This document shows, piece by piece, positions 1 through 64,000 of a stretch of DNA of 64,000 nucleotides. This stretch comes from Oopsacas minuta (taxonomy: Eukaryota; Animalia; Porifera). The stretch's first letter is position 1. Every line of letters starts with the position of its first letter. The notes beneath the pieces are model-generated. The model made no database searches. It was not told where the DNA came from and was given only the letters and a program-made list of their open reading frames with translations. Both the position numbers and the translations under genes were made by a program. The DNA lies in NCBI GenBank assembly GCA_024704765.1, contig JAKMXF010000312.1, positions 186,001 to 250,000 of the forward strand, given 5' to 3'.

Positions 1-2187
1 AGACCCGTATTGGCTCAGAAGCTCACCGTCTTCTGTATACACGTTAATACACGGGTAGGATTTGTGTAGAACTATCACCTTTCCATGGTTCGTAATTGCA
101 ATCGATTTTGGGCGCCGTAATCCGCCACCCCTGCCATCTCTGTCACCAATAAATATGTGGTGTTGTCCCTGATCAAACACTTGTATTCTATCATTATCAA
201 ATTCACAGACATATAGCCTGAAACTTTTTGGGTGTATTTCAATCCCTTCCGGACTCATTAGCTCACCATAACCGGAACCACGCGTGCCTATAGTTCCAGT
301 TTGATATCCGTTATGTAGATATTTCTGTATTAGACAATGGCTAGGGATTGAGATGTAGATATGCTCAGATCCAATTGCAATTCCACCAACACTTACTCGT
401 TGAATTTGTGCATCTATTGGTACTATTAGAGGGAATGATTTGATTGTCTGAAACGCTTCATCTAATATTAGAATATTCCTGCTGGTTAACACGTAATAGT
501 GGTTTGTAAGTGGATTGAATTTGGCGCAAAGTGGCTTGTTTGAAATCTTTATATCCTAGTTTGGAATAGTTTATGGTTAATAATACCCAAAATTTCCATC
601 AACTACCGTAATATTGAAGCTCAAGGGATACCGCTATGATTACTTCGATATACCTGATGGTTAGTGCATACCAACTATCCATGCATTTGACCTATGATTC
701 AGTGGAAAATGGCGAAGTCCAAAGAATATATTGGATTTTCTGATTTTTCTCATAAAAGTTGGAAAAATTCATAGTTTTTGTATAAAATTTATAAATTCAA
801 GGAATTCGGGAAGTGTATTCAGGAGAATAGTTCCAATTTTCTGGATACATTTCTCGGCACAGGCCACACCCTAGCTACCCCTCTAGGTAGTAAGTATGTG
901 AATATATGTTACTTTGACGGTTTGGGACCATATTTGTAATATTTCAGACTTCAAGCGGGTATTTCTATTTTAACCGGAGGTGACTGTGTATGATTAAATT
1001 ATCGTTGGCCCTCAACCGTTCAATTTACAGTCTCAGATTTGTGACTGACTTTAACAACTTTTCCAGTGAACCATGTGACCATAAATTGTGCCACTCATCA
1101 GGTGACAAGTCCACATTACCTGATAATAATCCAAAGCTTGTTTAAGTCGTAGCCTCCCTATTGATCGTATGTATATATTAATGCTAGGCTTATCTATATG
1201 GAAATGTAGTTCCCTTGAGTGATAGTAAGCTTCCTCCTGTTTAATGCTATCGATCTTTGCTTTAACTTCTTGTATTTGCTTCTCCTTGAGGTCGTGGAAT
1301 GGTTTCTCAAAGTTTCGATGTTCAGCTTCTGTGTACATTTTACTGCCATCTGCCATTACTTTATCTAGAAATAATATTGAGAATATGTATAGCGTAGCTA
1401 TTGTGGAATAATTATGAATTCATTGTCCCGAGACACTATTTTCGGGAAGAGGACACTCTGGCTTACATCTTTGCAATTTTGAGGATATATAAGGCCAATG
1501 TTAGTTGGGAATATGTTTCAGTTCAACCGCCTGCATCTGTTTTGGCTACCGCACTAATATTGTCATTATTTCACACTTCACAACAATAGAGATCATTTCC
1601 CTTTTATAGTAGCATATTATATTCTTAGCAAATTTGAATTCTGTCATTTTGGGTTTTATGAATCGACCAATTTTCCGCTGAAACGTCACAAAATAATGAG
1701 ATAATTATAATGACCGCCTGCCCGCATGCAGGCTCAGGTGGATCTTATGAGGAGCTGAAACAAGTTTCTCACTAACAGTGGCCTAACGGATTTATAGTTA
1801 TTGAGGTATGGCCATTCAAATGGTCGAGCCAAGTGTATTCGTAGCATAAATAACTAAGAGACTATTTGTTATGTATACTACTGGGGAAAACTCCCACATA
1901 TTCCTGTATGTGTAATATTATTCCGGTTATAAGAACCTGTTTGTTACTCTCACAGGTTTTTATAACCGGCATCCACTATACTAACCGTGATATCGCTTCC
2001 ATTCCAAATATTCTCTCTTCAATCCTTCTACACTGTCTATCAACTGAATCCTTCGTTTATTAACCTCGTCCACAATACAATCGAATACTTTATTAATATG
2101 ACATATCTTCTCGTTACAACATGCCTCAAATGGCATTTCTGGTATCTCATAAATTGTATAGTCATCTCTGTCAAGTTGTGCCATCAT
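1..2187 (-). CDS. Coiled-coil + NHL-repeat (beta-propeller) protein, TRIM-NHL-like without RING/B-box; 3' end outside window
   Basis: Exons 2187-1986, 1364-1120 and 555-<1 join in frame through GT-AG introns. The last exon reads ...GELMSPEGIEIHPKSFRLYVCEFDNDRIQVFDQG...LRRPKSIAITNHGKVIVLHKSYPCINVYTEDGELLSQYGS, typical NHL repeats. The N-terminus resembles the B-box C-terminal coiled coil. Confidence 0.85.
598..986 (+). mobile_element. Degenerate M1 MITE interrupted by a ~230-bp insertion (~660-890), inside an NHL-gene intron
   Basis: Left half gaagctcaaggga..ttacttcgatata and right half ttactttgacggtttgggaccatatttg..ggaggtgactg are separated by unrelated sequence. Confidence 0.7.
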
Positions 2188-2414
2188 GTGTACTATTTAT
2201 CATATGTAGATATTCACACCTTTTGGATGGATTACTGTTCTTTTATTAATAAAATAGTTGGTACTATAATTGTCCTATTTCTCTATAAATATTGAATTAC
2301 TTGTTTGGCTAACTTTATGCAAAATATCATATTCCTTCATATAATATTGGTAAATAATCAGCTGTTAATTATCAGAATTATTTCACACATTTTTCTTAAA
2401 TATTTCATTAGAGA

Positions 2415-3692
2415 ATGCAACCTGCCACTCAAGCAATCTCAGAATCTGATTGGTTGCAATCTGAAATGTACAGATCCAGTCAGGACTCCTTTCGCCCCAA
2501 CAACCAATCAAAATTCAACTTTGGTGACACTCAAGAAGAATTTTTCTCCACAGAAAATGAGCAATTTTCTTCTTTCAAGCCAAAGAGGGAGCTCTCTAGA
2601 AGTGACTCTAAAATTGGTGTCAAAAAGAAAGTCAGGTTTGCAGATGATCAAGAAACCACTGTGCCATATTCTGACACCTTATTTTCTGATGATAAATTCG
2701 ATATGAATGCCACTTGTCCAATCGATTTTTGTCATGATTTGTCATTTGATGTCTCCCCAGAATCACTGATAGAAAATAGATCACTACCCCTGCCTAATGA
2801 CCAACAGAAAACTGAAATTGTGAATGAATTCGTCCCAAACACCGATCAAAAATTGAATTTTCAATTCAACGAAATAAATCACTCTTCGTTCAAGCCACAT
2901 TCCAGTGATAACAATAGTAACCATGGAAACGACAACCCGAATTATACTTATGTTATGCGAGAAGTGATTGTTAAAAAGGAAGATGACTTAATCTCTTATA
3001 CATACCAGAATAGTTACCATGACAACGATATGAATTCATCTTTACAGCACTCAATACTCGTAAATAATGACGTCAATTCTAATATTGTTTTAGAACAAAA
3101 AGAACAATTAGAAAACCGTAAAGCTGGCTCGGTTAATTTTGTGGGTAAACGAACTGAAAGATTGAATGGAAATTCTAATAATATCCATATGACTGAAACT
3201 TTTGCTAGCAAGAATAATTCAAATTTCTCAAGTAACACCTTTTTGTATGATGTTCCACACTTCAATATGAACAGACCCAATTCCACACAGAACTTTCCTA
3301 GCAACCAGTCATCACATCAGGAATTTGATACCAACAACTACCAATCTTCGCAACATTCCGAATTTGGCAATCCTTTTACAGAAAATTCTGATTTTCTAAC
3401 TTCTTCCCAACATTCTTTCTACAATAACCATGACGACGAATTTGTTCCCAAGGAATTTCCTAAGACAAATCTTTACAATACAAAGCTCAGCTATACTACT
3501 CCATACGAGTCTGACCAATCGAAACACGGTGTTTTCTCACCACCTGAGCCATCAACACCTCAACTAGATAGTTCTTATTCTAGTTCCGAGTTCACTCCTA
3601 TTATTTCTAAACTTGAAAAACAGCTTTCTTTGGATTCAATCGATTTCTCTAACATGAATTATTCAGAAATTAGCGACACAGACTATCTATAG
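2415..3692 (+). CDS. Hypothetical 425-aa intronless N/S-rich disordered protein with a KKVRF (RVxF-like) motif
   Basis: A 1278-nt open frame in AT-rich DNA, with ATG preceded by a T-rich tract and AG. No recognisable globular domain. Confidence 0.65.
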   Translation: MQPATQAISESDWLQSEMYRSSQDSFRPNNQSKFNFGDTQEEFFSTENEQFSSFKPKRELSRSDSKIGVKKKVRFADDQETTVPYSDTLFSDDKFDMNATCPIDFCHDLSFDVSPESLIENRSLPLPNDQQKTEIVNEFVPNTDQKLNFQFNEINHSSFKPHSSDNNSNHGNDNPNYTYVMREVIVKKEDDLISYTYQNSYHDNDMNSSLQHSILVNNDVNSNIVLEQKEQLENRKAGSVNFVGKRTERLNGNSNNIHMTETFASKNNSNFSSNTFLYDVPHFNMNRPNSTQNFPSNQSSHQEFDTNNYQSSQHSEFGNPFTENSDFLTSSQHSFYNNHDDEFVPKEFPKTNLYNTKLSYTTPYESDQSKHGVFSPPEPSTPQLDSSYSSSEFTPIISKLEKQLSLDSIDFSNMNYSEISDTDYL

Positions 3693-3860
3693 AACTCTTA
3701 GGAATAATTTATGTATCATATACCTTTAATACAACTCTTATTTCTTAATATTTGTTTATTTTTAGGATTCGTAAACAAATCTACGACACACTTTTGAAAT
3801 TTATCAGAATTAGATATTTACAATATTGAACAAACTCAAGACTTCTAAAGTTTAGAGAAT

Positions 3861-6800
3861 ATGTCAGGAATACCTTCTTTTTCAAACTTACAGAATCTAA
3901 CATTCCTTGACACCCCAGACGAATACGGTGCGGACAGTCAACCTTCAGACTATGATTATTCAGATTTCCCTCTCCGCTCTAAATCCCATGACTCTCATGC
4001 GGACCATGATTTCATGGGGTACAGGAGATCTGACAATAACAGGGTTAGTAAATGAATTACAGCTGTTTATGTTTGTTAAGTGTAATCTGATTGGTTCAAT
4101 TGGTTGTAGTCTTAAGAACAATTTTTATTTGTTAATTTGAATATTTTTGGATTAATTAATTATTTGTGACCCATAGGGGTACCACAGAGACCTCCCTCTC
4201 TTGGACTCAATGGCAGATAAGCTCGGAGAACTGAACTTCTCTATGACCCCGGGTGAGGAGGAGATGGGAGACGAGGACAGGAGAATGTCTGACTGGTCTC
4301 AACACGCTTGTGCCTATTGTGGTATTCATGATCCAGCTGCTGTAGTACAGTGTCTGCAGACTAAGAAATGGTTCTGTAACGGTAGAGGAAACACCTCGGG
4401 TAAGTGGAAACTTGTCATATCTAAGTAATCGGTTCTCAAACTGGGATTCGTTGACCTCTTGGTGGTTCACGGACGGCAACAGGGGGGTCTACATAGGTCT
4501 GGAACCACTGATCGTCACTTGTGCTTCAATTTATGACTATGTATTTTATCCGTACTTCTAGGAGCTCACATAATAAACCACCTAGTTCGGTCTAAATGCA
4601 AAGAAGTAATGCTACACAAAGACTCTCCATTAGGCGAGACAATACTAGAATGTTATAACTGTGGTTGTAAGAATGTGTTTCTTCTCGGCTTTATTCCAGC
4701 TAAAGCAGATTCTGTTGTTGTATTGCTATGCAGACATCCTTGTGCTAATCAATCTAACCTTAAGGATATGGATTGGGATCCTGTCCAATGGCAACCTCTT
4801 GTCTCTGATAGATCATTTCTATCTTGGCTTGTAAAGGTGAGAATACTTACACAGTAAATCAGCTGTTCCAAACCTGTGATCCATGAGGTCCACAGAATGT
4901 CATAAAATTGGTATAGAGGGTTCACGGGTGTATAATATCTAAGTTGTTAATACTTTTTTTAATGGATACGTATAACGTATTATACAACTCAGAAAAATAT
5001 TGGATCCGCTGCAGTAAATAAACAAACAATCATATAGATACCATCAGAACAAGATCAGCTGAGAGCTAGACAGATAAGTGGAGCACAAATAAATAAACTA
5101 GAAGAATTATGGAAAGATAATCCCGATGCTAAACTAGAGGATTTAGCTAAACCAGGGATTGATGATGAACCTCTCCCTGTGCAGGTAAGATATTATTTTA
5201 TAAAGAAATACAATGTATGACATAGCAACGGATTGATAGGTTAGGTATGCAGACGCTTATCTGTACCAGGGAATCTTGACACCTCTCATAAAGCTAGAAG
5301 CTGACTACGATAAGAAGCTAAAGGAATCTCAGACACAAGATAACGTTATAGTACGATGGGATGTAGGACTTAATAAGAAGAGAATAGCTTACTTTAACTT
5401 TCCTAGGGGAGATGGTGATATGAGATTAATGCAGGGAGATGAATTGAAGCTAAGGTGATAATTATAAATATTAATATAATTCACACATTTATCTACACAT
5501 ACTACAGATATTCAGGGTCATTACACAAACACTGGGAAGGAGTAGGCCATGTAGTTAAAGTACCAAACAGCTTTGGGGAAGAAGTAGGTTTAGAACTACG
5601 ATCTAGCATTAATGTACCATCAGAATGTACACACAACTTCTGTGTTGATTTTGTCTGGAAACGCACTAGTTTTGATCGTATGTTAAACGGGCTGAAGACA
5701 TTTGCTATAGATGAGAACAGTGTTAGCTACTATATATACCACAAACTGCTAGGACATGATGTAGAGGAACCTTTGGTTAAGTGTAATCTCCCTAAGAAGT
5801 TCTCTCCTCCTAGTCATCTGTTACCTGAGCTCAATCATTATCAGGTTAGTGGGTTGTTAACAAAATATATCCTTATACTACATAATGTATTCTAATAATG
5901 ACAGGTATATGCAGTAAGACATGTGTTACAGAAACCTTTGAGTCTCATACAGGGTCCGCCTGGTACTGGTAAGACTGTGACGTCAGCAGCTATAGTGTAT
6001 AACCTAATTAAGATGGGTAAAGGACCTGTATTGGTTTGTGCTCCTTCTAATATAGCTGTAGATCAGCTGACTGAGAAAATACACAGGTTAGTTGTATGTA
6101 CAAACAGCTGATAAGTCTATGATAATAATTTTAATATTTAGATGTGATTTGAAGGTTGTAAGACTTTGTGCTAAGAGCAGAGAAGCAATAGATTCTCCTG
6201 TAAGCTTCCTAGCACTACACAATCAAGTTAGGAATAATACGTCATGTCCTGAAATAATTAAGCTAATACAGCTGAAAGATGAACTTGGTAAGTTACTACA
6301 TTACAACAATGATAATCTACACTCTCTAGTTATTATATTTTGGTATTTATAGGAGAGCTATCAGCTGTTGATGAGAAGAGGCATGCTAACCTTAAGCGTC
6401 AGGTAGAGAAAGAGTTATTACAGGAAGCAGAGGTTATATGTTGTACCTGTGTGGGAGCAGGAGACCCTAGACTCGGGAAGTTCAGATTCAAAACAGTCCT
6501 CATAGATGAGAGTACTCAAGCTACAGAGCCTGAGTGTATGGTTCCTATAGTACTAGGTTCTAGACAGGTGTGTTATTGGTATACATTAGGACAGCAGTTC
6601 CTAACCTATACATTGATGACAGGTGAAAATGGTTGTGACCCTTGGCATAAAGATATATCTATCTTAATACTCTACAGATTATATATATTACTTGTACTTA
6701 GGTTATCCTGGTAGGAGATCATTGTCAACTAGGACCAGTAGTTATGTGTAAGAAAGCAGCTAAAGCAGGACTCTCTCAATCTCTATTTGAACGCTTGGTT

Positions 6801-8364
6801 ATACTAGGACTCCGTCCTATTAGGCTAATGGTACAGTATAGAATGCATCCAGCTCTCAGTTTATTCCCTTCTTCTGTATTCTATGATGGTACGCTACAGA
6901 ACGCTGTATCAGCTGGTGACAGGAGAGTTGATCATATTGACTTTCCCTGGCCTGATATAGACAAACCTACATTCTTCCTACACACCCTAGGTAAATAGTA
7001 AATACACTATACTATTATTAGTAGGGAATATCGGTTAATACGGAACTTGTATTTACTAGGACAAGAAGAGATATCATCTAGTGGTACTTCCTATCTGAAC
7101 CGTACTGAAGCTGCTAACGTAGAGAAAGTAGTTACTCGTCTCCTCAAATCAAAAGTCCCGCCTGATGCTATAGGCATAATAACCCCTTATGAAGGACAGC
7201 GGGCATATGTTGTGCAGTACATGCAATTTAATGGTTCTATGCCTCAGAAAATGTACCAGGAATTAGAGGTTGCTTCTGTAGATGCTTTTCAGGGTAGAGA
7301 GAAGGATTTCATTATTCTATCTTGTGTGAGAGCTAATGAACATCAAGGAATAGGATTTCTTAACGATCCTAGGAGACTTAATGTAGCTCTTACAAGAGCT
7401 AAGTATGGTGTTATCATTATTGGTAATGCTAAGGTTTTGTCTAGACAGCCTCTATGGCATAAGCTGCTCAAGGATTCACAGGATCAAGGGCTGTTAGTTG
7501 AAGGGCCACTCAATAGTCTCAGAAGGTCAGCTTGAATTTTACAATGTTTAGCCCAATACTTTACTTGTTATCAATATACACAGTTGATCCGCCCATTAGC
7601 AAATCGTATTTTGCAAGAAGTCCCAGAAATACTTGCTATTAGGCGAATGGCTGTATTAATAATGTTTCTACGCATTTAGATGTGAGATGCATCTCTCTAA
7701 GCCATCTAAGCTCTACAATAAACAGAATCCAGGAGGACACTTCATGTCACAGACAATGTACAATGCTAAAGAAGTACTAACACCAGGTCCTTCATATGAA
7801 GTACCAGAACCTTTCCATGACGATTACTATGCTACACATGATCATCAAGGTTATATCGGTACAGACAGAGCTTCTACTGCTGCTGCTGCTAGTATGCATA
7901 TTCCAGTCAGTATGTTCGTGCAGCCCACACCTACTCCTCACCACCAGAGGGTTCACAACCCGTCTAACTATTTCCCAATACCTCCACATCCCTATATAAC
8001 AGGTGAGAACAGAAATGATAATAGACTTGATTCAGCTCTCATATACTTCCATTATTCTGAACATGCTGTGGTTTTATGTTATGTAGGTATAGATCCAGGC
8101 ATTCCACATCACCTAACTAGTAACTCAGAAGGATCTCAACCTCTTTCTCAAAGATCTGGTAGTCTCAGTCAAGCCTCTCATCTCCTATCTCAATCAGATC
8201 TTTCACAGGTATATAGTAATACTTTTGTACGTGTATGGTAATAGAATATTGTTATAATCTAGGATTCATTCACATCAGAAGACTACAGAATGATGGGAGA
8301 CAGTTATCTGTCTCAAGATTCACAGCCTGCTTTTGATCTCCCACGTTCCAGTTTATTTACATAG
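3861..8364 (+). CDS. UPF1: Regulator of nonsense transcripts 1 (UPF1 RNA helicase), multi-exon
   Basis: N-terminal LTFLDT..GADSQ; CH domain ([49 protein letters not shown]); Walker A GPPGTGKT; IDESTQ; [11 protein letters not shown]; [11 protein letters not shown]; SQ-rich tail; stop at 8362-8364. Confidence 0.97.
4426..4510. mobile_element. Short hAT/Charlie-like MITE family M3 (ends resemble CAGTGGTTC..AAAC)
   Basis: ggttctcaaact...ttggtggttcacggacggcaacaggggg...ggaaccactg. Relatives near 4860, 23817, 43745, 53036, 56755 and 57840. Confidence 0.7.
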
Positions 8365-8690
8365 TAAATCAGTATACATTCCATTACCCAGAAGTGTTTC
8401 CAAGGAGATGACAATACCGGGTAGCTATACTCCCCCAGGATGTTAGAACTTATTGATTTCTAAACTTTATCCTCTCTCATTCAGTTTTGTTCCTATCAAA
8501 CAAGCTAGACTGTATCTCATTGATATATAAAACTGAGTCTTAACTTCTATGGCATTAGTAGTTTAATATATAAATATCGAAAATATTATGAGTAAGAAAT
8601 CAAATTCTAAAACCTCTATTCTAACGTGAAGAGGTAAAACTAACAAAGTGATAATAATAATAATAATAAAATAAGGCTAGTAGGGATAGC

Positions 8691-11033
8691 TTAAAAAACG
8701 ATCAGTAAAGCTAGCATCGACATCAGCAGAGAGAGGATGCTTACTTGAATAGTTTCAGCTTGATTAGGATTGAATTGGAGTTTCTCGTAAAACCCTGAAT
8801 TGAATATGTAATTAGTACACATAGTCAACTCGTCTGGGGCTGGATTATGTCTGTTAGAAGCTTCCTCAATCAGTATAGCCATACCCTGTATTTGATGTAT
8901 TTCTATGTGGCAATGTGCAAACCAATAACCTGGATTATCCGATTTGAAGTTGAGAACCACATATCCACCAGCTGGTATAATTACGGTATCTTTACGAGGT
9001 GTTTTGGAGGAAATGTTCAGAAGAGGACTTGGATCACTCCATGATGGATTTGTACATGTCATTGTCCGCTCTGTACACTGACCAGTGACATTAGGCAGTT
9101 GTAGAAGTTGATTACAATCAATGTCTGGATTTTGTTCATTAACATAACCGTTTCTATCATAATAAGATGGGTACCCTACCTTCAATACTTGGAAGGTGTG
9201 TCCATGAATATGCATTGGATGTGAGTTTAAGAATCTTCCTTCAGCACTGACAACTATTTGAACGGTTTTATCGTAATCTATCTCAACCTGATGCGTGCAG
9301 ATACATCCGTATTGATTAGAGGGATGTGCGCTACAATCTTGATTATCATCACAAACATCTGAATATTGTCCAAACTGTGTTTGCTGTACTTGAGGTGGGT
9401 AGGGGGGAAGAACGAACCTCCTGCCATTAATCGATCCACTAAATCCCTCTCCTTCAAAATTAAGATTCCAGAAGAACAGGTGATCGTTGTCAGTTGCGTA
9501 GGCTTCAGGCAGATCTTCAGCTGGGGTTTCTATCAGTAGTCGGAAATTATCAACATTTATGCAATCTATCCCATAAGAAGTATGAAAATTTTCGAATGGA
9601 CAGTTCACTGCTCTACACCTAGGTCCCATGGTACAATTTCTCATAGGAGAGTTCATACTGATACTCTCATAGGAAGTAGATGGCACTCCGTTATCCATTG
9701 GTGCTGTCTCGTAATGGAGAATAGCTTCAGTGTAATGGTTAAGAGAAGGGAACGGTGCATTAGCGAAACAGTCAGGTTCTGCTTCAAGTGTTTCAATGCG
9801 TATTATGTAATTGGAAATTACAGCAGTTGCGTTGAGAAGGAAATCGTATCTCTCTCCAGAATGAATGATTATGTAATTAACCTCTTCAATAGGTTCTATG
9901 AAGTAGCTGTCTGTAGCAATCGTGGTTAGATTGTGTCCGTCAATTGAGAATCTGAACGCGTACAATGACTGAGCCCCGATTAACCTGAACCTGTACACAT
10001 TCCCTCGTTCTACCCTGAACTCTGATAACCTACTAGATATATAAGGGACTGATTCTTCCCTTCCTAGCCCGTTAATCAGCGACGAGAAATATGGGGCTGG
10101 TCCTACTTCACCGCCATCATAGCTAAAGGTAGATGAGTAGGTCGTGTCGGTGCTCATTGGCACTTCATAAACTGGTATATCTGGATAGAATCTTAAGCCT
10201 GGATTGGCAATCTCAATATCATCAATGCTTGTAGACTCAAACCAATCACTAATAACAATTGTATGTCTGTCAGGATAATCTAGAAATGGACCTACACCCA
10301 AGCTCTCAAACGCTTCCGCTACCTCTGTCTTTGTCTTATTGTTCTCTCTGACTATAATACCACCAAACATTCCATCTGCTCTCTGAGTACCTGTATGTGA
10401 ATGGTACCAGAAGGTCCCAGGTACTGTTCCAACGAATGCATACGTGAAGGTTGTTGATGGTGCAATTGAACATTGTGTAATCTGTCCTACACCATCCATC
10501 CAGGGAGTATTGAATTGTTCAATTCCATGCCAATGAATGCTAGTTGCCTCATTTGTTAGTCCATTGACTATATGTGCGATTAGAGTGGCATCTTGATCCA
10601 TGATAATGGTAGGAGATGGTATTACACCATTCAGTGTGTATACTACTTTATAGTTCTTGCCATCTACCCAATTAGGCGTAATACAGAATGTGCTGTTGTC
10701 TATATAATTCTTGCAAGTGGAGTTTATTACCGGTATTGGTTCTCCGGTAACGTTATCCAGGTTGTATACGGTTCCTGCACTCCCTAAGATTTGGTTAGGT
10801 TTTACCCCAAGCACTTGATAGCTAGCGAATGTCTTGATTTGAGTAGCAGTCATTGTTAGCTCACATTCATCGTATCCAACCTCACACTCACACACTCTAT
10901 CTCCCCAACCACACTCTACCACACAGCGTTTCTTTCCATCGACTATTTCTGTGGATTGACAAGTAGCACTGACTGTAGTTATCCACGTTATGTAGAGCAA
11001 TACGAGGAGTAATACTTCTCTGAGTACTCCCAT
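8691..11033 (-). CDS. Laccase-type three-domain multicopper oxidase, 780 aa, signal peptide and C-terminal hydrophobic (GPI/TM) tail, single coding exon
   Basis: Cu motifs IHWHG, WYHSH, HPMHIHGH and HCHIEIHQIQGM (axial Met). Likely start MGVLREVLLLVLLY at 11033, just after an acceptor CAG; a GTGAGT donor lies near 11168. Confidence 0.95.
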   Translation of the reverse strand: MGVLREVLLLVLLYITWITTVSATCQSTEIVDGKKRCVVECGWGDRVCECEVGYDECELTMTATQIKTFASYQVLGVKPNQILGSAGTVYNLDNVTGEPIPVINSTCKNYIDNSTFCITPNWVDGKNYKVVYTLNGVIPSPTIIMDQDATLIAHIVNGLTNEATSIHWHGIEQFNTPWMDGVGQITQCSIAPSTTFTYAFVGTVPGTFWYHSHTGTQRADGMFGGIIVRENNKTKTEVAEAFESLGVGPFLDYPDRHTIVISDWFESTSIDDIEIANPGLRFYPDIPVYEVPMSTDTTYSSTFSYDGGEVGPAPYFSSLINGLGREESVPYISSRLSEFRVERGNVYRFRLIGAQSLYAFRFSIDGHNLTTIATDSYFIEPIEEVNYIIIHSGERYDFLLNATAVISNYIIRIETLEAEPDCFANAPFPSLNHYTEAILHYETAPMDNGVPSTSYESISMNSPMRNCTMGPRCRAVNCPFENFHTSYGIDCINVDNFRLLIETPAEDLPEAYATDNDHLFFWNLNFEGEGFSGSINGRRFVLPPYPPQVQQTQFGQYSDVCDDNQDCSAHPSNQYGCICTHQVEIDYDKTVQIVVSAEGRFLNSHPMHIHGHTFQVLKVGYPSYYDRNGYVNEQNPDIDCNQLLQLPNVTGQCTERTMTCTNPSWSDPSPLLNISSKTPRKDTVIIPAGGYVVLNFKSDNPGYWFAHCHIEIHQIQGMAILIEEASNRHNPAPDELTMCTNYIFNSGFYEKLQFNPNQAETIQVSILSLLMSMLALLIVF

Positions 11034-11884
11034 AGCTGTAGATACAAAATATATATCAAATATTAACTTCTCAATTAGCGTATACGTACATATTAACACT
11101 TTTAATTTTCTTGTGTTTTCTCGCGTGGAATATCTTATTAGCAATCAATAGTTATATAGAATACTCACCCGGAAACATGTATTAGCAACTTAAGCAATCT
11201 CAAAGCACATTTGTACGTATTTACGGAATTTGGGTGTCTAAATGAAGCCTAAAAATCTCGGAGAAATATTTTTCAAATCACTTACGCATACTGACTGGGT
11301 CCTTTGATGGGTGTTGATGATAGCATTCTTGATAAATATTTCAGTAAACAAGAGCTCTTCTAGCCATATAGGATTTGTTCTTTTTTGCCCAGAAATGCTG
11401 TTCCCCCCAGAAAATTAATCTGATACACTGAATTAGGGAACTACAGCTGTTTCTGACACCTATGGAGGAACTATTTACGCTAATTTCTCTAATTAGTTAT
11501 TCATTTTGAGACAGAAAATCTAATCAGATTGGAAAATAAAAAAATCTCAGAGGGGGAGGGGCTATGAAAGGTCAGGGGCCAAAATATCGTGACAACCTCT
11601 GGTGTGACTTTCTTCAAGTAGAATTTGGTTATTGAAATGTCTGTTCCGTTCAGCTTTTTTCTTTTGTGATTATGCCCTCAAAATTCTTGAATTTTGTTTT
11701 CAAGTGAATATTCTTCGTGTCATCGTTGTGGTTTTGTTATTGAGAGTAACAAGCTAGTGACGCTAGTGAGAAAATATTTGTAGGTATTCTATTTACATTT
11801 ATAGAAGGTATTAACCGCCAGAATCTTGTCTCTTGTTGAGTTACTCATTCTTAAGTTTTATATCAGGTGTTTTACTGCACAATT

Positions 11885-12580
11885 ATGGCGAACTATCAAC
11901 AATTTGTTGATAACATCGGGGAAGGAAGGATTGTCCCAGCTTACTACAAGCTACTCTCTGACATCAATTATTGTATCGGCGTATTTGAACGTTTGGAAAC
12001 TAATCGGACTTATTCTGAAATGTGGTATGATTGGTATGATGGGAAGAGAGGTCAAATCGATGTAGAAGGGTTCTCGGGAGCTATGAACACCTTAATGCAA
12101 GAGATATATTTAGGACTGACGCTGTACCTTGATTTGTCATATAAAGTGAAATATATGCAAACTTCTCAAGAATCTAAGCCTCAACCAGTGACACACTCTG
12201 AAGGAAGTACTCCACTCTGGGGGACTCAACAAGAATTGATGCACCAATTTGAACAGCTGGTAACTGCTATTAAACATATTGTAGTCCCGGACAAATCGCA
12301 ACCATGGTATCAGTTTTTCATGACTCTGGTGATGACAATAGTGAGGTACATAGTGACCCATGAATTGAGCTATCGTGCCAAAATGTACAAAATTATAAAG
12401 GAACTTTACCTGAATCTCAATCAGGGTGGTGTATTGGAGGTGTTAAGAGATAATCATAGGACCGTGAAAGAGCTGATACTAAATGTTGCTCCAGAGGCTG
12501 ATTTATCGGACGTGTTAAGAGAGCATAAGATCGTGACAGAGCTGATACTAAATGTTGCTCCAGGGGCTGATTTATCTTAG
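11885..12580 (+). CDS. Unknown family, member A1 (231 aa)
   Basis: Intronless ORF starting MANYQQF, preceded by an acceptor AG at 11865-66. The open frame is conserved in paralog A2, and the ETNRTYSE..DW motif is shared with the B genes. Confidence 0.8.
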   Translation: MANYQQFVDNIGEGRIVPAYYKLLSDINYCIGVFERLETNRTYSEMWYDWYDGKRGQIDVEGFSGAMNTLMQEIYLGLTLYLDLSYKVKYMQTSQESKPQPVTHSEGSTPLWGTQQELMHQFEQLVTAIKHIVVPDKSQPWYQFFMTLVMTIVRYIVTHELSYRAKMYKIIKELYLNLNQGGVLEVLRDNHRTVKELILNVAPEADLSDVLREHKIVTELILNVAPGADLS

Positions 12581-12834
12581 ATCTAGCTTAAGGTTAGAAA
12601 TCTATTGTATTCTTACTACTCCTAAATGTATATACAAACTTTCCTATTTTACCTAAAACTTCTCTCTTAATTTTCGATGTAATTTGCTTGGCTAGAGGGC
12701 AGGGGTATATTTGAAGGGGACTCTAGGGGCTCCCATGAGGACTAGTTGGTGTGTGCTCTATTTACCTATTTAAGACCTCACTAATGATAGCAATAGGATA
12801 CTTTACACTTGATTGTTTAAAACAAACTAGAGTT

Positions 12835-13911
12835 ATGGCCTCTACCCTAAGCTTTGATGGTCCCTTCGTTGCATCGGAATCCTTCCGTCAAATCTTGACT
12901 AATACAAATCATTGTCTTGACATGTTCGAGCATATAGAGACTAATAGAACTTGGTCAGAGTGGGCTTCAGATTGGGCAGTAGGTGAGAGGAATTCTATTA
13001 ATGGAGAAAGAATGGTTGGTTTCCTCAAAAAACTGATAAATAATGCTAGGAGTGGACAGAATGCATGTGCTGAGTGCTTAGAGGCATTAGATAAAGCTGA
13101 CAGTTTAAATACGAGAGCCAAACAAATGAATATATATCTTGAAGTTGAGGATTATGATATTTCTCAAGTAAAATTAGGTAAAACGTACGATCTAAACCGA
13201 AGCCCCAAATACAAAGAAACAAAGGCACTTGAGTATGCTGATTTGATCACCTATGGTGGTTTAACAGTACTGGCAACAGGAACTGTAACAGGAATCGAAT
13301 TCAAAAGGCGCGGTAAAAATTGGCAAGAAATAACAAAGTTATTTCGTAAGGTAAATATACTTACCTTCTCTAGAGATACTGTTATTATTTGCTCTTTCAC
13401 TGCATTAGGTGTACTTTTAGCTACCATAGCTTATAATAATGTTCATTCTAAAGGGCTTGAAAGGGGTGAAATATACCATAAAGTGAAGGAACTGTACGAG
13501 ACATTAGCGCTATTTGAAGTTGAAGGAACGCTTGCAAGTTTTGACAGTTTTGTAATGGAAATCGAAAGTGTCACCCGGCAAATACATTCAAGAAATGTTG
13601 ACTACGAGAAAATGGTTGATTTTCACATTACTGAAGCTTCGAATGCTAGGTTCCAGATTGAAACAAATCTACGAAACGAGGAGAAAACTCGCCAAAACAA
13701 GAAAGGTGTTACAGAAGCTATGAAACTATATCAACAAACTATCGAGAAGGAACTTAATGATTTATCTATTGAAGAACCAGATATGAGTGAGGAGATGAGA
13801 AAGAGAAGTGCTAAAAGAATAGCTAAGAACAGCTGTAAATCCTTTCTGAAAGGAAAATTGAATTACACTGATGATGAAGCAGATGAGTTTGTAGAAGTTT
13901 TCCAAAACTAA
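12835..13911 (+). CDS. Unknown family, member B1 (358 aa; helical, central hydrophobic segments, C-terminal coiled coil)
   Basis: Intronless ORF starting MASTLSF. N- and C-termini are conserved with B2. Hydrophobic stretches LITYGGLTVLATGTVTG and TVIICSFTALGVLLATIAY. Confidence 0.8.
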   Translation: MASTLSFDGPFVASESFRQILTNTNHCLDMFEHIETNRTWSEWASDWAVGERNSINGERMVGFLKKLINNARSGQNACAECLEALDKADSLNTRAKQMNIYLEVEDYDISQVKLGKTYDLNRSPKYKETKALEYADLITYGGLTVLATGTVTGIEFKRRGKNWQEITKLFRKVNILTFSRDTVIICSFTALGVLLATIAYNNVHSKGLERGEIYHKVKELYETLALFEVEGTLASFDSFVMEIESVTRQIHSRNVDYEKMVDFHITEASNARFQIETNLRNEEKTRQNKKGVTEAMKLYQQTIEKELNDLSIEEPDMSEEMRKRSAKRIAKNSCKSFLKGKLNYTDDEADEFVEVFQN

Positions 13912-14110
13912 CTTTTTTCTGTGGGCAGCTATCTCCTCTTATTTTATTTCTTTTAGGTGTTTTACTAAATATTTTTAGGAATTCTTTCTTTATGACGAAC
14001 ATAATCTTTTTGAATATTGTGGTAGCAGGGGCAGATGTTAGAAATGCTGGGGGGGATAATTATCCAGCTGGTGGGGCGCTGTAATCCCCCAGTAGGGTCC
14101 AGGGGCGAAC

Positions 14111-14172
14111 TTAAGTGGTAGTAATAGGGCCTGTCGGCACTTGGACGACAGGCCCTATTCACTACCACTTAA
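14111..14172. other. TTAA-bounded 62-bp hairpin (second copy at 17791-17853)
   Basis: ttaagtggtagtaatagggcctgtcg-loop-cgacaggccctattcactaccacttaa; ~26-bp stem, 9-nt loop. Confidence 0.85.
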
Positions 14173-14298
14173 TTTCCCCTTCTACTTACTGTTAAGAAAG
14201 TCAAAATATTTTCTCTTAACTTCCCCATCTTCATTTGACTTGGAATTAGAAGTACTTGACTCTAATAACCGAACCAAGTTGTTTAGCAGCCAGTTAGT

Positions 14299-14425
14299 AT
14301 GGTGTTATTAGCTGCAGCTATCTGCTCCAAACAGGGAAAGATTCTAGTGTCTCGACAGTTTGTAGAGATGAACAGATCTCGTATTGAGGGATTGCTTACT
14401 ACATTCACTAAGCTGTTAGAATCTG
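14299..14425 (+). pseudogene. Orphan duplicate of delta-COP exon 1
   Basis: 127 nt ([42 protein letters not shown]) nearly identical to 17910-18036, with the donor retained. No downstream delta-COP exons follow before the duplication junction. Confidence 0.9.
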
Positions 14426-15528
14426 GTTAGATACATATGATATCTTATACGAACTATAACTTTACGTATATCATATCCAACTGTCCTTTTTAGTCCTCCA
14501 GGGCTTGTCTTGATTATTTTCCTATAATTATTTGATGTAAAACAATTTATACGAGTAGTAATACTTCTCTGAGTGCTCTTTGATGATAGTATTCTTGATA
14601 AATATTTCAGTAAACAAGAGCTCTTCTAGCCATATAGGATTTGTTCTTTTTTTGCCCAGAAATGCTGTTCCCCCCAGAAAATTAATCTGATACGTTGAAT
14701 TAGGGAACTACAGCTGTTTCTGACACCTATGGAGGAATTATTTACGTTAATTTCTCTAATTAGTTATTCATTTTGAGACAGAAAATCTAATCAGATTGGA
14801 AAATAAAAAAATCTCAGAGGGGGAGGGGCTATGGAAGGTCAAGGGGCCAAAATATCGTGACAACCTCTGGTGTGACTTTCTTCAAGTAGAATTTGGCCGT
14901 TTCGTGAATTTGGTTATCAAAATGTCTGTTCCGTTCAGCTTTTATCTTTTGTGATTGTGACCTAGAAATTCTTGAAAAACAATATTTCTCACAAATAATA
15001 CTTTAATAAGTTCAGCTAAATTAGCAAAAGTATTTGAATATAAATAATCAGAAAAGGCTCTGTTCAGATAAATTGATCAAAACTAAAATTTTGTTGGAAT
15101 TTGTTATATTATTAAAACTTTCCAATTAAAACGAAATGATACAATTCTTAAGATATTAGTCTACAAAGTTCGTAAGTTTACTCACGAGTTAGAATACACT
15201 TGCATTAGACACCTATAATTATCTTGTAATATCCCTACAAGATAATTATAGGCATTGTATTTATATTTCAGATTCCTCATATAAAGCTCAGCTATAGTAT
15301 AGTAATACAGTCTTTGTAATACAAAAACCCCCGACCCTCATTCCGAAAATGACATTTCCTCGAACATAGAAAAGCTAATATTCAAAAAACTGTACTATAG
15401 TATAGGTTAGCTGTATATAAGGTATTCTATTTACTTTTATAGAAGGTATTAACCTCCAGAATCTTGTCTCTTGTTGACTAGTTACTCATTCTTAAGTTTT
15501 ATATCAGGTGTTTCACTGCTGCACAATT

Positions 15529-16164
15529 ATGGCGAACTATCAACAATTTGTTGATAACATCGGTGAAGGAAGGATTGTCCCAGCTTACTCCAAGCTACTC
15601 TCTGACATCAATTATTGTATCAAAGTATTTGAACGTTTGGAAACTAATCGGACTTATTCTGAAATGTGGTATGATTGGTATAATGGAGAGAGAGGTCAAA
15701 TCGATGTAGAAGGGTTCTTGGGAGCTATGAACACCTTAAGGGAAGAGATAAAATTAGGACTGAGGCTGTACCTTGATTTGACATATAAAGTGAAAAATAT
15801 GCGAACTTCTCAAGAATCTAATCCTCAACCAATGACACACTCTGAAGGAAGTACTCCACGCTGGGAGACTCAACAAGAATTGATGCACCAATTTGCACAG
15901 CTGGTAACTGCTGTTGAACATATTGTAGTCCCGGACGAAACACAACCATCCTATCAGTTTTTCATGACTCTGGTGATGACAATGGTGACAAGGATGAGTT
16001 ACAAGGCGACTCCTGAATTGAGCTATCGTGCGAAAATGTACAAAATTATAAAGGAACTTTACCTGAATCTCAATCAGGATGGTGTATTGGAGGTGTTAAG
16101 AGATAATCATAAGACCGTGAAAGAGTTGATACTAACTATTGATCCAGAGGCTGATTTATCTTAG
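15529..16164 (+). CDS. Unknown family, member A2 (211 aa)
   Basis: Paralog of A1 with an intact frame, a 9-nt in-frame indel and no C-terminal duplication. Confidence 0.8.
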   Translation: MANYQQFVDNIGEGRIVPAYSKLLSDINYCIKVFERLETNRTYSEMWYDWYNGERGQIDVEGFLGAMNTLREEIKLGLRLYLDLTYKVKNMRTSQESNPQPMTHSEGSTPRWETQQELMHQFAQLVTAVEHIVVPDETQPSYQFFMTLVMTMVTRMSYKATPELSYRAKMYKIIKELYLNLNQDGVLEVLRDNHKTVKELILTIDPEADLS

Positions 16165-16423
16165 AACTAGCTTAAGGTTAGAAAAGTATTGTATTCTTAC
16201 TACTACTAAATGTATATACGGGCTTTCCTATTTTACCTAAATCTTTCCTCTTAATTTTCTATCTGATTTGCTTGGCTAGAGGGCAGGGGTTTATTTGAAG
16301 GGCTCCCAGGCCTCCATGAGCCATGAGGACTAGTTGGTGTGTGCTCTATGTAAGATATTTAAGACCTCACTAATGATTTAAATGAGATATTTTACACTTG
16401 ATTATTTATAACAAGCTAGAGTT

Positions 16424-17578
16424 ATGGCCTCTAGCCTAAACTTTGATGATCCTTACGTTGCATCGGAATCCTTCTATCAAATCTGGACTGATGCAAATCA
16501 TTGTCTTGGCATGTTCGAGCGTCTTGAGAAGAATAGAACTTGGTCAGAGTGGGCTTCAGATTGGACAGTAGGTGAGAGGAATTCTATTAATAGAAAAAGA
16601 ATGGTTTTTTTCCTCAAAAAACTGATAGAGAATGTTAAGAGCGGACAGAATACATGTGAGGGGGTAAAACAAGAATTAACTAAGCAGAAAGGTTTACAAA
16701 TGAGGGCCGAACAGTTGAAAATAAGGGCCGAACAGATGGAAAGATGTTAGAAAATTTTGAAATTTGTAAATACAAATCAGGTGAACCGTACAATAGAAGG
16801 GAAGGAACTCCTGGAAAGAAACTCGAATGTGGTAGAATGATAAACTTTGGAGGAATGGTAGGAGCAGGTGGAACAGCATTGGCTACAACATTAGCAACTG
16901 GAGTTACTGCTGTCGATTTAGCAGCAGTCTCTAAGGGGATTATCGTTTTGCCAGCGATGACAATGAGTACTGTTGTCGTTACCTGTAATCGCTATTAGTG
17001 AACTAACTCTCATAGGTGGACTTTTAAGTGCCGTCGCTTATAAACATGTTCATTCAAAAGGGACTAATAGGGGCATAATATACCAGAAGGTTAAGCAACT
17101 ATACGATATGTTATTGGATATGGAAGATAAAAGAGTCTTTGCTGATTTTCAGGGTCTTACAACAGCAATGGAAAGTCACACAAAGATGCTACAAGAATAT
17201 ATCAAAGATTGCGAAAAAACGCTTGATGATCAGCAAAAAATACTTGATGAACAGCAACAAATGCTTATGCTTGAATTTCAACTCAAACAACAATCTCAGG
17301 CCCCGCAGGCTAGGTTGCAGTATGAAACAGATATACAAAGCAATGAGAAGAAAGACTTCATCAAAAAGCGGGAAGAAGGTGTTGCAGAAGCTCTGATACT
17401 ATACCAACAAACTTTCAAGAAGGAACTTAATGATTTATCTATTGAAGAACCAGATATGAGTGAGGAGATGAGGAAGAGAAGTGCTAAAAGAATAGCTAAG
17501 AACAGCTGTAAATCCTTTCTGAAAGGAAAATTGGATTACACTGATGATGAAGCAGATGAGTTTTTAGATTTTTCATAA
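16424..17578 (+). CDS. Unknown family, member B2 (~384 aa), interrupted by two compensating frameshifts (assembly error or pseudogene)
   Basis: ORF pieces 16424-16750, 16744-16998 and 16973-17578 align colinearly with B1. Shifts at ~16747 (TT where TTT restores frame) and ~16979. Confidence 0.7.
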
Positions 17579-17909
17579 TTTTCCCAAACTATCTTTTTTC
17601 TGTGGGCAGCTATCTTTCGTTGCATTTTGTTTATTTTAGGTGTTTACTGAATATTTTTAGGATTTCTTTCTTTTTGATGAACATTATCCCTTTTTGAATA
17701 TTGTGGTAACAGGGGCGGATGTTAGAAATGCTGGGGGATAATTATCCAGCTGGTGAGGCGCTGTAACCCCCAGTAGGGTCCAGGGGCGACTTAAGTGGTA
17801 GTAAATAGGCCCTGTTGGCACTTAGACGACAGGCCCTATTCACTACCACTTAATATCCCCTTCTACTTACTGTTAAGAAGTCGAAATAGTTACTTAGCAG
17901 CTAGTTAGT

Positions 17910-20110
17910 ATGGTGTTATTAGCTGCAGCTATTTGCTCCAAACAGGGAAAGATTCTAGTGTCTCGACAGTTTGTGGAGATGAACAGATCTCGTATTGAGG
18001 GATTGCTTACTACATTCACTAAGCTGTTAGAATCTGGTTAGATACATATGATATCTTATACGAACTATAACTTTACGTATATCATATCCAACTTTCCTTT
18101 TTAGTCCTCCAGGCTTGTCTTGATAATTTTCCTATAATTATTTGATGTAAACAATTCATATAAAGTGAAACCTCACACAGGGGTCTGTAGAAATGGAGTG
18201 AAAAATAAATAGCGAATTCCTATTCCCATTTGTGTAGGTTACGCATTACCTATTTGTTATTCTAGGAGACAGTAAACAACAACACACTTTCATAGAAACA
18301 GAATCAGTTCGCTACGTCTACCAGCCAATGGATTCCAGTCTCTACACAGTATTACTAACCACTAAAGCTAGTAATATCCTTGAGGACTTGGAGAGCTTAA
18401 GACTATTCTCTCGTGTAGTTACAGAGTACTGTACTACTGTATGTGAAGCTGATATTAAGGACAATGCATTTCAACTCATCTTTGCATTCGATGAGATTGT
18501 AGCATTGGGATATAGAGAGAACGTTAATATGACTCAAATAAGGTTTATATAATATTTCTAAGCTCAGAAACTCGTATACTATATGTAATTTTACAGGACT
18601 TATATTGACATGGATTCTTACGATGAGAAGGTGTCTATTGCACAACGAAAGGCTCAAGAGAGAGAGGCAGCTGACATAATGAAGAGGAAGGCTAAGGAAC
18701 TAGAGCTAGCTCGTAAGGAGCAGGCTAAGAAGGGAGGAATGGGTAGAGGAGATAGGATATCATTTCCAGGTATTATCTCCATCCAGATATGTATATACAG
18801 TGTATGCCGGTTATAAAAACACCCTTGGGGGTAGTAATACAGGTTCTTATACTAAAATATACAGGAATATATGAACACAGTTTTCCAGAGGATGGTACTT
18901 ATAACCAGCATCCACTGTAATTACTATATTAGATGCTGTATAACATCTTGTAGGAGGTATAGCTGGTACAGGTGTTAGTTCCAGTGAGGTGAATACGCTC
19001 TCAGTCCTAGACAACAAACCTCCCTTCTACTCATCTCAAGGGAAAGCAGCCGGTAGCAGGGGAATGAAACTGACACCTAAATCAAGAAATGTGGAGAATT
19101 TTGTGGATAACATAATGTTTGTTATTAAATAAAAATTAGAGTTGACAGATTTACTTCTATTTATACTCTAGGCGAGAAGGTGGACACGTAGCATCTCTCA
19201 CAACAAAAGACGCCAGAACAGGAGCTTCTCATCTCAGTCAATCAGCTGTTAGTCTTAAGCCTACTTCTCCTGTACATATTCTAGTGCAGGAGAAGATTAA
19301 TCTGTTTGCTGATAGAAATGGGGGTCTGGAGCAATTCGAGGTATTTACACTCTTGTTAATGTGCGGATTCTACAGCTCCTGTAATTTTTAATTCACACTA
19401 GATTAATGGAGTTCTTTATCTTATCGTTTCGGATGCAGACGGATTAGAGAATACACAAGTACAAATTGAAAGTAAAGAGAAACGTAACTTTCAAATGCAA
19501 ACTCATCCTAACATCGATAAGAAGTTATTTCTACAGAATTCTATTATAGCTATTAAACCTGATGGAAAGTCTTATCTATTAGGAGAGAAGGTGTTACTCA
19601 AATATGGACCATTTTACCTTTCATGTTTTATATACTTCATTGGTTTAGACAGGTGTATTGAAATGGCGTTTCGCCAGCACAGATGAATCAAACATTCCTC
19701 TCTCCATAAACTGTTGGCCCTCAGACGGGGGAGATAGGTGTGATGTGAATATAGAGTATGAGCTGACTCAGCCTAATCTTACGCTTAATGACGTTATAAT
19801 TAGCATTCCATTACCCACGGGATCTGGTAACCCAGTTGTAACAGAATCTGATGGAGATTATGCACTAGACTCTAAGAAGAGATTATTAGACTGGCATTTA
19901 CCTGTGATAGATTCTAACAACACAACTGGTTCAATGGAATTCAGTATACCTGGGCTACCAGATGATTTCTTTCCTATTTCTATTCAGTTTCATTCTGATA
20001 AACCCTTCATGCAGTTTTCAATTCATGACGTCATTTCTAGGAATACTGGTGAAAAAGTTAAATTTTCTATGGAAGCAGAATTATTAGTCGACAGATATGT
20101 CATTCAGTGA
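17910..20110 (+). CDS. ARCN1: Coatomer subunit delta (delta-COP), multi-exon
   Basis: [21 protein letters not shown]; [34 protein letters not shown]; [18 protein letters not shown]; MDSYDEK; mu-homology C-terminus ([23 protein letters not shown]). Confidence 0.96.
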
Positions 20111-20422
20111 TAGCTCTACCTTAACAACAGTAAGTAGGTTATGGTATTTTGTTGTATGATTTGGTTACACTTAGTTTGTTTGCTATTGTTTTGTCAGTTA
20201 ATTACTCGTCATAAGCTGAAGCAAGGATTCTGGTAGGAATACTTACCAACACTCGGATTTCAGTTCTACAATATTTAAGGATATTTTCGGGTAGAAAACG
20301 TGAAATACCGGAAAATTGTGGATATGGGATAGTTACGTATACAGAGGGGGCAATTAATGATACCTTTTATGTGTGTATTTAATGATTTTTATCTACCAAA
20401 ATGTTGACTACATAGCCATTAG

Positions 20423-21439
20423 ATGACTTCTATAGGGGATAGACTATGTTTAACTCCGCTAAGAAAGGTCCTATCCACATCTCTCCCAATCAAACTGCTC
20501 TGTGTTACTATTCTTATATTGTACTTCCTTGCAAACTTCAGGGAATTCTCTCTTTATCTTATATGCTTTCCTTACTATATCAAACCGCCAGCACTGAGGT
20601 TATGGACACTCGTAACGGCTAGTTTTGTAGAAACCCGTATCATTCTTGCCTCAGTTGATATATTCTCTTTGCTATCCTCTGCAACGATATTAGAGCCTAT
20701 ATGGGGAGTTCCTGAATTCTTTATTTTCCTTACTATTATTTCTGTCATTCCTGTTTCGTTAATAATTTCATTCCTTTTCATTATCGGGTTTTTGGGGGTA
20801 GAAAATTTTGCGTATAAACTCGATGTATATGGAGCTGCTGGAATTCTGTGTGGTTTAACTGTTGCTTTGAAACAAGTACATCCTGATTACGAGTTATCAC
20901 TGATCCCACCCATCTCCTTCCGTTTTAAACATCTCCCGTCCCTTTGTTTGTCACTACATCTACTGCTGGGAGGGTTTGACATGATTGAGCCTATGAGTAT
21001 CATCCTTTCTATCACGGGACTACTTGTTAGTTGGATTTATTTGCGGTTTTTCCAGCATCGTGAGTCTGATATGAGAGGTGATCCAACGGACACATTTGAA
21101 TTTGTGACACTATTTCCAGAAACACTACACCCTTGTCTGAATAAATTCGGTGCCACAATCGCCACTTGTCTTCGAGCTATTAGATTATACCCCGCTGCCC
21201 ATCGGACATACGACCTAGGTAATCCTTCTGACATAGAAATGCTACTCCCTCAAACAGGAACCACGAGTACGGACAGGCGCAAACTGAAAGCTCAAAAGGA
21301 TTTAGAAGAAAGGCTAAGTCGTACTGTAGAGAAGAGTGAGGAGGAATGGCCTGATCTTCTAGCTGCGGATACAAGAGATGGAGAATTGGAGAGTGTGGTT
21401 GTTACTGGGGAGAATGAGACAATACAAGTTACAAAATAA
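20423..21439 (+). CDS. TMEM115: Transmembrane protein 115 (rhomboid-like DUF1751), intronless
   Basis: LWTLVTASFVE; LEPIWG..EF; SWIYLRFFQ..RGD..DTFEFVTLFPE; C-terminal RRKLKAQKDLEERL. Confidence 0.88.
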   Translation: MTSIGDRLCLTPLRKVLSTSLPIKLLCVTILILYFLANFREFSLYLICFPYYIKPPALRLWTLVTASFVETRIILASVDIFSLLSSATILEPIWGVPEFFIFLTIISVIPVSLIISFLFIIGFLGVENFAYKLDVYGAAGILCGLTVALKQVHPDYELSLIPPISFRFKHLPSLCLSLHLLLGGFDMIEPMSIILSITGLLVSWIYLRFFQHRESDMRGDPTDTFEFVTLFPETLHPCLNKFGATIATCLRAIRLYPAAHRTYDLGNPSDIEMLLPQTGTTSTDRRKLKAQKDLEERLSRTVEKSEEEWPDLLAADTRDGELESVVVTGENETIQVTK

Positions 21440-22201
21440 TTCGTATTATTAATATGAATAATATTTGTAATTAATTTTAATGTCATATCTAGTTAAGTGT
21501 GAGAAACTCGTTAAGGAAACTGCGAAACTACACACACAAAATCAAATCAAATCAAATCCCGATAAAGTAATGGAAAATCAAAATATGACTAAGGATAATC
21601 AATTCGTAGACAACAATAACATCTCTTGAAGTTATGGGACAGGACTTAAAACGCACCCTGTAATTGATTGAAGAACTGGTAAGAACTACTGAGGAGTTCG
21701 CATATTTTCCTAATAGTTTTTTAGATAAATAATTCGTCTAATAGCAAATTCGCGTAAGTATTAGCAAGCTAAACTACAAAATACAACTTGCTAATACACA
21801 AACTCTACTGTACTGCTCCAATGCTACCATCAACGGATATATACTGAAAGTATTCGTAAGCGCACTCATGCGAAACTTATGTATTTATTTGCAAACGACG
21901 CTTAATCTGAAATACAAAACTGACGGATGCTTCCTATTAGTATACATCAACTAATTCTATGTAACTACACGCTATTTCCCCTATCAGCTGTTCAGTGTAT
22001 TAACCACCTTGTTAAGTACATATTTCTGTAAATGATTTGCAAATTATATATTCGCACAGTTGTGCTAATCCAACCACTCTAGCTAATTTTCTTCTATGTA
22101 GTTAGATTGCATTGGGTATTGACTTACATCTGTGTATGCACAGAATGTATAAATATCTGTGTCGATTAAAATGATGGAATTATTTGATAATACTTTGGAA
22201 A

Positions 22202-25200
22202 ATGGGTAATAATCCTAGCGGACAAGTGCGAACCGCACGTTCTAGAGAAGATTTGGTGGCTACTCCTCCGGAAATTATTAAATATCAAGACGATTTCTCT
22301 CTCGCCTCAACTTCTAATCCAGAGGCCTCCATTGCTAGTCCAATACAATTTGAGAATTATGAAGGAGTCAAGTTTGATGCGAATGATGTTCCTCTTGAAG
22401 ATTTTGAGCTCGTCACTCATTTTGACGAATTTCTGGTAAGTTAACTACAGTGAAAGTATGTACATTCAGCTCCTGTTATATCGAAGCTGAAGGGACCGTG
22501 AGAATTACTTGAATATGGCCAATGAAATAAATATTACTTTGACGGTTTGGGACCATATTTGTATCATTCATTCTTTGTTATAAGCGGGTATTTGATATAA
22601 CGTGAGTTAATTGTATGCACCGCATTTATTAATATTAACACCTTGTGTGTATAGAATCGTATGAACATTCCAAACAGCCAGAAACAATTAATGATGTCGT
22701 ATCCTAGAGAGAGGAAGCTAACTCTCCTTAATATGGAATGTGGGACTAAATCTACAGATCCCGCTAAATGTCTGAAATATATTCTACTAGTACAGGAAGC
22801 TGATAAGAAGGTAAGCTTATCATGGTAACCCTAGAGCTAGTTTGTTATTCATGCAAGTCATAGTTAAGGGATACCCTCATGCATATATTAATACTTTAGA
22901 ATACTAGCTAATCCAGACGATTCCTCTTTGGCACCTTCCTGAACCGTGACTCTAAATTTGTCCAAAAATGTGAAGCATCTATAGTGCAGTTTGCAAGTCC
23001 AGTAAAACTCATACTTCTATCAACCAAAAATTGTGAACACCTTCTGGACCAGTTTGTGTTCCCTAACGGAGGTTTCACTGTACAATTCCTATTTAGAATA
23101 AGACCAACACTCAGAAAGAGCGTGAATTATTCCTAATATCTGCAATTCTGCATCCATCATTATGTATTGCATTATTCCAGTTTGTGTTAACAATTCGAGT
23201 AATTGTCTAGACCTAATAATTCTATTCTTCTAGAGAGTTAGAAAGAAAGCTAACGACACACGGTTTCTACAAGCTCTACAAGACCTAGAGATATCTCTGC
23301 GCACTAACAACATCCAGTAAGTAATTCCATTAATAACTTATCCACAAGTAATATCCACTGTTATTTTTGATGTAAGCTATTTGTGGATATACCATACAGA
23401 ATATTCATATGCATTTAATTGAGCAATTACATATTCAGAATTTTGTGAAGTGATGTCTTGTTGTCACTATGGCACACAAACCACAAAAATATTAATTATT
23501 GGAAAACGGTATTTTATGGATTTACTTGGACATCACCCCTCTATTCATAACCCCTCTATTTATAACACTTCTATTCATAACACTTCTATTTATAACACTT
23601 CTATTTATAACACATAACACGTAGTATTTATGTGTTTTCTGTGTATCTAGCTGGGTAGAGAATTTCCTGGATCAACACAATGGATTAGAATATTTGATAG
23701 ATTACATTAAATTCAGGATAGACTATGAATTACAAATGTGAGTTAGTTTTATATACAAAGCTTTACTGTGTATTTATGCGATGGACTCTCTTAATACGTC
23801 ACCAGTGACAGTAGAGCAGCGGTTCCCAACCTAGCGTCCATGGTTCACGGAAGACAGCAGCATCACAAAATTTTATGTGCTATAATAGCGAATGAGAGTC
23901 TAGTTATATTTTAGTGCTATATGGTGTTTTTAACGGAACCAATAAAATTAGTATTGCTCTATCGACCAAAAATGAAAATTCAGATTTTGGCTGGATATGA
24001 TGCAGTAGATACCGGATATTAGCACCATCCTCTGTAATACGGTTCTCAGATATTCCTGTATACTCATGCCGGTTATAAGAATATGTATAGCTACCAGTAT
24101 ACTCTGTACTAAATATATATGTCCACCAAATCGTGACGTCTCGTTAATAACATGCCAACGCTAACATCCCCTACACAAACTATCTACAAACAAATGTATA
24201 CACAAGTTCCGTATTTGCTATCCGATAGTTTGATGTCTTCAGATCTCACAGACATCTTATGAACTTCTAATACAAATTTATTTGATATAGTTTGCTTCAT
24301 TTATTGGATTCTCTATCAATCTTGTATGTTTACTCATTGTACGATTTTATCACTTCCACATGTCTTGTTTTCTTCTATGTTTGCTGTTAAAGTTTGTTTA
24401 CAAATCTATTTGAGTAATCCTCAGCCGAGAGACCCTCAGGGGTCGAATTATGTCCCTATATTGCCCCTCTGTTTACACAATATGAACTGAACATATTTAA
24501 TGCAAACGACAATCTACTAAATTCCTTTATTAATATTAAGCTATTATTAACAATTGGAATCTTTATTTGTTTATTAATAACTTAGCAGTAAATAAGACTG
24601 TTTGTGTACTTTTGATATTTACTGCAGTTTTGCCCTAAAATTTCTGATTTAGCTTTCCATGAATAAACGCGGGAAGGCTGTGATATGTCCTCGTGGCTAT
24701 TATTGTAACACAAACCTTGCTGTTCCCAAAAACAAAACGTGGTAATTGGAAAATTGTATGTATTAATGTAAGCAGAGTAAATAATTAAGTAAACAAGAAT
24801 ATTATAATATTTATAATTGAATTAAGTCACCTTAACTGTTTACAATATTGGTGTCACATGTATATTTAATAGCCATTATCTGTTAGGACATATTTCTATT
24901 CAGTTTGTATTGAGAATAGAGTAGTAATGTATTGTGACGTATAGAGTAGGCTCAATACACAATGCTTAGTATATATACATGTGTTTGTTGTTCAATTGAT
25001 AGTTCACCTACAGATTGAAATAATATTTTGAGTAATATATTGTATAATGGACATGTGTTACTTGTACGAATGCTTTTTCTGGATTGTTGTTATTTACAAT
25101 TTGGAATATTGGATCAGATATTTTTATTTTATGAAATGTTGGGAGATAATCCATATATGGTTTGTTGTTTGTTATTTGTTTGTTTGTGTAAATATATACA

Positions 25201-28200
25201 ATAGCTTGTTAAGTTTATTTGTAAATATATTGCGAATTACAATTTGTATTGGAAAATTATCCAAATAATATTGCAGAAAAGTTCAGAAAACTGTTTCTCA
25301 ATATTTAAGTTGTTTGCCTTTCTTCTTCACAAAACATACAAATCCTAGCAATTCATAATACTTGGAATTACTTTACTGTTACTTAATTGACAGATTTTTA
25401 TAACAAAAGAATCAATTTGTAATGTTAACACCTTTTAATATATGTATTCATATTTGTAATAATAGGAAACTGAAAACTGAGACAAGAAAGCTGAGCTCGA
25501 CAATACATCCTCCTGCCACTTCATCTCTCAGAACTATTCGTGATAGATCGATCAAGAGTTCCCCGCACGTCAATGATCTTCATATTTGTTTGCTCTGCCT
25601 CAAAGCTATTATGAATAACACTGTAAGTTAATTGTGTCGTGTGCCACAAAGTCGACAATTCTACCCTTCAATTACTCCAGAACTATAAGTTTGTATAAAT
25701 ATATTCATAAGGTAAACTTCCCGAAAAAACACTTTTGGACACATTGGACGAGCCAGTAGCCCTTCGTTAAAACTCTTAGCAGTTCCATAGGTGCTAGAAA
25801 TGGCGACACCTCGAATATTTTCTGTTTCCCCAGGATTACTCAGGGGGTTATTCAACTGAAATACAGTTAAAGAGAGAGTTAGTCTAATTCTTAAACATTG
25901 CATATAGCATGAGGTTATGAATCATATCTAGACTATACCTCAAATATTGTAATCAATACAAGCTGGTTACTGACTAACTCTTATCAAACTCCTGATAATA
26001 TTGTTCAATATACATATGATAAAATATTTTGACTTGCAAACTGTAGTCGAGTCTATGAATTTCTTGATACACACCTACATAGCTTGTTTTAGGAGAAACA
26101 AGACAGAGATATCTAATATACTCCTTAGGTTTAGCCATATGTCAATCCCTACATAGTTTGCAACATGTTATTAGTACAAAACTAATTTGATTATTTATTG
26201 AATTAACTGGTTGGATACAATAACTACGCAATGTTATGTAATAACAAATTATTAATTTACAGACAGGACTACAAGCTATCCTAGGACACAGGGAATGTCT
26301 TACTCATATGACAAGAGTTATGCTCGTATCTCAGCTGAGGTTAGTGATAGCAATTAATAATAATACAGCCTACTAGTTGAGATAAAAACGCAATGGAATG
26401 TTGTTCTTTGGGGGGACAGTTTTGGTAATCCATACCATTTATCCCCGTCGATATTATCTAATGTTACTATTTTTAGAACAAGCACGCTTATCTTAGACAT
26501 TCTATCAGCTGTGTGTCATATTGAGGATCTTAACGGACACCAGAAAGTTATAGAAGCTGTAGACTCATTTTCACAGTCTAAAGGAGAAGCTCACAGATTC
26601 CAAACCCTCGTGTATCATTTCTATGATAATTCATGTCCTATCGAATTTAGAGTAAGTAATGAGGTGTTGTAGCTTGGAAGAGGTGTCTACTGTATTTACT
26701 CATTTTAGATCTGTTTATTATTGTTTGTTTGTTGTTTGTTGTTTAGATATCATGTTTGGGATTCATTTACTATCTTTGTAACTCTGCTCCTGATGTAAAA
26801 TACCGCGTCAGGTTATATCATGAATTCGCAGAGCTGGGTCTAGACGATTTCTTAGACGTGAGTGAAACATTTCTACTCATCAGCTGTTGATATTACCTCA
26901 GCTGAATATATGTCTGTACATTTGATATTTTGTTAAACTAGGGTCTGGATGAAGAAGAGACTCATGCCAGATTCTTAGAACTCTCAATCGCTTATAGAGA
27001 TAATAATATAGATGTCAAGGAGTTGGTGAGTTAATGTAATTACAGCAGAACAATAGTTATTCAATTGATATTACTCCGGTTAAAGAGGACAGATTTTGGC
27101 TGTCCGTTGGTGTTCGTGTTAACGAGGTTACATTGTTGTTTGTTTTATTGTTTGTTGTTGTTGTTAGCTTGACACCTACAATCTATCTGATGAGATGACT
27201 AGAGAGTTAGAAGATTTGAAATTAAAATCAGAAGAAGCGGAAAAGAAATACACAGCTTGTGAATTTGAATCAATCAAAAAAATAGGTTAGTCATAAGAAA
27301 TATTTACCTGTCCAGTTTAGAGGGACATTAACACCCTAAAAATCATAAAATACCCAATGGCATTACCTAATATTCCATGTCTCAATTCTAACTTTAGTTA
27401 ATATTCCGTCAGCAAACACTTATAATCGTATTAGTCATGAGTAGTATCCTTATCACATTATCTGGGATTATTCATGTGTTTTGAGCACTTTCAATCCCAG
27501 CCTTACCTCGTATCTTTTCTTATAATCTTCATTACTTAATATTTCCAAAGTTCTGTATTAAAATCACCTAAAATTATTAATACCTAACTCTCATTATTTT
27601 GCACATTTTTGTGTAGAATACAGCTATATTCTGTCAATACAAACAAATCATTACAAATTTGCATTTCTAACTTTATGAATCATTTCCTCCAAACCTAATC
27701 TCCTTTATTTATTAATAATCAGACATAGTTATCGCCAATTTCTACCTCTTAACTCTCACTTAACATCTTAACCTCGTGTTTGATTTCTCTAATAATAGAA
27801 CTCTATTGCGTGTATATTACAGTGCCCACATTGGTTAGCAATTTCTACACATAAGATAGCCCCGGGAAATTTGCCTAACAATCTATTGTGTATATATTCT
27901 ACCACACATCTACCCGCTATGTTAATGAAAGCTAAATGTCTCTACAATTCTAATTCAACTCATTGTCTATGAAAGCAGATAATATTTCTAGTCAGTTTAT
28001 GTGGCATTTCCTCATGTGTCGTCGTAGTGATTATATATATGAATATTCATAAATATTAGTCACCATAATTGGGTCAATTTGGCTGGAGCTGGATTGGCTC
28101 GATTACACATATAAGTGGAGGCGATTGTATTAGCCGAATAGTTTGTCAAGTAAGGGCAATTATTGATAGCACCAATCACAAGCTATTATTGATATACAGA

Positions 28201-31200
28201 CTAGCTTGACTGTCCTTTTATCAACCCCGAGGCTCGTCCCAGCGGCTCTTTCACCCCCCATTAACTTCATCTATGTATTCTAGCTAATCTTGAGCGTGAG
28301 TCTCAGCAGCTGACAGACAGGCTGGAGAAAGCAGAGCTGCAGTTAGAAGAGAAGAAGAAAGAAGAATCTATCCTATCCACTAGACTAGAGCAGCAGGCCG
28401 CTAATTATGAAGAGAAGCTTAAGAAGCAATCTACTGAGATTACTGTAAGTGAATTCATAGATATGTCATGCTATCCCAGGATTTTCCAAGGAGTTCCTCT
28501 CGTCTCCTTTGGCCCAATTTTGACCTCTTGTAATATTATTCATTTAACATAATATTTTAGCAATCACTAGCACTTGCCCCTGAAATCAAATCACCCATCA
28601 AGGACACTCCTCCATCTACAAATCAAACAGTAGTCCCTCCTGAACCTGAGAAGAGTATTGTTATACCCTCTCCTCCCCCAGACCTCCCTGAGATACAGTC
28701 CTCTATACCAGCACCTCCTCCTGATATAGGTACTAATCCACACGTTGCTAGGTAACAAATATGTGTTTATTTATTTGTTTATTTTTAGGAGATTTCAGTG
28801 GGAGTTCGAAGTCAAAAGATACTCCTAATTACACACAACCTATCTCGCTATCAGGTGAGAAGAGACGGATACAAACTAACTACAGGCTACCTGTGTTAAA
28901 TTGGTGTACTGTTACAAAGGCACAAGTTGATGGGACTATATTCTCTGAACTAGATGATGAAAAACTTCTTAAGGTTAGTTGTATACATGAGTGATTATTC
29001 ATATTTTAGCACCCTTGGACGGCAGACATAATATATAATCACATACTACATACCATGAATCATAGCACTCTGTTTCCATAGTTACCTCGTTAGTATTCGG
29101 CTACACCCCTTAGCGAGGGAGGCAATTATTAAAGGGTGCTAATAATGAATCAATACGATTATATTTATATGTTTATAGACTTTAGATTTCAGAGAGTTCG
29201 AAGAAACCTTCAAAACAAAAGCTCAACCCAAACAGGAACAAGTCAAGAAAGAGGGTCCCTCCTCCAAAGCCGTTAAGGTGTTACAACGTATAGGGACTCC
29301 TAAAGCTGTCCAACCTCCTGTCTTCCTCGAGACCAACCGCGTCAGGAATATAGGAATAGCTATGAAGAGATTTGGGAAAGATGCGGGGGACATCAGAAAT
29401 GCTATTAATAGAATGGATACCTGTGTATTGAATTCAGAATATGTTGAATTACTAGCTAAACTAGTTCCTAATGAAAATGAAGAGAAAGCTATGGACAAAT
29501 ACAATAAGGAATATTGTGATAAGAATGCTGCCAAACTTGTGAAGACCAAACCTAAATTGCTACAAGAGGAGAAGTTCTTACTTGAGGTGAGATTTGGTAA
29601 TATAACAAACACACAAACAAGAGACCGAACTAACGAACTCAGAACAATCAAATGAATGTACGAATGAACAAATAAACAAAATATATTCACCAACGTATTC
29701 CCCAATTTAGCTCCATTCAGTAGACAGATTGAGTGCTAAACTGGAAGTAATGCTATTTCTTTGTGGATGTGAAGACGAGCTAGAGAGACTACAAACTGTA
29801 AGTATCCTTTTAACTTAATTATCAATATTATAACACCTTGATATATGTATAGCCATAAATCCAGGGCTGAATGGTTAATGGGGTAGTGTTAATTATATGA
29901 TTGTGTCGATAAATGTGTCTACTAGCTAGTAGGATATTGCATAATATATAGTTACGAATATTTGTTCTATTTTTAGCAACTAGATTGTGCTAGCACTGCC
30001 TCACATGCAGTACTATCTTCACAGAGTTTTAAGAAGATAATGGAGTTGGTTCTTGCATTCGGGAATTATATGAATAGCTCAAAGAGGGGAGCAGTGTATG
30101 GATTCAGATTGGAAAGCCTGGATGTGGTTAGTTCTATTATATGCCTATGCGCTCATTAACTAACGATTTGTGTAATTGTTATTGCATTCGGATATGTAAA
30201 CCAAACTTGGTTATTCTTCTAAATAGTTAATATATCGGCTACATATTCAGATTGATGTGGTTCTGCCATTTATGTCGAGAACACTGACTCAGCTATCATA
30301 TATATCATTGGTTATATCGAAGTTATTATCATGGGGCCCTTGAGCTTCGATATAACAGGAGTTGACTAGATAGGATAACAGTTCGTAACTTCCATACTAT
30401 CCTATAGCTCAATTCAACTTTGTCCACTGATAAGAAGCAATCTCTCCTACACTATATAGCTAAGACAGTTAAAGACAGGAATCCAGAGTATACGGGATTT
30501 GTTACTGAGATGAGATATCTACAGAAAGCTAGTCTGGTCATTATGGATAATCTAGATGCTGATATACAGGTTTGTGCCACTTGACACCTCTGTTACAGTA
30601 TTATTGAACAATGGATTATATTCTAACTGTATTTGCTAGGATTTGATGAAACAGTGTGAAAGAGCTGTCAGAGAGTTAGTATATGACAAACAGAATACTG
30701 TATTGAAAAACTTTTTACTAATAAACGAGCCTAAAGTCACTAAACTAAGTGAGGACTACAAATTGGCTAAGGTTTGTTTTATTTATCTGTTACTTAGCAA
30801 GAGTTTATACTTTCAAACTATGCCACTTCACACCAAGCTTGAGTGTTACGAAATTACAAAATTATGTTCCACTGTTTTCTTCAATAATGGCGATAGAATT
30901 CGTGTGAATATTACTACATTTTTATTAGTCATTTTGGTGTCAATTCCCCCTTTTTGGTTCCATATTTAGTTCCAATTCAAATATTCGGTTAACATTGATG
31001 TATTCTATTTTTAGACAACATATCTTAAATGCGGGAAGTATCTAGGAGAGGATTCATCTTGTCTTAAGAGTAACACGATGTTCCAACAGCTGAATAAATT
31101 CAGACTACATTTTGAGGTGAGAAATGAAGTAATATATGTTGTGTGTGCGACTGATAGCGTCCAGGTGGCCCAAAGAGCTGGACAAATATTCATGTAAGAC

Positions 31201-32264
31201 TCCCCCGGCGGTATCCCCCTGTCTCTGGATCTAGGTTCCCTCTGTCGAGATTTTTCCATACTTATTGTGTCATATTGTATAGAGAGTTGAGAAAGAGAAT
31301 GAACACAGGAAAATGTTAGAGAAATCTCAAGAAGAGATAGCTATGAAGAGACAACGACCAAGTATTAGGAAAGCTGAAGAGAAAACTGTGAGTTACAAAC
31401 AAATAACAAACAATATGTTTGTTTACACTTCCCCATTAGATAGGAGATATGCAGCATGATGCAGCTTATGATGGAGCAGTAGATGACATAATACAAAGTA
31501 AGAATTACTTGTTTTAAGGATATTATTTAATTGATTAATTATCGCTGCTAAAATCATAGAGATCAAGAGCGGTCCATATCGTGCAGAGAATATGGTGAGT
31601 AGGAGACGTGACACTCCCAAGAGAAGAAGACAGAGAAGCCAAAGAGCCCTTACCTCTGAACAGTCCTTCTCTGAGGACTTACCCCGATCTGACAGCCTGT
31701 CAGGGATACAATCGTCTAATCGAGCTAGAGGAAGGAGTTGGGGACAACAGGGAGTGATTGTAAATCTAGAAAGTGATAAGAGTATACCTGAACTAACAGA
31801 AGAGTCTACTCAGGGAGAAGTACGAGCTAAGAAGGATGCTATGGGACAACCTATTCATGATTCAGATTCTAGTCAGGATGAATACCCCGGGAAAGGTAAG
31901 TACTGCCAAAGTAACAAATATTTCATAGGTTATATCGGAGTAATTATCACGGTCCCTTCAACTTCGATATAATCGGAATTATTATACACGTCTTTTAGGT
32001 ACCAAGCAAATCTGTGAGAGTAGAGAAGCACAAGATCTTGACAAACCTTCTCTATCCAATAAGAACCCTTCCTTTAATCCGGGAAATGTGTCCCCTACTC
32101 GTGTACTCATGGCTACAGAGGAACACGTGGCTAACAAACCACTTTTTGTGAATGACATAGCTGCCATGTTTGCTAAACCTGTGGCACAAGTGGATGCGTC
32201 AAGTGGTAAGAAAATAGAGTCAGATGATCCATTTCTTAAAAGTAGACCTTGGTTACAGAAATGA
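22202..32264 (+). CDS. FMNL: Formin-like (FMNL class) protein: GBD/FH3, coiled coil, weak FH1, FH2, DAD-like tail; many exons
   Basis: MGNN N-terminus (myristoylation-like); [15 protein letters not shown]; [10 protein letters not shown]; FH2 motifs [59 protein letters not shown]; stop at 32262-32264. Confidence 0.9.
22463..22613 (+). mobile_element. MITE family M1 in formin intron 1
   Basis: ctcctgttatatcgaagctgaagggaccgtg...ttactttgacggtttgggaccatatttgta...aagcgggtattt; TA flanks. Confidence 0.85.
23536..23613. repeat. 15-bp minisatellite, ~5 copies
   Basis: Unit ctatt(c/t)ataac(a/c)c(t/c)t, in a formin intron. Confidence 0.85.
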
Positions 32265-32370
32265 CCATATGGTATGAAGGATATGTAGAGTACACACACA
32301 AGCATTCAGTGAGGATTTGTTCGAGAGAATGGTTAGATTTTATTTATGCATTGTGGTTTGTAAATATTGC

Positions 32371-32372
<2 letters not shown>

Positions 32373-32434
<62 letters not shown>
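32373..32434. repeat. (TTA)n microsatellite, ~20 units
   Basis: Direct reading. Confidence 0.95.
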
Positions 32435-32715
32435 GTACGTATTAAGTCTGTTACTTATTTTCTAATATGATTAAACACAGATCCTCCCTTCTTGATTCAA
32501 GCTAATACAGTGGGAGCCGGTTAATCGAGACACCCCAGGAGTATGGTTCTATCCCAATAAAACAATTCTCGCTAATAACTGATATATTATTATTATTATT
32601 ATTTGTAAGTGAATTTCCCCGTTTATCCACCCATCTACCGATAAAGCAACTCCACTCTAAAGATATGCATGTTACAACCATTACATACACACTTATATAT
32701 TCAGCTAAATTAGTA

Positions 32716-35700
32716 ATGTCTTGTGAAAAGACTTTTCACAAGAGAAAGGAACTGAAGATTATGTTGCGTTATCTATTGACAAAACTGATCATGTGATAGC
32801 GTCAAAAGTAATAACTCTACAGAATACTGATGCAACTGGGTTATTTGATAACAGGGCAGGTTCTGAGTCTAAATCTTCAGAGAAATCGAAAGCGGAACAA
32901 GGAGACACTATCACTCATCCTCTTACCATAACAGAATCTGAAGCAACTGGGCTATTTGATAACAGGGCAGGTTCTGAGTCTAAATCTTCAGATGAATCGA
33001 AAGCGGAACAAGGAGAAGAGAATTTATTACGAGATAAGTTTCTCAGACTAAATCTTGATCAAGAAGAAATAGAGTTATTAATAGAACAGGGGGATAGGTT
33101 TGTCGAGAGACCACCTTTGCTCTTAGCTAGAAGGTTGAACATACATGTAGATAAAGCGAAGTTAATTATTGTAGCTCTTAAAGACTTTAAGAACCAAGAA
33201 CAAGTTAAAAATATATCAAAAGGCGATATTGATAAAATAGAAGAATGTTTGAAAGATCCCGAATTTTCGACTCCAGAAGATATTTCTTTGATTTCTGGGA
33301 TTGATTTACGCATTATTGTTAGATACTTACAAAATAAACCTTTAGATGACAAACAGAAAACTGAAATAAGAGAAAAATACAACACTGGATGCTCTATGAA
33401 TGATATTGTAATGATCTTAGGGCTACCAGAGATAAAGGTGAAGGAATATGTAGAGAGCACACTTCTTTCGTTTACTAGTGAAGATGGTAGGAAATGTTTG
33501 CAAATTATTCAGAGTAACTTCAGTGATTACACTTGTCCAGAAATCGAATTGAGAAGATTGATTACTTCTAACAATCTGAAGTTACAAGATAAATTGTGTT
33601 GTATTCTCCAAATACGAAATACAGAAGAGTATTTAAAGTTAAGACATTATTTTGAGAAATTTGAAGAATCAAAGTCATTTTTCCACATCAATACTGAATT
33701 AACCATGGAGGATATCTCTCTTATAAATCAGTACAGTCTCAGTGACATAGAACATCTCAGTATTAAACTTAATAAAGTAGAGAGTGCAATAAGAGAGTAT
33801 CTAGAACAATATCATCCAAACCAAGTAGTCAATCACAATAACTCACTATTGCAAAATGCATATATTCAACAATTTTTGGCAAATTTTGGAGGAAATCAGC
33901 TAACATTCCATTCATATAGAATGATAATTACAAACTCATTCGAAGAAATGATAAGAAACGCGGAGATTACTGAAAATCAAAACAGATTACAGAAAATCAA
34001 AGTATTTGATGACCTTTTACCACTGGCTTTTTATTACCTTAAGTGTAGTCTCCCTTTCAATGATCTAACACAGATAATTGCTAATGCGAGCAAGATGTTA
34101 CTCACTACACACGATTTATTCCATTTAATATTCCAATTATCAGATCCAGTATTAAAAGGGTTCTGTATTGAACATTACTCATTCAGTAATCCTGTTCCTT
34201 TTTATTACCCAAAACTACAAAAAACTTATCAACAAACACATGCAGAATTTACGATATGCAAAGAGCTATGGTACTCTATGCAACAGTTCAATGGGTTAGT
34301 CTCATTTGGGCTGGGAAGAGCTGGTTGGAATCCAATTGGAAAATCTCATTTACTTGACTTAATTTTTGAGACAGATTTTGTTAAAGGAAATCCTCAAAAC
34401 AGTGCTTTCCATTTCAACTCGATTGATATTCAAATGACTAAGAATTTGTTCGGTGAAAAGAAGGAAAATTCTGGTGCCGAATCTATCAAATGGGCTTATA
34501 TAGATTGTAATGGACATTCTAATAAGAATATTATTAAGATAGTATGTCAATACTTGGATATTGCATTGATTCAAATCACTAATCATGATTATGAAAATAA
34601 TAAGCAACTTCTGAATAACGACATCTACAAATTAACTAATTCTGTTAAACATGTATATTTACTCATCAGAGATTATCCGGGTAATGAAGTGAAGGTCGAA
34701 GTCAAGCAAACAGAACAGAAATCAATCAAAAATATTTTCATTCCCAATTTAACAAAACCTGATACGAATTTTAATTCTGTAATAAAGTCCCTGAAAGGAG
34801 TCGGTTATGATATCTTACATCCTAAATCTGAGACCTCGAAAATGATAGGAAGTGAGTTCATAGAGAATGTAATGAAAGATCTAGATCCTCATAGTTTGAA
34901 AGAAATTGAGTCAGAGAAAGTGCTGATTCAAAATATTACTGACTGTGTTAGTAAGTCAGCAAAATCTAGTAAAGTCGGTTTCTCATTTCTCCAATTCTAT
35001 CCTCTATACGTAGATTACATGAGTTGTTATCACAGAGCAAATTCAGAAACAGAATATCACCAAATTAAAGTGTTGAATAATCAAAGGGGGATACTAGCTT
35101 CGAAACTAAATAAAACGAATATGGGAGATATAGTAAAGTATTTCAATGATATCATCTGTAGAGAAAATTCCTCACTTATCATGTGGAAATTATCACAACA
35201 TTTATCTTTGCTCTCAAAACAGATAAATTTTGATAAAAATAGGATAATTGAGCAGAAAAACGATAAATACACAATAGAAATTCTATGGAGAGAGGCTTTA
35301 CTGTCGTATAAGTATTGTACTACTACAAAGGATTTTCGTGGAGAAAGATATATCGATAGATTTGGATGTAATTATAGCAACCATGTAGAGAGGGGAGAAC
35401 CATTCGAACTAATTGATGGAGACAATCTCCGTTTCTTTAATCAAGACATTGATAACCTATTATCTAGGATGTACCAAAGGCAGTTTGAAAAATTAAAGTC
35501 GATCAATAAAGACCAGAAAATCTCAATGAAGCAAGCCCCGATTGTAGTTAGTATAGTTGGGCCTCAGAGTTCAGGAAAATCTACTCTCTTGAACTACTCC
35601 TTTGGCTGCAAGTTCCTAACTAGTGCGGGAAGATGTACAAGAGGGATATACGCTTCTCTCTCCAAGCTAAGTCACTCTGTGAACCTCATGAACCAGTTAC

Positions 35701-38700
35701 TTATATTGGATACAGAAGGATTAGATGCCATTGAGAGAGGAAATATTAAGGACACATCTTTAATTCATTTCGATAGGACAATGGTTTTATTCTGTCTGGC
35801 AGTCTCACAAGTTGTGATTATTAATGTAAGAGGAGATATAGGTGTAGAAATGCAGAATCTTTTACAGATTTGCGCTTATTCTCTAAACAAACTGAAAGTA
35901 AGGAAAGTAACCGCACCCCAGATATTCTTTGTTCTTAATCAACAAGCTGATCCCGATCCAGACAAACATCTCGACTCAATAAACATTTTGATGGAAAAAT
36001 TAAATAGAGAATCCAATTTAATTGATACCGAAAGGGCTAAGATGTCAGATTTAATACACATCTCAAGAGAGAATCTGTTTGTTCTTCCTTCAGCGTTCAA
36101 CTCAGAACAAATCAATAAACCAGGTTTGAATCTTTTTGATTCAAAAATAATCAAACTCTCTCCAACTATTACTTTTGCTGATAAATGTGCAGATTTACGT
36201 TTTGCAATCATTAAACAGCTGTACAGCATGTCCTTGGATAAAAGAACCCCTTTCCAAACGATGAGTGAATGGATGAAAATGTCTGGCACGATATGGGACA
36301 CAATTATCAGATATCAAGATATTGTCAAATATAAAAATGTTGAGGAAATGATTTGCAGTAACTTCCTTAAGAATATAATATCTGAATTAATGGACACACA
36401 TATTTACTGTCACAAAGACAAATTTCTTGAAATGACAGAAAACTTTCTGCGAGAATTCAAACAATTGACATTCTTAATAATTCTGATGAAACATTGACAC
36501 AAATCAGGGTCGAGTTTAATGACTTCTTCCAAACACATACAAATCAGTGTTTAATGGAATATTCCAACCGCTGTCAAAATGAAATATCCCTCAAGAAGAT
36601 GAATCATCTTATTGATGAGTCAAAGTTAAATTTATCACGTCACATTTATACGGAGAAGAAAACTTACGATGATAAACTCAAATTCCAAATTTCTGCTGCG
36701 TTAATGGAAAAAAAGCTTTCAGGAAGTATTGGGAAGTTCCAAGAAGCAATCATTAAAAATGTTGATAATTATTTGGAATTCAATGTTGAGCAGCAAACAC
36801 AAGCTTTTGAAGACACTTGGATTCAGTGCTTTGGAGATGAGGACAAAAATGAAGAGGTGTTTGAACGTGATGAAACTTTTAACAATTTACATTCTCTTTT
36901 CATGATGGAGTCTATTAGTATGGAAAAGAGCTCAGAAATACGTGAATATTCTTAGAAACGATTTTCAAATGGATAAAATAATCAATGATGTTAAAGACAT
37001 TATTTTGACAAGATTCTTAGAAGATTCTAGCACATTGAAGGGTATAGAACAGTTCATTTTCCCTTGTAAAGGTAATACTATTCCCATAAAAGATATGACT
37101 CCCTTTCCTGGAAAACAGTCATATGACTATCTTGCTAAGAATTCATTATTCTCAATTGATAATAGTATTTTGTACGTAATGAGAACTAAACCGAAACTGA
37201 AGCTTTACGAATGGGTTCCACTACAATGCAGGCCTCTAATTAAGTATTGTTCTGGTTATTATAATCATGCAGACATTAATTGGATGGAATGGCATGAGGA
37301 TAAGCAAATATTATATTTAGCTGCTGTCTTAAGATCTCCACGCGCTCCCAATAGGAGTACATGGGAAGTATTAATCGAAGACATTTCAAGTCATCTCCAA
37401 TATTGTGTTAGATATGACCCAAATGTTTCTCCAGCAACTATCAAAGAGATAGTTTACTTTCTATGCTCTACAATTAATACTGTTAATCATGAAATAAACT
37501 GTATACAAGCTAAACTGAGTAATGCAGCAGAGAGGACACTTTCAACATTCGCGTTTGCATATGCATTCAAATCTCTCTGGGAAACTAAGACAAATAAAAG
37601 ATTAGAAAATAAACTCAAAACAGAGAAAGAAAAGATTAACTTGCTTCAGTACTTTCTACAAAAAATAGAAATTCGTAAAATGTTCCGTGGAGATTGGGAT
37701 CGCGAGAAAATGAAAAATAGTGATCATGAAATCTCCAGCGTATTCGCTTTAGATTTGTTAGGACGTATAAAGAGAGGGGTACTAACTACAGAACAACCTA
37801 TTATTGAAAATCTCTTCTCTGAGCGAAAAGGTGAACTAACACACAGATCCATATTTCTTTGTGCAAAATCTAGATTATCAAAGAGCTTGAAACACCTGAT
37901 CAGGAGATATTTAGTGAGAATAATTTTGTTGTTCAATATGTTTGTAATCGAAACGAACTGCTAAGAAATATTTTCTTTGAGAAATGGTCAATTGTTGCAG
38001 AAGAACTTTATCAGGAAGTAATTCCAGAAATTTCCAAGAAAATTAAAAAACAGGTACAAGTCATTAAGATGGTTCTCAGTACTTTACTGGATGACCTTGA
38101 ATCTATTAATGCTGGGAGTTCAGAAAATAAAGCGTTCGATTCAGACAGTAATTTCGAGATAGCTGACAAGGTTTCAGTGGGTTCTGAGGTAAAGGTAAAG
38201 GTAAAGGAAAGTCCCTTCAAAGCTATGGTACTGTATTTACGTATGTATCTAGACCCAAATGTTACTCCAGGAAAATTCAGAGATTATTTTACTGAAACAT
38301 TCAAGGTTGATGGTGTAAAAATGAAAAAATCTGATACATACAAATTATGTGATAAGCCGAATAATCCAAACTATATCCTCGATGAAGACATCTTCAAAAA
38401 GTTGGATTATACAAAGATGTTTACCTGTGAAAATATTTTTAACATCTCAGAATATGTCACCAAATTTCTATCCATTTTAGATAGCTTTATATTTGAATTG
38501 ACAAGAGAGGAATTTACTGAACTGGTTCTTCTAATACAACAAAATTTCGAGAGGGATGTTATCGGTTGTCCCAATCAATGTCCTAGTTGCGGTAAGCTCT
38601 GTGAGAGAGAACTGCATCCAAATGATGGCAAATGTCAGATTAAAACTGGTCACCAAATCTGTTCGATGGGTGGTAAGGTTTGGAATGATAAAAACAGAGC

Positions 38701-39634
38701 TGCAGTTTTATACATGTGTGATGATTACAAAGATAATACTAACGTTGTCCTACAGGGAAGAGCTATGACCTGGGGACAGTTTAGGATATTGTGGGAGAAG
38801 GAATGGGACTGGACGATGCCGAACGATAAGAGCTACCTGGACTTACAGGACAATAATCGTGATAATATGATAAAAATATGGAACAAATTCGGGAAGGGAA
38901 TTTTGAATTATTACTCAACCAGAGGAACTCAGATTTTTTTTGTACCCTATGATACATTTCAAGAAACTCTTTCCATCAAATATTACATTTGTTTCGTTAT
39001 TGACGGGACAGTGTCAATGGCTACGGAAATCGGGAAGGCTCGTATTTCTGTTGGACAATTCATGGAGAAATATAAAGAACGTGCTGTTAATTCAGAATTT
39101 AAAATCATTATCTATCGAGATCACTGTGACAAGAAAATTATAGAAAAGTATCCTTTTGGTAACAAGTTCACACCAAAACACGTGGAAATACAGGAATTCC
39201 TTAGTACAGTTAAAGCTATGGGAGGAGGAGACTACCCTGAAGCAGTGTTAGATGGCTTAGCTACTGCAACTAGTCAATGTGACTGGGAAACTAGTCAAGG
39301 AGTGAAAAACATCATAATTCATATATTTGACGCACCCCCACATGGAGATTTTCCAGACCATACATTGCATCACTCTAAAAGCAACCCTAAACATTGTTGT
39401 TGTTGTAATCAAGGTACCCTGTGTCAATTTGATTGGGATAGAGATGTATGGGATAATATTGTGAAGTTTAATATCCAATACAATGGGATAAATACTGGAC
39501 CGAAATTCCCCGAATTCGAAGCTGCGATGAAACGGAAATTAGGAGAACTTTGTGCAGATTTTCAGACTGTTGGACAGGAAGTGGTTAACGAAGCAATTCT
39601 CCAGATTTTTATTCAGAATAAATTGGATTGTTAA
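32716..39634 (+). CDS. Very large inducible GTPase (VLIG/GVIN-URGCP-like) with N-terminal HTH-like repeats and C-terminal VWA domain; ~2306 aa after repairing four frameshifts
   Basis: G1 GPQSSGKSTLLN, G2 GRCTRG, G3 LILDTEG; upstream degenerate G-like box (VSFGLGRAGWNPIGKSHLL); GVIN-type Cys cluster CPNQCPSCGKLC; VWA motifs FVIDGTVSM, YRDHCD, GGGDYPEAVLDGL, HIFDAPPHG. ORF pieces overlap in different frames with no splice signals. Confidence 0.85.
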
Positions 39635-40696
39635 TCTAATTTACCTTTTAGATTTGTACATAGCAAGCTCGTACTTTTGGTCTAGCGTTAGGCTCGTACA
39701 TTTTAGTTCTAGGCTCTAATCTGTTTGTATAACTCTTGTATATTGAATACAGTACTCCCTAACATTGGATTTGGATAATTTGAACATTTTCTTTGTAAAT
39801 TTTGTGTATATATTTACCAGTTTGTATTACATTAGGTTCAATTGGATGTAGGTATACCTGAGTGAAGAGAACTTTGTTTACTTCACCTGGGTATACTGAG
39901 CATCGCTTTAATGGGACATTTATTAGCTATCAAACTTGTAGTATGTAGATCATACTTACCAACCCCTTGTAACTGTTTCCTTTGATATTTTTGGCGAAAG
40001 CCTTGGATTTTCAAAGAGTTCCCTGGAATATACAAATAATATGAATGTTTTCCATCTTTTATAAGAAAATAGATATACCCAATTTTTCGCTTGGATCATG
40101 AAGTCAAATCCCTGGGTGGTTAGCAGCTGGCAAGTAAGGTAGAAAATTAATTCTTTATAGAGATTTAGCAACAAAATATTTGACGTTATTCTAGACAACA
40201 ACTCGGGAAATTTAAAGCGCTCATAGCCAATTATATTATACACCTGTTATCGATGGAGTTAGTTATGTTGTCACTATAACAACTAATCAGTTTCTACAAG
40301 ATTAAATCCTTAGCAAAGTACAACTCCGATTATTCGAACTCTTTAGGACTGATCAAAAGCGTTCGGATAATCGAGTTTGTACTCTATCTAGAAACTATAC
40401 TTGTTATTCGGATCTTCTCTCATGATATCAGAATTTGTGTAAATAGTAAATAACGAAAACAAATAATAAATTCACACAAATAACTTTTTACGTATTTCTT
40501 ACGATTATAAGACTATTGAAATATTAAATTTAGCGGACAAATCTAATTGGCCAAGAAATAGTACATTTCTAAGGGAATAGATTTTATTGGTTGAATAAGT
40601 TATGCAATAATACGCAATGGAATATTTGTTGTTTTCCTGATATTTATATTTTTATTATTATGTTGTTGTTGTTGTTGTTTATTTTAGCTGATAATT

Positions 40697-43171
40697 ATGG
40701 GTGTAAAACATCTATGGGCCATCCTACAGGGTGCAGGAACAAGTATTGATTATGACTCACTACAGGGTCAAGTAATATCTGTAGATATAAACATATGGCT
40801 ACACCAAATTCAATCACATCGTATCGGACAAAACCCCCACGCCTACTTGATTGATCTCTTGAAACGAATATGCAAACTTTTGAATTACGGAATTAAACCA
40901 ATTTTTGTTTTTGACGGGGCTCATCCTAAACTGAAAAGAGACACAATAATTTCGCGAGATTTGAGACGGAAGAATGCTCAGAAACAGCATGACGAGGCTA
41001 AATTTAAACATATCTTAAAAACTATCCATTCACAGTTGTTACAAGGACAGGTTCCATTCATACCCCCCTCAAATTCCAGCGGTCCCTCTGACCTATTTGA
41101 GCTACCAACCTCCTCTACTGTTTTTGAAAATTCTGACGATGAATATCCATATGATGAACTTACTTCAATCGACCAAATTATCCGATTAAACCCCAAATCT
41201 GAAGAGTTTTCAAATCTCCCCTCAGATATACAAGTCAGTATTCTGAAGCTGAAACAAAAAATAAGCATAGCTTCCATATCAAATGACCAAACTGGTATCC
41301 AAGATGATAGCCATAAGCCGGAGGATATTTCTAACAGGCAGATACAGAATCTTTTGGAACGCAGGGAAATTCGGCAGAAAATCGATAGCATAAATAACGA
41401 GCATCGCGAAAAAATAAATTCTTCAATAATTGGAATTGAAACTGACGGGTTTGACGTGCAGTCAGATAAAATAATCAGTCACGACAAGAAACATGTCATA
41501 ATAGTTAAAAATCAAAACTCCACACCTCTTAAAATTTCTAATGAGACAAATAATTACCCTCTTGAGGATAATTCGGCATACACCCCTGTGACGGATCTGG
41601 GTCGCTATTACGATGGTACCGATATCCCTGAACCACAAAACGGAGCTCTAACCCAAGAGATGACTAGTGATACCATGGATGTCATCAATCCATTCCATTT
41701 GGTGAAAGTTTCATTTACAAATGGCACAGAAATATACGCGGAACAGGCGCCAAACGGGGAATTAACCTCTATAACCTCTTATCATAGTCAATCAGGAATT
41801 GATGGAATCAATCCGGGCTGTGTATCCTCCTCTTTTCACACCACAGACGAGTTATCGCCTCCTCTTGAAGGTATCCACTTGGCCCCTAATCTCCACGGTT
41901 CAAAAAGATCCAAAACAGCTAAGGATAATATAATCAAGATGTCAGCTGATTTGGGATTAGTCATACCACCGAAAAGTGCGGTTAAATCTACGGAATGTTT
42001 GTCGCATGTTTCAGATGATGTTTTTCACAATACCCCTTCTTCAACACCTATTGCCAAACGGGTCTGTGTACAAGATACCCCCGCGATGGAGGGTGACACT
42101 AAACTGGAACTATACACTGTTACAGTTCCAAATTCGTTTTCAGAAGAATCAATTCCTCCGACTCCTATATCACCAAGTTATGACACTACAGACCAACTCA
42201 ACCCCTGTCTGGAGCCTCTACCCCCTACACCTTCTAGTGAGGAGTACAGCCCGTCCAATGAGGCCATACAGTCCTCTGAACCTAGCATTCTGATTGGTTC
42301 AGATCCAATTCTAGCCACGAGTTCATCGCTAGAAGATATCCGCCGTGAAATGTCTGAATTGACAAAAGTAGTAACTCGTAACCAGAGAATAATGCAAGGG
42401 ATTAATCGAGAGATACAAGACGCTGTGATGGAGCTTCTCGCTGTATTCGGCATTCCTTACATAGTAGCGCCATTCGAGGCTGAAGCACAGTGTGCTAATC
42501 TGGAACTAAACAAAGTTACAACTGGAACTATAACCGATGACTCAGATATATTTCTTTTCGGGGGCCATACCGTGTACCGGCATTTCTTTAACATGAAGAG
42601 TCGGTTAGGTACAGAGTGCTATTCCATGAATGACATCAATAAGTGCTTGGAGCTGAGGAGAGAGGATTTAATTCGATTAGCGTTCCTCTTAGGGTGTGAT
42701 TATACCGAAGGTGTTAAGGGGATTGGTCCTAAACATGCGATTCCGCTTTTGAAATCTTTCAAATCCGAAGGCCTCCAACCTCTGACTGATATCCTCTCTG
42801 TCGCAGAGACCGCTAAGATGCGGGATCAGCCCCCTTGTGGGGGAGAGGACGGTTTATTGGCACGTGTTGATTTCCCTCGGGGCTTCCCTGATGAGAATGT
42901 GTGGAATGCGTTTTTGAAACCTTTAGTAGATCCAGTTCCAATTGAAGAATTCAAATGGGGAACAATCGAAGTTGATAAATTCGTGAATTTTTCAAAAAAA
43001 TATTTTAATTGGAAAGAGAGTCAAGCAAGAGAACAAATAACACCTGTTATTAGGCGCCAAAGTACTCCCAAACAGGTCCAATTAAAAATCCCCCGTACTA
43101 CCCATAGACCCGTCCCCTCAGCCCCACCTAAAGCTAACTATTCACGCGCCAAATTAAGCGATTCTGATTGA
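40697..43171 (+). CDS. ERCC5: XPG/Rad2 structure-specific endonuclease, intronless, 824 aa
   Basis: N domain MGVKHLW, SVDINIWLHQ, FVFDG; long spacer; I domain PFEAEAQCA, TDDSDIFLFG, LGCDYTEGVKGIG; catalytic acidic residues intact. Confidence 0.93.
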   Translation: MGVKHLWAILQGAGTSIDYDSLQGQVISVDINIWLHQIQSHRIGQNPHAYLIDLLKRICKLLNYGIKPIFVFDGAHPKLKRDTIISRDLRRKNAQKQHDEAKFKHILKTIHSQLLQGQVPFIPPSNSSGPSDLFELPTSSTVFENSDDEYPYDELTSIDQIIRLNPKSEEFSNLPSDIQVSILKLKQKISIASISNDQTGIQDDSHKPEDISNRQIQNLLERREIRQKIDSINNEHREKINSSIIGIETDGFDVQSDKIISHDKKHVIIVKNQNSTPLKISNETNNYPLEDNSAYTPVTDLGRYYDGTDIPEPQNGALTQEMTSDTMDVINPFHLVKVSFTNGTEIYAEQAPNGELTSITSYHSQSGIDGINPGCVSSSFHTTDELSPPLEGIHLAPNLHGSKRSKTAKDNIIKMSADLGLVIPPKSAVKSTECLSHVSDDVFHNTPSSTPIAKRVCVQDTPAMEGDTKLELYTVTVPNSFSEESIPPTPISPSYDTTDQLNPCLEPLPPTPSSEEYSPSNEAIQSSEPSILIGSDPILATSSSLEDIRREMSELTKVVTRNQRIMQGINREIQDAVMELLAVFGIPYIVAPFEAEAQCANLELNKVTTGTITDDSDIFLFGGHTVYRHFFNMKSRLGTECYSMNDINKCLELRREDLIRLAFLLGCDYTEGVKGIGPKHAIPLLKSFKSEGLQPLTDILSVAETAKMRDQPPCGGEDGLLARVDFPRGFPDENVWNAFLKPLVDPVPIEEFKWGTIEVDKFVNFSKKYFNWKESQAREQITPVIRRQSTPKQVQLKIPRTTHRPVPSAPPKANYSRAKLSDSD

Positions 43172-43435
43172 ATTTATCTAAATTTAGTATCATTTGATTG
43201 TTTCGTATATATATTTACACAAATTAGTGTATGCTTGTTTTGAATGAATTGTTTAATCTGCCACTATAATTGTGTCGTGGGGGACATTCAAGGGGTCATT
43301 TTGTGCTCTAGGGGACTGATTGAATATACAGAATACAAACGAACCTCCACAAGCGGTGTAGCCTATTCTGGCTTCCCTGATACTCCGTCTGTGGAGATTA
43401 CACTGTAGTTGTTACTATTTTTAGAAACAGCTCTT

Positions 43436-44499
43436 ATGGCAACAGAACAAGACCTAACTTCAACGAAACCCTCTGTGCATAGAGTTATTTTGCTAGGTGA
43501 TTCAGGAGTTGGTAAGACTTCTATGTTTTATAGAATTAAAGACGGAATCTTCAGAGACGCCGGAGTATCTACCACACAGATAGCAGAGTTTGATAAACAT
43601 TTCAGGAATACACAAGGAGAAGTTACGGTGTGTTAATACGTGTGATATAATCTAAGAACATACATGCCTAACTACCAGAGTTGTTGTCAATTAAATAGCA
43701 GTTTGATTTGTAATATATTCTGCATTATATTTTAATATTTAGGACAGCTGTTCCTGACCCCTTGGTGGTCCATGGAGGACAGCAGGGTGCCTACAGGATC
43801 TATGCAGCCTATGGGAGTGTCCATAGAATGTGTTAGAATTTGTGTAGGGGTCCACGAGGGGAAAATGTGGGAACCGCGAAAGTTAGATTGGACGTGACAG
43901 CTGTCTGGTATACGTAGCTTATTTGTGATATTTATCAAATAAAGATTTTGATAATTCCACTCTTTTGGAGGTGTTACCTACATAACACTCAAAATATGTC
44001 TTGGACAAGTGTCACACCCACGAAACCGACACATTCTAAAGCACAGAACTTATATTTTCCATTTTAGATACAATTCGTGGATACTTGTGGTTTTGAAACT
44101 TATCACAGCTCGATTCCTCCCTCCCTTCTAAGAAATGTTCATGTAGTTCTGTTCATATACGCGTTAGATGATAGTTCTTCCTTCTTACACCTTCAGCATT
44201 GGTATGAAGAGACGTTCGAAGTGGTTCCCGAGTTCTTAGCTAATAAAATCATAAAATTCATGGTAGGAAATAAATCAGACTTACCGCGTAGAGTTAAAAA
44301 GGATCAGGTCACTGATAATTGCAGTAACAGATATGGAGTAATCGAAGAAAATATCTTTGAAGTTTCGGCGAAAGAAGGAACGAATATCGATGAACTTTGT
44401 AACAAAATTTCAGAATGTTTTGCCCCTCAAAAACGAACGCCAAAACCGAAACCAAAGCTCCCTAACGAAACTCGTGTACCAACATGCAGGTGTAGTTAA
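43436..44499 (+). CDS. Divergent Rab-like small GTPase (exons 43436-43627 and 44068-44499)
   Basis: G1 GDSGVGKTS, G3 DTCG, G4 GNKSD, G5 EVSAK, C-terminal CRCS prenylation-like motif; phase-0 GT-AG intron. Confidence 0.88.
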
Positions 44500-44756
44500 T
44501 TGACCTTTTTCTTGTATATATTTGGAACAATTTGGATTGCTTTGTGTATACAGATTTGTTTGTTTGTTTGTTTGTTTGTTTAGAAGGTTATATGAGATTT
44601 TCATTTTGTTTAATATGATTGCTCCATTGTCTTTTCAACTTATGGTACGGTGAACCTCATTAATACCAACTGCGGATAAACCAAACAGTTTCGTCCGTCC
44701 GTAGATTCTTTGTTTACAATCACGTGTTTGTTGTTATTTACTTGTTGAGTAGCTGA

Positions 44757-47700
44757 ATGGACGTCCAGTTGTCTGAGGAATTCAGTCAGCTGTTAAGAGA
44801 TGTTCTCTCAGAAGATAACACTGCTAGACAAACAGCTGAAGAGAAAATTCAATTAATTCCACCTCAAGCACAAATATTACTACATCTGAATACAATATGT
44901 ACAAACATGGTAAATATATTGTTTATTGCTTATTGTTGTTTGTTTATTTATTTATATTTAGGCGCCAGAAATTCGTCAGATGTCCTGTGTACTACTCCGA
45001 CAGCTGATTGTCTCACAAGGTGACAAGCTGGCTCAAGAGCAACCGGAGTCTCTTGAGCCTTGTAAACTCCAACTCTTGCAGATATTACAATCAGAATCTG
45101 TGCCTGTAGTCAGAAGGAAGGTATGTGATGCAGTAGCCGAGCTAGCAAGACTATTTATTGATGAGAATGATGTTAATCACTGGCCAGAAGTGCTTCAGTT
45201 CTTGTTCCAGTCTTCAACAGCTGAGGTTATACAGTGTAACTTCCTTTAACGGGGACCTTCTGGAAACCGAGTGAAAATACGTAGAGGGAATTCCTAACCT
45301 CCACAAAAGTGGTTCCACCAGGGACACCGATAAATGCTACCCCGTTAGTGGAGATTCAATTGCAGTGGACTAAGAATTCGCTTTCATTATTTTCACTCCG
45401 TTTCCACAGACCCTTTTGTTTGAGGTTACACTGTATCCTGATATAATGTATCTTGTAGGTAGCATCACTCCGTGAGAATGCCTTACACATAATCAAGGTA
45501 TTTCCATTAGTATTTGGAGATAAGCTACAATACTATACAACTATAGCTCGTCAGCTGTTTTGGCAAACACTCAACGATAGTGAACCACAAGTACAGCAAG
45601 CTGCTGTGATGGCAGTTTGTAGTTTCATAGAGAATTTGACTGGGAAAACTTGGAAACCATTCCAAGAGCTTCTGCCTGCCATGCTGCTAATTATTGAGCG
45701 GGCGATTGTGTCACAAGACGACACAGCTCTACTCAAGGTAATTCAATCTGATAAGTCTAACTTTAATCACCAAAAAGGTGTGCATAGTACATAACAGTCC
45801 TTGACAACATAACTGGGTACATAAGTATTTCCCTATATAGTCATTTATCGAGATGTGTGAGACATCCTCTCTCTTCATTAAGCCACATTTCAACGGGGTA
45901 TTAGAGCTAATGATTAAGAGTATCAGTAGTACAGAGCTTACAGATTCCTTCCGTCAATTAGCACTGGAGGTTACTATCACTTTATCAGAGTCTATCCCAG
46001 CTCTAATGAGGAAGCAGACTAAGTTTATGGAGAGATTAGTACAGATATTGTTACAGATGATGGTAGAAGTATGTTGTTTATTTGTTTGTTTGTTTGTGGA
46101 CCCTCAATACCAAATTATACCAACCCCGATAATTACCTGATGCATTCCAAAAGATGCAAAAATTTCCTTAGTGAGTGTTTGACATTGTGAAATACTGATT
46201 ATGCATATTTCTAACAGGTGGAAGAAGATGAGGATTGGGAGTCACAAGATTGCGTAGAAGAGGAAGACACTACCTGTAATGCAGTAGTAGCAGAGACTAG
46301 TCTAGACCGTATGGCCTGTGCTCTGGGGGGTCGTACCCTACTACCCCATATCCTATCTAATGTCCCTCAAATGCTCTCTCATGAATCATGGCAGTATAGG
46401 CAAGCTGCACTTAATGTATTAGCTGCTACGGCTGAAGGGTGTCAGAAGCATATGCTACCTCTGTTAGATCAGGTTTGTGTGTTGTATATATTACAATAGT
46501 ATTCACATGTGTTTGTGTATTTGCTCTTACTTGTTTGCTTGTTTGTTTGTTTGCTTTTTTGTTTGTATGGTTGTATATTTGCCAGAGTATTCGCATGTTT
46601 GTTTGTTTGTATATTTGTATGTTGACCATAGTATTTGCTGATATTTGTTTGTCAAAAAGCCTCTACTTGTTTGTTTATTTATTTATTGGCTTGTTTACTT
46701 CCTGTCCCTTCAGGTAGTAACCTGTGTTCTCCCATTACTACAAGACTCACACCCTAGAGTAAGATATTCAGCCTGCAATTGTATTGGTCAATTATCCTCA
46801 GATTTCCCAGAGAAATTCCAATCCTCCCATCACATCACCGTGGTACCAGCTCTAATAACAGTCCTCAATGATAGCTCACAGCCCCGTGTCCAAGCGCACT
46901 GTGCAGCAGCTCTCACTCTCTTTTGTGAGGACTGTCCCCAAGAGGTGTTGGCCCCCTATTTGGTACCAATTGTCGAAATATTGTCCTCAGTTATGGCGGC
47001 TAAATTACAAGTAAGAACTTTCCTTATAATTAAGGAAATAAATAACCAGATACATTCATAGTAACGCTAATACCTTAAAGGAATGTTTGATGTGTGTAGT
47101 TAAAGGAAATATTCTATAGGAGCTGGTCACACTTCAAAGAAAAATAGTGTTGGAAGGTGTTCTAACAGCCTTGGCAGCTGTCGCAGAATCAGTTGAAGAA
47201 ATGTTTATGCCATATTACGACCAATTCATGCCGAGTCTCAAGTTTATTGTACAGAATGCTACATCTAGAGACCTCAGGCTGTTGAGAGGAAAAGCTATTG
47301 AATGTATCAGTCTCGTAGGATTAGCTGTTGGGAAGGAAAAGTTCATGCAAGATGCTTCAGAAATAATGGCGATACTTCTGAAGGTAACTAACCAAATACT
47401 GCTGAATTAATGAAACAATCAGTTTACAACTTTTATGTTACTATAAATAGGCACAAACAGAACAGGATGAATACGAACCAGATGATCCCCAGATATCATA
47501 CATGATGAGTTCATGGGCTCGTATGTGTAAACTCCTACAACAAGATTTTGTTAAATTCCTTCCCGTTGTCATGAACCCTTTAATTAAGGCAGCGAGCCAT
47601 TCTCCAGAGCTAGCTCTAATCCCTAGTACAGAGGAAACACTTGATGACGATGATGAGGATGGGTGGGAGTTCATAACTCTGTCTGATAAACAGAAATTTG

Positions 47701-49486
47701 GTATTAAGACAGCTGGCCTAGAGGAGAAGGCTACTGCTTGTCAGATGCTAGTGATATATGCCAGGTTAGTTACATAATTTCCGCTATGATAACATCGGTT
47801 ATGAGAACAGCTGGATATAAGCACCATCCTCTGGAAAACTGTCCTCATATATTCCTGTATATTATACCGGCTATAAAAACATGTATTGCTACTGCCAAGG
47901 GTGTTCTTATAACCGATATAAATGTACAGGAATATATGAGAACAGTTTTGCAGAGGATGGTGCTTATAACCGACACATTCTTATAACAGAATGTAATTTT
48001 ATTACTATCTAAATATCAGAGATTTGAAGGAAGGGTTCTCACAATATGCAGAGCAAGTATGTAAACTAATGATCCCACACTTAAAGTTCCTATTCCATGA
48101 GATGGTACGTGCGTGTGCAGCTGAATCTCTGCCACTTCTGTTAGAATGTGTTAAAGACACAGATCTGGATTCACTTCACAGAATGTGGAACATGATCAGG
48201 TCACAACTGTTGGAGGCTATTACCCTGGAGCCAGATGAAGAGATTCATGTTAGTATTAATGATAAATAGGTGTATGTTAGGAACTTCTACTAGATATTCT
48301 TTATGCGTATAGGCAATGATGCTTGATTCCCTCTGCAAATGTATCGACATGATGGGAGCAAACTGCTTCACTGCAGAGCAATACCAATCTCTAATAGATC
48401 TATTGAAGCAGAGTATTGCTACGTATGCGGAGAAGGCCAGAGAGAGAATGAATAAAAGGAGTGATGAGGATATTGATGAGGAGACAGAGGATAGTTTGTT
48501 AGGAGATACCGATGCAGAGGAGACCATCCTCACTAAGGTTAGGACTGTTAAAATTATCCGTTGTATAAATGGGGAAATTGAGGTTGAAAATTTTGAATGC
48601 CAATTTGGCGATTTCATAACTTTGTAATTGTGTAAATATTAAGCTTTGAAAGCACCTGTATTGTATCTCACATTCCTTATGCTCCGATCTGTAGGTAAGC
48701 GACTTAATGCACTCTCTATTCAGTACACACGAATCTGCTCTTCTCCCTTTCTTCAACCAACTCCTTCCTAGTTTTTCTACCATGCTAGGCCCTGATAGAC
48801 CTAAATGCGAGAGGCAATGGGCGATATGTATCTTCGATGATTTGGTAGAATTTGCTAGTGACGAGTGCCACATATATAAGGAAACATTTATCACACATTT
48901 ACAGACTTACGTTAATGACCCCGAACCAGAAATAAGACAAGCGGCAGCTTACGGACTGGGAATTATGTCAAAATGCCCACCGGAGCATTTTGGACAGACA
49001 TGTATCGATTCTCTTGCTTGCTTATCTCAGTGTATTTCCCGGGAAGGCGCCAGAGCTTCGCTATTCGACAGTTCTGCAACAGATAACGCTATATCAGCCG
49101 TAGCTAAAATATGCAAACATCTCCCACATTTAGTCCAATTTGAGACAATTCTCCCTCACTTTTTGTCCTGGTTGCCTATTGTTGAAGACCGTGAAGAAGC
49201 AGTGTTTGTGTATTCTTACTTATGTGAGTTAATCGAGGGTAACAATGAACATATATTAGGTCAAAACAACTCAAACCTTCCCAGAATTGTCGCAATATTC
49301 GCAGAATCATTTCGTCTGGAAACAACCTCAGAAGATATGCAATGTCACAACCGTATGCTCACGATAATCCAACACATACACACATCACCGCCTGTATGGG
49401 AGCTGTGTTCTCAATATCTTAATCAAGAGCAAAGACAAGCTCTCTCCGATGCACTCACTAATTCCGATTCACAAAATAGTTTCTAG
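44757..49486 (+). CDS. IPO5: Importin-5 (karyopherin beta-3/Kap121), multi-exon HEAT-repeat protein
   Basis: [10 protein letters not shown]; [13 protein letters not shown]; [14 protein letters not shown]; [16 protein letters not shown]; [21 protein letters not shown]; [12 protein letters not shown]; RQAAAYGLG; [12 protein letters not shown]; [14 protein letters not shown]. Confidence 0.96.
45232..45433. mobile_element. MITE family M4 (TIR CAGTGTAAC, TA flanks), 4 bp downstream of an IPO5 splice donor
   Basis: TA-cagtgtaacttc...gaggttacactg-TA, with internal inverted repeat ggaaaccgagtgaaaat / attttcactccgtttcc. Partial relatives at ~18163-18230 and ~43340-43408. Confidence 0.85.
46505..46700 (+). 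repeat. Degenerate (TTTG)n tract filling an IPO5 intron
   Basis: ~190 nt of tttg/ttgt repeats. Similar shorter tracts occur in many introns. Confidence 0.85.
47790..47995. mobile_element. Fold-back MITE family M2 in an IPO5 intron
   Basis: Long imperfect palindrome (caccatcctctggaaaactg..tatattcctgta / tacaggaatatat..cagttttgcagaggatggtg). Relatives at ~1880-1980, ~18780-18940 and ~24005-24100. Confidence 0.8.
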
Positions 49487-50660
49487 GCAACAGCAGCGAG
49501 ATTAAAATTATGACGTCAACGGAATGTTGATCGATTTCTATTAGAACAATTTTCAGTATGTGACTTTGCATTTCTTCCATTTAGTTCTATTTGTTATTAT
49601 TTATTAATTATTATTAATCAAAACGATTCTGATGAAGTTTAATAACTCAAGATCGTTGCATGATCAATAATTATTCATTTAATAATAGCATACATTCCTA
49701 TGACCACTACCGTTGCTGTGCAGAATCTCTAATCCCCAGAACATATTAAGTGTAACCTCCACGAATGGGGCTTGTGGAAACTGAGCGAAAAACACGGCGA
49801 ATTCCTACTCCCATACAAATAAACCTCCAAACACGGGGTAGCATTTCTCGGCGTCTCTGGCACTCCGTTGCTGACGTTTCACTATTCTTATTCTGGAATT
49901 TATTTCTGATACAAATATTACTAAATACACGACCCTCATATATCAGATACAAAGCTATCTCTATAAGCGCGGGGAATTCTATGATAATTTCTTGAATAAC
50001 CAATTTTTGTGCTAAACTTTGAAAATTCTGATTTGGGTTTCTCAGAGGAAAATTTATTCAAATTTTAAACAGCAACTTTAGGGAATATTATAAGAATCAA
50101 ATATTGAAAAGATCAGTCGTTGTGGGAAGTGGCTATACATATGAAATTATAAATGAGGAAGCAGGTGTTATCAGAACATTCGCCTCCCTCACTAATAGAT
50201 GTCCTACTGTATTGCTCCAAACGTTAATTCCCCCACAGTAGTACAGATCTATATTTGCTCTGACGGACTGGAATTAATTAATATTTACTATTTTCTGTTA
50301 ATGCACTCAGAAAAACAAATTTTACTCGATTTTTTCTGTGTCATTTCTAATTCACATATTCTTGTTACTTTCATTAATAAGCCATCAACCAGAAAACCTT
50401 TATATTAGAATTTTGGATCTAATTAATATTCTAAAGTTCATGTAATAATATATTTATAACACCTCTACACGTAGTTTAATAATATTGAATTACAAAGTCT
50501 TCATATGGCCATTCGGACGTATTGTGTGATATGCTACGTCCCGTGTTTCCTTTCACTCATGTTTGTAAGTGTGTGTTTGTATTATTGTTTATGGTTTACG
50601 TTCTTATTCGTTAGGTTCTGATGCGAATACTCGCTAGTCATTATAGTTAATCCTCTAGTC

Positions 50661-53600
50661 ATGGTATACAGTGTATTGAACTGTCTTTATAGATGCTATC
50701 AAATACCATTAACACGTAATCATTCGCCTGAGCCTGGAATAGAAACAAACAGTATAATGTTCTGTGAAAAATGTAAGAACCAAATTCAAGGATTGTTTAT
50801 GGTGAGTTGTTTGTTTGTTTTTTGTTGTTTTGGGATATGCAATTGTTTGTTTTATTAATATTTCGTATAGAATATTGGGAAGGATAGGTTCTTCCATCCT
50901 GAGTGCTTCTCGTGTACAAATTGTGGTCAGATGATTGGAGACTCACAGCAATATTCCAAATACCTAGAAACGTTGCTATGGTAAGTCAAGGACCAAATCT
51001 CTATAACTGTCGCAATCAGCAAATACAATAGCCTCCAACTGGGTCACTTCGGGACCGATCAACTGAGCTATATTAGTGGAAATACAGTTGACTCGCGTTA
51101 TATCAAAGTTTTAAATTGTACAAATAAGGTCCCAAACCGTCCAAGTAACATATATCCTATCAGTTATATCAAAGTAATTGTAGAGCTTCGATATAGCAGG
51201 AGTTGACTGTATTTATTTGTCGCAAGTTTGAAATTCAAAATCCATAGTTCTAACAGCTTTGACGGTCTATTGGGTGATTACTTAGAGATTTATTTCTTAT
51301 ATAAATAGCTGCTAGAGCGTGGCAATAATATACGAAACGAATTTAATCTTGAAAATGATATTTCTTCAAATATGTGTGAATTTTTTCCGAGCTTCTAAAC
51401 ATCTCTCAAAACGAAAGAGGAAAAGGTAATTTTATTATGATTAAAATGTGATTAGAACTGTCAAAAAAGGTGTTAATTAGCTTCACACCTTTGTTTATAC
51501 ATACAATGCAGCCTCTATAAGTTGGGAATGAAGCATATTCAACCAACACCCCTAGCATATTATAACAATCAAACATCATTAAGAAAACAGTCATTTGAGG
51601 AAGTGGCTATACATATGCTCTGTTGAAATTATAAATGGGAATAGGGTGTTAACAGGAGATTCGCCGGCGCGACCTTCCCCACTTACAGAGTTTCTATAGT
51701 ATAGTTTATCTATGCAAGGTTACTACCATTTTTGTTAACTTTGATGTTCACGTATATAATTCTAATCATATAAGTTCTTAGAATTATCTCCCGTAAATAA
51801 TCGTGTCATTAAGTTCATTAGAAAAATATTGTACAGTCAACTCCTGTCATATCGAAGCTCAAGGGACCGTGATAATTACTTCCATATAACCAATGGAATA
51901 TATGTTACTCTGACGGTTTAAGCGGGTATGTCGATATATCCGTGTTGGATATAACGCGAGTTGTCTGTAGCTTTTTACAATACATATTTACATTCATTTT
52001 AGAGTACAAACGCTTCTCTAGTCCTATTTCCCTCTCACTAATTCGATTAAGAAAGTAGTCATAATTTCTAGAAAAGAAGTGTTTTGTAGCCTAATCTATT
52101 AGCGGTATTAGCAGTGTATTCCTTTAGATATTTTGTCTGCAGTAATGCCGTGTAATATTTATTGAAAACTATATATTCTGGTCTCGGGGGTATTTTACAA
52201 CCTCAGCAAGGAGTTTCCTAAACTACGGATCGGTTAATTTGGAATGCGAACTGATTACAAAATAGTATTTCTTTAAATTTACTATTAGCAATGGTTTAGA
52301 TATTAAAATTACCACTTAGCTAATTCCAAATATAGCAGACATAGTTTAGCTTATCAGGGGATGTGACCAACTTTAGAGATTAATTACAAATGTTGAAATG
52401 TAATTCGTCACTAACTTTATTATCCTACAAACAACTCATACACTATAGTTACGCTGAGAATTGGCAGATTAATCAATTCTCAGCATAACTAATCTGTGAC
52501 GCTAAATGCTTACAGAATATTTTATAATATTAACGGCAAATAATCTTGAAAATTTTCATAATCATTCGAGGAAACCTAACTCTACTTTTCTCGGTTTTAT
52601 AATGTCTGCAGAATTAAATTGCCTTTCCATTTATGTCAATGTAAGATCTAATTTCGAGTATTTCAATGCTTGATTGTATTAAACTGTATTACACTGGTTT
52701 CTGAGAATATTTACTGATTCGTTTTTGAATTAGAATTACGTAAAGATTATATAAACGCCGTCCCTGTTTCTGAGAACTAATTTTCTCAGAAAATATTGCC
52801 CTTATTGTACCGAACAATTGAAGATTATTTCAACCAATCAATTCCGAGTAAATAAGCGCCGATTCTATTTAAGGCGCGCAGGTGTAAGTTATGATTTGAT
52901 TGGCTGTTTTCTGGCGCATTATCGGCCTATTGTCTTAAACAGCTTCCCCTTACGAATGTCTGTTCACCTGTCTTTGACCGATCCAACTGGTAAACTCTAT
53001 TACTTAATTATTATCAAGTTTGTTTACACTATACCAGGCGGTTTCCAACTTGGATTGATCCTTGGTGGTTCGCGAACGGCAGCAGGGGGTCCACAGGATC
53101 TCAAAATTTGTATTGAAGTCTATGCAATAGGTACACAAGGGCTCCACAGGTGAAGGATTTGGTTTGCATTATTTTTTGGAATTTTCAATTAATTTAGCGC
53201 CATTTTTCCCTGCGTTTATTACATTTTTTTGCGGCATTTTCCAATGAAAATATTTACACTTTCTTATACGATTTATTAATGGGTCTTTTATATCCGGTAC
53301 AAGAAGCTCTCTCATTTTTTACCCCCTTCCCTGTGTGAAGACGATCCCTTCTGCTCGATCTTGAGTCAATCATTTAATACACATATCTGTCATATGAACA
53401 GGAAGTATAATAAATTCGCTGCTCTTCCAGAGTATCATAGTAAATATAATTTTTATGATTTCGCCTCGTCAAAAGAAACTGAGTAGGATAAATCACCCGA
53501 AAATACTTGAATTATTTGAACTCAATACTCGCCTTATAGATTACATTTACATATGTTTGCATGTAGTATTTTCCACATACCATTGCTGAATAATCACATT

Positions 53601-55517
53601 CTTGTGGTCTACAAACACTATTCAGTTGTTCATTAATAAATAGAAATATGGATACCTTAACCTGTCACAAAAGGTTGTCAGATAACGAACTATTATTGAT
53701 AGGGATATTAGAATACCCCTAATATCCTACCAGAGATAAATAGGTGAATAGAATTACTTTCTAAAGACATATAGTGTCAAGATGTATATGTATTGCTTAT
53801 GAATATATAGCAGACTGTTATAACTGTGTGTCAAGATAAGATGAGCAGCTAGCCAGTGTTGAGTAGAACTGTGGAAATGTTTTAGTTAGCTATATCATGC
53901 AATTAGAGTTTATAAACACACTCAAACTTGAGATCGAAGCTCAATGCACCGCGATAATTACTTCAATAAAACCAATAAAATATATATTACTTTAACTGTT
54001 CGTGACCATATTTGTACAATTTGACACTTCGGTATAAGCGGGCATTTGGATAGATTCGTGTTCGAGTTGACTGTATCTATATCTTACTAATTGCTACACC
54101 ATACGTCCAATGAATTCCCCTATGACCGAATGAACTTAAGTTCATAGAACTTCGTTTTTAGGAGTATTAATTATAAATAATTAGGAATGAATTGCAATGT
54201 GTATACTCACTCTAGTGGGAAATGTTCTCAGAGGAAAAGTCCGCCTCATTCAAACACCAAGAATGACATTAATACAACAAGGAAGTTCTCTAACAGTCAC
54301 GTATTCCGTACATACGTCCCTAGAGCTTACATCAATGGATTGGAATTTGATTTGTTTGATACAGCTAAGAGGAAGATTTACCAATCAGGCCAGTTAGAGT
54401 ATTCAGATGGATTAACCACGGAATTATTCGTCAGAAGGTAATTGAATTAATTCCTTAATACTTATTTTAGAAATCTGTAAGATCATTTACAAAGGTTCAC
54501 TGTATTATCTTGCATTCCTGTGGTAGGCTACCATCACTATGGTATTTTTAGTAGTTTATGAATATATTCCAGAATGTTTTCCTTAGCTCAGTGTATAGTT
54601 AGCTCATTTTAATGGAAATTGTCTCCATGACAGACAAACATTATTTTAGATATTTCTTTAATTACTGGCCACATAACAGAGTGTCAAATTTGAATATAAT
54701 TAGTAGTGGCGTGTCCAACAATAATCATTGGAATTGAAATAATTGCTCTTTCAATAAGACAAAAATTGCAAAAGTCAGTTCAGTTCAGGTGTCATGAAAA
54801 GGCGGTACGACGGGCCAATATTCCTAATGCGACACCTTTCATACTATGATTTCAAGATTACTACACAAATACTACTACTAAAGTATCATCTCGTTTATAT
54901 GAATACCAACGGACACGTTGGGGATATCGCTTCTGTCCGTTTAAGGAGTTGTCCGCTTCTCGGAGACTGCTAAAGTATTACATTCATGATTACTAATTCA
55001 ATTCGTTCCAGGAGGCTTGTCCGCTTCTCGGGGTGTCCTTTACGGGAGACTCCACTGATTTTGTGAGAATATTAATTCGTCTTATCCAGAAATTCGTATG
55101 AACGAAGTTCCACTATAATTAGAAATATTTTCAATAAATATAGCTAACAAATTCCAATTTCACTAATAATAATGAAATTTGTGAGTGTTTAGTTTATGAG
55201 CTGTATTTTGCCCTGTCAACATAACTATGTATTTCTATAATTAATGAATTGCTTAACCCGTATTTAAGCTCATAATTACGTCTCTTATCATTGTTATTGT
55301 GTAATTCAATCGCTATTTTCACCGAATGATATTGTGAATTTCTTAGAAAGTGCTATATTACATTTTTGATAATTCAGAATCTCTCATAATTATTATTTTC
55401 TAAAGTCAGTTAGATTTTCCACTTTTCGAACTTCAAAAATTCCAAAAATTTCCGGCAGTTTTCGGTGTTATATTCCACAATTTTGGGTCATATACGATAG
55501 AGCAATTACCCTTGTCA

Positions 55518-55553
<36 letters not shown>

Positions 55554-58500
55554 GTAACCCTTGGGTCAAGTTCTATCGAGCTGTCTTTGCAATCTAATCT
55601 TCATAATTACTCATTAATAATTCAAATGAATTTATTTGATTAGAGATATCTTCTCAAGGTTTTGTTATCCTAACGCTATTTCTTTTATCCGTTTAACATA
55701 CGTATAGGCTTCTTTATTATATAAATAGTCATCCATCATTTAGAGTTCCAGACAATATAAATTGTGGAGTATTCCAACTTGAATCTGACGACAGAATCCT
55801 GGAAATAGAGGGTGTATTAATTCTCAATCAATCAATCCAAGATGTAAGTTGTATACTATGACCGTAGGAAATGATCTGTTTGGTCCAGTTTCAATTGAAC
55901 CAAGGGTATCAATATTGCCAGTGGCAGTCAGAGAGTATATGGAGCCAAAAGGAGCATTAATTTGAAAATTCTGGCCCCGAGTCAGCCCCATCTAGGCAAA
56001 TTCAAATTTTCCCTCAATGACTTGCTAACTATATCTTACAAATGATCGAATATTTGCTAGACGTGAACATACGTATTGTTCTATAACGAATAATTGCCCA
56101 ACGCTATCAGTCAGGCCACTTAAGATTACTCGAGCAGAATACGAATAGAATACATTTCATTATGACTAAACTGTTGCCACAGGAAACATACCATTACACT
56201 AGTAATGAGCTCTGAAGGCTAAATTAAGTCAAATGATTTCATTTGAATTCGAAACTCTACCATGCGGTTACCCCCTCATTAATTATATGAATTACTTCAC
56301 ACCAAATATGGCTATACACTATCCTTGCAGTTAATTACTAGACAAGGTGAATTACAGTAAACTCTCGGTTATAACGAAGTGCTCGAACCCCGGTTTCATT
56401 TCGTTATCCGCTGAGTTAATCAATTTTTTTCAAGCTATATTGGGTAGAGAATCACTTCGTTACAACATCAGTTCCGTTATATCCGATTTGGCTATAACAG
56501 GCGTTTATTGTGTATGGAATTTTTTGTAAGAATGTGAACTATTCCTAGTTTCAGGTCGTGTCATTAAAATAGAATTCTTTTAATACAAAAGGCAGCCACT
56601 TCAGAATTAAAATTACATCAAAACACAATTTTGAAAGGTAGTCAACTTGTAAACAAATTTTTGTTTACATATTTGCATTTCAAGTCATCAATATTTACAA
56701 ATTAACAAATAATAGCTCTTTAGTATTGTAAATTTCCAATAATACATGACCAATGGAACCCCTGCTGTAGTCCGTGGACCGCCAACGAGTCGAGTCGATG
56801 GACCCCAGGTGGCGCTGACAGTTTTTGGGTCAATCTATAAATAGAAATCTCAAATCCTTTGCTAATGATTCGTAGTATTCCTAATAAATTGCTTCACTTT
56901 AACACTCGATTTCTGTTTTATATTTAGAATTCTTCAAATGTATAAATTTCCTCTTTTTAGTTCCAAGAATTATTTCAGAATTTGAACACAACAATGGTTA
57001 GCATTGTGATTGAAAGGAAAATTCCCGGACAAGCTATGACCCCAAATATCCCTCTGGAGAATATATCACATAACAACCAATGTAGACCACAGGAATGCAA
57101 GGAAGACAACCTTGTTAATCAACCTCAAACTCAGAGACATATTGAAGCAACAAGGAAGAAAGCTTTCCCTGTGAAAGATAAACAAACTGAAATACCAAAC
57201 AATACAAATCAACATTCAACACTCACAAAAGCAAGCGGGTATCCTACTCACACCCTCCAGATGGATAACCAATCAGATTCAAGAGTTACATCTACGCAAA
57301 CCGTCCAAATGCCTGCCCCCAGCATGAAGTTCAGTTTTTCAGCTCCAGACCCCTCTGATAGTAATGGCAGCGAGGAGTACTGTTCCTCACAGGGCGAATT
57401 CACACCTCCGATAGATGACATGGATGATCTCACTACACGTAGCGAAACTGCTCTCGCCTCCATTCCTAATCTGTGAGTTATTTGTTGTTATCTATTATTT
57501 GAAAACTGCAATAGTATTTACACAAATATCGTTAAGACGAACACCCGTTTGTGTTCGTAATAACGAAGTTCCACTGTTTACTACATGTTTACATGTTTTG
57601 TTTACTTAATGTTTAGTGAATGGAAGTTAGAATCGAGTAGCTCTTTAGCGACAGGTCTCTCTCGCCTCAATGCCCTGAGGACTGAAGATTCTAATTCTAT
57701 ACGAAGGAGCAGTAACGACGGATTTCTATTCAGACCTTCTGATCTAATTCTCGGCCGTTCTCTTGGGAATGGATTCTTTGGCCAAGTATATTTGGTAAGT
57801 ATACTATACCGCTATACTTAATATAGTGCTTCCCAATCTGGCCTCTTGGTGGTCCACGGATGACAGCATGTCTCTGACACTTTCTTTTTCCCAATAGAGC
57901 ATTTGTAAATTCACTCTTTTCACCGAAAACTGGAATTTTTGGCAAATTGTAGTGTACAGTAAAATAGTGTTAATTTACATCGGTTAATTGTGCCAACACC
58001 TTTATTCCTCTTAATCGGGTCAAAATAGCCTGTTCCCGACGTGACACTATTAATCGGAATCTGCTATTATACATATCACACATGAATAGGTAACAGACTC
58101 AATAACTGGTAAGAAATATGCTATGAAACAGTTAACTCGAGAAGACAGCTGTTCTTTCAAGAAGGAGCTGACAATATTAAAGAGTTTAAGTCATCCAAAT
58201 ATTCTCAGATTTATCGGTGTATTTCTACCAGAAAAAGGTGGCATCAGTTTAATTACAGAATTCCTAGACGGAGGGACTCTAAACTCAGTCATCTGTAAGA
58301 AGGTTTGTTTATTTCATACTTACAACTTACCAACTTTCTGACAGAAAACCGTCGTTTTTCTATGATATTTTTAGTGGTTTTTAAGTTCGATCGAAGCGTG
58401 TTAAATATTGGTAATCCATGGAGAATAGTTAGGACAGTGGTTTGTCTAGGCGTGCCAGATCAGCAGCCACATCGAAGGACACAAAGTGTCGACCGTGAGT

Positions 58501-60051
58501 CTCAAATTTACACAGGATCAATATGCGACTCTGCCATCCGAAGGGGGGAAAATCCATGTATAAACACCTGATACAGTAGTATATCATATGAGCAACATCT
58601 AAGACAGTTGTTGGACAATCGAGTGTAATTATTTAATATTGTATTCTAGGAGACATTTCCTTGGTTAGATCGTATCAGAATAGCTAGAGATATTGCTGCA
58701 GGAATGGTAAGCTTACTTGTTTGTTGTTTACTGTTTGTTTATCTTTGTTATAATTTTAGGATTATCTACATGAACACATTATAGTACACAGAGATTTAAA
58801 TTCACACAATGTGCTTTTAAGAAAGGTAATTACAAGGTGTTAACCATATTATTAATACTCTGTTAATATACACATATATGGTGTTACTATATGCATAATC
58901 TTATGAGCTCATCCATAGGACTTGACAGCTGTTGTCGCAGACTTTGGTTTGGCACGGACGGTCGAGGGAGAAGCCTTGAAGCCAGTGAATTCACTGAGAT
59001 TCAAGTCCAAACGTAATAATTGTAAAACAACCACAAAACCCATCACGATGGGAGTTAAAACTATTAAACGGAAGATGACTATTGTAGGCTCGATGGCTTG
59101 GATGGCACCGGAGATGATGAAAGGTGAGTGTAGTTGTGTTGTTTATTGTTTGTAAACAAGGGTAAACAACTGATAATACAGTAGACCTAGTAAGCAGAAG
59201 TCCACAATATTCAATTTAATTCTACCCTTTACGTAATACTTGCAAGTTAAGTCATGAATATTTCTTTAATGAAGCAAACTTTTCGGTATATTACCTCATT
59301 GTTACTACATAACATATAACATCTGGTCAGAGGTGTCAATTTCTAATCAGCATTTATTGAATCAATCCATCCCAAACAATAGAATTGTCCTTTAAGCTTT
59401 TTTGTTTTGTTTCTAGAGAAATTGTATAATGAAATGGTAGATGTGTATAGTTTTGGAATTATTCTCTGTGAGGTAAGTCATGTTTGTTTGTTTGTCTGTT
59501 TGCTTGCTTGGTTGCTTGTTATTTTATTTGTTTATTTATTTGTTGTTTAGCTGCTGTCTAGACTGAACCCAGATCCTGACTTTATGCCAAGAAACAGGGT
59601 AAATATATTGATAAACAAAATTATGTAGCATTTGTTTACTTGTTTATTTGTTTAGGAATATATTGTTGATTGGCCTAATTTCCTTCCAAAACTCCCGCCC
59701 AATTGTCCATCACTACTTATAGGGTTAGCCCAACATACAACACAAGATGATTCAGACTACAGGTAAATACAAGATTAATCATATTTTGACACGTTTGATA
59801 AATACCCGAACAGATAGATAAACAGACACAAACAAACAAACAGGAAGACAGACAAATAAACAAACAAACAAACAAACAAACAAGCAAACAAACAAACAGA
59901 CAACAATTGCGAATTTATTAATATATATTATTCTATTTATAGACCTCCGTTTGAAGTTTGTCACATAGCTTTACAAGATTTATACAATCAAATGGATCTG
60001 AATCAATCTATCAATACAGATTACCACGATTGTCTATCTCTACTATATTAA
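50661..60051 (+). CDS. LIMK: LIM domain kinase (LIM-PDZ-kinase), multi-exon
   Basis: LIM CEKC..FFHPECFSCTNC..LLCGKC; PDZ DRILEIEG (55745-55843); kinase FRPSDLILGRSLGNGFFG, HRDLNSHN, VADFGLAR, WMAPEM, DVYSFGIILCE, RLNPDPDFMPR; stop at 60049-60051. The start codon is uncertain. Confidence 0.92.
51085..51209 (-). mobile_element. MITE family M1, inverted copy
   Basis: TA-cagttgactcgcgttatatc...gatatagcaggagttgactg-TA; the interior is the reverse complement of M1. Confidence 0.88.
51834..51967 (+). mobile_element. MITE family M1 (TIR CAGTCAACTCCTGTTATATC, TA target duplication; Tc1/mariner-pogo type), full copy
   Basis: TA-cagtcaactcc...gcgagttgtctg-TA. Related copies at ~598-986 (split), 22463-22613, ~30300-30368, ~31905-31985, 51085-51209, ~53918-54073, 60672-60790 and ~62270-62374. 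Confidence 0.9.
55520..55551. repeat. (TA)n microsatellite, ~15 units
   Basis: Direct reading. Confidence 0.95.
56354..56510. mobile_element. Additional Tigger-like MITE remnant
   Basis: tacagtaaactctcggttataacg at the left and gctataacaggcgtttattgtg at the right form imperfect TIRs. Confidence 0.5.
59810..59905 (+). repeat. (AAAC)n tract in the last LIMK intron; another at 62887-62928
   Basis: Direct reading. Confidence 0.9.
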
Positions 60052-60807
60052 TGAAGAATTAACCATGGATGATAGAGAGTTGTAATTTATTTGTGAGAGA
60101 TGTTATGAGTATTATTTTGAAAATGTTTGGAGAGAGTTTTATTTGGCTAATTGGTAATTAAATTCAACGTTGATTGCTTTCATCAATTGTAGGAATATAT
60201 ATTTAAAATGTGTCGAATAAACGCCAGCAAAGAGGTGTCAGATTGTGGCACGGTGGCATATTTTTGTAAGAAATAAACATTCCTGGGAATTTTCGAAATA
60301 CAGGAAATTATTTGGTAAGTAAGGGTAAATGCCATTTTTGATATTTCAGTAATTTAGAAGGGGCAGGTGTTTGATCATAAGTAAGATAACACTGCCCTTT
60401 ATCATTGCTTTTAAGGAGATTCTTTTGAAACTTGTAATCTACGTTGGTAAAGGAGGAGTTGATTATTACCAACTGGGATCGTCTGACGTCTAAACAGCCC
60501 ATAACACGCTACATAACTATTGAATAACAAGCTACACCTTTTAAGATATCTTATTTCAATTATACAACGTAATATTTGTTATTATCAGAGGTTATATTTC
60601 ACAAAATTGTCCGATACTATGAAAGACAATGGGACAGTTCGTTATTTGCTGTTTTAAACTTGTTACCGATACAGTCAACTCCTGTTATATCAAAGCTCAA
60701 GGGACCGTGATAATAACTTCGATATGACTGATGAGATATTTGTTATTTCGAAGGTTTGGGACAATATTTGTACAATTCGATATAACACTATATTAATATT
60801 AATAGCC

Positions 60808-63637
60808 ATGGATAAGTCAACACCAAAATTTCAGGATAACTCAGAATATTTTGAGAACTTTCCAAGTCCAGATATCTCATCTCCAGACCACTTGGGTAAC
60901 ACCACCGCTAACTCGGATACCAATTCGCTAGATTGGAATGTATCAAGCCCGTTACACAACCAGTCAGATTTTAGTAATAGTATTCCTTCAGAGTTGCTAG
61001 TGTTTGTAGAGGTAATAGTATATTTAATTCTCGAGTTATATTTCTTTTTATAGCATTACCACTTCACACCTTTTGTACCATTTTCCTGCCTATCTTATAG
61101 GGATATGGGGGAGCTGGTTTGAGTCCCACAGGTGCATAAGGACAGTTATGTACATATTAAATTTGTTACTATTTATATCCACAGCGTCTACAACAAGAGG
61201 TCCATTCATTGGACAGGAAATGCAGAGAATACCAGCTGTATGCAGAAGAGTCCAAACTAGAAATGCGTAATATGGAACTAGAACTGGAACTAAACAAACA
61301 GGAACTGAACAGAGAGCGTGAAGAGAGGAAGAAAGAATTCTCATTGGCTACTGACTATAGGATAGAACTTGAGGAGAAACTTGCTACTGTAAGTTTAATT
61401 TGGTTGTTTGTTTGTTTGTTTGTTTGTTTGTTGTTTACTAGTTCTGCTTATTAGACGCAAGGAGAGGTAGTACAGTTAGAAAAGAAACTAGTAAATATTA
61501 AGAAACGAGATGAGAAATATAAAGAGAGAATTCACTCATTACAAAAATCACTTATTGAATTCCAAGAACAGGTAGCATACATTCCTAACCGCTATAACTG
61601 TTGCTATTGTAAGAGGTTCTCATAAGTTCTATTTTTAGATCAAGGAATTAGATGTGAAGGTATGTGAGGGTGATAAATGCGTGAATCAGCTGACAACTGA
61701 AAGAGAACAGCTGATTGTTGATTTGGAAGAGGCTACCAATAATGCTGAATGTTTAGCTAATCAAAACCAAGAGCTAGAATTAGAAGTAAATTATGTTATC
61801 CTAAATGTTATTAATCACATTTTAACACCTCTGTTCTGCAGGTAACATGGCATAAGGATGAACTAATTGATACCAGAGAATCTCTGAATCATCTCCAGAA
61901 ACAGTTTGAGTTTGAATCTCTTAAGGTAAGTATTACTATATGCAAAACAAACTACCTGTGTAACAAACAGTGCTACTCCGTTACTTCGTCTACTCAGTCA
62001 TTTTCCTCCATTTCTACAGACCCCGTTTGTGGAGCACTGTTCTCTGCCTCGTGTTTTCTGGCCTTTGATATTTGTTATTTAGCAAACAGTACAGTCTTGT
62101 GCAGATGAAGTTAGCTTGTTAGAAGAGATAGGACAAGATGGAATCGTTAGTTTATGAATATATATATTTATTTGATTATTATTATTTATGGAATTCCTAG
62201 TTCGGCGGACCGATACACTTACAAACAGATCAAGAATCTGCGGACGAACAGACAGGTATAGCTAATTGTAGTGTATGTTACTTTGACATTTGGGGATCAT
62301 ATTTATACATTTTCACACCTCGATATAAGCGGGTGTTTCGATATATTCGTGTTCTACATAACAGGAGGTGACTGTTAAGATTCTGTATAGATTTATCACT
62401 CACATTAATGATACTAATTATAGATATTCCTGAATACATGACGCCTCAAATGCTTCCTCCAGCTAAGCCTACTGGGTTCATAGATGCTCCCAAATTGGAG
62501 TACTTAGAGCAAGAGGTTGGTAGAGTTAGTACTCTAGAGGAGACTATAGCCTCACTCATGGAACAGCTAGATATAGCGAATAGTGAGTGTGATGATTTGC
62601 ACTCTGAATTATTCACTAGCAGAGCACAGGTTGTTATTATATATTTTTTTGTTTGTCCCCTTCTGTCATCAGTAAATCGCCAAGGGTGAATGGACCAGTT
62701 TAATTGGTTGTTTACTTGTTTGTTTACTTGTTTACTAGGTCAAATTGAAAGAGAAAGAGTGTGTAGAGATGAGAGATAAATTATTAGAATTAGATACAGA
62801 CAGAGATAGAATGAGAAATAAAATCAACAAAGCAAGAGTTAAACTATCAAAAGTTGCTAACGAAAAACAAATGTTAGAAGAAAGGTAATAAACAAACAAA
62901 CAAACAAACAAACAAACAAACAAACAAATATAATTATACACACTCGTCTCTAATTAGATGTTCGTGCTACAGTAATAGTTTGGAAGAGAAGAGAGAAGAA
63001 AATTTAAGTTTAGAAAGACAGCTAATTTCACTCATCGAGCAAAAGATCGTTTTATCAGAGGAAATAGCTGCTTACGAGGTTTGTACGTATAAATTGTAAT
63101 AGCTCCTTCGATGATCACCTCCTGCCTCCCTCTCTAAGGGGTGTAGTCAAATACCAACGAGGAGTAACATATGTTTCAGTGTCATATAAGCATGTTAGGG
63201 AGTTAGTGAATAGTAAAGATCCTTAGTGTTAGACTGCTATTAATCCATAGCATAATCTCTTTACTGTATTAATTATCCAGGGTCCTATTATCTAAATTAC
63301 CGGTTCCCAATCAGTAGACTACTTTAAAACACACTCAAATGACCCCTGCTATCCTCCGCTGATGTAAAGTAATACTGTATTGAATTTGAATTAGAGACAA
63401 TTTGAAACTGACATATATTCTGGAGCTAAAAGTCCCAGAGTTCCCTTCCCCTCTCCCCTCTCGTGTCCTATCCTATATACACACAGCATAACTCAACTTA
63501 GATATGCTAAATTCATAAATATATTTGTTTGTTTGTTTGTTGTTTAGATTGATGTAAGCTGTCTCCTAAAATCAAACATAAACAAGAAGTTGCAAACAGA
63601 AGAACACAAGCCTAGAAAAATTAAATGGTTTTCCTAG
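60808..63637 (+). CDS. Long coiled-coil protein resembling BICD-family-like cargo adaptor (BICDR/CCDC64), multi-exon
   Basis: Heptad-rich exons. The C-terminal QLISLIEQKIVLSEEIAAYEIDV resembles, from recall, the BICDR Rab-binding region (QLLDAIQQKLNLSQQLEAWQDDM). Stop at 63635-63637. Confidence 0.7.
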
Positions 63638-64000
63638 CAACGGTACCGTATATTTGGAATTTAATTATATTAGTATTTTTGTTTTCATATCCAGCTGTTA
63701 CCATTTATACAACATATACGTATAGATATCCTCAACTGGTATTTGATCGGTTAAAGACAGTGACGTCATGGAAAGAGGGCATAATAGGATTGCCAGATTT
63801 TCAAAAGTACAAACCAGGGACAAATTTCTTACTGACAATCAGCGTTTGGTTTTGGGGGGTGGGAGTACGGCGCGTTGCTACTTCTTTTCTCGGGGGCTGT
63901 TCTCACCGCGGTTTCTAAGAAAACTATAACTAACTAAGGACTAGTAGACCTTACAACGCGGACAATTATTAGAAATATTCCACAATATAAGCAATTTGAT

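What the first reader, a model, noticed from the sequence alone, without database searches (positions are those of the whole stretch)
11885..17578. Unrecognised paired gene family (A + B) in tandem: candidate two-component pore-forming or immune effector system
Seen: the A and B ORFs look unrelated at first but are homologous. A reads LLSDINYCIGVFERLETNRTYSEMWYDWYDGKRGQI and B reads ILTNTNHCLDMFEHIETNRTWSEWASDWAVGERNSI; later, A has RAKMYKIIKELY and B has RGEIYHKVKELY. The window therefore holds four members arranged A1-B1-A2-B2, all intronless and co-oriented with ~255-bp A-to-B spacers. B has a long Gly/Ala-rich hydrophobic hairpin between helical regions plus a conserved C-terminal helical tail. 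A is shorter, with only one hydrophobic patch. I do not recognise the motif. Established: co-encoded homologous pairs with helical bundles and hydrophobic hairpins are typical of ClyA-class bipartite alpha-pore-forming toxins (YaxAB/XaxAB, Nhe/Hbl), and apolipoprotein L proteins have similar hairpins. Inference: A/B may be a bipartite membrane-attack pair, or an effector with a truncated decoy/regulator.
Basis: partly seen in the sequence, partly recalled or inferred. Interest (0 to 1): 0.85.

Follow-up and report, generated by a model that had tools for sequence, protein, structure and literature searches.

The report
Fast-evolving hairpin protein pair in sponge
A glass sponge carries two tandem copies of a pair of related, undescribed helical proteins, one with a hydrophobic hairpin that likely inserts into membranes and one without; they likely serve in defence, but the second hairpin gene is broken in this sequence and no sequence link to known pore-forming toxins was found.

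Summary
The observation mostly holds. A1, B1 and A2 are intact single-exon ORFs. A and B are homologous (hhalign 98%). B2 is not intact: it lies in three pieces with two frame changes. [quoted passage not shown] A and B belong to one undescribed family (66 representatives) with hairpin-bearing and hairpin-less members (23 and 11 of 34 scored). All 3 closest B relatives elsewhere share a contig length with an A relative. The hairpin region is the most variable part: B1 and B2 are 82-98% identical at their ends but 42-71% in the middle. No sequence link to ClyA/Hbl/Xax toxins was found, although a true member scored strongly as control; fold searches were inconclusive. A's hydrophobic patch is not conserved, which argues against two pore-lining subunits. 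Best reading (0.38): a cytosolic, membrane-inserting defence effector (B) with a hairpin-less regulator (A). Function is untested.

The parts
11885..12580 (+). A1: hairpin-less family member, 231 aa, single ORF; ends in a short duplicated repeat
   Evidence: in NCBI nr as an annotated protein (P0005)
12838..13911 (+). B1: hairpin-bearing member, 357 aa from the start conserved in B2 and relatives (annotated from 12784 as 375 aa)
   Evidence: AlphaFold2 model pLDDT 78.6, pTM 0.64; identical in public contigs X2 and X3
13243..13434 (+). B1 hydrophobic hairpin: residues 136-153 and 181-199 around a Lys/Arg-rich loop; most variable region of the family
   Evidence: low pLDDT at 115-181
13699..13908 (+). 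B1 C-terminal three-helix domain (residues 288-357), conserved in B types and some A types, absent from A1 and A2
   Evidence: 44-45 of 67 identical to P0002 and P0003
14299..14427 (+). Orphan copy of the first coding exon of coatomer delta, carried along by the duplication
   Evidence: same 43 aa as 17910-18038, which matches coatomer delta at E 3.4e-13
14549..14976 (+). Duplication junction: 30 nt copied from 11000-11029, then a copy of 11314-11691
   Evidence: self-blastn
15529..16164 (+). A2: 211 aa, 83% identical to A1, dN/dS about 1.1
16424..17578 (+). B2: broken in this sequence into three pieces (16424-16750, 16744-16998, 16967-17578); ends near-identical to B1, middle deeply diverged
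   Evidence: other versions in public contigs
17910..18038 (+). First coding exon of the intact coatomer delta gene, right flank
   Evidence: spliced joints downstream in run X4
8691..11033 (-). Multicopper oxidase, left flank, divergently oriented
   Evidence: Pfam Cu-oxidase domains

Best explanation
[quoted passage not shown] Shown: homology, hairpin presence and absence, lack of an N-terminal signal, the recent 3.6-kb duplication, the broken B2, and the hypervariable middle. Inferred: membrane insertion (from hydropathy and helix order: three helices, hairpin, two helices, then a three-helix tail), a defence role (from birth-and-death evolution and variation concentrated at the tip), and A's regulatory role (from linkage and repeated hairpin loss).
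For: One family of 66 representatives at E<=0.001 in 1.84 billion proteins. Of 34 rows scored between the two conserved motifs, 23 have a hydrophobic segment (19-residue KD 1.63-2.48, insert 126-190 aa) and 11 do not (0.26-1.33, insert 86-131 aa); 13 rows were partial and 4 unscored. Hairpin state changes at least 4 times on a quick tree of 49 rows. 0 of 41 members have a hydrophobic N-terminus. All 3 closest B1 relatives share a contig length with an A-clade protein: 13068, 23489 and 896730 bases. Variation peaks at the same site in both types: B1 versus three relatives 15-21% at residues 76-200 against 48-58% at 10-75; A1 versus the five relatives that are complete there 17-25% at 141-165 against 50-63% at 1-90. 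B1 versus B2 DNA is 82-98% identical at the ends and flanks but 42-71% over about 600 central bases, dS 0.37-0.71 against 0.06-0.08. Without selection such divergence left the frame open in 49 to 232 of 5000 simulations, so the middle diverged as coding sequence. At least three B2 versions appear between the window and one public sample, while B1 shows 0 differences over 799-814 bases in the main contigs. Run X4, RNA-like by its GT-AG joints (inferred), has contigs on B1 and depth over A1, A2 and B2.
Against: No functional data. No significant sequence or fold match to any membrane-damaging family; the model is unreliable exactly at the hairpin (pLDDT under 50 at 115-162 and 168-181). B1's own hairpin is interrupted by a charged loop and is less Gly/Ala-rich than its relatives' (0.27 against up to 0.70). 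dN/dS near 1 in all six comparisons (0.88-1.69) fits relaxed constraint as well as mixed selection, and counts are small. Pairing is not strict: 7 of 13 ENA contigs with a hairpin member and 7 of 13 with a hairpin-less member held both types among the proteins looked up; two hairpin members share contig 834935 and two hairpin-less ones share 185617. Contig length is only a proxy for contig identity. Microsynteny is common in glass sponges (PMC10282587).
Confidence: 0.38

Rival explanations
1. Obligate two-component ClyA-class pore (XaxAB/YaxAB-like), with A and B both building the pore.
For: Co-encoded homologous pair; helix order (three helices, hairpin, two helices) resembles the ClyA-class layout described in PMC6162564; no signal peptide; weak leads: Atlas rank 9 cluster with 27% Bacillus_HBL, score 0.78, one of 51 members hits MakA at E 0.037, an Hbl-family protein scores 14.7 bits over the hairpin region; 6 of 41 members, 4 of them A types, end in a hydrophobic segment that could anchor them.
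Against: A control ClyA-class protein hits 7 such NCBIfam models at E 4e-20 to 4e-7, the family does not; hhalign probability 1.6% to ClyA and 6.2% to the Hbl-like protein (single-sequence templates). The review says hydrophobic residues of both subunits are conserved in XaxAB; A's patch is not conserved. Types do not always co-occur.
Confidence: 0.12
2. Non-lytic membrane-anchored coiled-coil proteins: the hairpin anchors B in an organelle or plasma membrane with both ends in the cytosol, for tethering, fusion or junction building in syncytial tissue; A types are soluble or tail-anchored partners.
For: Top row of the second-look fold comparison is the Chlamydia IncA soluble domain (Z 7.7, rmsd 4.9, 151 aligned; its role in fusion is recalled); long predicted helices of 58 and 82 residues; glass sponges are syncytial and the content of their plugged junctions is unknown (PMC10280926).
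Against: Z 7.7 is in the noise range for helical bundles. Hypervariable hairpins, many copies, truncations and a broken copy are unusual for a structural component.
Confidence: 0.22
3. Linkage is incidental: A and B are independent paralogues left side by side by tandem birth-and-death, and A does not act on B.
For: Family members cluster up to five per contig (896730: P0003, P0013, P0014, P0032, P0034); same-type pairs exist; nearly half of glass-sponge genes are syntenic between two species (PMC10282587).
Against: A-clade and B-clade proteins share even 13-kb and 23-kb contigs and vary at the same site.
Confidence: 0.2
4. The second unit, or at least its breaks, is an assembly product: two divergent haplotypes placed in tandem, or a chimeric B2.
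For: The window's exact B2 middle is not in the main contigs (no depth at 17181-17327 in X1 and X3, depth 10 in X2); one X2 contig joins 11480 to 14748, skipping unit 1, across 86 letters that fit both sides; the assembly was a hybrid short/long-read one (PMC10280926); I saw no contig listed across the junction itself.
Against: Both units have their own contigs at depths near the flanks (X3: flanks 88.5 and 95.6, B1 76.4, B2-like 68.1; X2: 230, 215, 179, 156; depth is a weak measure); the junction carries a rearranged 30-nt piece that allelic overlap would not create. Even if true, the A-B pair and the family stand.
Confidence: 0.15

Closest known systems
ClyA-class alpha-pore-forming toxins (XaxAB/YaxAB, Hbl/Nhe, Ahl, Mak)
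   Same: All-helical; hydrophobic hairpin between long helices; homologous components encoded side by side (PMC6162564, part 1 of 3 read)
   Different: No sequence homology against a working control; extra conserved three-helix tail; partner has no conserved membrane segment; animal and apparently lineage-restricted
Apolipoprotein L family (recalled, not from a call)
   Same: Animal, helical bundle plus central hairpin, tandem clusters, fast evolution
   Different: No ApoL Pfam match among the 25 of 40 families shown for 51 members; no hairpin-less linked partner known to me
SMCO3 / DUF4533 (PF15047)
   Same: Second-best Atlas feature hit, score 0.85, 139 of 256 features
   Different: Below the 0.9 bar and query recognition is low (1779); no Pfam hit; lead only
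MLKL/HeLo/plant CC and CC-R four-helix executioners
   Same: The model's N-terminal bundle aligns with Sw-5b SD (Z 7.8), Rx-CC (7.5), NRG1 CC-R (6.8), MLA13 (6.2)
   Different: Z values in the noise range, with CBL (9.0) and BsaWI (8.8) higher; those use an N-terminal helix (PMC10197012, passages), here the hydrophobic part is central
Fungal het/vic incompatibility loci
   Same: Two tightly linked genes, polymorphism, host whose cells fuse (PMC10197012; PMC10280926)
   Different: No homology claimed; allele frequencies and cell death untested

Membership tests
ClyA-class alpha-PFT | Sequence similarity to family profiles | tested here: not met
   1 of 51 members hits MakA at E 0.037 among 49 scattered families, 25 shown; control protein from L013 hits 7 models at E 4e-20 to 4e-7; hhalign 1.6% and 6.2%
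ClyA-class alpha-PFT | Five-helix bundle fold | tested here: inconclusive
   Model unreliable at residues 115-181; fold searches gave only noise-level rows
ClyA-class alpha-PFT | Hydrophobic membrane segment between the central helices (B) | tested here: met
   23 of 34 scored rows, including B1
Two-component XaxAB/YaxAB type | Conserved hydrophobic membrane-segment residues in both subunits | tested here: not met
   A types have KD19 at most 1.33 there; A1's patch is polar in relatives
Two-component XaxAB/YaxAB type | Components always co-encoded | tested here: inconclusive
   3 of 3 closest B relatives share a contig length with an A; 7 of 13 contigs overall; look-ups covered only part of the family
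Two-component XaxAB/YaxAB type | A-B heterodimer and pore formation | not testable with these tools
   Needs binding, leakage and structural experiments
Apolipoprotein L | Match to the ApoL Pfam profile | tested here: not met
   Not among the 25 of 40 families shown; unshown ones are single-member hits at E above 0.06
MLKL/HeLo/CC-R four-helix executioners | Four-helix bundle fold | tested here: inconclusive
   Z 6.2-7.8, rmsd 3.5-4.5, 93-122 aligned; noise range for helical bundles
MLKL/HeLo/CC-R four-helix executioners | N-terminal helix with transmembrane propensity | tested here: not met
   0 of 41 members reach KD11 1.8 in the first 35 residues; an amphipathic helix would be missed
het/vic-type allorecognition locus | Linked genes with divergent alleles | tested here: inconclusive
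   At least three B2 versions seen, from one public sample plus the window; alleles and paralogues not separable
het/vic-type allorecognition locus | Balanced allele frequencies; cell death on non-self fusion | not testable with these tools
   Needs population sequencing and grafting

The most novel reading that the evidence does not exclude
A-B is a two-gene self/non-self cell-death module of a syncytial animal, analogous to fungal heterokaryon incompatibility: B is a hairpin membrane killer held in check by a matched A, both diversifying at the same tip, so that fusion with foreign tissue or entry of a parasite unmasks B.
Probability: 0.08. Interest if true: 0.9.

Novelty: new variant of a known kind. 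Interest (0 to 1): 0.5.

Why it matters
Glass sponges are syncytial, so they need ways to wall off or kill infected or foreign cytoplasm, and my searches found no effector family described for them. An unannotated family with a swappable, hypervariable hairpin and recurring hairpin-less partners is a concrete, small, intronless candidate that can be expressed and assayed directly. If it is lytic, it adds an animal family of alpha-helical membrane effectors with no detectable link to known ones. If not, it is still a candidate for the unknown proteins of glass-sponge fusion and junctions.

Tried and rejected
Complex prediction of B1 with A1: no answer (score 0.00 twice; alignments were not used, A's fold uncertain); it says nothing either way. 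Pfam, NCBIfam, PHROGs and PDB sequence scans: nothing significant. Foldseek on both models: 0 matches at E<=0.001 in PDB and viral structures; AhlB and SmhB appeared only for the poor first model at E 0.62-1.3. No ClyA-class chain was among the 50 rows shown, which does not exclude the fold. Atlas search with A1: nothing above 0.81, model pTM 0.32. No relative in JGI metagenomes, viral contigs or prokaryote genomes by pattern search or in plasmids. The B profile matched 3 of 400 genomes of one bacterial class at 20-27 bits, centred on the hairpin and without the N-terminal motif; rejected as composition-driven (one further genome was not scored). No RNA holder is listed on record. The Rfam scan of 10500-19500 was empty. 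No whole genome was held, so copy number in O. minuta is unknown. The careful tree did not finish; the quick tree was used. Earlier scan findings: three look-ups returned nothing. Literature searches found no description of this family; two supplementary files of PMC10280926 held none of the terms, and tables not held as text may bear on expression. A and B as exons of one gene was rejected: each is a complete ORF with separate full-length relatives.
Full report
Observation. The window encodes A1 (11885-12580, 231 aa), B1 (12784 or 12838 to 13911) and A2 (15529-16164, 211 aa) as single ORFs on +. The quoted peptides are present. A and B are homologous: BLASTP gives E 7e-11 to 4e-13 over about 60 residues, and the two profiles align at 98% probability. 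The conserved B start is 12838, because relatives and B2 begin there; from it the spacers are 257 and 259 nt. B2 is not intact: homology to B1 runs through three pieces in changing frames, 16424-16750, 16744-16998 and 16967-17578. One piece is annotated as LOD99_5997 of Oopsacas minuta, on a contig of the same length as the window's other proteins, so the window is from this glass sponge.

Origin of the four genes. Self-comparison shows one tandem duplication of about 3.6 kb. It also copied the first exon of coatomer delta (14299-14427 = 17910-18038) and pieces of the region upstream of A1. Flanks and ends are 82-99% identical per 100 columns, so the event is recent. In public contigs from one sample, which may be the source of the assembly, both units have their own contigs at depths near those of the flanks (X3: 88.5 and 95.6 against 76.4 for B1 and 68.1 for a B2-like copy). 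That weakly favours a real duplication. Against it, one X2 contig skips unit 1 across a shared stretch, and I saw none listed across the junction.

B2 is variable. B1 matches the main X2 and X3 contigs with 0 differences over 799 and 814 bases. The main B2-like contig differs from the window, and its length differs near both breaks by amounts that cancel each frame change (my arithmetic; the full letters were not seen, so stops are unchecked). A low-depth version closer to the window differs by 29 letters and 23 gaps in about 750. So the window's breaks are either a rare allele or an assembly error. Run X4 is not on record as RNA, but it alone shows GT-AG joints in the coatomer gene; it has contigs on B1 and depth over all four genes. 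I take this as a hint of transcription, not proof.

The family. A profile of B1 and three relatives found 66 representatives at E<=0.001, 41 at 1e-10, among 1.84 billion proteins. Those looked up come from O. minuta or from unnamed ENA assemblies; I infer related sponges, but the organism is not shown. Members share an N-terminal helix with a D-W-x-x-G-x-R motif, a central R-x-x-x-Y motif and often a three-helix tail. Between the two motifs, 23 of 34 scored rows carry a hydrophobic segment and 11 do not (13 rows partial, 4 unscored). A types form a clade of 17 rows (support 95) that includes one hairpin-bearing row, and the state changes at least 4 times (quick tree). None of 41 has a hydrophobic N-terminus; 6 of 41 end in a hydrophobic segment, 4 of them A types. 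A1's patch is replaced by polar sequence in its relatives.

Linkage. Using contig length as a proxy, all 3 closest B1 relatives share a contig with an A-clade protein, two on contigs of only 13 and 23 kb. Across the ENA contigs I could assign, 7 of 13 with a hairpin member also hold a hairpin-less one, and 7 of 13 the other way. I looked up contigs for only part of the family (30 exact look-ups plus search listings). Same-type pairs occur. Nearly half of genes are syntenic between two glass sponges (PMC10282587, section 2.2 read), so linkage alone proves little.

Where it varies. B1 and B2 are 82-98% identical at their ends but 42-71% over about 600 central bases; dS is 0.37-0.71 there and 0.06-0.08 at the ends, with dN/dS 0.88-1.69 throughout (rough counts). 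The middle is therefore much older than the duplication, which points to recombination or conversion between divergent copies (inference). Neutral change to that depth left the frame open in only 49 to 232 of 5000 runs (no indels modelled). Against relatives, both types vary most at the same site: B1 15-21% at residues 76-200, A1 17-25% at 141-165.

Structure. With 51 sequences AlphaFold2 gave B1 pLDDT 78.6 and pTM 0.64: all helix, confident except residues 115-181. Foldseek found nothing at E<=0.001. The widest comparison gave a best Z of 9.0 (CBL four-helix domain, rmsd 3.9, 121 aligned), with plant NLR coiled-coil domains at 6.2-7.8 and a CAMP factor at 7.0; IncA led the second look at 7.7. 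All lie in the noise range for helical bundles.

Comparison with known systems. ClyA-class toxins share a five-helix bundle with a membrane segment between central helices, hydrophobic in both subunits of XaxAB (PMC6162564, part 1 of 3 read). B's helix order resembles this. By sequence the family does not belong: one of 51 members hits MakA at E 0.037, whereas a true member hits 7 models at E 4e-20 to 4e-7; profile comparisons gave 1.6% and 6.2%. SMCO3 and Hbl clusters in the Atlas are leads below the bar. Fungal het loci, often two linked polymorphic genes that control cell death (PMC10197012, passages), are an analogy for a syncytial host (PMC10280926, passages), not a homology.

Mechanism and verdict. 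I commit to B as a cytosolic protein whose hairpin likely inserts into and damages membranes in defence, and A as a linked hairpin-less regulator (0.38). Membrane insertion, the defence role and A's role are inferred. Rivals are a non-lytic tether or fusion protein (0.22), incidental linkage (0.2), an obligate two-component pore (0.12) and, on a separate axis, an assembly product for unit 2 (0.15). My searches found no description of the family (listings only). It is a real, undescribed family with an unusual pattern of variation and no tested function: interest 0.5.

Noticed in passing
window 11036-11040 (-), and starts at 11885, 12838, 14299, 20423: These genes have an AG 0-18 nt before the ATG, and one X4 contig carries an 8-letter foreign end just upstream of the oxidase start. 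This fits spliced-leader trans-splicing, reported for another glass sponge (PMC10282587); A and B might be processed from one precursor.
   Followed up: partly
window 32727-39634 (+): URGCP/very-large-GTPase-like ORF (1256 aa stop to stop) followed by overlapping ORFs in other frames, the last with a VWA domain: a large immune-type GTPase gene, split by short introns or frameshifts, 15 kb from the pair.
   Followed up: no
window 14104-14179 and 17791-17853: A 25-nt inverted repeat (92% complementary, 13-nt loop) between B and coatomer delta, present in both units; no Rfam match. Possibly a small mobile-element remnant.
   Followed up: partly
window 11865 and 13955: The same 12-nt acceptor-like motif stands just upstream of A and just downstream of B1; unexplained.
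   Followed up: no
P0064 (O. minuta LOD99_355, another scaffold): 521-aa protein that looks like an A type joined to a second family unit; a second locus of the family in this sponge, fused or mis-annotated.
   Followed up: partly
P0030 (unnamed ENA contig): Hairpin expanded into many 9-residue Gly/Ala repeats, about 200 residues long.
   Followed up: no
window 8691-11033 (-): Intronless 780-aa multicopper oxidase with hydrophobic N- and C-termini.
   Followed up: no
L013 (G277:C21): Two adjacent Hbl/Nhe/Mak-like ORFs in an unnamed bacterial genome, the only one of 32 in its order with a PF05791 match; used as control.
   Followed up: partly

Follow-up and report, generated by a model that had tools for sequence, protein, structure and literature searches.

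Mosaic tandem duplication of a gene pair with raised replacement rates in the glass sponge Oopsacas minuta

The window analyzed here, a 64,000-nucleotide stretch of O. minuta DNA (contig JAKMXF010000312.1, positions 186,001 to 250,000 of the forward strand), contains a direct head-to-tail duplication of a unit of two genes, A and B. The duplication was delineated by direct-repeat families D1-D16 and a global alignment of the units (Table 1; positions are those of the window); the two copies are separated by 38 nt and lie within a 410-kb scaffold. Silent and noncoding divergence between them is strongly heterogeneous along the unit, and in both copies of A and of the N terminus of B the ratio dN/dS (omega) is raised about fivefold over the family background. 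The most economical reading, and the one we lean toward, is a relaxation of purifying selection within a birth-and-death array, one unit of which is being lost. Diversifying selection, which a preliminary description had proposed for these genes, is not demonstrated for the A1/A2 pair or for the B N terminus, neither of which has a dN/dS significantly above 1; at the level of the family it is plausible, chiefly among B/C-type members.

Table 1. Features of the two tandem units (window positions)
Feature	Position	Strand	Evidence or remark
Tandem unit 1: A1 and B1 with flanks	~11314-14541	+	D1-D16 repeats, global alignment
A1 CDS, 231 aa, open	11885-12580	+	
Extra copy of the final 23 codons, A1 only; in-frame internal duplication	12509-12577	+	A1/A2 protein alignment
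A1-B1 noncoding spacer	12581-12834	+	Unit-2 counterpart 16165-16423
B1 CDS, 358 aa	12835-13911	+	
B center (B1 codons 81-300)	13075-13734	+	
B tail (final 58 codons)	13735-13908	+	
Tandem unit 2: A2 and broken B2	~14580-18151	+	D1-D16 repeats, global alignment
Insertion specific to unit 2, contains dispersed repeat	14985-15420	+	
A2 CDS, 211 aa, open	15529-16164	+	
B2 piece 1, N-terminal domain	16424-16750	+	Stop reached after frameshift near 16738-16747
B2 piece 2, different frame; glycine/alanine-rich hydrophobic segment, homologous to outgroup B hairpin	16744-16998	+	
B2 piece 3, frame of piece 1 again	16973-17578	+	After second shift near 16962-16976

Both A frames are open, as had been reported, and the two A genes differ by two indels, a 3-codon one and the terminal repeat confined to A1, rather than by the single indel described earlier. 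A1 is predicted to be all-helical and, judged by eye, has no signal peptide or hydrophobic segment. B1 comprises an N-terminal domain common to A, a divergent center that retains just one hydrophobic helix, a coiled coil, and a conserved C-terminal tail. Only B2 has a disrupted reading frame, A1, A2, and B1 being intact: reading it through takes three frames, and five in-frame stops lie between its two frameshifts. The first break involves a net 7-nt length difference in a hand alignment, and the second lies outside any homopolymer; the third piece of B2 contains the second hydrophobic helix, the coiled coil, and the conserved tail. Introns do not rescue the gene, as inspection of the sequence by eye revealed no GT-AG intron of plausible length that restores the frame. 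A donor for the B2 center was also considered and rejected: its best genome match besides B2 itself is B1. The dispersed repeat within the insertion in unit 2 has at least 64 genome matches at ~72-76% identity.

Divergence between the units varies widely by region. The flanking noncoding DNA had been described as highly similar, and this holds for the sequence proximal to the 5' end of A (JC distance, 0.030) and for the flanks (~0.05-0.07) but not for the A-B spacer, where K is 0.157, at or above dN of A. The JC distance is 0.063 in the left flank, whose first ~300 nt are ~1.5% diverged, 0.05-0.07 in the 3' flank, 0.072 in the A CDS, and 0.137 in B codons 1-80. Along the unit, K spans 0.03-0.63 and dS spans 0.04-0.9. 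The highest values are those of the B center, with a 43% mismatch between B1 and B2, a dS of 0.6-0.9, and a dN of 0.53-0.74, versus a dS of 0.04-0.09 outside it; the B tail is 96% identical between units and conserved family-wide. Because dS in the B center is so far above that of the rest of the unit, the units are mosaics, and the high dS and dN of the center make it much older than the remainder; A1/A2 and B1/B2 are thus not simply the recent paralogs that they had been taken for. We infer a homogenization of all but the B center, by gene conversion or unequal crossing-over.

The raw codon counts from which selection had been proposed were reproduced closely. For A1/A2, where ~28 replacement and ~4 silent changes had been reported, we counted 32 amino-acid-changing and 6 silent-only codons over 208 aligned codons, the six being the earlier four plus ACC/ACT and TCG/TCT; for the first 75 codons of B1/B2, the reported ~20 and ~2 became 19 and 2. 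The comparison with neutrality did not survive. The ratio assumed for neutral drift, 3:1, is too low for these sequences, in which replacement and silent sites number 494 and 130 (3.8:1) for A and 180 and 45 (4.0:1) for the B N terminus. Path-counted replacement and silent changes amount to 35.7:8.3 and 22.5:3.5, respectively, and the claimed replacement excess is not significant in either segment (one-sided Fisher p = 0.42 for A and 0.35 for the B N terminus). For A1/A2, dN/dS is 1.13 (NG86), 0.94 (LWL85), 1.39 (YN00), or 1.25-1.27 (ML), with an LRT p of 0.57 against 1; B codons 1-75/80 give 1.7-2.6 (p 0.08-0.16 against 1), and A and the B N terminus pooled give 1.3-1.7 (p = 0.14 against 1). 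Pairwise dN/dS had been put forward as a check on the proposal, with significance above 1 set beforehand, and A, the B N terminus, and the pooled data were all non-significant. Across pairwise and branch tests of these segments against omega = 1, p runs from 0.08 to 0.6 throughout; with a total of ~44 substitutions between A1 and A2, the power to detect a true omega between 1.5 and 2 is ~0.2-0.4 (~0.4 at omega = 2). Codons adjacent to the indel do not drive the result for A, as omega is still 1.16-1.29 without aligned codons 151-163.

Set against the family background, both segments are clearly accelerated. In branch models, omega rises from 0.35 in the background to 1.76 in the foreground for A (p = 8e-5 versus background, p = 0.18 versus 1) and from 0.36 to 1.82 for the B N terminus (p = 7e-4 and p = 0.17, respectively). 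All four lineage values exceed 1: 1.86 for A1, 1.58 for A2, 1.17 for B1, and 2.65 for B2. Decay of A2 alone was rejected as an explanation because A1 has more derived residues (11, against 5 in A2) and the longer branch.

Signs of constraint were sought at the level of the protein. The AlphaFold models are of too low confidence (pLDDT 61 for B1 and 55 for A1) for placing the variable sites in 3D, and helical-wheel and hydrophobic-position tests were used instead. Positions invariant in seven outgroup sequences account for 39% of the sites that differ between A1 and A2 and for 57% of those that do not. The differences are rarer at family-hydrophobic positions (5/71 versus 26/135, p = 0.023) and are grouped on one face of helix 60-96 (helical-wheel test, p = 0.04). 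Together, the sparing of hydrophobic positions and the one-face clustering are hints of retained structural constraint, which are undermined because silent changes are equally depleted at the same positions. In the B N terminus, substitutions are equally frequent at hydrophobic core and other positions. Under neutrality, the A1, A2, and B1 frames would have stayed free of stops with a chance of 0.12-0.15, so these open frames, along with the in-frame indels of A, are weak evidence. The use of paralogs in site models, also suggested earlier, revealed no class with omega >1 among A-type genes: in eight sequences, M2a equals M1a (LRT 0).

Sequence comparison places the A and B genes in an undescribed, uncharacterized, fast-evolving family that occurs in same-strand tandem arrays. 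Among the sequences searched, the family was matched only in Oopsacas minuta and in two ENA assemblies, which are probably other sponges. Relatives in the two ENA assemblies are likewise arranged in tandem, and array copy number and content vary between contigs of one locus (L029-L032). Synteny of the arrays was not borne out: those in the ENA assemblies adjoin a dynein heavy-chain gene, the Oopsacas counterpart of which lies on another contig. Most A-type relatives carry a C-terminal hydrophobic tail and would be tail-anchored; A1 is without it. Site models for B were run in relatives only, because Oopsacas has only two copies per gene. Whole-gene omegas are 0.92-1.40 in intact B/C-type relatives, and the signal of selection sits in the B/C center, where omega is 1.6-3.0, as opposed to 0.3 in the N-terminal domain. 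Among these relatives in the two ENA assemblies, M2a is preferred over M1a with p = 0.016 for the B-type and 1e-4, 1e-4, and 5e-4 for the C groups, in tests that hold branch proportions fixed and the silent rate constant in a family where recombination is evident. The probability that their ORFs stayed open by chance is 0.0001-0.003. The B/C-type omegas, the preference for M2a, and the retained ORFs make diversifying selection plausible for the family.

For the segments in question, positive selection on A1/A2 or the B N terminus is possible but not demonstrated, and neutrality is likewise not shown. The idea that A1 and A2, and likewise the N termini of B1 and B2, have been driven apart by diversifying selection, the module being a recognition or conflict gene pair, strikes us as doubtful, though with some substance. 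It would account for point omegas above 1 in four lineages, for the rise well above the family background, and for A differences that spare the hydrophobic core and group on one helix face; the record of the B/C-type relatives points the same way, and the low power leaves room for a real excess. However, the tests against omega = 1 are non-significant on these segments, the A-type site model has no class with omega >1, B2 is frameshifted, the neighboring noncoding spacer has diverged as much as dN or more, the relatives' signal lies in the B/C center rather than in the N-terminal domain, and site tests are sensitive to recombination, which the mosaic dS shows to be active in the family. The reading that we favor, if only modestly, is that purifying selection has been relaxed within a birth-and-death array. 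The module encodes a small helical protein (A) and a second helical protein (B) that has a hydrophobic hairpin at its center and a conserved tail at its C terminus. Its mosaic tandem duplicate would have been homogenized by gene conversion or unequal crossing-over, which spared the B center alone; A and the B N-terminal domain would afterward have gained replacements at about the silent rate or slightly higher (omega 1.1-1.8), and the B gene of unit 2 would also have picked up its two frameshifts. Positive selection, visible in B/C-type relatives elsewhere, may contribute in the Oopsacas pair.

Two explanations that do not involve selection were weighed as well. The units could be divergent haplotypes of one locus placed in tandem, or the differences and frameshifts could be assembly or polishing errors, given that the copy number and the junction at 14541-14580 are those of the assembly and that the O. 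minuta genome was put together from pooled tissue by hybrid SPAdes assembly (PMC10280926). We consider this improbable. The locus lies inside a large scaffold, its units meet head to tail at a clean junction, one unit has a repeat insertion of its own, the assembly was polished with Illumina reads, and low heterozygosity is expected in the population (PMC10280926). The B2 frameshifts fall in a region that is ~57% identical between units, which makes cross-mapping during polishing unlikely; errors would push omega toward 1 and would not generate a mosaic dS, and tandem arrays recur among the relatives in the two ENA assemblies. Locally raised mutation, for example by AID/APOBEC-like deaminases, would fit the regionally uneven divergence, which includes the noncoding spacer, but is very hard to credit: transitions are not enriched (21 transitions to 22 transversions in A and 14 to 22 in the spacer), and such a process would not lift dN above dS.

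Comparisons with known systems yielded resemblance rather than membership. With Pfam, neither single proteins nor 12 family members matched any family; one protein query and one profile query found no match in a PDB sequence search; the ESM Atlas gave nothing usable, a Bacillus_HBL lead scoring 0.77, which is chance level. Foldseek against PDB returned XaxA and ClyA rows at E 0.3-0.5 with TM <0.25, and in a wide VIA-align search the best Z, 8.0, was at chance level for helical models, with XaxA and ClyA absent among the best 50 rows. Because the models queried are of low confidence, the missing ClyA/XaxA/Hbl match is weak evidence. As in the ClyA superfamily (XaxAB/YaxAB, Hbl/Nhe), two distantly related all-helical genes are adjacent, and one of them, here B, has a central hydrophobic hairpin; unlike those toxins, A and B have no significant sequence or structure match and no signal peptide, and A-type relatives appear tail-anchored. 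The likeness to two-component alpha-helical pore-forming toxins is therefore only a likeness.

Birth-and-death tandem families with gene conversion and pseudogenes include MHC and the sea-urchin Sp185/333 genes. The A/B arrays share with them same-strand organization, mosaic divergence, a broken member among intact ones, high dN/dS, and copy number and content that vary between contigs; however, A and B proteins have no sequence or fold relation to them, are without signal peptides, and have the look of cytosolic or membrane-inserted proteins, not of secreted ones or surface receptors. Young duplicates under relaxed constraint offer another parallel, in the roughly fivefold rise of omega after duplication and the frameshift of one gene. 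Here, however, both A copies are accelerated, the longer branch is that of A1, beside the intact B, and the units are mosaic, with B centers ~10 times older at silent sites.

A bolder proposal, which we regard as unlikely but worth stating, is that the A/B/C genes make up a conflict or immune system, new to science, that acts on membranes. Its components would be helical proteins of the cytosol that have the N-terminal domain in common and enter membranes through a hairpin (B/C) or a tail anchor (A); they would be encoded in haplotype-variable tandem arrays shuffled by gene conversion, with diversifying selection on the B/C center. The Oopsacas pair would then be a young, still-diverging case, with A and the B N terminus under positive selection as well.

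Two lessons of this locus are that codon-count ratios such as 7:1 or 10:1, drawn from a few dozen changes, are insufficient to establish selection and that apparent recent paralogs can prove to be conversion mosaics. To our knowledge, no allorecognition or immune effector family has been described in glass sponges. With its lineage restriction, tandem arrays, dN/dS of about 1 or more, retained ORFs, and haplotype-level copy variation, the A/B/C family is a reasonable candidate for such a role.

In the glass sponge Oopsacas minuta, the duplication consists of two head-to-tail units, each with gene A followed by gene B, lying between a multicopper oxidase gene on one side and, on the other, open frames that by eye are a candidate coatomer-type gene. 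By eye, the oxidase is hydrophobic at both ends, with an N-terminal leader and a C-terminal tail. Short dispersed repeats in the flanks were copied along with the unit, including a left-flank element with at least a dozen copies elsewhere in the genome (74-85% identity). A near-perfect palindromic hairpin with GC-rich arms of ~14 nt lies 3' of B in both units; it may act like a terminator or mark where a small repeat ends.

Features of the duplicated locus and of related loci (coordinates without a contig prefix refer to the window)
Feature	Coordinates	Strand	Remarks
Multicopper oxidase gene	8691-11036 (or 8691-11144)	-	intronless, 781-817 aa, three-domain
Unit 1	~11314-14541	+	head-to-tail duplication
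Unit 2	~14580-18151	+	head-to-tail duplication
A1	11885-12580	+	231 aa
A2	15529-16164	+	211 aa
A-B spacer	12581-12834		254 nt
B1	12835-13911	+	358 aa
B2	16424-16750, 16744-16998, 16973-17578	+	full length, three frames
Left-flank element	11403-11520; 14670-14790		dispersed, ~115 nt
Insertion private to unit 2	14985-15420		contains repeat with at least 64 matches
Hairpin 3' of B	14123-14160; 17804-17840
Open frames	18328-20110		candidate coatomer-type gene
C325 paralog	C325:336163-339738		332-aa gene, A-like body, B/C-type C-terminal tail
C7 paralog	C7:89578-93185		near-identical to C325 gene, split into two frames
C111 pair	C111:1076364-1082923	opposite	A-like gene adjoins B-like gene
C338 fragments	C338:169846-179419	same	A-like and B-like, ~6 kb apart
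A-type relatives with tail	L026:2195-2998; L028:3986-4804
Repeat ORFs	L028:2662-3795; L028:10552-11085		~53-aa tandem repeats

The preliminary description had read an excess of amino-acid-changing substitutions in both gene pairs as diversifying selection. Its counts (about 28 changing and 4 silent codons for A, about 20 and 2 for the B N-terminus) were essentially right: we found 32 amino-acid-changing and 6 silent-only codons among 208 aligned codons of A1 and A2, and 19 and 2 in the first 75 codons of B. However, A has two indels rather than one: the first spans 3 codons, and the other is an additional copy of the final 23 codons, present in A1. The neutral yardstick of 3:1 was also too low, since the ratio of replacement to silent sites is 494:130 for A and 180:45 for the B N-terminus. 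Codon counting also lumps multiple hits; path-counted changes are 35.7:8.3 and 22.5:3.5, respectively (one-sided Fisher p for the excess over sites, 0.42 and 0.35). For A, dN/dS (omega) was 1.13 (NG86), 0.94 (LWL85), 1.39 (YN00), and 1.25-1.27 (ML; LRT versus 1, p = 0.57), or 1.16-1.29 (not significant versus 1) without indel-adjacent codons; it was 1.7-2.6 for B codons 1-75/80 (p = 0.08-0.16) and 1.32-1.66 for A pooled with B codons 1-80 (p = 0.14). The estimators, written for this analysis, agree with those of Biopython. None of these estimates is significantly above 1 (p 0.08-0.57). Power for a true omega of 2 is ~0.43 at ~44 substitutions, and nonsignificance is therefore no evidence of neutrality.

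Outgroups place the pairs in context. Among 8 A-type sequences, the one-ratio omega was 0.41, M1a assigned 60% of sites to 0.16 and 40% to 1, and M2a brought no gain (LRT 0), leaving the A-type genes with no class of sites above 1. The branch model gave a background omega of 0.35 and a foreground (A1 plus A2) of 1.76 (A1, 1.86; A2, 1.58), which differs from background (p = 8e-5) but not from 1 (p = 0.18). For the B N-terminus (98 codons), the values were 0.36 and 1.82 (B1, 1.17; B2, 2.65), with p = 7e-4 versus background and 0.17 versus 1. The signal is not simply decay of the unit with the broken B2, because A1 exceeds A2 both in branch length and in derived residues (11 versus 5; at 11 sites neither copy matches the outgroups). 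Differences between A1 and A2 are under-represented at family-hydrophobic positions (5/71 versus 26/135, p = 0.023) and concentrate on a single face of the helix predicted at 60-96 (p = 0.04). The hydrophobic positions are just as depleted in silent changes, so the two classes do not differ in omega; the B N-terminus shows no sparing of such positions. The chance of A staying open under free substitution (0.12-0.15) is uninformative.

The units are not uniformly recent paralogs, as had been supposed, but mosaics, because dS is 0.6-0.9 in the B centre, whereas A and both ends of B (N-terminus and tail) show 0.04-0.09. The JC distance between units (K) is 0.063 in the left flank (first ~300 nt ~1.5% diverged), 0.030 in the A 5' proximal region, 0.072 in the A CDS, 0.157 in the noncoding A-B spacer, 0.137, 0.63, and 0.041 in B codons 1-80, 81-300, and the last 58, and 0.05-0.07 in the 3' flank. 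The reported high similarity of flanking noncoding DNA holds for the outer flanks but not for the spacer, whose divergence exceeds A dN (0.08) and equals B N-terminus dN (0.15). An older duplication may have had its edges homogenised later by gene conversion or unequal crossing-over. The Oopsacas genome holds no better donor than B1 for the B2 centre; outgroup B genes resemble the B2 centre more closely than the B1 centre, and B1 has lost the first of two hydrophobic helices.

Searches of Pfam, PDB, and the ESM Atlas gave no match for the A and B proteins, and a profile run against 1.84 billion representative proteins matched only 78 of them. All ten representatives traced come from O. minuta or ENA assemblies, and the six placed on contigs all lie in ERZ25071281 or ERZ25069837. 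These assemblies probably represent other sponges, probably glass sponges; identity to Oopsacas is 51-63% for their A orthologues and 69% for a dynein exon, whose Oopsacas counterpart lies on another contig. The Oopsacas genome has a distant member (P0082, KAI6654015.1) and a few distant paralogs, on contigs C325, C7, C111, and C338; the last two show that the A-B association recurs at paralogous loci. Both ERZ assemblies carry same-strand tandem arrays of A-, B-, and C-type genes just upstream of a dynein heavy-chain gene. B directly follows A at two loci (contigs L027 and L028), and the A-B pair is therefore a conserved module. Gene contents at the dynein-flanked locus differ among four ERZ25069837 contigs (L029-L032), which suggests that array copy number varies between haplotypes or individuals. 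The number and type of family genes also vary there on L026 and L027 (ERZ25071281). On L028, ORFs of tandem repeats adjoin Mutator-type transposase genes. In most A-type relatives the protein continues for a further 60-80 aa that include a hydrophobic tail; neither Oopsacas copy has this extension, each ending just before it at a conserved ...ADLS motif. In length, the Oopsacas spacer roughly matches the missing tail together with the 87-nt spacer of relatives, suggesting that the tail may have been lost through a premature stop.

AlphaFold models are all-helical and weak (pLDDT 61 for B1, 55 for A1), and Foldseek and VIA-align searches with them returned only generic helical matches, at chance level (XaxA and ClyA, E 0.3-0.5; MLKL, Z 6.7; F-BAR domains, Z ~7). 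A two-component pore-former was considered, but no test here supported it. By eye, no family member has a signal peptide. A hydrophobic hairpin occupies the centre of B and C types, and A relatives carry a tail anchor; the proteins would be membrane-associated and cytosolic, with an N-terminal domain in common.

B2 contains two frameshifts, between which the original frame has five stops; by hand alignment, the first involves a net difference of 7 nt in length relative to B1, and the second lies outside a homopolymer. These breaks are probably real, because the assembly (61.46 Mb, 365 scaffolds), a SPAdes hybrid, was polished with Illumina reads (PMC10280926). We consider an assembly artefact unlikely. 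Diversifying selection finds partial support at the family level. Omega is 0.37-0.81 in recent A-type pairs from the ERZ assemblies, 0.46-0.79 in d-type pairs (long A-like genes), and 0.8-1.8 over whole genes in intact B and C-type pairs (dS 0.03-0.32). Relatives' B genes have omega 0.3 in the N-terminal domain and 1.5-1.6 in the centre (Fisher p 0.017-0.027; LRT p 0.06-0.07), and an independent young B pair reaches 3.0 in the centre (p = 0.04). Within-clade site models, with IQ-TREE branch proportions fixed and a uniform silent rate, gave M0 omega and M2a versus M1a p values of 1.15 and 0.016 (B-type), 0.92 and 1e-4 (C clade 1), 1.40 and 1e-4 (C clade 2), 1.24 and 5e-4 (c0, a further C-like group), and 0.65 and 0.30 (d-type), although recombination, shown by the mosaic dS, inflates such tests. 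For A1/A2 and B1/B2 themselves diversifying selection is unproven, and we regard it as a possible but doubtful explanation. We lean instead, with modest confidence, toward a relaxation of constraint, with one unit being lost from a birth-and-death array prone to conversion. In the relatives, the probability of B and C-type ORFs staying open under unconstrained substitution at the observed levels is 0.0001-0.003; these genes are functional, and their omega is about 1 or higher.

What the first reader, a model, noticed from the sequence alone, without database searches (positions are those of the whole stretch)
32716..39634. VLIG GTPase fused to a VwkA-type VWA domain
After the GVIN-type Cys cluster, where vertebrate GVIN1 essentially ends, the frame continues into a ~210-aa VWA domain: ICFVIDGTVSM (DxTxS MIDAS), IIIYRDHCD, GGGDYPEAVLDGL and IIHIFDAPPHG. 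This motif set characterises the VWA of Dictyostelium VwkA-like alpha-kinases rather than integrin or collagen VWAs. Established: VLIGs belong to the GBP/atlastin-related immunity GTPases. Inference: a sensor-GTPase-VWA immune protein with a metal-dependent ligand- or partner-binding module.
Basis: partly seen in the sequence, partly recalled or inferred. Interest (0 to 1): 0.72.

Follow-up and report, generated by a model that had tools for sequence, protein, structure and literature searches.

The report
Glass-sponge giant GTPase with VWA tail
This stretch of the glass sponge Oopsacas minuta holds one intronless gene for a roughly 2,300-residue "very large GTPase" of the interferon-type family that ends in a metal-binding VWA domain; the design is real and shared with many sponge paralogs and some ciliates, but this copy's reading frame is broken three or four times in the assembly.

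Summary
All four quoted VWA motifs are in the last open piece, at 38987-39346. Pfam calls a VWA_4 domain there and a URGCP/VLIG GTPase domain upstream.

The "gene" is not one ORF. It is four open pieces joined by three ±1 frame changes (near 36470-36480, 36930-36950 and 37880-37890). A fourth change is needed to use the ATG at 32716. None of these is an intron.

The pieces are colinear with uninterrupted single-ORF homologs of 1,963-2,276 aa that carry both domains. A Vazella pourtalesii transcript crosses all three breaks and runs into the VWA. The fusion is therefore real.

It is not unique to sponges. Tetrahymena malaccensis, a EukProt protist and several environmental proteins have the same order: GTPase, Cys cluster, VWA.

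The VWA belongs to the "DAPPHG" subgroup that also holds alpha-kinase (VwkA-like) VWAs. In my tree it falls outside their clade, and it has its own Cys insert.

The public annotation splits the gene into three models, one fused to a formin.

The scan has noted the same architecture on other DNA of this genome (s1-237710, s1-211854).

Immune function and MIDAS-dependent partner binding are inferences.

The parts
32716..32726 (+). Candidate ATG start in a different frame from the main ORF. Using it needs one more frame change before 32793.
   Evidence: The main frame has no ATG at the place where homologs start. The closest intact homolog, P0246, has a 93-aa N-terminal extension of similar length.
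32727..36494 (+). Open piece 1 (1256 codons). It holds an acidic/Ser-rich leader, HTH-like repeats, a first GTPase-like domain and the VLIG GTPase domain.
32832..32990 (+). Two identical 16-aa motifs (ATGLFDNRAGSESKSS) 111 nt apart in the N-terminal leader.
   Evidence: TRF reported no array.
34323..34346 (+). P-loop-like motif GWNPIGKS of an upstream, probably degenerate, first large-GTPase domain.
   Evidence: Several homologs have two GxxxxGKS motifs about 410 aa apart. An AlphaFold3 model of human GVIN1 has two LG domains (bioRxiv 10.1101/2025.03.24.645074).
35346..36008 (+). URGCP/VLIG-type GTPase domain. The P-loop GPQSSGKST is at 35559-35585 and DTEG at 35709-35720.
   Evidence: PF25683 97.8 bits; also RHD3_GTPase and GBP.
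36470..36480 (+). Frame break 1 (frame 2 to frame 1). There is no GT in the 64-nt overlap of the two open frames, so it is not an intron.
36431..36952 (+). Open piece 2 (174 codons), helical region.
36930..36950 (+). Frame break 2 (frame 1 to frame 2).
36906..37961 (+). Open piece 3 (352 codons), helical region.
37880..37890 (+). Frame break 3 (frame 2 to frame 1). The public model LOD99_6003 bridges it with a 50-nt 'intron' (37830-37879) that deletes codons conserved in homologs.
37874..39634 (+). Open piece 4 (586 codons plus TAA stop). It holds the end of the helical region, the Cys/His cluster and the VWA.
   Evidence: AF2 model mean pLDDT 82.7.
38564..38728 (+). Conserved Cys/His cluster (C-x3-C-x2-C-x3-C ... 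H ... C ... GH.C ... C); probable zinc site.
   Evidence: The Cys/His columns are invariant across 49 homologs. The same motif occurs in the non-sponge VLIG-like proteins P0235-P0237, P0311 and P0317.
38975..39613 (+). VWA_4 domain. The MIDAS residues are DGTVS at 39002-39016, GGGDYPE at 39221-39241 and DAPPHG at 39329-39346.
   Evidence: The model shows alternating strand/helix elements. Foldseek matches integrin beta I-like domains at E 4e-9 and giant-virus VWA proteins at E 7e-13.
39347..39436 (+). Cys-rich insert after DAPPHG (H...S...CCCC at 39395-39406, then C...FDW). It is conserved in the sponge family.
   Evidence: The counterpart in ciliate and environmental VLIG-VWA proteins is GCPCG; alpha-kinase VWAs have no Cys there.

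Best explanation
The locus is a single intronless gene of about 6.9 kb in Oopsacas minuta. It belongs to the VLIG/GVIN/URGCP giant-GTPase family. Its order of parts is: an acidic leader, HTH-like repeats, a degenerate first GTPase-like domain, a canonical large GTPase domain, a helical body of about 800 aa, a conserved Cys/His cluster, and a C-terminal VWA_4 domain with a complete MIDAS motif set and a Cys-rich insert. It is one copy of a large, tandemly duplicated family in glass sponges. Some paralogs in that family carry the VWA and others stop exactly before it. The same module order occurs in ciliates and in unplaced environmental eukaryote-like sequences, so the fusion is older than sponges or has moved between lineages. 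In this assembly the frame is interrupted by three single-base-type shifts, with a fourth near the start. This is either uncorrected indel error or a very young pseudogene. Inferred mechanism: by analogy with GVIN1 and the GBPs, the protein would oligomerise on a target surface in a GTP-dependent way. The VWA would use its MIDAS metal to clamp an acidic residue of a partner or target protein. The Cys motifs would bind zinc, or the CCCC run would be lipidated. What is shown is the domain content, colinearity, conservation and distribution. The function is inferred.
For: Domains: (PF25683 at 97.8 bits, PF25106 at 35.2 bits). Colinearity with intact homologs that carry both domains: P0127 (2109 aa, one ORF at L001 3001-9330), P0168, P0174 and P0187 (2196 aa), P0212 (1963 aa) and P0246 (2276 aa). 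mRNA-level support in another glass sponge: Vazella pourtalesii Trinity transcript P0241 (1113 aa) covers the equivalent of 36279-39613 in one frame, VWA included. Family size and arrays: 1453 proteins at E<=1e-5 among the 8000 candidates scored; three VLIG genes in a row in L004. Module boundary: VWA-less paralogs end at the VWA start with no remnant downstream. Conservation: the MIDAS and Cys columns are invariant or nearly so in 49 homologs. Fold: AF2 pLDDT 82.7 and VWA matches. Outside sponges: P0303 (Tetrahymena malaccensis), P0311 (EukProt; URGCP_GTPase E 9.5e-27 plus VWA_2), P0299, P0314, P0319 and P0352 have GTPase, then Cys cluster in some, then VWA with DxTGSM / GGGDxPE / DAPPHG. Functional analogy: human GVIN1 forms an antibacterial coat (bioRxiv 10.1101/2025.03.24.645074).
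Against: This copy has no continuous ORF and no in-frame ATG at the homologous start, so it may make no full-length protein. No experiment links any sponge VLIG to immunity. The model's pTM of 0.51 gives no information on how the VWA sits against the rest of the protein. The taxa of most homologs (ENA, Logan and JGI contigs) are not given by the tools, so I infer 'glass sponge family' from Oopsacas and Vazella only.
Confidence: 0.8

Rival explanations
1. This copy is a young pseudogene. The three or four frame shifts are real, and the locus makes at most truncated products, such as a protein of about 1,250 aa ending at 36494 without the Cys cluster or VWA.
For: There are three frame changes plus a missing in-frame start. 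The assembly was Illumina-polished with Pilon (PMC10280926), which should remove most indel errors. None of the breaks lies in a long homopolymer. Many fragmentary paralogs exist in other assemblies too.
Against: There are no in-frame stop codons in about 6.9 kb, although 5.4% of random substitutions would create one. All invariant family residues are kept. A second O. minuta paralog (L006) shows the same pattern of exactly three frame changes and no stops. Related assemblies have intact ORFs of 2,100-2,276 codons, and one 2,639-aa gene call was seen but not examined. An indel-only pattern in two copies fits uncorrected long-read errors in a multi-copy family.
Confidence: 0.4
2. The GTPase part and the VWA part are separate genes, as in the public annotation. 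That annotation has a 2450-aa formin-GTPase model, a 133-aa model and the 870-aa LOD99_6003.
For: The NCBI annotation of JAKMXF010000312.1 lists three models.
Against: The model borders coincide with the frame breaks. The 'intron' at 37830-37879 removes codons conserved in homologs. The homologs are single ORFs that start with Met just before the HTH-like region, with no formin attached. The Vazella transcript crosses all three break points.
Confidence: 0.04
3. The family is not an immune system. It could be a housekeeping membrane- or cytoskeleton-remodelling GTPase like atlastin or RHD3, with the VWA serving as a constitutive assembly module.
For: The GTPase domain also hits RHD3_GTPase (54.5 bits) and GBP. 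Vertebrate URGCP is not known as an immune effector (my own knowledge). VWA domains serve many intracellular assemblies.
Against: The family is massively expanded in a lineage-specific way, forms tandem arrays, varies in presence of the VWA and includes many broken copies. This is the birth-and-death pattern typical of immune gene families rather than housekeeping genes. That is an inference.
Confidence: 0.25

Closest known systems
Vertebrate VLIG / GVIN1 and URGCP (Pfam PF25683, URGCP-like GTPase domain)
   Same: A giant protein that is single-exon here. The large GTPase domain scores above the family cut-off. A second, degenerate P-loop lies upstream, like the two LG domains modelled for human GVIN1. 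A long helical body follows. The C-terminal Cys cluster is shared with other VLIG-like proteins.
   Different: It carries an extra C-terminal VWA_4 domain and an N-terminal array of HTH-like repeats. It comes from a sponge, which has no interferon system. No vertebrate sequence was compared directly here.
Alpha-kinase VwkA-like proteins (Alpha_kinase PF02816 plus VWA_4 PF25106), for example Fusarium P0076
   Same: The same VWA motif set: DxT/SxSM, Y(R/T)DHCD, GGDYPE and DAPPHG. They are among the nearest non-sponge VWA hits.
   Different: There is no kinase domain. The sponge VWAs form a separate, long-branched clade. Kinase VWAs have P.GHP.D after DAPPHG, where the sponge domain has H..S..CCCC..C.
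Ciliate and environmental VLIG-like GTPase-VWA proteins (P0303 Tetrahymena malaccensis, P0311, P0299, P0314, P0319, P0352)
   Same: The same module order: GTPase, helical body, Cys cluster (in P0311 and P0317), then a VWA with DAPPHG followed by a Cys motif.
   Different: Identity is only 22-45% in local matches. Lengths and N-termini differ. The Cys motif after DAPPHG is GCPCG rather than CCCC. Their VWAs do not group with the sponge clade in the tree, where the backbone is unresolved.
Integrin beta I-like (beta A) domains
   Same: They are the best solved-structure matches of the modelled VWA (Foldseek E 4e-9, about 250 aligned columns). Both have a DxSxS-type MIDAS with an acidic residue from the next loop and a D at the end of beta-4.
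   Different: Identity is 12-16% and rmsd 6-8 A. The sponge domain is cytosolic in context, with no hybrid, PSI or EGF domains. ADMIDAS and SyMBS sites were not examined.

Membership tests
VLIG / GVIN / URGCP giant GTPases | URGCP-like GTPase domain (PF25683) above Pfam's gathering score | tested here: met
   97.8 bits against a cut-off of 55, E 7.5e-28, at window 35346-36008.
VLIG / GVIN / URGCP giant GTPases | Intact G1 (GxxxxGKS/T) and G3 (DxxG) nucleotide-binding motifs | tested here: met
   GPQSSGKST at 35559-35585 and DTEG at 35709-35720.
VLIG / GVIN / URGCP giant GTPases | Very large protein (over 1,600 aa) encoded without introns | tested here: inconclusive
   About 2,300 codons are colinear with single-ORF homologs. 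In this assembly the frame is broken three to four times, and reads could not be consulted.
VLIG / GVIN / URGCP giant GTPases | Two LG domains, as in the AlphaFold3 model of human GVIN1 | tested here: inconclusive
   A second P-loop-like motif, GWNPIGKS, lies 412 aa upstream, and some homologs have two motifs. No fold prediction of that region was made.
VLIG / GVIN / URGCP giant GTPases | C-terminal Cys cluster shared with family members outside sponges | tested here: met
   The motif (I/V)GCxxxCPxCGxxC...H.C..GH occurs in P0235-P0237 and, with small changes, in P0311 and P0317. Vertebrate GVIN1 itself was not compared.
VLIG / GVIN / URGCP giant GTPases | Induction by infection or interferon-like signals | not testable with these tools
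VWA domain, VWA_4 (PF25106) | Profile match above the gathering score | tested here: met
   35.2 bits against 27. Homologs score 42-45 bits.
VWA domain, VWA_4 (PF25106) | MIDAS residues (DxS/TxS, an acidic or Thr residue from the alpha3-alpha4 loop, Asp after beta-4) | tested here: met
   D-G-T-V-S, GGGDYPE and D of DAPPHG are present. These columns are invariant or nearly invariant across sponge, fungal and bacterial sequences.
VWA domain, VWA_4 (PF25106) | Rossmann-like alpha/beta VWA fold | tested here: met
   In the AF2 model most 10-residue blocks over residues 368-570 have pLDDT of about 76-94, with alternating strands and helices. Foldseek gives probability 1.00 to integrin beta I-like and viral VWA domains.
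VWA domain, VWA_4 (PF25106) | Divalent-cation binding | not testable with these tools
   Needs the protein.
VwkA-type (alpha-kinase-associated) VWA | Shared motif set GGGDxPE and DAPPHG | tested here: met
VwkA-type (alpha-kinase-associated) VWA | Placement inside the clade of alpha-kinase VWAs | tested here: not met
   the sponge VWAs form their own clade (SH-aLRT 100). The alpha-kinase VWAs sit in a different 15-row clade (SH-aLRT 94). The backbone between them is unresolved.
VwkA-type (alpha-kinase-associated) VWA | Alpha-kinase catalytic domain in the same protein | tested here: not met
   No Alpha_kinase hit in any piece or in the intact homologs.

The most novel reading that the evidence does not exclude
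The order GTPase, Cys cluster, VWA is the ancestral design of the VLIG/GVIN family. It would predate animals, being shared by ciliates and glass sponges, with vertebrate GVIN1/URGCP as VWA-less derivatives. The VWA with its Cys motif would be the module that recognises the target or recruits the effector. Sponge paralogs with and without it would then form a natural swap experiment on how giant GTPase coats choose their targets.
Probability: 0.25. Interest if true: 0.7.

Novelty: new variant of a known kind. Interest (0 to 1): 0.5.

Why it matters
Giant VLIG/GVIN GTPases are the least understood of the interferon-type GTPases. A function for human GVIN1, an antibacterial coat, was reported only in 2025, and how it finds its target is unknown. 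A branch of the family with a conserved metal-dependent adhesion module at its tail offers a concrete handle on partner or target binding. It is found in a very early-branching animal and in ciliates, and natural VWA-plus and VWA-minus paralogs sit side by side. It also suggests the family is far older than vertebrate interferon signalling. For genome annotation, this family is badly mis-modelled in the public O. minuta annotation: the gene is split, and one part is fused to a formin.

Tried and rejected
- **Introns as the cause of the frame changes:** rejected. The overlaps of the open frames are only 64, 47 and 88 nt. The first holds no GT. Homolog alignments run straight through all three.
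- **The annotated intron at 37830-37879:** rejected. It starts with GT and ends with AG, but it removes codons conserved in homologs.
- **Reads:** The choice between assembly error and pseudogene stays open.
- **Third word search:** using P0237 region 1600-1845 to reach named vertebrate GVIN1 returned only the query itself.
- **PDB sequence search with the C-terminal profile:** it gave only a marginal collagen VI VWA hit.
- **Cluster look-ups of the environmental hits:** most returned no names or taxa. The species behind the ENA assemblies ERZ25071281 and ERZ25766962 were not identified.
- **TRF:** it found no tandem array in the N-terminal leader, although two identical 16-aa motifs are there.
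- **VWA tree:** it cannot say whether the VLIG-VWA fusion arose once, because the backbone is unresolved and 'other VLIG' VWAs fall in several places.
- **Joined protein:** The four pieces were searched separately, and intact homologs were used for whole-protein questions.
Full report
**What is in the sequence**

The window comes from the glass sponge Oopsacas minuta. The last open piece is 100% identical to NCBI protein LOD99_6003 on contig JAKMXF010000312.1 of GCA_024704765.1.

Between 32716 and 39634 on the + strand there is no single ORF. There are four long open stretches in alternating frames:
- 32727-36494 (1256 codons)
- 36431-36952 (174 codons)
- 36906-37961 (352 codons)
- 37874-39631 (586 codons, then a TAA stop)

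The main frame has no ATG where homologs begin.

**Domains**

- Pfam finds URGCP_GTPase (PF25683, 97.8 bits against a cut-off of 55) in piece 1. RHD3_GTPase and GBP match the same stretch.
- Pfam finds VWA_4 (PF25106, 35.2 bits against 27) in piece 4.
- The GTPase has an intact P-loop (GPQSSGKST) and DTEG.
- A second P-loop-like motif (GWNPIGKS) lies 412 residues upstream. This recalls the two LG domains modelled for human GVIN1 (bioRxiv 10.1101/2025.03.24.645074).
- Before the VWA there is a Cys/His cluster (38564-38728). Its Cys and His columns are invariant in 49 homologs.

**Are the frame changes introns?**

No. The open frames overlap by only 64, 47 and 88 nt. The first overlap holds no GT. 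Intact homologs align straight across each junction, with the window's translation switching frame inside conserved sequence.

The public annotation handles the breaks by splitting the gene into three models:
- a 2450-aa model that fuses the upstream formin (Drf_GBD, FH3, FH2) to the GTPase part
- a 133-aa model
- the 870-aa LOD99_6003, which bridges the third break with a 50-nt intron (37830-37879) that deletes conserved codons

**Is the fusion real?**

Yes. Word searches with the pieces found a very large family: 1453 proteins at E<=1e-5 among the 8000 candidates scored. Many predicted proteins of 1,700-2,196 aa carry PF25683 and PF25106 together.

- P0127 (2109 aa) and P0212 (1963 aa) are each one uninterrupted ORF on long contigs.
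- P0168, P0174 and P0187 (2196 aa) and P0246 (2276 aa) align end to end with the four window pieces in order, at 38-62% identity.
- A Trinity transcript of another glass sponge, Vazella pourtalesii (P0241, 1113 aa), covers the equivalent of 36279-39613 in one frame. It spans all three break points and the VWA.

The last point is mRNA-level evidence for one message, though in a relative and not at this locus.

**Family structure**

The genes sit in tandem arrays. L004 holds three in a row, one of them with a VWA. Some long paralogs (P0121, P0144, P0143, P0137, P0154) end within a few residues of the point where the VWA starts. For the two whose flanking DNA was fetched (P0121, P0144), no VWA remnant lies downstream. 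Other VLIG-like proteins (P0235-P0237) also stop after the Cys cluster. The VWA is therefore a discrete module that is present in some members and absent in others.

**Is this copy intact or dead?**

For a pseudogene:
- There are three or four breaks.
- The assembly was Pilon-polished (PMC10280926).
- No break lies in a long homopolymer.

For assembly error:
- There is not one in-frame stop in 6.9 kb, although 5.4% of random substitutions would make one.
- All family-invariant residues are kept.
- A second O. minuta paralog (L006) shows the same pattern of exactly three frame changes and no stops.
- Related assemblies hold intact ORFs.

I put the odds near 55:45 for an intact gene. I could not check that claim and do not count it as evidence.

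**What kind of VWA is it?**

An AF2 model of the last piece, built with 49 homologs, has mean pLDDT 82.7 and a clear alpha/beta domain over residues 368-570. Foldseek's best solved matches are integrin beta I-like domains (E 4e-9). Its best viral matches are giant-virus VWA proteins (E 7e-13).

An exhaustive HMMER search with the C-terminal profile gave 47 hits at E<=1e-30, which are the sponge family. Thousands of VWA hits follow. The nearest non-sponge VWAs share the consensus DxTGSM ... YRDH ... GGGDxPEAV.DGL ... DAPPHG ... GCPCG. Six of the 64 scanned carry an Alpha_kinase domain.

In a maximum-likelihood tree of 101 VWA domains:
- The sponge VWAs form one clade (SH-aLRT 100) on a long branch.
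- That clade sits inside a 73-row group (SH-aLRT 90) that also holds the alpha-kinase clade (SH-aLRT 94).
- The VWA proteins that the word search found outside the sponge family, mostly bacterial by their source names, fall largely apart from this group.
- The order of the subgroups is unresolved.

Kinase VWAs have P.GHP.D after DAPPHG, where the sponge domains have H..S..CCCC..C. "VwkA-type" is therefore right at the level of the subgroup. It is not right as a specific sister relationship.

**Distribution beyond sponges**

The same search turned up long proteins with a VLIG-like GTPase and a C-terminal VWA:
- P0303: Tetrahymena malaccensis, 2261 aa.
- P0311: a EukProt/UniParc entry, 3183 aa, with URGCP_GTPase at E 9.5e-27. 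It is glutamine-rich like the Tetrahymena protein.
- P0299: 1724 aa, labelled as a Paceibacteria MAG, which I doubt.
- P0314, P0319 and P0352.

In P0299 a single local alignment runs from the region that holds the Cys cluster in the sponge protein into the VWA. P0311 and P0317 carry the family's Cys cluster. In P0299, P0303, P0314, P0317 and P0319, DAPPHG or DSPPHG is followed by a CPC motif, mostly GCPCG. The module order is therefore conserved far outside sponges.

**Mechanism (inferred)**

By analogy with GBPs and GVIN1, the GTPase and helical body would drive nucleotide-dependent assembly on a target. The VWA would use its MIDAS metal to bind an acidic side chain of a partner or target. 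The Cys/His cluster probably binds zinc. The CCCC run could bind metal or be acylated. An immune role is suggested only by homology and by the birth-and-death pattern of the family.

**Novelty**

Searches of the held literature found nothing on a VLIG with a VWA, or on VLIGs in sponges. The O. minuta genome paper mentions neither GTPases nor von Willebrand domains. The architecture is visible in database predictions, and other windows of this scan have noted it. I rate it a new variant of a known kind, of moderate interest. This particular copy adds little beyond its intact relatives.

Noticed in passing
window about 26969-36497 (L003 1-9529): The public gene model upstream is a 2450-aa chimera joining a formin (Drf_GBD, Drf_FH3, FH2) to the VLIG GTPase part. 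It is probably a gene-prediction artefact caused by the missing in-frame ATG.
   Followed up: partly
L006 3160-9944 (JAKMXF010000311.1): A second O. minuta VLIG-VWA paralog is also split into three public models. It also shows exactly three frame changes and no in-frame stops.
   Followed up: partly
window 32832-32879 and 32943-32990: Two identical 16-aa motifs (ATGLFDNRAGSESKSS) lie in an acidic/Ser-rich N-terminal leader that has no in-frame Met. TRF reports no array.
   Followed up: partly
window 39395-39406: A run of four consecutive cysteines sits inside the VWA, just after DAPPHG. It is conserved across the sponge family. Ciliate and environmental VLIG-VWA proteins have GCPCG at the same place, and alpha-kinase VWAs have no Cys there.
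   Followed up: partly
L008 1-15779: A VLIG-like GTPase-VWA protein (P0319, 1971 aa) sits on an 85-kb metagenome scaffold packed with small unannotated ORFs on both strands, plus a DSPc phosphatase and an LRR protein. The layout looks more like a giant virus or a compact protist genome than an animal.
   Followed up: no
L004 1-14483: A tandem array of three VLIG genes in a related assembly: a 2639-aa member with a VWA, then a 2160-aa member without one, then a 1932-aa member.
   Followed up: partly
L010 and L011 (P0299): An identical 1724-aa VLIG-like GTPase-VWA protein is deposited in a MAG labelled Candidatus Pacebacteria and in a second assembly (GCA_003202625.1). The bacterial label is probably a binning error.
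   Followed up: no
window 40697-43171: The next gene downstream is a single-exon XPG-family nuclease (824 aa). It is followed by a Ras-like GTPase and an importin, so the VLIG gene sits among ordinary housekeeping genes.
   Followed up: no
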